A stretch of DNA of 64,000 bases from the human T2T-CHM13v2.0 reference genome, Homo sapiens. The position numbers were made by a program, and so were the translations under genes. The notes under the pieces were generated by a model, which had not been told where the DNA came from, made no database searches, and saw nothing but the letters and a program-made list of their open reading frames with translations. Numbering within the stretch: the stretch's first letter is position 1; the number at the start of each line of letters is the position of its first letter. The DNA lies in assembly GCF_009914755.1 (NCBI RefSeq), contig NC_060931.1. One strand, 5' to 3'. Shown here piece after piece: positions 1 to 64,000 of this stretch.

Positions 1-267
1 TATCTTGTTTGTTGCTGCATTCAGAGCCTGAACAGTGCTTGGCATCTGATAAGCATTCAATTGATAGTTAAAATGTTACACTATATGGTGGAGGGGGGGA
101 AAGACTCACAGAACCACTATCCAGAAACTAACATTTCAAATGATTTCCTTATAGCTTATAAAGGGACCGAGAAAAACAACTGCCACACATTTTTGAGAAT
201 GGAAAAAAAAAACAAAAACCCCAAAATATTGAATTATTTAAGCATTTGCATTAATTTTAAAAATTCA

Positions 268-1170
268 GGCCAGGCACAGTGGCTTACGCCTGTAATCCCA
301 GCACTTTGGGAGGCCGAGGCAGGCAGATCACGAGGTCAGAAGTTCGAGACCAGCCTGATCAACATGGTGAAACCTCGTCTCTACTAAAAACATAAAAATT
401 AGCTGGGCATGGTGGTATGCGCCTGCAATCCCAGCTACTCAGGAGGCTGAGGCAGCAGAATTGCTTGAACCCGGGAGACGGAGGTTGCAGTTAGCCAAGA
501 CTGCACCACTGCACTCCAGCCTAGGCGACAGAGTGAGACTCCATCTCAAACAAAAAAATTTTTTTTTCAACACAGTTTAAGGGTTCCCCACCAGAGGGGA
601 AATACGGTAAATTTTAGTTCTCAGGCTAATAGATTAAAAATTTAAAGGCCAGGCGCAGTGGCTCAAGCCTGTAATCCCAGCACTTTGGGAGGCTGAGGTC
701 GGGGGAATCATTAGGTCAGGAGTTCAAGACCAGCTTGGCCAAGATGGTGAAACCCCGTCTCTACTAAAAATACAAAAATTAGCTGGGCGTAGTGGCAGGC
801 ACCTGTAATCTCAGCTACTCGGGAGGCTGAGGCAGGAGAATCGCCTGAACCAGGAGGCGGACATTGCAGTGAGCCGAGATCGCACCACTGCACTCTAGCC
901 TGGGCGACAAAGCAAGACTCCATCTCAAAAAATAAAAATAAACAATTTAAAAACTGCCCACTCTGCTAGAAATATTAGTTACTATGAAAATTCAATCATT
1001 ATTTATTAAAAGCATGTTTAATCACAAAAGAAAGAGTCAATGATAGGCCCGGCAGGGTAGCTCATGCCTGTAAACCCAGCACTTTGGGAGAACTGCCTGA
1101 AACCAGGAGTTCCAGACAACCCTGGGCAACAAAATGAGACCCCCCACACCGGCCCTGCCTATCTACAAAA
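268..1170 (+). mobile_element. Alu cluster (268-558, 647-942, partial 1046-1170)
   Basis: Alu consensus with A-rich tails. Confidence 0.92.
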
Positions 1171-1819
1171 AAATCAAAATTAAAATTAATTTTTAAGAGC
1201 CAATAGAGCAGCTCATGTAGACTCTGAAGGGCATCTTCAAGATGTTTAGTAATCGATGAAACTGATTTAAGTTGATTTTATAGAAATGTTCAAATTGTCA
1301 CCAATTAGAGAAAGTGAGCCTCCAAATACCCATCACCTGTTTCAATTAACGAGTATGATAATCTGATCTTGTTTATTCTATACCCACACCTGTACCAAGT
1401 CCCCCTTACGTAGCATGCCATGCTGAACTACTCCAGTAAACAACAATGAAAAATAAGGAGCTTTATTTCAACATAACCACAACAGCATTACTGCTCCTAG
1501 AAGTGATTAGCAAAAATTCCTCATTATTAGATATCCACTAAGTGTTTATTTCCAATTGCTAATAACTATCTTTTTACATGAGGTTTGTTCGTATCAAGAT
1601 GCCAACAAGATATACATATGCATACAGTTGATATGCTGATATATAATCTTAGGTCTATTTAATACACGAGTTTCCCCTCACTGTTTTCTTCACATTTATG
1701 TAGTGGTCCAAAGTCATAAAATACTACATGATTACTCATTCTGGATTTTACTCACTGCAACCCCCTTTGTATCATTTTAATAATTGTTTACTACATAGAA
1801 TTAGATATATAATAATGTA

Positions 1820-2771
1820 TTTTTTCTAAGAGATAGGATCTTGCTCTATTGCCCAGACTGGAGAGCAGTGGTACAATCACCTCACTGCAGACTCAAACCT
1901 CTGGGACTCAAGTGATCCTACCATCACAGCCTTCTGAGTAGCTGGGACCACAGGCATATGCTACCATGCCCAGCTAAATTTTTTGTAGAGATGGGGTCTC
2001 ACTACATTCCCCAGGCTGGTCTGGAACTCCTGGCCTCAAGCAATCCTCCTGCCTTGGCCTCAATAATGTATAATTTGTTTATATATATAAGACATCTATG
2101 AACCCACCTCCAATAATTAGAAGATAATTGAAGATAATTGCATGCTTCTCCCCCAACCCTCCTCCTCCCAGAATATAATTATCACCCCTAATTTTTTATT
2201 CTCATGCTTTGATTTACAACAGTTATCTGCTAAAACTGACTTTTTTAGCCTGGCATAGTGGTGCATGCTTGTAGTCCCAGCTACTCGGGAGGCTGAGGCA
2301 GGAGGATCAACTGAGCCCTAGGGAGGTCGAGGCTGCAGTGAGTGGTGGTGGTACCACTGCACTCCAGCCTGGGCAACAGGGTGAGATCCTATCTCAAAAA
2401 AAACAAACAAAAAAAACCCTGACTTTTAAAAAGTAGACAAAATGGTGCCAGCAGTCCTTAAAAATGACCAAAATTGTCTGGGTGCAGTGGCTCGCGCCTG
2501 TAATCCCAGCATTTTCAGAGGCCAAGGCAGGCAGATCACCTGAGGTCAGGAGTTTGAGACCAGCCTGGCCAACATCGTGAAAACCCATCTGTACTGAAAA
2601 TACAAAAATTAGCCAGGCATGGTGGCACAGGCCTGTAATCCCAGCTAATTGGGAGGCTGAGGCAGGAGAATCGCTTGAACTCAGAGGCTGCAGCAAGCTG
2701 AGACCGTGCCATTGCACTCCAGCCTGGGCAGTAAGAGCAAAATTCTGTCTCAAAAAAAAAAAAAAAAAAAA
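1820..2771. mobile_element. Alus: 1820-2062 (-), right monomer 2248-2415 (+), 2477-2771 (+)
   Basis: Alu consensus. Confidence 0.88.
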
Positions 2772-3469
2772 GGGGGGTGGGGCCAAAATTGCCAGAAATG
2801 GTTGGGGGGAAAAAATTTAATGAGCAAAACTTAATACTATCTAGTCAGTACTCAAATTTTCCTGATTAAAAAATATCTTTCTTAACAACTGGTATGTTCA
2901 AATCAGTATTCAGATAAGATCCATATGTGGCATTTGCTTATGACTCTAGTCTTATAACCTAAATGTTACCCTTTTTCTTGCAACTTATTTGGATAAAAAA
3001 CCAAAAACCTAAAATGCTGTCATTTGTCTTTGAGTTTCTCACTACCTGGAGTTTGCTAGTGACACTCCTGTAATAGTGTTTAATACATTCCTCTGTTCCC
3101 TATAAAGTTGTAGTTAGATCCAAAGGCTCAACTTGGTTTCTCTTGTTTCATATTTGAGAGAGGCAATATTCCATAGGGAGTGTTCTGTACTTCCATGGGA
3201 GTTGTTACCTCTGATATCTTTCTATGATGTTGGCAGCTACTAGTGATCACTGCCTAAACCCACTATTTCATTCAAGGTTGAAAACCATGATTTTCTCATT
3301 CTATCATGCCTTCTGTGTTTTTTAGCCAGAGTTATTCCATAAAGAACAAGTGTCCCTCATCAAATATTTGGATGCTCTGAAGCATACTAAGTATAGTAAA
3401 GACAGGATAAATACTTTATTCTTTCCCTTCTGCAGCAGATGGTTTTGTGCTCCTTATCACATCACCTGA

Positions 3470-3890
3470 CTCATCGCTGTGGTGGACAATCAATCCCACA
3501 CACATTTCAGTTGTCTCGCTTCTTTCCACCCAAAAGCACACACCTTACACAAGGCTGCTTCTTTATCTCAGGGCTTTCTCCAAAGTCTCTAGAGTACAGG
3601 AGCAGCCCAGAAACACTGGACAGACAAAATCCTTAAGAAGAACTTGCATAAATATAGGTGTATGAGGGTGCGGGCAGGAAGCTCCAATTTTTCAGATAGA
3701 TAAACCTGGGAGGCATTCCGTGAATTTCTTGGAGGTCCCGTTTCCCTATAGGAAACTCAATAAAGTATCTATCATTGGCTTTTCCTCACTCCCCAATTCA
3801 TTCTTCCCCTTCCCTCACTTCTTCTTGAAATCATCTCCAAAATAAACCAACTTTGGCAAATCCCTGTTTCAATCTCTGCTTTAAGAGGAG
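3470..3890 (+). mobile_element. Probable old ERVL-type LTR remnant (LTR16-like)
   Basis: The 3' pattern ttcccttccctcactt...atctccaaaataaaccaact..gcaaatccctgtttcaatctctgcttt resembles the U3/R end of this class. Family is uncertain. Confidence 0.4.
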
Positions 3891-3893
3891 TCC

Positions 3894-5125
<1,232 letters not shown>

Positions 5126-6499
5126 CAAGCCTCTTTTTCTTTTTTTCTTTTTTTTAGGGGGAAAAAAAAAAAAAGGAGTCCAAAGATATTATTTCAAATT
5201 TTTCAGAATAACATGTTAGGGACCTGACATTGCCCAAAGACAATCAAATATTTCATTCCTTCAGTATCATTATTAATTCAGAGTCATACATATTTTGCTT
5301 GTATCAATCTTTTTTGATGCTCAAATTGTCCCATCTTTGGCCAGCAAAACGGCTTCTTCATGTTAGCTCCTTCATCTTTTGATGTGACTCCAATAATATT
5401 TGTGAGCATTTCTGCTTTCTGTTATGACGTGATATTCTAGGTTTAGCTTGTATGTTTCTTGCCCCCATCTATAATCAGCCTTATCAGCATGGATCCTTGA
5501 TCCCTTTTAGTCAGAAAAAGTACAGAGAGACTACAATCTGGTCACTAGAGGCACTCATTAGATTGGTTATTGCTTCCAAGCCAGAGCTAGAAAATACACT
5601 TGGAAAGAAAATAAACCATGGGTTCATACTGATTATTTCCAACTCAGATTTTGGATGACTGGAATTTCACAGAAAGTCTCTTATATTTGCATATTTTCTT
5701 CCACTAAAAAATCTGACAAAAGATAGAAATAAGAACCCAAAAAAGTGCTTTATGTTTATTTTCTCATTTAACCCTCAGAGTTGGCATTTTACAGATTAGG
5801 AAACAAAGGCAGAAGTAATTTAATTTGTCTGAATACACACACAGCTACTGTGTGGCAGGGTCAGCATATGTATTTGAGCATTCTGGCCACAGATTCTATC
5901 CTCCTAACCATACTCTAGTCGGTCTTACTGATTTCACTTATAATCCAACCAACAGCATAACCATACCAAATAACTTCACAAAAAAGTATAGATTGCACAT
6001 GAAATTCAAAAGATAAAAATATATGCTAATCCTAAGCAATATTTTCCCTTTACACCTTAGCTTTAAACCACAATAACTTACATATGGCGACTCAATATTG
6101 AAATTAAGTGGACAAGCTTACATATTAATACCAAGAAAGAAGGAAGAGAGGAAAGGCAACTATGAGGAAAACACAACTACTCAGTTGTCTCAAGCATTAC
6201 AAAGATTATATACATAGGCACCTCAGGTACTTCTGAAGCTAGTCATATCAAGTCAAGTCCCAATGCAAGACACAAAACTGTATTAGACCTGCAACCTTTC
6301 ATCCAAATTACCTGTAAGTCCTGGATGCACCTTTAACTTATTCCTCTGGAAAAGGCTCTGTCTCAGCCCCTTCCTTCTACCAATGCTTACATACAAATCA
6401 AGTGGGAATCACTGCTTCCCTGCTTTATAAGACAGATACTGACATAATGCTGCTAACACCAGCTGATGACAGAAGGAGAAAACCAAGTCTAACTTGTAA

Positions 6500-7028
<529 letters not shown>

Positions 7029-8116
7029 TAATTACACCTATTCTTTCTTGGTTTATACAGTTAAGAATCAGCTCTTTAAAAGGTCAACCTCAATTTTCAA
7101 GAAGTTTAATACTGTACTCCAAGCAAATACTTGGGAAAATGATCAGTCTTACATTCCTGGTCTATATGTCAACTGGCATAACTCTGCCTCATTGCTGACT
7201 TGGCAGTGTCTTATCCTCTAACTCAAGAATTATCTTTCTTACATCATTTCCTTAGGTAAAGTTGTAACACGCTCAAAGGCTTAGCTGTCTGTAAATAGGG
7301 AGAACTAGGAAGAACTTAGAGGTCCAGGAAAAAGGGATTCAATTACAATACACAGAATGAAATCTCATGGAGATATTATAAATATGAAAGAATATTTAAT
7401 GAAGACATGCGCTTATGACACTGTTCACTGAAAAAAGTGCATCACTAAAAGAGAACATGGAATATGATCTCATTTTAAAATACGTGGTTTTATCACAAAA
7501 AGAACATTCCAACCAGGAACAAAATGTACATATCTGTACATACACACATACACATGAACATTAACAGAAGTAAGGAAGAGAGAGCATTACGATACTGACC
7601 GTGATGAGCACTGGCTGGTAGAATCATCTGCAGTTTTCCATTTCTTCTAGCTTTTGTGTTTTATAAAATGAACTTTACTAGTTGTTGAGGGAAAAATAAG
7701 CTATTGTTTCTAGCCAGCAGCATAATATCAGAATGAACCAAGAGGAAAACAATTCTAGATTCTAACAGTTCTAACTAGTTCTGTGACATCAGTTCTCCAT
7801 CCCCCTATAAAATTCCTATAGATTTTATAGTTTAGCAGAAGAAACTAGATACTTTAGGTCAGTCTTAAATAAGTATCTGTAAAAGTGGAAAGGAGGAAAC
7901 ATAACTTAGGAGTAACACAGGTAGACCCAGGTCAAAAATCCCTATGAAAGATGGCATTGCATCTAGTGGATTAACAGAGGGTCACAGGTACACTAAAGAA
8001 AAGCATACTTCCTGCAACAGTTAAAAAGAATGCCAGATTCTAGTGAACTGAACAGGAGGAAGGAAGGGGGAAAAAAAAAAGATTACAAGGTCCCCTACAC
8101 CGTAAAATAAAGAGAT

Positions 8117-8235
8117 GTCCTTCAATTATGGTCCGAGAACCACCTATGTTAGAATCACCACAAGGGACTAACTAAAATGCAGATTCCAGGGCCCCAAAAC
8201 AGACTTAAATCGTAATTTCTGGGGGTGGGGCAGGG
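8117..8235. mobile_element. MER5-like hAT MITE fragment
   Basis: ttagaatcacc...ctaaaatgcagattccagggcccc signature. Confidence 0.6.
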
Positions 8236-9069
8236 GAACTTGGCCCCTCCCCCGCCAACCCACACACACACATTCTCTCTCTCTCTTATGGATTGGTGGC
8301 CACTGTGGTATAGTTAACAGGGCGAGTCTCAAAGGCAAAATTACTTGTTTTATTCACTGTTGCACATTCCACTGGTTAACAGATTGCTTAGCTCATCTCA
8401 GGCAATTATTCAATATTACTTAAACAATGAGCAAGGGAACAAAGTCTCTTTACATCACAGTTCTAAGTGAGAATCTAAACATGGTTTTTTCCATTATCCC
8501 CAGCTCCCAGATCTCCATGGTAACAGCTATGTTTTAGTCCCGTTAACTAAAACAGAGGTATATTTTATCTTTTACATTTGCACACGTTATCTCCATCTAT
8601 GTAGAACAGAGTCTGACAGCCAGACGTGCATGGATGAAAACTTGACTGACGCCATGAGTATGCACTAGAAGAGTCCAAAAAAGACTGAATGTTTTTCTAC
8701 GTACTCTCTTACTACTATTGTTTGCTTGCATTTACACACTGCTATGTCTTTCTTTTAGAAGATTAAATGTTCCTTGAAGAAACATAGTCAAAGTTTTTAT
8801 ACTTCCTTAGGACATGTGCAAGTTAGGAAAACCTAACACTGTTCGAAAGACAATTGATACAGGCACACATCATCACACTGGGCCTTTGTTTTACTTCTTA
8901 ATGTGACTACTAGAAGGGCACGCACATCTTAATGTAGAATGTCAAACAGGAAAAAAACAAACAAACAAAAAAAACAGGGCACAAACTAATCCTTGATCCC
9001 TAAATAACCAAAGATTTTTATAGTCTTCATACTGAGATTTTAACTAAGTAAATGTGCTTCATTTTTTAA

Positions 9070-10547
<1,478 letters not shown>

Positions 10548-11443
10548 TTATATGGAATACGTATTTTCCACATAAAAGTAACCATCACTAAAACTGTACC
10601 TGCAAGAAGAGGTGTTTTAAGATTACTAAACTTTTAAAACCACTGTATTTTGAATACGGGGTATGTCTACATTAACAGTTTTTATTTCGTATTACTGCTA
10701 AGTGGATGTGGTTCTTAGACAAGGCAGATCCTTGGGTTTGTTTTTGTTCGTGGGAAAGTTGCAGTTGATCATTATCAAATTATACCACCTTCTCATCAAC
10801 TTTAGAAACTATAATAATCTCACCACCCCAAAGCTTGAAGACTGTTTCCCAGAGGTAGACTTACACAGCCAGACTTGTTTATATTTCCATTTTTAATGTT
10901 TTCTACAAGTAGGCAAAGAAAATAAGCAAATAATTGTGTTCAAGAAACTCAGTATGAGAATTCTCAGTTTCACGCACTCTGAGAACTCCAATGTATCAAC
11001 AAAACAAAAGGTTGACAAGTTTGATCTAAATATTTCTGCCTGACATTCCTCATCCTAGGTAACTCAACTCTTTCTTTTCTCCCAAGATATAATTTCACTA
11101 GGCTTTGTAGATAACCCTTCTCCTAGCAGAAAACATAATGCAAATGCAATGCTACGTTACCAGTCTCCAATAGCAGCAAATTGTTCCTGATTACTAAGCT
11201 CTTTTTCCTTCTAGTGAGATAGAACAGGTATGTTTACCACACTTAAGGACAAACAAGTTAAAAAAAAACTTTCACTTAAGTGCAACATGCTTCCCCAACT
11301 ACATCAGTATTTTCCCAAATTTGAACTCAGTCACATTAATCCATCATTTCCTTGAATGAATAAAACCTTGGCCAAAGTATTAAAATTTTCCCTTTTCTCA
11401 CCTATGACATATTTGCCAATTAAACACAAAAATCCTGAAAATG

Positions 11444-12482
<1,039 letters not shown>

Positions 12483-13247
12483 AACATCTAAATTTTTTAA
12501 CAAATAAATTTCAAAGTGAAAAAAGGAGGAGGGAATCCTTGACATTAAGTAAAACAAACTTAAGACCTATTAACCAATCATAATGGAAGAAACTTATTTA
12601 AATCCCAATTCAAATACAATGGAAAAAACTAATCAGGAAAATTGGAATATTTAATACCAGTGAGTTAGTGTCATGTTTTTTAATATGTAATGATAATGTC
12701 TATGCTTTTTAAAAGTCTGTCTTTTAAAGATACATGCTGAAGAATTAGGAATGTAAAAAGCTTGCTGTCTTCAATTTGTTTTGAAATAATTTGGGGAGGT
12801 GTGGCATTGAGGCACAGAGATGAATCAAAGCCAGTCATCATTTGGTGATTCTTGAAGCTAGGTGATCAGTATAGGAGGATTTATTATACCATTATCTCCT
12901 CTGTGGTACTTTTAAAATTTCCACTGTTTTTCCCTACTCTCTTAAATCTAGAAGTCACCATCGACACAAATGTTAAATTCCATTAAAATCAAACTCTGGG
13001 CTTGTTAGTACCCAGAAGAAGGAATTTTTAAGAGAAAAATATAATTTAACTTTACATGACTATCTGGTAGTAAAGAGATGTTAAATACTTTCCATGCACA
13101 TAACCTGAGATGATATTAGTATTTCCTATACCACAAAAAAACTAGAATTTTCTAAGATTGTTACATTAGACAGTGTTAGATGTCCTTCCTTTGCCTAGGA
13201 AAGTACATTTGGATTTATTTTGCTGCAGTAACTATAGTATAACTTCA

Positions 13248-14953
<1,706 letters not shown>

Positions 14954-15387
14954 TGACAATAAAAGATCCAATGCATATGATGTTTCAAGAAGTTCCCTTT
15001 GACCAGCCTGGGCAACACAGTGAGACCGACTCTATTTTTAAAAAATTTTTTAATTCCTTTCTACTGGGAAGTCATTTCAAGGACCCCACATGCTTATAAT
15101 GGTTGTTAGGCTGATAAAATAATCTTTAAAAATTTAGTTAAATAAATTTAGTTATAATAACCCTAGTTGTGGTCCTTTAAAACTTCAGTAACTATGTCAC
15201 ACTTCCAGTTAAATTACTTTCTCAGAAAAGATGACAGATTTCCAGTAGCAATAATGGTAAAATCTACTTAATAAACTCATAAGACTGAGATGCTAAAAAA
15301 AATTTAACGATTCTACTTTCCACCATTATAGTTGTTAAAAATGTTACATATTTTTCAATTTCAATTTAAAAAGTTACATGTTTATAG

Positions 15388-16860
<1,473 letters not shown>

Positions 16861-17619
16861 AACAAAGCTTTATAATTTGAAAAATCATCATAAACTAAAT
16901 CTGTTATTAACAATCTGTATAGGGTATTACACTTTAGTGGGATGGGCCTTAACACCTTGTAAAAATGTTGAAATCAGTGTTTTGGAAATGCGTAAGCTTT
17001 AAGAATGTGTTACACAGCCAAGTACTTTAACAACTGCCTGAAACAGACTAGTAGAAACAAGTGCAAACATAAGCTATCCCGACATACTGTCTATTGGGGG
17101 AGCGGCACAGCAGGACTCCAACAACCCCTAACCACCAGCCACCTGTCCACATATCAGGTCATTTTTATTTTTACGCAGGCTCTACTAGGGCTATAGAAGG
17201 ACCTAAGTCAAAGTTTTAGCTTTTTTCTAAGAGGTCCCACATCATATACATAAACAAATTTAAGCCTACTCTACTGACGATTAAACCTTGAACATAAGAA
17301 TACAATATCAGTTGCAAGCATTTGGGATTCTGAATCCCTTCTCTATAGATTTATCTATCAGACATCATTTAAATAGTTATTTACCCCTATGTTTACAACT
17401 TTAGGTATCCTGGGACTTGGGAAGGCTTTACACACATAAATAACTTAAAAATTAGTTGCAGAATCCTACAAGCAGAAAAGAATAGCAAATAATATACTTG
17501 AAGTATTTTTTGGTCTACCATTTCAAGAGCCTATATATTCAGAGTCATGACAGTTATGAGACTGAATAAATAGCATCAAAACCACCAGATCTGATTTACT
17601 TCTAACAAGACACACATCT

Positions 17620-21500
<3,881 letters not shown>

Positions 21501-21709
21501 CAAAACAGTAAGGTATGGTGCTAAGTCGTATTTTTTCTAAAAAAGCATACATTCACAGATGCTCACATATACATGTAAATTTTCCCTAAAGGAACACAAT
21601 AAACTGCACAGTAGTTGCATTTGAGGAAGGAGAAAAATAAAGTATCATTTAAATTTTGCCATGTGCACTGTTTTTCTAAAACCTTCCAAGCTTTTTAATT
21701 AATTTAGAG

Positions 21710-21978
21710 AAAACTACTTTTACTTAGTTCCTGTGGGTGTTTTGTATACAGTGTAACTAAGTATTACTTAGTTCCTATGGGTGTTTCGTATACACTATAG
21801 AGTATTATTTAGTATGACTAAGTAAAACTGCTTTTACTTAGTTCCTGTGGGTGTTTTGTATACAGTGTAACTAAGTATTACTTAGTTCCTACGGGTGTTT
21901 CGTATACACTATAGAGTATTACTTAGTATGACTAAGTAAAACTACTTTTACTTAGTTCCTGTGGGTGTTTTGTACACA
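21710..21978. repeat. 114-bp tandem repeat, about 2.35 copies, with internal subrepeats and palindromes
   Basis: Units start at 21710, 21824 and 21938. The core tacttagttcctrygggtgtttygta occurs 5 times. Confidence 0.92.
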
Positions 21979-22696
21979 GAAAATAGCTTAAGATTCCATT
22001 AGATTTGTTTCGGTATGTACATTATTCATCAAGAGACCTAAGAATAAATAGGAACACTGAAGAAGCGTGTAACAATGCTTTACCAATATTGTTATAGATA
22101 GCACATCAAAATGCCAGAGACTGGGGAAAAATGCATGATCATGAGCTAAAGTTAGACTGGTATGGAAAAAATAACCTGCAGGTGATTAACAATTACCATA
22201 AGTGACATACACAACATACAATAGTTATGTTTAAGTAGAGGGCAGTATCTGAATTTAAGGCAATGCATCATGTATATGAAGAATGACCTTATTTCCACTA
22301 GTTGTAAGATATCCCCAGAAAAGTATTAGATTTATTACATTTAGGTAGATAAGTCTGTAGTAAGTATAAAGCTGCTCGTCTAAAATGAAGCACAAAACAA
22401 ATTAAAAGAAAAAATAAAATGAAGCACAAGCAAAGATTTCATCTTTGAAATTAGATGATCATAATCTTTGGACATTAGATGGTCATAATCATCTTTCCCT
22501 CTGTGCTGAATCATTGCCTTCAGAATACCACCACGTTAATACACTTGCCTTTAAAAAACCTCACTTCCATAGTCTGAGCAACAAAATAACAACTGTAACA
22601 TGTTATAATCTATGCAATAAGATTCCATGAGTCTAATATTAATATAAACAAAGTAAATTGGGGAAAGTAAAGTTTATTCCAAATAATAAATGTAGA

Positions 22697-26283
<3,587 letters not shown>

Positions 26284-27078
26284 ACCTGATCTAATTTCAA
26301 ACCACACATTAGAGCAGAGCAGCCATTCTCAAAGTATGGTATAAGGAATCCCTGACACACTTTCAGGAGGTCCAAGAAGTTAAGACTATTTTCCTAATAA
26401 CACTAAGATGTTATTTGCCTTTTCTGCTGTGTTGTATTTGCACTGGTAGAGCAAAGGCAATGATGAGTAAAGCTGCTGGTCCTTAGCATGAAGCAATGCA
26501 GTGGCACTGAACTGTACTAGTAGTCACTGTATTCTTCTCTGGCATTTGCAGCGAAGAATTATGCAAACTGTTTAAAAATGTCCTAATCTCAATCCTTCAG
26601 TATACATCCTTTTATGATCTGTATGAAGAAAAGGGAAGCATGCATAAAGCACTTCTGCTACCTATCCTGGTTGTCTGCACAAAAAGCACTGTGCAGTTGT
26701 TTGAGTTGCAAGACGAACCAGTCAAGCACCGTTTCTACCTGAAGAACTAGAAGCAAAATGTAGTTACTTAAAAACTTGAGTATCTGGCAGATATTTTCTC
26801 AAAAAGGAATAAAATGAGTCTGTCACTTCAGGTAAAACGATTTTCCTGAAGTATCTGTTGCCAAATGACTAAATTTGAGCTTTTAAGTAAAAACTAGTAT
26901 TTTGAAAAACTTCTATCTATTACCAATGAGCTTTGACAGCCTCCCAATCCTCGTGGATAAAGATCCTTTCCGAGTATAAGACAATCAATGGATTCTTTTT
27001 GTAACAAGTACAAAAAAAATTCACTGATAGGATTTCAGATTCCACATTGAAACTAGACTTTAAAAAAACTACCACTTG

Positions 27079-27140
27079 GTGTTACAGCTCTTTTAGAATT
27101 TGTCCAGCAGGTGGTTTTCCGGTCTTTACCAGTAAGCCCC
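27079..27140 (+). pseudogene. U7 snRNA retro-pseudogene
   Basis: GTGTTACAGCTCTTTTAGAATTTGTCCAG...TTTACCAGTAAGCCCC matches U7. The Sm site is altered (TCCAG vs TCTAG) and the stem is degenerate. Flanked by TSD ctaccacttg (27069-27078 / 27165-27174). Confidence 0.92.
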
Positions 27141-27175
27141 CACCCCCGCACCTCCGCAAAAAAGCTACCACTTGT

Positions 27176-27310
27176 AGCTGGGTGCAGTGGCTCACGCCTG
27201 TAATCCCAACACTTTGGGGAGGCCAAGGCACAAGGATCACTTGAAGCCCAGGAGATCAAGACCAGTCTGCACAACATAGTGAGATCCTGTCTCAATTTAA
27301 ATTTAAAAAG
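27176..27310 (+). mobile_element. Alu left monomer (FLAM-like)
   Basis: Alu left-arm consensus ending in an A-rich tail, followed by TSD ctaccacttgt at 27325-27335. Confidence 0.8.
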
Positions 27311-27554
27311 GAATTTTTTTTTAACTACCACTTGTCATATTTTGATGTAGCACCAAAGAATATCTGTAATTATTTATACTCCTTCCTTTTCTAAACACAT
27401 ATCCATATGTGGCTGGATTTTCCTCATATACTTCAATCAAAACAATACATGACGACAAACTGAATGCAGTAGTAGTTACCAGTATCCAGTTGCCTCTTAG
27501 GCCAAAGAAACTTACAAAAATGAAAAACAGTTGTCTTTTATAAGAGTGTTTTAG

Positions 27555-30533
<2,979 letters not shown>

Positions 30534-30974
30534 CTAGATTGGATATCTTTTTGTACACAGACTGACTTTTCAGCTGTGCCCTTCTGAACTGCCACTTCTC
30601 ATCCTTCGTTCATTTTTATACTGTTTCTACCTCTTTGGAATTAGGAATTCATCTCCTGGTCTATTATTTCCTTTACGTATGATCTCTCCTAAGATAATTC
30701 CATAACTAAACACATTTTAGGGATTCTAAGATCCATGCACCTAGATATAAAGCACCAATTCTTAACTTATTCACAGTGCATAACCCATATTTTACAAAGA
30801 AATGTGAAACACTCCTATGTCTCCGTATATATGAAACATAAACCATAAACCACGGGGTCATACGGGAATAGGCACACCCATCCCCCATTTTCCACTACCA
30901 CATGGTAAACACACAAACTTATTAGTGAGACAATATCACTTTAGTACCAGATAATCCAAGAAGTCCTTTACAGA

Positions 30975-31150
30975 CATTATCATTTAATTCCCAACAACCC
31001 TCTGCCATAGGTCTTATTACCCTCATTTACAGATTTTAAAAACAGAAATCTCAGAGTTTAATCAGTTTGCACAAGATCACAGGGCTAAGCAAAGGTTCCT
31101 ACTGAGGCCTGTGTAGCTCCAAGCAAGATGCCACTGGCCCACCCTTACCA
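30975..31150 (-). mobile_element. MIR fragment
   Basis: tcatttaattcccaacaaccct...ttattaccctcatttacagat...aatcagtttgcacaagatcacagggctaag MIR core. Confidence 0.65.
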
Positions 31151-32115
31151 CTGTGCTGTACTGCTGTCCCCAACTTTAGGTAGTAGTACGTGCACACAGA
31201 AGTGTCTATCACATTTTTCTCCAAAGGTTCATTACATCACTTGGGATGTCTTTAACAAAAACCATATAATACCAGGAGCTTTAACCAGCACCATTGATTG
31301 TTTTGCCACAGCTAACCTTAAAAAAATTACATGGGCTCAGTCAACCTTATTATAAGATTCCTAGTCCTGTATCACAATTTGCCTTAATTACCCTGTCAGA
31401 GGATACCCTAAGAACAGCTGTGAACTCCATGAAATGTTTTGGGAGCATAGCCAGACCCATGCTTATAAAGTACTGAAGACGCAAAAGTTCAGTGGGATCT
31501 CTGGTGAGCATTTTCCAAAATTAACCTAGGCATCAGTCTTCCATGATAATCCCAAATCAGCATTTGCTAAATGGCATGAACTAAACTACTTAGCTCCTAA
31601 AGTCAAACACATGAAGAATGAGAATAATGCAGTCACTCCATCACGCACGCAGGCTGCTCCAGCTGCCCTCTCCGCTCAGCCTCAATCACCATCCTGCCTC
31701 ACACTCCAGCCTCTTTAATCTCAAACAGCTTGTAGTTCCCACACACACCCCAGGATGTTTCACACTTACATGAGGTGGCTCCTGCTGTCCCTTCTGCCTC
31801 TTCCCTCCTGGGTGCACACGGTTATTAGCCTCTGCCTATTTTCACATCCCTCTCTGAATGTATTTCTCACTGGTAACAACCAGGCTAAGCCTAATAATGC
31901 TCCCTCCTCCTATGTTCTGGGGCATCTCACATATACCCTATGACATATTGACAACTTCTCTTTACTTGGAGAGATTTTAACCCACCTTTAGGATCACTAC
32001 CACAGTGAACCACCATTACTGTTGAAAAATAAAAAGACTGTCACCCAGGAAATCAGACAGAACAAAGTGAAAGCCACTGTACTCCATGTCTTTCTTCAGG
32101 ACAAGGGTCTTACTA

Positions 32116-33894
<1,779 letters not shown>

Positions 33895-34651
33895 ATTTTT
33901 TAAACTTCTCAACAAGAAGTCTGATGGCATACACGTAGGTACACTTGAATAAAGTTACTATGAAAAGGATGGCTAAATTATTGCACACCTATGCTGAACA
34001 ATGCATCTGTTGGTTACAAAAGAGAACTATTTGTACCAACATTGAAGATTCTTCAGGATACATTATTTAGTAAAAGCACAAATTATAAACAGTATGATTT
34101 CATTACTATATTCAAAGATGTCTGTGGACACATGCATAGAGCTTCTAGAAAATATATTCAGCAACGAGTGTAAGCAAGCCCTGGGAACTACTAGAGAGAG
34201 TGAGGATTGAAAAACATTTTCCACATTTTATGTATTTTGAATTAATCTGAATGTGCACATATGTAAAAATTATCAACCTGTTTAATATTTATACAATCTG
34301 TTGTATCTATGTTGTATCTGAACAAAAAAGGTAATACATGCTCATTGTAAATTAAAAACACACCACCTGCAGATTATTACTTGAGTCCACATCCCAAAAG
34401 AGAACAAAGATCTTCCATGTTTCTGTTATCACCATCAAATCTATTTACATCCATCCAGCTTCCCCATCTGAATCTCAAGGAGAAAAATACAACGGCTTCC
34501 ATTGGAATGACTACTGGGTGACGTTGTATTCATCCTTTACACACATTGTCCAACAGGATCCTATGAAGCATCATGTCCATTCTAACTTCCCAAGACCTCA
34601 AATTCCTCATCCTCAAGCTACAGCATGCATTTAGTAAGTGGAGCTGGAAAT

Positions 34652-34714
34652 CAAGCCCAGATCTAGACCTCATATCCCACAAAACAAGCCCAGATCTAGA
34701 CCTCATATCCCACA
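34652..34714. repeat. 33-bp tandem duplication within a MIR-like sequence
   Basis: caagcccagatctagacctcatatcccaca at 34652 and 34685. Confidence 0.9.
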
Positions 34715-35968
34715 TCCTCCTGGCTTTTCCCTTCAGTTCATCAAAGACACATGTGGCAAGCAACCAGTCTCCTCACCGAGAGGTTTCAGCATAGTTTCTC
34801 CTTCCTACTCTCCTGTTCCTCAGCAGTATCTCACATTCAAGACATTTTTTTCTGCATGTCAGGGTCATACAAAACTTGCTAACAAGCTGAGACAGACAGA
34901 CACCGTGGACTCCACTCCAGATACCTCTACCTCTTGCAATCTAAGAACATATCCCCAGGAACCACAATCAGCCTCCTGAGACAAAGCCGTGACATCTACC
35001 TCCCCATGCCCTCTGCTCTAACCTCCTATCTCTTTAGGCCCCTCTCCAACTTCTCCGCAAGCCACTTATATTAAGATGAAGCTACTAAAAAACACATTGA
35101 AACAAAAAAAGTCTCATTTTTCTGTCTTAAAACAGGATATCCATGTTTTTATTCTATAATAAGCCCTGGGGCACAGACTACCTGTATACTAGTCTTTTTC
35201 CTAAATAAAGAAGATAAATCAACCCTTCAAAAAAGCCAAACAGGATTTCTGTACTTAGAGAAGGCAAGAAATAGGACATCTCTGCTCTGACTTGCCACTG
35301 CAAACATGATTGGGCTCCTGTGCAAGCTACTTTGAGGATTTGGACAACTTAAATGGGAGGGATGAAGTCAGGCAGAGTTGCAGCAGGTGGCAATGGGTTC
35401 CCATGATTATCTGGAGGGCCTTAGGCAGGTTGCTTCTCCCAGGGTTCTATGGAGAATCCTTTGGTAAAGCATCTACTGTGCTATCTCATTTTTATTAGTT
35501 TTCCTTTCTTATAATATTTAAATACATCCTGGAAGTAGTACTCTATTGATCAAAGGACTTGCATAGACAGCAGAAAAGTCTCGAAAGGAGTTATTCAGAA
35601 CAAGTCCCCTATCTCAAAATCAACTGATCTAACATATCACCCAGTTTTTGATTAATAGTTTTGGTCACTATTGTGACCAAAGACAGGATTCATAATTGGG
35701 GAAACATGCTACTTTACCAAGGACCAGATTTTTTTAAATGTAAAAATGAGGGAATTTAGCTCCTCCCAAAAGATTTCTTCTATTTCTTTTAGCAAAAGTT
35801 TAATGAACAAAATGGAAGGAATACTTAATTTATGCCAGTGCCCTAAAATAACCAGGTAAAGGTATTTTAAACCTGGCTCATGATATCCATAAACGTTTTG
35901 GCCAACAGTTTCAACCTCTGCTTGTCAAATCACGCATTTAGACCACCATTTGGAAGAACTGGACTTGG

Positions 35969-37475
<1,507 letters not shown>

Positions 37476-37549
37476 TTACAGCAGAGCCAGGCCGAGATTT
37501 AACACCACCCTCACTCACTTATTCATCCATCTACATCACTCTCGGTGGT

Positions 37550-38110
37550 ATTCTACACAGCTGATTACACCCTCCTTCTCCACAGGCTTTCTTCATTTAT
37601 CTCCCAGAAACAGTTTGCCCTGCTTGCTTTCTTCTACTTTACTGTCCTTCCTCACCCTCCTTTGCTGGTCTTTCCTTCATCCTACAGCCATAGGCTCAGT
37701 CCCTTGATGATCATGTCCAATTCCATGGTTTCAAATGCCACAAGCTAATGAAGTCTCCAAATGTCACTTCTATGTCCCATCTCCCCCTGAGCTCCAAATT
37801 GATATATCTGCCTACTAACCTTCTTCACTTAAATTTCTAGTAAGTATTAGAAACACCATATCAAAACCAAAGTTCCTATTTTCTACTCAAGAATCTGCTC
37901 CTCTCCCAATATTCTCCATTTTGGTAAATGGCACCATCTTCCACCCAGTTGCTCTGGCCAAAAAATCTTGCAATTCTTCACTTTTCTGATACTCCTCAGC
38001 TAATCCATCAGCAAATCCTGTTGGCTGTTCCTTACAGCTATACAGAGAATAGCCACTACTCATTACCTCCAAAGCTAGTAACATATCATCTCCTGCCGGA
38101 ATATTACAAC
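37550..38110 (+). mobile_element. L2 LINE fragment
   Basis: Pyrimidine-rich L2 motifs (ccatggtttcaaatgccac, gtaaatggcaccatcttccacccagttgctc, aatccatcagcaaatcctgttggct). Confidence 0.7.
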
Positions 38111-38189
38111 TGTACTAAATGCAATTTTCAGGTATTTTCTGTTGCAAGCATTTTGAAACCACTACTCCACCCTTCCTTCAATTTGTGGA

Positions 38190-38660
38190 AGATGACATAC
38201 AAAGATAGCCACCATCAATTCCTCTCTCGGTACATGCATGCCACTCTACCAACTAAAGATGGAGTCTATTTCCATATCTCCCCTGAATCTGAGCTAGCCT
38301 GATGACTTGCCTTAATCAATAGAATGTGACAGAAGTAATGTGCCAATTCTGAGCCCAGCCTTTAAGAAGACTAGCAGCTTCCATTTTCACTTAGGGTAAG
38401 ATCAGTCAACTCTGCCAGGAAAAAAAAACTCCAGCTTCTTCTGAACAATAAGGTATCATTTGGAGAAAGGTTACAAGGACGGCCAGTTACATCAGCAAAG
38501 ATTCCCTGGTCCTTTTAGCCCAGTTTAGTAATGGACCTGAGTGGCACATGTGGATCAGAAACCACCACCTAACAGACACAGAATGAGAAAGAATAAATTG
38601 TTCTGAGCCACTAAGTTTTGGGGTGGTTTGCTTATGCAGCAATAGATAACTGATATACCA
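38190..38660 (+). mobile_element. MLT1-family MaLR LTR
   Basis: The end aataaattgttctgagccactaagttttggggtggtttgcttatgcagcaatagataactgata is typical of MLT1. Confidence 0.75.
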
Positions 38661-38767
38661 TAACCACAATAGAATCAGCTCCCTCAACAACTAATAATAA
38701 TGCAATAATGCCAGACATTCTAAAGACTTAGGCTCCTTTCAGCTTATAGTTCAATAGATTCCTCTAA

Positions 38768-39072
<305 letters not shown>

Positions 39073-40938
39073 CAAGGATATTTCTACAATAACTTTAAAC
39101 TATTTCCTAATCAAGTTATATGGTCTCAGGATAATTCTCTAAAATATCTATAGTTTATGTACTACAAAGTAGTCCCCTTCAGGGCAACAAAATTCACAGA
39201 ATATGTCAATATTTAGAACTGTGTTTATTTACCAATACTGAATACTTGCCAAACAGCAATTTCAGACCATGATACATTACACCCTTAATTTTAATGGAAC
39301 ACTCAAAACCATGTATGCTTGCCATCAGCCTTCAAGCAAAATTCTGGCAATCCAAGCCAATTTGTAACATCAGATTTATGGGGCTGAGATCTTAACTAAG
39401 AATACCAATCCTACCCCTTGGTCATTGCTACCACACTGCCACCTCCTGTCTTATGACTCTGGAAGCTTGAATCAGAGGCAACAGTTGATAAAGGAAACTC
39501 AGCTAAGAATAGCACAGCTAACCATCTCGTCTTTCCGCCTCTCCTTCCTCCCAGACCAAACCAACCACCAGAGTTACTGAATGGATAACTCACACCTTCC
39601 AAAAATTAGTTATTGCTAGAAAAGTTGCTGCCTGGATGCTGCTGCTAAAAACAATTATAATGGAGTCACTTCAAATACATGAAGGTAGTTTGACAGCTTC
39701 ACTTTAATACAAAATCCCAATCCTATAACCACACATTAACTAAACTTGTGTCGCTCATAATAGTTTCAAAGCGTGGCAAAGATCATTTCCCCCTTGCTAA
39801 CTGCATGAAAGAGGTACACAGGCAAAAACAACAGAGCTACAGAAAAAAAATTTAAGTCAAGCTCCTTACAGGAAAAACCCCAGATCTCTGTAATTCCAAA
39901 AGATATTTTTAAGCCTTAGCTGATAACCTATTTATTTTGAGCACAATGGCAAAACCTCAGAACAAAATACTATATACCCCTTGTAGTTTATCATAATGGC
40001 ATCTGGCCTGAAAAGAGAATGTAACTGATCACACAAATCAAAAGGAAAGCCAGAAACAGAAGCCAAGATTCTCGATTTCCACTGGCTCCTGGCACATGTC
40101 ATGTTTCCGTAACATCTTCCTCAGAGTTACTGTGGACAGCCATACAGTAGAAGCCACTTATCAACATGCATCTAATTTTTTTAAACTCTTATTAAAACCA
40201 AAGTAAGAAATCTTTCAAGATCTCTGAATTTGTTTTGAGAAAATATGAAATTAGGAAAAAAAATCTTTTTAGCTACAACCACTTAGGCAATCCCACGCTG
40301 ATCTTAAACTGAGCACTTGAAAGATAACCTAGTTTATAATTATTTAACCAGCCAAGAAAGTTTCCTAACATTCAGAACCTCAAGTCTCTGCATGTGTGAG
40401 AAACTTTCCCGAATCGCAAGATTCACCTAAGCCATACACTGATAAGGAAGGAGTACCACTGCTATTCGTACCTGTGTTTAAACGTTCTACATTAAAAACA
40501 GCTTTTGCTGTCCTAAGACTTTGAAGTCGGAGGCAGCATTGAAGGGTCATGTGCCCTGGCTAATGGGCACGTTGCTGGTCATGACACTAGCCTATTCTAT
40601 CCTTAACACCTATTAAAATGCAACACTAGCTTTTAAATAGCCACTTAAAGTAAGTTACATTTAAAACCCCGATGACTTTTATAAGTTCTATCCAATTTAC
40701 ATTTTAAACACAAGACTAATATGGAAATAAGTTCTTCACTTTCTTTTTTGCATTTTCCCCCACTTTTACTGTGGTAAATACACATAAAATTTACCATCTT
40801 AATCACTTTTAAGAGTACAATTCAATGGTGTTAAATACATTCATAGTGTTGGGCAACTATCACTGTTTTCTTTTTTAAGGAAACAAACAAAAAACAACGT
40901 TTGAGCTTAGGCACCACAGTCTGTTTTAAAAGATCTTA

Positions 40939-41213
<275 letters not shown>

Positions 41214-42436
41214 CTATTATTTTTTTCTCCTTTCTTCAAATGTATTTTTCCTACACATAATCCTAAACAATGCCAACCGCTAAATCATGAGGAAGTTTAA
41301 TAAAAATATGCTTAGGTTCTTCATCACATAGGAGGCAGCAACAACAACAAAAAGGTTAGGTTCTAAAAAACTGAACATATGAAAAATTATTTTCGTAATT
41401 TTAAAAAGTAATGGAAATTGAACTAAAACCACCATCCTCTCAGTTCCCCAGTGTCAGCAATTTTCCTCTTCCCTCTCCCATGCCCAACAGCCCACAACAT
41501 AACAAAAAAGGACATCAGTGCTATTTACATAATCACATAGGGGCACAAACAAGGCCCCACAGGATACCAGCAGCTCTTCCAACCAAACACAGCTACAACA
41601 TTTCCAAGTACCAACTATTTTCCACACCTACCCTTACTTCCAAGGTGGAGGGAAAAAAGTTGAGCCTATACTTCGGAGTCAAAGTCTTCATGTTCTGTAT
41701 CTTTTATATTTAGAATAGAGAGTGCAACACTATCACAGATATCCAATGCAATCTTCTCTTTAGTCCAGCTGCAGGAGACTTCAATGTCTGTAAAGTAACT
41801 GCTATAATCTTCCCCAACTGAGGGGTATCTGAATGCAGAAAAGCCACATTCCTTCCACATTCCCTTGAGACCTCAGTAATTGGGAGCTAAGCTTGGTCTG
41901 AACCAAATTCAACCTTACTACTTCCTGAAAGGGTCCCCCCCCCAAGCTCCACTGGAAGTCAAAGCCAGGCCAGCCTGCCAAGCCTCCAATCACCTCCTGG
42001 GCCTGCTCCCCTGTTTAGTCAGTGCAAGCCCATTCATCCATCTCAGCGTGCATTCTCCAGCACCAGGTTCCTGACATGCCTTGTATATCAAGTACAAAGG
42101 TCACTGCTGCACATGTGGGTGTGCCTGCCTCAGATGCCCACATGATGATGGGATGGAATGAAATGACTGCTAAGCAGAAAGAACTCCACCCTAAAGTCCA
42201 GCAGGCTTGGCAAGGATTGGTTTGTGGCATTCAACTATCAGAGCAACCCCCATCAGTCAGTACAACCTCTTGACCTTCCCTTAGGTGCTGGGCATGTGGT
42301 CACCCTGATGCCTTCTCTGCCCGCTTCCAGAGCCTATGAAAATGGTGGAACAGTCCAGATATAGGAAACTGCATCACAGCTCCAAGGGTCAGTTAAAATA
42401 ACTGTAATATAGATTTCCAGAGGCAGAGAAAAAAGG

Positions 42437-42831
<395 letters not shown>

Positions 42832-44892
42832 TAGTAAGATAGTACTGTATCATTTAAAATCCTGAGCATTTTAATGAACTTGAAAATTCAATTTACATTG
42901 TTAAAAATGAACTTGAAAAATGAACTTGAAAATTTAAATCTACATTGTTAATAAACTGAAGATACATTGATAAATACTTGCTGTCACTGGTGACATCTTA
43001 CCTTATGTGCTTTCCTAAAGAGGAACTCCTGTTTATTATAAAGTAACAAGTAACTAAGTATATATATGCTTTTGGACTAAGCAAAAGCCTTTAAGAATAA
43101 AACAGGCAGTTGTTAACAGGTAATGTTTTTAAATTAATCCCCTACACCTGGGGAGAAATTCCCACCGGTTAGCAAAAGAAAAGCAGCAGGGGAAGGCACA
43201 GTAATCTGTATTTACATGTAGCTCGATGAATTGTAAAAATCCAAAACATTTCATTTTTAAATTTAGAAACTCTCTCAAATGTTAAAATGCCAGTCCTTGA
43301 GGCACAACCATTTGCTTATTTATTCAACATTTTAACAAAATTAAGACATACTGACCAAACATAATAACAATTAGAATTTGTAAAATGGGCTTATGTTTTT
43401 TTCCTAACCAATTCAGGCTATGGCTTTAAGCTTCTTTTTACGGGAATATGACTTCTCCCTCGATTTTCAATTCTTGTTAAACCAAGCTCAATTTATATGA
43501 AAATCATGTGACCCCTACCAAAATTCCCAACTAGAACTAAATCTATCAGGTCACTCAAATCCCTTTCAATTATCTTAATGAAATTTAAGTATGAGAACAA
43601 GAAAAATCCAAACCAACTCATCCTTAAAAACAAGATTTGTGAAAATGCTTTGCCTGGGAAGAGAGCTGAAATCTACACAGGCATACAGATGAGATGTTTT
43701 GTAGCCATCTATTTCTGCACAGCACCAGAGAAATGCATAGCAAACCCTCCTGCTCTCCAGCACACACTCTCTCACCAATATCTAACCAGATACACGCAGC
43801 CCTGATTTAAATTAACTTTCAGCTTATTATTTGGCTCAGGTTGGGAGTTGGGGGGATGGGAGAGGGGCAGGCAGAAACCCTAACCCCACCATGCAAAATC
43901 CAGAAAGGCTTAGAGGCCCACCCCGGTGCGACTGGGAGGGAGCAGTGCCTTTCCAATTGCAGTTAGAGCCGGAATCTATGGTGTGAGTTGGCTGAAGGTT
44001 TTAAAAAACAAAACAAAACAAAAAAATAGAGCCGGAATCCGGCCTGCTCTAGCGAAAGGAAAGGAGTCTCCACTGCTCCATAAGGCTTCATAAGAAAAAG
44101 AAAAAGGGAAAGAGCCATGTCTCCAAAATGCTTCAGAGGCTAAAACAGTCTATAAACATTCTGTAAAGCGACATACTACACACATGATCTCGGAGACGAG
44201 AAATCCCCGTCCTTAAGTAGTACGAATCTTCCTGTCTTCATCTTTTGGTGGTTGTAAGCAAAAATGTACCCAGGAGGAGTGGGGTGGAAAGCGGGGAGAC
44301 AAAGGTGCTGATTGCAGGAACCTGTAGAACTTCGGAGTGACTCAAAGGCACTTCTGGGCCAGAGAGGCCCCAGCGTTTACGCACGCGTTCCAATACCCCT
44401 GGCGAGCTCACAGGGCAGAGGCAAATTCCTCTCCACTCGGCCGCGCCCACGGCCTCCCAACCCCGGACAGAGAAGGAAAGGAGGGACCCCCACGTGTCCG
44501 CAGCTGCTTTCGCCTCTCCTGCTCCTGGAGGGGTGGGGGAATCATCCGCTGCTTCCCAAGCCCTGCAAACCCCCCAAACTGCTTGTTGGGACCCATTTCC
44601 CGTAGGAGCAATTTGACCCGCTCGGACCGAGGACATTCAGCTGTGAGCTTTCGAGAGATTTTGTAACCAATAACCATAATCCCGCGGCAGAGGCCACAGA
44701 AAAGCTTTCAATTCCTGCCCAGCATCATCAACACACACACCCCCGCCATAAACTTAAAAGCAAGGATTAAAGACCGGAACACCACGCCACACGGCAGGGG
44801 GTAAGCACCAGAGGACAAGAAGTTCTCAGCTGAGTCTCTCCACCCAATAACGGAGTGAGAACAGAATCGGGGCAAACAGAAGCAGCAGCTCA

Positions 44893-45174
<282 letters not shown>

Positions 45175-45991
45175 CTACTTGGGTATCAGTCCAGTCTCCA
45201 AGCCTCCCCCACCCACCCCTGGGGGCCACCAACACCACGAGGCCCGCAAGAGGGACGCGGCCCACCCTCTCACCGCCCTGGACACGCTCCACAGGGCAGA
45301 CTCGGGGCAGGGGGCTCCCCTGGCTTTCTTCAGGAGGGGGCGCCCTGGCCCTGCCCTCTGCTTCAGCCCAGACCCGCCGGGAACACTCAGCGGTGGGCTT
45401 GAGGAAGACAGGGAGTGGCGAGAAAGGGTCGGGGACGGCAGGGGAGACCACGAACGGGAGAACTGGCAGAGGCGCAGCTCGGCACAGGCTGAACCAGGCG
45501 CGAAGGACGGCGAGGCGCCCGCACCACGTCTGAATTGATTAAAAGGGAAGCCGAAAGGCACGGGGCTCCCATGGGGACCCCAACGCAGCCTTCCCCCTGG
45601 GCGTCCTGCTCCGCCCGGCACCGTCCCTCGCCCTGGCGGAGCCATACCCGGAGGCCGCAGCCCCGCGCCAGGGCCCGGAGAGCGGCGGGCGGCCGGTGCG
45701 TGGCGGCGACTCCCTTCCAGGCGACCAGCCGCCCCCGCCCACCTGCCCCTATCGCTCGTCGGACCAGGGGAGGTGGAACGGGGAAACCGGGCACACACTC
45801 TCTCCTCCCACAGGGTGGGGAGGAAGCGCGGGGCCGCCTGTGCGAGGCACCAGCCTCGCGGTCTCACTCGGCAGCACGGTCGAGGCCACTTTCCGTTCTC
45901 CACGGCCGGGGGTTTCGGGGCGCAGCACAGACAGCGCCGTAAATAACGACCGAGGAAAGCAGGAAGGAACGAGGCACAGGCGGGCATTCTA

Positions 45992-46900
<909 letters not shown>

Positions 46901-49900
46901 ACTACGTGAGGCAGGCGCCGCCTCCCCATAAAAAACCCAGAAGGGTGACTGGCAGGAGGGAGGGGAGAGGAGGAGGAGGAGGAGGAGGGAGGAAGGCGCA
47001 GGAGGCGGAAAAAATCCGCTCCGAGTGTCCGGCTTTTTGAATGAGCCACGTGTTCAAACTACAAATCAACGTCTCACGTGAGGAATCCCAGAGCCTCAAT
47101 TAGAGTGGGTTTCGGAGAAAAAAGCGAGCGAGAGGAAGAGGGGGAGGGGAAACGAGATTGGGAGAGGGACTCTGAGAAGGGGGAGGAGGAAGAAGGAAAA
47201 TGCTAAAGGAACCGCAGCCGGCACCAAGCGGGGCGCTGACGGTCACAACTCGAGTTTGTAAAGGGTTATCTGGTCTGGGCGGATCCTGGGAGGGAGGGCT
47301 GGAATATTGATTTTTTTTTTTTTAATGAGGAAATGGGCAGAGGTACTAACAGGCAGTTCCTCAGCGCTAGTTACCGTAGTTTTAATCATTCGATTTTTCA
47401 AAATAGGTTATTAACAACAAAACCAGAGTCACAATCCCGAACTCGCCTGGTGGCTTTAATGGCATTAGAAGTGTAACCCCAGCAAAGCCGCAGGCACGTT
47501 TCTAAGGCTGGCATGGACGGAAATGCTGCGAGGAGGGGTGGGGGAGTGGGTGAGGGGGGCAGGGGGTGGGGGCAAGACAGGCGGGCGACGCGCCCCACCC
47601 CGTGCGCCCTTCTCGGGCCCTGGGCACCGCGCGAGTGGGGGCGGCCCGGCCCCGGGGTGGTGGGGGATGGGATCCCGCAGCGTCCTGGGCGGGTGTCTGG
47701 GCGACACCTCCTCCGCCTCCGCCTGCGCTCGCGGTGGCTCTCGGCTTCGCGTTTGCCATTGGTTGCGCGATTCAGAAAAGGCTCCAGGATAAATGAGGCC
47801 GGGGGCGGGCTTGGCCACTGGTGGGGGAGGGGAGTGCAGGGGCGGAGGTTTCTGGCTAGGGGCTGGGGTCGTCGGGGGCCTGGGCCGCTGGAGGAGAGAA
47901 GTCAAAGTGGGAAAAGTCGGTAAAGGGAAACCCTCTCTTCCTGTAGTTTTTAAAGGGGGAGGAGTGGAGTAGGCTGGTACTTTTATTTAAGTAATTTTAG
48001 TTGGAGAACTTGAGACTTAAAACTGGAAGACCGTCGTGCATTACCCCTAGGTGGTATTCGCATTTGAAAAATTGTTCGAGTCTCTTTCTGCCTCTTTTCT
48101 GCCTGGATTTGGCCATGAGAGCCATACATAATTTTCTCTATATGTAATGAGTACAATGGTGGTTGTCGGGGGAGGATTTGGGCCCGGTGGAGCCTTGTGG
48201 GCCAACAAAATGTGAACTGGAGACGAGCAATACGGAAACGAAGGCAGTGCTGGGGTTCTAGTGGAATCTCCAACTGTCGTTTAAAGATTGTGTACTCCAC
48301 TCAAAGGTTTCATTTGCACCAGATACTTGTGTGTTTTTAACAGGTATATTTTTAACAGGTATTCTATTGAAAAGATAGAAAATTCTAATTTTTTAAGTGA
48401 AAGAAATTCTATATAACATGAAAATATAGACAAGAATCTTTAATGACTTGGTACTCTTACTGGTAGAAAAAAGGTATCCTGAATAGAGGAAATATTATGA
48501 TTTACACTGGAAACATCTTCGGTAATTGATACAGCCTTGCTTCTCTGTCAAAACCGTTGTTAGCATTTTAAAATGTGTATTTTTCATTTAAAAGATGAAT
48601 GGTAGACTTAAACATGGGAATTGTTGCATGATATAAAGAGTATTTACATTTTGTCTTTTAAAGGGAACTTACTTTGTAATTTTGTGTTAAGGAACCGGAA
48701 GGTGTCAGATCATCCATTTTAAATGCAACTGTTCTTTCTTACAGGTTTTTCTTTCCTGCCAAGCGAATCCAACATTTTAAACGTAAACACACTTTCACAA
48801 TAATTTCATTCACGTTTAATTTAATAAAATGTTGTTACTTTATAAAATAGGGGGACAGACGTGTTTTTCTGTTACAGTATTTGTAACTGAATTAAGAGCT
48901 CAGCCTTGAAAGAACGTTTTGGTAAAATTTTTCTTTAAGTTTATGGTTAGGTTGAACTTTTTAAAAGCATTTTTTTCTTTTTTTAAAAATAACTTTAGTT
49001 CTAAAGAAGAAATGTATTCTTTCTTTTGGCCTCTGTGGTATGCAAAATGTAAATATCAAAAATTATGGATTTATTTTAAATGTACCTGTTGTAGAACAAA
49101 AGCCATTTGGAGAAATGTTCTACATTCATTCATTTGGTAATATTTGCACTTCTCAATACCACTGTAAATTTTACAACCTGTTGATCATTTAACACTTTTA
49201 GTAATTTTTCATAAAAACAAATTGTGTGTGTTCAGCTTGCTTCCAAAATCAATTCAACTATGGCTTCTGGGTTGACTGTATTTGCTCTTATTAAAACTGA
49301 GACCTAAGGAAATATCTACTTCTAAAGCATGGAATAAATTGTTTATTTTCCATAAATACTAGTCCATGCTTGTCTGGCACTATCAAACAAATCTAACAGC
49401 TGGAATTTAAAACAAGTGTGTGTTTTGATGAAATATGTTCCTGGGACTCCTGTTAACCTAATCTGTGTATTATTGTAACAAACTGGATAGTCCATCTAGG
49501 ACCTTAAAAACATACATGAGTAATACAAGCTCAGACATCAAAGAGAGAGGTGGATACAGTCCACTCCACTTCCAGTCTTCCAAGCATTTAAGGGTTGAGT
49601 CAAAAGATCTTAAGTAGTTGTCTTGCACTAGCACTTCAAGTACAAAGATACCTTTGGTGAATTTTCAAGAATGAATATAAAATCAATTTAAGTTCCAGTT
49701 TTTTTTTTTTAATGACTCTCACACAAATCAACTGGTTATAGGCTACTTCAGCTTCTTCCTGAAGCAGTTGTAGCTCCTAATTAATGTGAACTCCACGAAG
49801 AAAGAACTCCCACCATTTTATGTGCTCTGGGATGCGGCTGAGTCTTTCCAATTGCAGTCTGTTTACTCTTTGGACAGCTGCATCTCCTCCTTATCTGCTG

Positions 49901-49989
49901 AACTGAGGACTGTACAAATGTTTCTTGTGGGTCAGTGTAATATTAAAGAATAGCTATGTTTAGAAGGCCAGTTACCGTTGCTGTACCCA

Positions 49990-51250
49990 CACGTCAGGGG
50001 CAAAGGCTGAGTGGGCAGATGGGGGGCTGCCACCCCTCCTCACGCCCGGCTTGGGACCAGCCTGGAGTCTCAAGCCGAAACCCCTCACGCGGGTGGGCAC
50101 ACAATGCCCGGCGTGTCGCCTGGGCCTCCTCGGAGGTGCTTTAACAGGCTCTTGCGCTTTTGAACGGCCCTCCTGGACTCTGATCTGTTTAAACTAGAGG
50201 CGTTAATAAGTGATAACCTGGATCTGCCCTCCTTGGAAGCTGCCTGCCTATATTTTATTGTTTAAAATAAATAAAAATGGTGCCCCGGGAGAGAAGATGG
50301 GGTTGTTTCCTTTTTCCTCTGGCTCTGCCCCGAGAAAGAGGGCGGGATCCTCACGGCTCACAGTGGGGAGGGTCTTTCGTCGGCCGCCGGCTCGCCTCGG
50401 AGGGCCTGGACCACTGGACCGCCCTTCCCCGGGGCCCTGCCGCGGGACCGCGGGCTTCTGGCTCCTCCTGGGGCTGCGTCCGTATGCGCGGAGCGTGTGG
50501 CCGGGCCGTCGCCGCGCCACCCCACCTGAGTCCGCCGGCCAGCGCGGGGACGCACCGGGCAGCGTGTGTTTGGCGACCCTCCCGCACCTCTGGTCTCAGT
50601 TGCGTGTGTGCACGAGGGGTTCCATAGGGCCCAGGGATGCTTGGTACCCACGGGGGAGAATCCCTCGCCGAACCCTGCGGGTCTGCGGGGCGGGCCGCGA
50701 GACTGGCGCGCAAAAGCGGCTCCAAGGCGGGGCTCCCGCGCTCCCCGGGGCCGGCTTGCCGAGTCCAAGTTGAGCAACCGGCGTCGAGAGAGACACCGCC
50801 CCTGCTGCGGGCGGGGGCCTCTCCTCGCTTCCGATTGGCTGACGGGGGGAACCTATCGCCGTCGGCCGCCTCCGCCAGAGCGGTTTGCTGGTTTTCATTC
50901 ATTGGCCCCGGAGCCGCCCCTGGATTTCCATCTTTTGTGGCGCGAAAATAACCCTTTGCTCCCTCGTTGGTTTTGTTGAGGTTGAGGGGTGGGACTGTGT
51001 TCCCCTCTGCTCGCTCTCGTTTTTCCTGCCCTTTAACAGCTCGCCCCCAGCCCCAACCCCCAAGGAAGAAAGAGGGAGGTAACGCTGAGGAAGGGTGGAA
51101 AGCAGTTCTGCGTCCGTGGGTGGAGCCCGCCCCTTGGCTGACCGCATGGTGCCCGCACGGTCCCTTCCCTTCCCCCAGCGTCCAGCGCCCGGAGGTTCTG
51201 GATTTGCGCCATGCTCAGCAGCTGGAGTCACATCTTCGTTTCCCTGCCCA
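49990..51250. promoter_or_regulatory. Second CpG island about 3.5 kb upstream of IGF2BP3, promoter-like
   Basis: CpG-dense block in AT-rich surroundings. GC box 50809-50816, ATTGG 50834-50838 and 50901-50905, E2F-type GCGCGAAA 50940-50947. Confidence 0.8.
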
Positions 51251-53898
51251 TTTCCAACATCTTAGAGTTGATGCGTCCTTTTTTACTTAAAACAACTACA
51301 ACCAACCATGTTCTCAGGTACCAGAACTTTTCTGGGCTTCTAGAGAAATCGACTCGCCCTGCCCGCTCCCTTCCTAAACCCCTTTGTGGTCCACAGGGTT
51401 GTTTTAAGCAAAATCAAACAACCCCTCCAAAAAAAGCAAACGAAAAATTCCGGGTAAAATCAACTATGCTGAGACCACGTTTTCGTTGAAGCTGCCCTAA
51501 GACCAATGAAGCTGAGACCGACCTTCAAGGATTAACGATTTCTGTAGCTGAAATGTTCTAATTTCACTGACGTTTGGTGGAGACGGTGAGAAAAAATAAA
51601 TATGAATTTGACTTGGAAAAGCACAAAACAAACGAAATAATAATATTTAATTTGATTAACTGAAAAGGCAAACAGCCACAGTGGTGTATTCTAGGTACTG
51701 GTGTCTTTGGTGAGTTTGTAATTATATAAATAAATTGCTGTTGGTTTCATCAAAAATACAGATCAGAACTCTGGCCGTGACAAAAAAGGAAGGAAGTATA
51801 AATTTGTTTGGTATATCTAATTTTATAACAGACTTTACCAACCTTTCATTATCTGGAGAAAAGGAAATGTACCAGTTAACAATATAAGTTAATTTGTTTG
51901 CAGATAATTGTTCATTTTTTGTCTTGACAAAATACTCTGTTTGGTTAAAAACGGTAAAATGATAATTCAGTAAATATTTAAAACTTTGAGAGAATTGGTT
52001 TAAATCAGGGAGTTCAAAGATTTTCTCTGTGTTGTTTACTCTTAGTGATGTTACATCTTGTGATGTTACATCTTCTTCTGAGTGCTTTTGAAAAAATTAT
52101 TAGTTCTGTGTTAGTCTCTAAAAACTAAAGTAACATAAATTGCCATGTACCAAAATTTTAAAACAAATTTTAACAACTGAATTGGTTAGTAAAGAAAAAC
52201 TACTTTAAAGTAGAAGTAATCATTAAACATATTTTATTTACATTTGTATATTTCAACTACATTTCACTAATGTGGTTGATAGTATTTTTGAACTTGTCAT
52301 GTAAAATTATTCATCAGAAACATTAGAATAACTTAGAAATGGTTTGAGTTGAGTAAATTAATTAAAACTTAAGGACTGAATTTGTAGTATGCTAAAGATT
52401 ATAGAGTTAATAATTTAAATAATCCTTTATCACCTAAGAAATTTAAATTGTGAAGATATGATTATTTGTGAAATGATTCTAGGTTGCAATTTATATATTC
52501 AATTATTTTTATATTTTGGAAATGATACAGTAGAAAACTATTGAGGAATTTATTAGAGAAAATTGTGATTGTAAAAAAAAAGTCAAAATTAATCATTTAG
52601 ACAAGCCAAGACTCTAAAACCTGGTATATTTTTTAATGTTTTCTCAAAATCAAAGATTTATACAATCAATATTTTAAAAAAACAAACAAAAAACTGTTCT
52701 GTTTGAGAGAAACTCATTTTTTAAATTTTCAACTACTAAGTCAGGAATTGGAATTTTTATCTGGTAAACATGCATAGTTGTTAAAGTAGTAGATAAGCAT
52801 GAGTACTTTTATTGGAATTATATCCTGTATTAATACTACTTCACTTAGGTGAAAACTTTAAAATACTCATTCTTCTGGAGAGGGGGTGGGAAGGATGAGA
52901 CCTTCAATAAAGACTCTTTGGTGATTAGTGTGTACATATGTATTTGCAGACCAGCCATAGAAAACAGAGGGTAGGCATTTGTTTAGGGGTAATAGGGGGA
53001 GGGGTCTGGGGAAACTGGAAAGATTAGGGTATTTAATCTTGTTTCTTGGTTGCAACTCATTTATCCTGCAGGTTTCCTTGCTCAGTGTGGAAGGAAGAGG
53101 GTAGAGAGAGAATGTATTAACTAATGGTGTAAAATGGGAAAGTAATCCATGCATGAAATCCTACTGGAAAGAACAGTAAGAACCCACTCTCCCCACTAAA
53201 ATAATCTGAAAACAAAGCACATGCTGAGGTTATGGCTAGTTTTCAGCACTCTCTAACACCTACATTTAAAAGACACGTGCTAGGTTGCTGTGTTCATATT
53301 TGGACCCTTTGTTTTCTTGACCATTTCTATTCCAGAAACTAATTCCAAAAATCTCAGGAATTAAAGATTCTTTAATAAAACAGCAGATCTCATGACATAT
53401 ATTTACATACACATTAACTCTTTCTAGGCAGTCTTTAAGGTAAATTGATGAATGCCTCATGCTATCTATAAATGTAAAGTTAATTTTTAGATGTACTAAG
53501 GCAGAATCAATTTTACAATTCCTTACTTGCAAGATGATAATAGATCATAACCATTTCCATTTGGACTGATTAAAATTCATTCCTTCTTTATTTTAGTTTA
53601 CATTTTGGTCCTAAGCTGCTCTCTAGCATGATGATCCTAGCTTTAAAGAGGGAAACAGCAGGCTAAGTAAGGGGTTTTTGTTTTTTGGTTCTAGTTCAAA
53701 AATCTCAGCTGAAGTTCATAAAGAATCTGAGCGCATAAGATAAAGTAGAGAAAAACAAAACTTAATCATCTTTCTCACAATCTACACTATAAAAAATTTG
53801 TCCTGAAATTCATGCCTAACATACTTCTACTGAAACATTGACTTCTTTTTTTATATATATAGAGGATTGTTTAAATATAAACACATGTATATTCTTAA

Positions 53899-53966
53899 TC
53901 TGTGTATATTCTTAATCCCCAATGTGATTGTTGGCACTATCACATTGGGGATTAAGAATACACAGA
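53899..53966. repeat. Perfect 22-bp inverted repeat with 10-nt spacer (hairpin)
   Basis: tattcttaatccccaatgtgat (53907-53928) / atcacattggggattaagaata (53939-53960), extended by tctgtg/cacaga after a 2-nt bulge. Confidence 0.92.
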
Positions 53967-56473
53967 GAGAGAGAGAGTTTTTCTTGCTTTTTCTCAACTG
54001 ACTTAAATTTCATGATCAATTATTTCTAAGTTGACAATACTAGTGCCTTCTTAAAGGCAAAATTTTGTTTGAACTGAGGTTTAATTTAATACCAATAATT
54101 GGATCTGATTGATAATTTCCAATTCTTGATTGATTTTGTTTTGGTGGGTGGGGGAGGGGTCTTGTGTCATTCATTGAAGCAGTTTTTCTGTTTTTTAATA
54201 CTTTTTTATTTGTAGGGTAAACTACTCATATATTATTTGTAACTTAAAATCTTTTTCCTACCACTTTCCAAGACTTGAAGAATAATTTAAAAGTAACTAA
54301 ATCTTACTTATAAGATTTGAATAAAGACTTTTTAAATTGTGTACAACTTAATATAAATAAATATGAAATATTTTGTGTTTTAATCATCCATTAAGCTGAA
54401 ATAACTGCATGGTCCCTTTTTTATAAGTAGCCTAAATCTAATCCAGCTATTAGAAATCTAATTCATAAAAAAGATACCAACGAAGTAACAATTCATAAAA
54501 GCCAAAAAAATCAGTTTTTGTTATAACAGAAATAGATACTGTTTCTGTCATCTGGTGAACATTTTGTTATTAGACAATTAAGTACAGAATGACATTACCA
54601 TGTTTTGTTTTCGTTTGTTCAAAATTGCCTAGAATTTTGTCCCTTGACTCTGTTACCATATATCTGATGGTAATTTCTTTGCTTTTGTATTTCTTTGCTA
54701 CCAAGATTCAAATAATATCTTTGCTTTTCATTTAAATAAATATCTGTAAAAAGCCAAATAGAAAATAAACTGAAGCATCAAAAGTTGTAGTGTAGTACAC
54801 TGTAAGTGCTTATTTCTGCAACCATAGTGATATATTCAAGTTTTATTTTAATCTCGTCAATATAGTGACTTTTTTAAAAAGATTAAATTGAATTTTGTTT
54901 TAAATATTAATTAAGCAAAAAAAAAGTCGAGTAGATGTTTTAATTCAATGAAATAGACAATAGGGCGAAAGGTAACATTACTCTGTTCCCTCAACAACAA
55001 CAGATCTTCCAGTTGAGGGCAGTTTTGTCGGATATGGAATGAACTCAGTGTGTGCACTTGGACATATGAATATATGCACATATTTCTGCTGAGAAGCCCT
55101 TTAGAGAGATTAGTGAAGGAGAAAAGCAAGATAGAACTTGTGTTCAAATTCTGAGGTTGCAGGTTAAAACAAGCAAGGCAAGCACTACTTTTAAAGTGTT
55201 TTCTTAACCATCAGAATACTTCAGTATGATGTCTTTAAAGCTGGGGAGATAAGACTAACAAAACAGTATAGATTGAACTGAAATTACGATGCTACTAGTA
55301 TATCACCATTAGAACTTACATCATATAAATGTGTTTTCCATTTTATGTCTTTCTATAACTCGTTTTCTATTTAAAATATATGTAGTTAGTATTATACATA
55401 TAAAACATCCATCAACATTATTAAAACATGAACGTAAGCAGTTTAAAAATTGGTAGAAATAATACGGGTCACATATTTTGAAGTTAAATTTATCTCGAAA
55501 ATATGAAGTTATCACAAATCCTTTCTGTTGGATTGTTCTACCACTTCTATTTGTGTACATTATCCATAATAGATACATTAATCAAAATAAGCAGTGTTAT
55601 TTGAAAAAATGTCTCTATAAAAAAAAGAGCTAAAGATAGATACTGGTCTGTTCTTGTCGTGAAAACAACAATGGTTTTTGAAACTTAAATAAGGAGAGAA
55701 AACTCAGATTTAAGTGAAGTGTGGGTCCTGTTATTTACTGTCTTTATTGGGGGTTAGGAGAGCTGAGATTAAACTGTAATGTTGCTTCAGGAATGACTAC
55801 CAACAAAGTTTTAAGTTGCTATAAATGAAGAATATTATTTCAGTCAAATGATAGCCCCTTCCTGTTATTCTTTAAAATAATTATTTCCTTGTTTATTAAA
55901 TATCCTTAAATTATTTCATTGCAAAGTGAGGGGAAGTCATATTGTATTAGGATAACCAAACATTTTAACACTTTGAGCCTCTAAATGGATGAAGAATGCC
56001 CATTGCTTTTTAAACAAACCAAAACAAAAACAAAAAAAAGTTTATCTTTGTTACAATAAGTGATGCATTTATCTTCTTTCTTTACCTATGGCAATGTTCT
56101 GCTAACATAGTAATAAGCTGAGTTACTCTCTGGATGTGGCAATTAATAGAAATAAATATATTACAGTGAAGCACAGAGAGGATATATAAGCAAAAAAAAT
56201 AAAAACATCAGATTTATGGAACTCTGGATTAAGCTAAAATTTAGAGTATCTTCTTACAACCAAATCCAGTGATCAAGCTTATAGTCTTTAAAACCTGTAA
56301 CAAAGTAAAAACTTGAAAGTATTGTTAATATGCAGTTATTACTAATTATGATAAAAATCTATTTGTGGTTTTGTTTAATGTAACTATATAATATAAAATA
56401 CAATTATTTTGTTTTTAAAGGTTTTTTCCCATGTTTCTTTCGAGTAAATTCAAAAACTTGAAAGTTAAACTGA

Positions 56474-56881
<408 letters not shown>

Positions 56882-57165
56882 CTAACTGACAGCCAGGTGC
56901 AGTGGCTCACGCCTGTAATCCCAGCACTGTGGGAGGCCGAGGCAGTCAGATCGCCTGAGGTCAGGAGTTCGAGACCAGCCTGGCCAACATGTTGAAACCC
57001 CGTCTCGCCCTCCCCCCCAAGCTGTTTTTCTAGCATGTTGCCCTTTTTCAACCACATTTGTGTTTCAGGTGTAGAGAGGAGAGTGAACAGGGAGCGGGGC
57101 TTTTGTCTGTTGGTCTCCCTGGACTGAAGAGAGGGAGAATAGAAGCCAAGACTAAGATTCTCAAA

Positions 57166-57372
57166 ATGGTTTATTACCCAGAACTCTTTCTCTGGGTCAG
57201 TCAAGAACCATTTCCAAACAAGGACATGGAGGGAAGGCTTCCTAAGGGAAGACTTCCTGTCCCAAAGGAAGTGAACTACAAGAAGAACGATGAGACAAAC
57301 GCTGCCTCCCTGACTCTACTGGGCAGCAGTGAACTCCGCTCCCCAAGAATCAGTTACCTCCACTTTTTTTAA
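57166..57372 (+). CDS. Intact 68-aa P311/NREP-like ORF inside the retrocopy (expression unknown)
   Basis: MVYYPELFLWVSQEPFPNKDMEGRLPKGRLPVPKEVNYKKNDETNAASLTLLGSSELRSPRISYLHFF*. Same length as P311, no stop or frameshift, about 3 substitutions against the P311 sequence as I recall it. The confidence reflects doubt that it is translated. Confidence 0.45.
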   Translation: MVYYPELFLWVSQEPFPNKDMEGRLPKGRLPVPKEVNYKKNDETNAASLTLLGSSELRSPRISYLHFF

Positions 57373-57903
57373 TCGTAACACCTCCATTTGTATTACATAC
57401 GGTGTATGGGTATTCATGAGGTCATGGTACCATATATGGGATTTTTTTCTGTGTAAATCATTAAGTATAAGAGGAAACTATGGGACTCTGAGCCTTGCTT
57501 TAGAGAATTTACAGTGGACAAATAGGTATCATCAAACCAGTTTTTAATCATTCTGACCCAAGTGAAAATGCTCAGAATTTCACACTGTGAATCCACGTTT
57601 ACAACCCTTACAGGTGGGCCTTCAGGCCTGGTTCGCTACAACAATGTCTTCCACAACTCAAATTCCCACCGCGTTCACACAACCAGTGCACTCCTGCCTT
57701 TTCACTCACACAGCTCCCGACCGCTTCTTGCAGAGGCTGAGAGTCCCCCCCTTTTTTTTCATTTAGATGTAACAAACCTAGTAGTTTATGTTTATCAATT
57801 GTCTGTATATCTCTATATTTTATCCATGTACTCTTGATGTATAGACATAGTTTGAAACTCGTTTCCTTGTGGTAAGTGACCGAGATGCTGCCACAGGACC
57901 TGA

Positions 57904-57923
57904 GACACTGATGAATGGTGCTA
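57904..57923 (+). promoter_or_regulatory. Extended miR-29b site (NREP TDMD trigger) retained in the retrocopy 3'UTR
   Basis: GACACTGATGAATGGTGCTA pairs with miR-29b-3p (UAGCACCAUUUGAAAUCAGUGUU) at nt 1-11 (one G:U) and nt 15-23 (one G:U), with a 3-nt bulge in the miRNA. Confidence 0.85.
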
Positions 57924-59727
57924 TTTTGGACTTTCATCATGCTCCTTGGCGAGGTAGCTCTGATGGGGTTATTTTTTATTTCCATGTTCTAAGAAGGTGT
58001 TGGTACTCTGTTTCGCTGAATGTTTTTCTCTAGACTGGATTGACTTGTTTTCCTTGTGTCTTCAGTGTGGCTTTCTTCCTCAGTGTTGTAGGTTGAGCGA
58101 ATGCTACCGGAGTGTGAGAGACGATTGTCTCATTGGCTGGCACTCACGGACATGCAGTCACGGTAGCGGGAGCAATCACAAAACTGTAATTTACTTACCA
58201 AATCTCTTCCTTTCTATAGCCTCGCCTGCCTGACTTACAGAAAGAAAAGCAATAATTTTACAGGCATTTTGAGGTGTCTCTTTGGGTTCTTTCTGTTTGA
58301 AAGGATATTTGTGGAAAAAAAGAGCAAAACCTTTTTAAATAAATTCCCCCTGAAAAAAACCCAAAACACTGGCATCTGAGTAGGAATATGGAAATGACAC
58401 CTTTTCCAAATATTACATTGGAAAACAATGTCTTTACAAAATCACAATACTTTTTTAAAAGGCAGAGCATTCTTTTTTTGGCAATTTTGATAAGCAAGGT
58501 ATAGGTTTACATTTTTGTCCTTGCTCCCAACGAAATGGATAAACAAAAATAAAATACCATCTACTCATGGAATGTTGTTGTGTTAGCCAGTCTGAACGCC
58601 CACCTTAATTTTCATATAACTGTCTTTCAGCTCTTCTTTTGATAGGACAGCCCTTGTTCTGAACTGTTATGCTTCTGACTGTTAAACACTGATGACGCAT
58701 GCACTGCACTTCTTCGTTTTCTTGCTCCCCCATTGGCCTGAGTTTCTTGTGCATTCCTCCTCTCCCTCCTTCGTTAGAATAGGTATATCAGCTGTGTAAA
58801 TAGAGCAAGAAAACAGTATTCTGCATCCGTGGTATTTATGTAGAGTTGCAGTTGTGTACTGCTGAAAATGCAGGCTTTTGTAACAGTGTGATCTTTACTG
58901 ATGCACTCATGACAAGTACCCAATGTATTTTAGCTATTTTAGTAGTATTTGTTCAATAAATATGCAAGCTGTTAGGTAAAAAGAAAAAAAAAAAAGAACT
59001 CTGTCTCCACTGAAAATACAAAAATTAGCTGGGCGTGGTGGCACGCACCTGTAGTCCCAGCTACTTAGGAGGCTGAGGCAGGAGAATTGCTTGAACCTGG
59101 GAAGCGGAGGTTGCAGTGAGCCGAGATCACACCATTGCAAAAAGCTCATAAAACAAGTTTTGCTGATTTTTTTTTAAAAAAAATCTTACAGGTAATGTAA
59201 GGACATTGGAGATTTTGATTGTATATGTATGTAGCTGATTAGAGGTTGGGTATTCAAACAAATTCATTTTGAAAACAATACCTTTGAAGAAAATTGCCAC
59301 TTCGGCATTATCAAAGTGATTCTGCAATGTAAAATGAAGTAATAGATTCTGGATTTTGAATCCTGCTATGGACATACCGATATAAATATGCAAATATAGT
59401 CTTGTTTTCAAAAGCCAGTCTAGAGTGCATGTAGTCAAGAAATCAGACTCTGACATAAAGGGAAGTCAAAGTGTTTAAAGCACTTGTAACTGGAAAAGAA
59501 CGCATAACTGGAAGGTATCTTCCAGTTACATCTACTATAGTAAATAGTACATCCATTATAGTAAATATTAGGTTACAATTTCACTAAAATATAATTTTGG
59601 TAGTTAAGATTTTATCTTTGGAAGTGTATGCTTTTAGCACTTTTTATTTAATAAAAAGAGAGATTGAGGCAATGTGTGTTACAGCCTAGTACTAGAAGAC
59701 TCAGTAGGAAGATACAATATTTACCCG

Positions 59728-62140
<2,413 letters not shown>

Positions 62141-62227
62141 AAGAAAATGTATTGTTTTACTTGGATTGTTGAGACAAATTTCTTATATTTGTCCAGGATG
62201 TCGGCTCGTGTTAATGGCTGGCATTAA

Positions 62228-64000
<1,773 letters not shown>

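What the first reader, a model, noticed from the sequence alone, without database searches (positions are those of the whole stretch)
57904..57923. NREP retrocopy next to IGF2BP3 keeps an intact miR-29b degradation (TDMD) trigger
Seen: GACACTGATGAATGGTGCTA pairs with miR-29b-3p at nt 1-11 and 15-23 around a 3-nt bulge, inside a retrocopy that also keeps AATAAA. Established: this site architecture in the NREP 3'UTR (zebrafish libra lncRNA) directs miR-29b decay, and TDMD acts through ZSWIM8. Inference: if the + strand is transcribed when the oncofetal IGF2BP3 domain is open (embryo, tumours), this is a second, primate-derived TDMD trigger. It would couple IGF2BP3 locus activation to loss of miR-29b. 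I know of no description of this, but I cannot search the literature.
Basis: partly seen in the sequence, partly recalled or inferred. Interest (0 to 1): 0.85.

Follow-up and report, generated by a model that had tools for sequence, protein, structure and literature searches.

The report
NREP pseudogene keeping a miR-29b decay site
This is an ordinary, apparently silent processed pseudogene of NREP that happens to still carry the parent gene's miR-29b-destroying site, as do two other NREP retrocopies in this genome, and nothing found here shows that it is used.

Summary
GACACTGATGAATGGTGCTA sits at 57904-57923 (+). It pairs with miR-29b-3p at nt 1-11 and 15-23 around a 3-nt miRNA bulge, at -26.9 kcal/mol against -7.8±2.5 for shuffles.

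It lies in a processed NREP pseudogene (57008-58996, LOC389473). That copy was inserted into an Alu with an 11-bp target-site duplication.

The functional reading is not supported:
- The site is inherited, and its survival is at chance level. The copy has 65 differences in 1931 columns, so P(20-mer intact)=0.50. The undisturbed run holding it ranks 6 of 66.
- It is not a unique "second" trigger. The exact 20-mer occurs four times in the genome: NREP, chr7, chr8 and a chr5 retrocopy identical to the parent mRNA.
- RefSeq has no + strand transcript. No CpG island lies upstream, and 26 poly(A) hexamers lie between the IGF2BP3 start and the site.
- NREP knockdown alone matches ZSWIM8 loss for miR-29b in two breast cancer lines. 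miR-29b does not rise in ZSWIM8-knockout 293T or K562, and 293T cells hold IGF2BP3.

In print LOC389473 appears only as a THADA fusion site.

The parts
56891..57006 (+). 5' part of the host Alu (sense on +), cut by the insertion
   Evidence: Matches positions 4-117 of the neighbouring full Alu at 56470-56781 (87% over 116 nt).
56996..57006 (+). Left copy of the target-site duplication (AACCCCGTCTC)
   Evidence: Alu positions 107-117 occur on both sides of the insert. By my reading of the letters printed, 9 of 11 letters equal the right copy.
57008..58979 (+). Processed (intronless) copy of NREP mRNA, annotated as LOC389473
   Evidence: Colinear with four NREP exons on chr5 joined at their GT/AG borders. 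There are 56 substitutions in 1908 aligned bases (2.94%) plus indels, making 65 events in 1931 columns.
57166..57372 (+). Open 68-codon NREP (P311) reading frame with 3 amino-acid changes (V9L, R38Y, P51L)
   Evidence: Translation. The four CDS base changes (57190, 57277, 57278, 57317) all change the protein.
57861..57936 (+). 76-nt block identical to the parent mRNA around the site
   Evidence: 43 nt to the left and 13 nt to the right of the 20-mer. The nearest copy-specific marks are 57846 A>C, 57847 G>A, a 3-nt deletion between 57860 and 57861, 57937 A>T and 57967 A>G.
57904..57923 (+). miR-29b-3p degradation-type site (8mer seed match, 3-nt miRNA bulge, 9-bp 3' pairing)
   Evidence: It is identical to the site in the NREP 3'UTR at chr5:112240693-112240712 (-).
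58955..58960 (+). AATAAA poly(A) signal inherited from NREP
   Evidence: Two further inherited AATAAA start at 58338 and 58548.
58980..58996 (+). Decayed poly(A) tail (15 A, 2 G)
   Evidence: It follows the last base that aligns to the parent mRNA.
58997..59122 (+). Right copy of the target-site duplication (58997-59007, AACTCTGTCTC) and the 3' part of the host Alu
   Evidence: Matches positions 107-232 of the full Alu at 56470-56781 (92% over 126 nt).

Best explanation
This is a dead-on-arrival processed pseudogene. An NREP mRNA was reverse-transcribed by the L1 machinery and inserted into an Alu roughly 10 kb upstream of IGF2BP3, some tens of millions of years ago. It brought no promoter with it. 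Since then it has drifted at about the neutral rate. The miR-29b site is simply a piece of the parent 3'UTR that has not yet been hit by a mutation. As a sequence it is competent: if it were placed in a stable cytoplasmic poly(A) RNA, it would most likely bind AGO-miR-29b and trigger ZSWIM8-dependent decay as NREP does. In the genome it is most likely not transcribed on the sense strand at a level that matters, so it has no effect on miR-29b.

Shown here: its identity, structure, pairing, copy number and neutral-looking divergence. Inferred: its silence, and its competence if it were expressed.
For: Retrocopy anatomy: the exons are joined at their splice borders, there is an A tail, an 11-bp target-site duplication, and the insert splits an Alu.

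Neutral decay: 65 events in 1931 columns; 982 of 1912 20-column windows are untouched (0.51); the run holding the site is 78 columns long and ranks 6 of 66. All 4 CDS changes alter the protein. 42 private substitutions in 1850 ungapped columns compare with 10 columns where the parent (and chr5b) differs from both the chr7 and chr8 copies.

The same 20-mer is intact in two other retrocopies, so retention is common.

No sign of sense transcription: RefSeq has no + strand transcript and no promoter or CAGE feature between 51038 and 66796. There is no CpG island within 1.5 kb upstream. 26 poly(A) hexamers lie on the + strand between the IGF2BP3 start and the site. Rfam finds nothing in 46000-64000.

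Published data: NREP CRISPRi is about equal to ZSWIM8 knockdown for miR-29b in two lines, and of three predicted targets only NREP was bound. miR-29b is not raised in ZSWIM8-knockout 293T or K562. HEK293T cells have endogenous IGF2BP3.
Against: I could not look at any expression data. Absence from RefSeq is weak evidence of silence.

The site, 43 nt upstream and 13 nt downstream are identical to a validated human trigger, and the poly(A) signal is intact. The sense strand points away from a CpG-island promoter that can fire both ways, and a second CpG-rich kilobase lies at 50001-51000 (GC 0.65, CpG o/e 0.82).

Short reads and CLASH chimeras over the site cannot tell this copy from NREP: 14 of 31 50-mers spanning the 20-mer are identical to another copy. 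At least one CLASH resource discards pseudogenes. So published screens could have missed it.

In the chr8 copy the longest untouched run (221 columns, rank 1 of 53) holds the site. By my hand calculation from those numbers, the chance that some run is that long is about 0.1.
Confidence: 0.85

Rival explanations
1. When the IGF2BP3 domain opens (embryo, tumours), the + strand over the retrocopy is transcribed. The RNA then acts as a primate-specific TDMD trigger that lowers miR-29b through ZSWIM8.
For: The site architecture is fully intact and identical to NREP's. The 76-nt block around it is identical to the parent. AATAAA is kept. The sense strand runs away from the IGF2BP3 CpG-island promoter, so divergent transcription would be in the right direction.
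Against: There is no annotated + strand RNA. The start is 10 kb away, with 26 poly(A) hexamers in between. Site survival is at chance level. Thirteen events lie within +/-200 nt of the site, and flanks of hundreds of nt mattered for the other triggers tested. A>T at 57937 lengthens a predicted hairpin over the site: P(3'-pairing part unpaired) falls from 0.0084 to 0.0012 (prediction only). miR-29b is not raised in ZSWIM8-knockout 293T or K562, and 293T at least holds IGF2BP3. NREP alone accounts for the ZSWIM8 effect in SUM159PT and BT-549.
Confidence: 0.04
2. An occasional, context-bound effect. Read-through, a rearrangement or an ectopic enhancer in some tumours produces sense RNA over the copy, giving a small TDMD or sponge contribution on top of NREP.
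For: The region is a recurrent rearrangement site. THADA-LOC389473 fusions are reported and are included in RNA fusion panels, and IGF2BP3 rises about 110-fold in fusion cases.
Against: By geometry, a THADA transcript entering chr7 at a breakpoint and running toward an intact IGF2BP3 reads the - strand, which is antisense to the site. This is my inference; the primary paper was not held. A breakpoint inside the copy would also split it. In the TCGA set none of six IGF2BP3-upstream breakpoints lay in LOC389473.
Confidence: 0.07
3. A protein-coding retrogene. The open 68-codon frame is translated into a P311/NREP variant.
For: The frame 57166-57372 is open, with its start, its stop and 65 of 68 residues kept.
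Against: All four base changes in the 204-nt CDS change the protein and none is silent. A 204-nt frame hit by four substitutions and no indel stays open most of the time by chance (my inference). There is no transcript. The chr8 copy is frameshifted.
Confidence: 0.02

Closest known systems
NREP 3'UTR / zebrafish libra miR-29b TDMD trigger (Bitetti et al. 2018, known to me from recall and from citing passages; human NREP validated in PMC13631368)
   Same: The identical 20-nt site and the identical 76-nt core. The same 8mer seed match, 3-nt miRNA bulge and 9-bp 3' pairing. The same preference for miR-29b over miR-29a and miR-29c by duplex energy.
   Different: It has no promoter of its own and no known transcript. 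There are 65 differences over the mRNA length and 13 within +/-200 nt of the site. There is no evidence of constraint. No functional test exists.
Processed pseudogenes that keep the parent's microRNA sites and are proposed as decoys (PTENP1 type; recalled, not read here)
   Same: A retrocopy of an mRNA whose 3'UTR sites survive, so the RNA could compete for or act on the same microRNA.
   Different: PTENP1 is transcribed, whereas here transcription is not shown. The site here would destroy the microRNA rather than only titrate it.
The other NREP retrocopies of this genome: chr8 NREPP2 (54090011-54091875), chr5 LOC124906525 (158529316-158531246) and a chr4 fragment (37773966-37776088)
   Same: They come from the same parent. 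The exact 20-mer is present in the chr8 and chr5 copies.
   Different: The chr5 copy is 1931 of 1931 identical to the parent mRNA, with a long pure A tail and a perfect duplication, so it is far younger. The chr8 copy comes from another NREP isoform (an alternative first exon) and has a frameshifted ORF. The chr4 copy lacks the part that holds the site.
LOC389473 as the THADA fusion partner or breakpoint region upstream of IGF2BP3 in thyroid tumours (Panebianco et al. 2017, not held; seen through PMC7339451, PMC10405845 and PMC8752984)
   Same: It is the same stretch of DNA, and this is the only role under which the locus appears in the searched literature.
   Different: That role is as DNA, a place where chromosomes join and enhancers are brought in. 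It has nothing to do with the NREP-derived RNA sequence or with miR-29b.

Membership tests
L1-mediated processed pseudogene (retrocopy) | Colinear with the spliced mRNA, with introns absent | tested here: met
   Four NREP exons from chr5, joined at their GT/AG borders, align end to end with 57008-58979.
L1-mediated processed pseudogene (retrocopy) | 3' poly(A) tail and flanking target-site duplication | tested here: met
   The A-rich tail is at 58980-58996. An 11-bp duplication (Alu positions 107-117) lies on both sides, with 9 of 11 letters alike.
L1-mediated processed pseudogene (retrocopy) | Neutral-type decay relative to the parent | tested here: met
   2.94% substitutions plus indels. All 4 CDS changes are non-synonymous. 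There are 42 private changes against 10 on the parent side.
ZSWIM8-dependent TDMD trigger | Seed match plus a central bulge plus extensive pairing to the miRNA 3' end | tested here: met
   11 bp, a 3-nt bulge, then 9 bp, at -26.9 kcal/mol. The architecture is as described in the review passages.
ZSWIM8-dependent TDMD trigger | Favourable flanking context (hundreds of nt; accessible site) | tested here: inconclusive
   The core of 76 nt is identical, but 13 events lie within +/-200 nt. Predicted accessibility of the 20-mer is 3-fold lower than in the parent, 3.4e-5 against 1.1e-4. The need for flanks was shown for other triggers, not for NREP itself.
ZSWIM8-dependent TDMD trigger | The trigger RNA is expressed on the sense strand at a useful level | not testable with these tools
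   No reads are available. RefSeq shows no + strand transcript, and no CpG island lies upstream.
ZSWIM8-dependent TDMD trigger | Loss of the site raises the miRNA post-transcriptionally, in a ZSWIM8-dependent way | not testable with these tools
   This needs a bench test. Indirect published data argue against a non-NREP miR-29b trigger in 293T, K562, SUM159PT and BT-549.
ZSWIM8-dependent TDMD trigger | The site is conserved beyond its surroundings | tested here: not met
   Tested against the parent only. P(intact)=0.50 and the run ranks 6 of 66. Primate orthologues could not be reached with these tools.
Expressed pseudogene decoy (PTENP1 type) | The pseudogene RNA is present in cells | not testable with these tools
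   There is no expression data. No paper names an NREP pseudogene transcript.

The most novel reading that the evidence does not exclude
Human genomes carry up to three extra, exact copies of the NREP miR-29b degradation element. At least one of them is transcribed in some setting and adds to miR-29b decay without being noticed. Candidates are the chr7 copy beside oncofetal IGF2BP3 and the chr5:158.53 Mb copy, which is identical to the parent mRNA and looks very recent. It could go unnoticed because reads over the element cannot be told from NREP and pseudogenes are filtered out of CLASH catalogues.
Probability: 0.05. Interest if true: 0.6.

Novelty: new member of a known kind. Interest (0 to 1): 0.2.

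Why it matters
If the copy were expressed, it would be the first pseudogene-borne TDMD trigger, and a primate-specific link between an oncofetal locus and the tumour-suppressive miR-29b. On the evidence here it is an ordinary silent pseudogene.

Its practical importance is technical. Three near-identical or identical copies of the NREP element exist, so RNA-seq, eCLIP and CLASH reads over the miR-29b site are ambiguous. NREP-high samples can make LOC389473 look expressed, and the reverse. Only reads that reach 57937 or go back past 57861 can be assigned to the chr7 copy.

Tried and rejected
1. A captured promoter at the chr8 copy. The 250 bp upstream are CpG-rich (GC 0.61, o/e 1.36). They turned out to be an alternative NREP first exon (chr5:112267929-112268065, 96% identity), so they are part of the retrocopy and not a local promoter.

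2. NREPP1 on chr15. I fetched it, but blastn of the parent mRNA found no match at E<=1e-5, so I left it out.

3. Literature on NREP pseudogenes. The two 'NREPP2' hits are false; the text is Nrep^P2A reporter names. The search 'TDMD' + 'processed pseudogene' found 0 papers. 'pseudogene' + 'target-directed' + 'miRNA degradation' + 'trigger' found 21 papers. I opened one of them, which only says that pseudogenes are excluded. 'IGF2BP3' + 'miR-29b' + 'NREP' found 2 unrelated papers, judged from the listing only.

4. Panebianco et al. 2017 (PMC5338560) is not held. The strand of the THADA fusion RNA is therefore my inference from geometry.

5. PMC6672051 gave nothing on IGF2BP3 in human K562. PMC10340223 added nothing on the locus.

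6. Rfam over 46000-64000 gave no family.

7. The second-best duplex in the window (+62051, -22.1 kcal/mol) lies in Alu-like sequence and, by my reading of the printed letters, has no miR-29 seed match.

8. The eight 2-mismatch genome matches to the 20-mer are no more than the reversed-pattern control (7) and are chance.

9. The bacterial promoter/terminator scan was not used, because it does not apply to human DNA.

10. Primate orthologues, sequencing reads and supplementary tables could not be consulted. The TDMDfinder lists and Dataset EV3 of PMC13631368 may name pseudogene transcripts.

Full report
WHAT IS THERE. The 20 letters GACACTGATGAATGGTGCTA are at window 57904-57923 on the + strand. 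I did not rely on memory for the microRNA. I cut the MIR29B1, MIR29B2, MIR29A and MIR29C loci out of the same genome, and Rfam confirmed all four as mir-29 precursors (RF00074, 64.7-76.4 bits). I then read the 3p arm from them. RNAduplex pairs miR-29b-3p nt 1-11 (G:U at nt 11) and nt 15-23 (G:U at nt 23) with the site. Nt 12-14 are bulged opposite no target base. The energy is -26.9 kcal/mol. 2000 shuffles of the site gave -7.8 +/- 2.5 (best -18.4), and a perfect complement gives -35.7. It is the best of the 25588 30-mers tried on both strands of the window. miR-29a (-18.6) and miR-29c (-20.9) pair less well.

WHAT IT BELONGS TO. A genome-wide DNA search with 57054-58979 found the NREP gene on chr5, exon by exon, and further intronless copies on chr5 (158.53 Mb), chr8 (54.09 Mb) and chr4 (37.77 Mb, fragmented). 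I joined the four NREP exons at their GT/AG borders. The result aligns end to end with window 57008-58979. A decayed A tail follows at 58980-58996.

The insert splits a sense-strand Alu. 56891-57006 matches positions 4-117 of a neighbouring full Alu, and 58997-59122 matches positions 107-232. So 11 bp (Alu positions 107-117) are present on both sides: AACCCCGTCTC and AACTCTGTCTC, 9 of 11 alike. This is the signature of L1-mediated retroposition. Because the target was an Alu, the insertion happened in primates.

The copy lies 10.1 kb upstream of the IGF2BP3 start (46903, - strand) and points away from it. RefSeq lists it as LOC389473, 'chromosome 5 open reading frame 13 pseudogene', source 'Curated Genomic', with no transcript.

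HOW DIVERGED. Against the parent mRNA the chr7 copy has 56 substitutions in 1908 aligned bases (2.94%) plus indels, which is 65 events in 1931 columns. Of the 1850 columns without gaps, 42 changes are private to chr7 and 33 are private to chr8. In 10 columns chr7 and chr8 agree against the parent, and 5 of those are at parental CpGs, where parallel decay in both pseudogenes is likely. At a neutral rate of about 1e-9 per site per year (recalled, rough), 2.3% private change means roughly 20-30 million years. I could not check primate orthologues.

The 68-codon NREP frame is still open (57166-57372) with V9L, R38Y and P51L. All four base changes in the CDS change the protein, which is what an unconstrained copy gives.

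IS THE SITE KEPT BY SELECTION? No sign of it. With 65 events in 1931 columns, a given 20-mer is untouched with probability 0.50, and 982 of 1912 20-column windows are untouched. The untouched run that holds the site is 78 columns long and ranks 6 of 66; longer runs of 129, 93, 86, 83 and 82 columns lie elsewhere.

One result leans the other way. In the chr8 copy the longest untouched run (221 columns, rank 1 of 53) holds the site. By hand from those figures, the chance that some run is that long is about 0.1, so I do not count it as evidence.

Around the chr7 site the identical block is 57861-57936. Within +/-200 nt there are 13 events. One of them, A>T at 57937, lengthens a predicted hairpin that covers the 5' half of the site. 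The predicted probability that the 9-nt 3'-pairing part is unpaired falls from 0.0084 (parent) to 0.0012. For the whole 20-mer it falls from 1.1e-4 to 3.4e-5. This is a prediction only.

IS IT 'A SECOND TRIGGER'? The exact 20-mer occurs four times in this assembly: NREP (chr5:112240693-112240712, -), chr5:158530170-158530189 (+), chr7 (this one) and chr8:54090800-54090819 (+). The eight 2-mismatch matches are no more than the reversed-pattern control, which gave 7.

The chr5:158.53 Mb copy (LOC124906525) is 1931 of 1931 identical to the parent mRNA. It has a long pure A tail and a perfect duplication of about 14 bp. It is therefore very young and a better-preserved candidate than chr7. The chr8 copy (NREPP2) derives from another isoform: its CpG-rich 5' end is an alternative NREP first exon. 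It is also frameshifted. The chr4 copy lacks the region with the site.

CAN THE SENSE STRAND BE TRANSCRIBED? I could not see reads. What the sequence and annotation show is this:
- There is no + strand RefSeq transcript, and no promoter or CAGE feature, between the last listed element (51038) and RPS2P32 (66796).
- The 1.5 kb upstream of the copy have GC 0.28-0.55 and CpG o/e at most 0.63.
- The nearest CpG-rich DNA is the IGF2BP3 promoter (45001-48000) and a separate kilobase at 50001-51000.
- A transcript starting there on the + strand would meet 14 AATAAA and 12 ATTAAA before the site.
- The host Alu's own Pol III promoter faces into the copy, but a T5 run at about 57025-57029 would stop Pol III (read; my inference).

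WHAT THE LITERATURE ADDS. I read passages only, through 'find', unless stated otherwise.

LOC389473 occurs in 9 held papers. In the four whose passages I read, it appears as a THADA fusion partner or breakpoint region upstream of IGF2BP3 in thyroid tumours. In the TCGA set none of six upstream breakpoints lay in it. A THADA transcript running into chr7 toward an intact IGF2BP3 reads the - strand, antisense to the site. This is my inference, since the primary paper was not held.

Human NREP is a validated, ZSWIM8- and proteasome-dependent trigger for miR-29b. In SUM159PT and BT-549, promoter-targeted CRISPRi of NREP raised miR-29b about as much as ZSWIM8 knockdown. The authors call NREP 'the main (possibly only) trigger' (PMC13631368). 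CRISPRi at the NREP promoter does not touch the retrocopies, so little room is left for them in those cells.

Li et al. 2021 state that miR-29b is not significantly raised in ZSWIM8-knockout 293T and K562. [quoted passage not shown] HEK293T cells have endogenous IGF2BP3 protein and mRNA (PMC12808120, figure legend). For K562 I have only the title of a cited paper on IMP-3 in K562. So in 293T, a line where the IGF2BP3 locus is active, and by that title probably in K562, no ZSWIM8-dependent loss of miR-29b is reported. This goes against the proposed coupling.

One CLASH resource excludes pseudogenes from its targets. Many reads over the site are not assignable: of the k-mers that span the whole 20-mer, 6 of 6 25-mers, 14 of 17 36-mers, 14 of 31 50-mers, 2 of 56 75-mers and 0 of 81 100-mers are identical to another copy. 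Published screens therefore do not exclude a small contribution.

No held paper links TDMD with a processed pseudogene, or NREP pseudogenes with anything. Supplementary tables were closed.

VERDICT. The element is an ordinary processed pseudogene whose miR-29b site is a passive inheritance. It is one of three such retrocopies with the site intact, it shows no sign of selection, and nothing found here points to sense transcription. As a sequence it is probably a competent trigger if force-expressed (inference from identity to the validated NREP core). As a genomic element it most likely does nothing to miR-29b (confidence about 0.85).

The useful by-products are the list of copy-specific marks needed to assign reads, and the warning that NREP-derived reads can be mistaken for LOC389473 expression.

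Noticed in passing
L002:1501-3431 (G000 chr5:158529316-158531246, +; LOC124906525): This NREP retrocopy is 1931 of 1931 identical to the spliced parent mRNA, with a long pure A tail and a perfect flanking duplication of about 14 bp. It is therefore a very recent insertion in this reference assembly. It carries the intact ORF and the intact miR-29b site.
   Followed up: partly
L004:1355-1490 (G000 chr8, just upstream of NREPP2): The CpG-rich 5' end of the chr8 retrocopy (30 CpG in 250 bp, o/e 1.36) is an alternative NREP first exon (chr5:112267929-112268065). So the chr7 and chr8 copies come from different NREP isoforms. The CpGs are surprisingly well kept for an old pseudogene.
   Followed up: partly
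L004 (chr8 copy), alignment columns 903-1123: In the chr8 copy the longest stretch without any difference from the parent (221 columns, rank 1 of 53) holds the miR-29b site. By a rough hand estimate this is not significant (about 0.1).
   Followed up: partly
window 50001-51000: This is a CpG-rich kilobase (GC 0.65, CpG o/e 0.82), separate from the IGF2BP3 promoter island and 3-4 kb upstream of the IGF2BP3 start. It overlaps RefSeq 'active region' and 'silent region' elements but no annotated transcript.
   Followed up: no
window 57937: The A>T change 14 nt downstream of the site makes TTTCATCA, which is complementary to the TGATGAA inside the site. It lengthens the predicted local hairpin.
   Followed up: partly
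window 56891-57006 and 58997-59122: The retrocopy landed inside a sense-strand Alu. The Alu's internal Pol III promoter faces into the copy, but a T5 run at about 57025-57029 should end any such transcript.
   Followed up: no
window 27077-27141: A U7 snRNA pseudogene (RNU7-143P) lies in an IGF2BP3 intron on the opposite strand. I know it from the annotation only and did not examine it.
   Followed up: no
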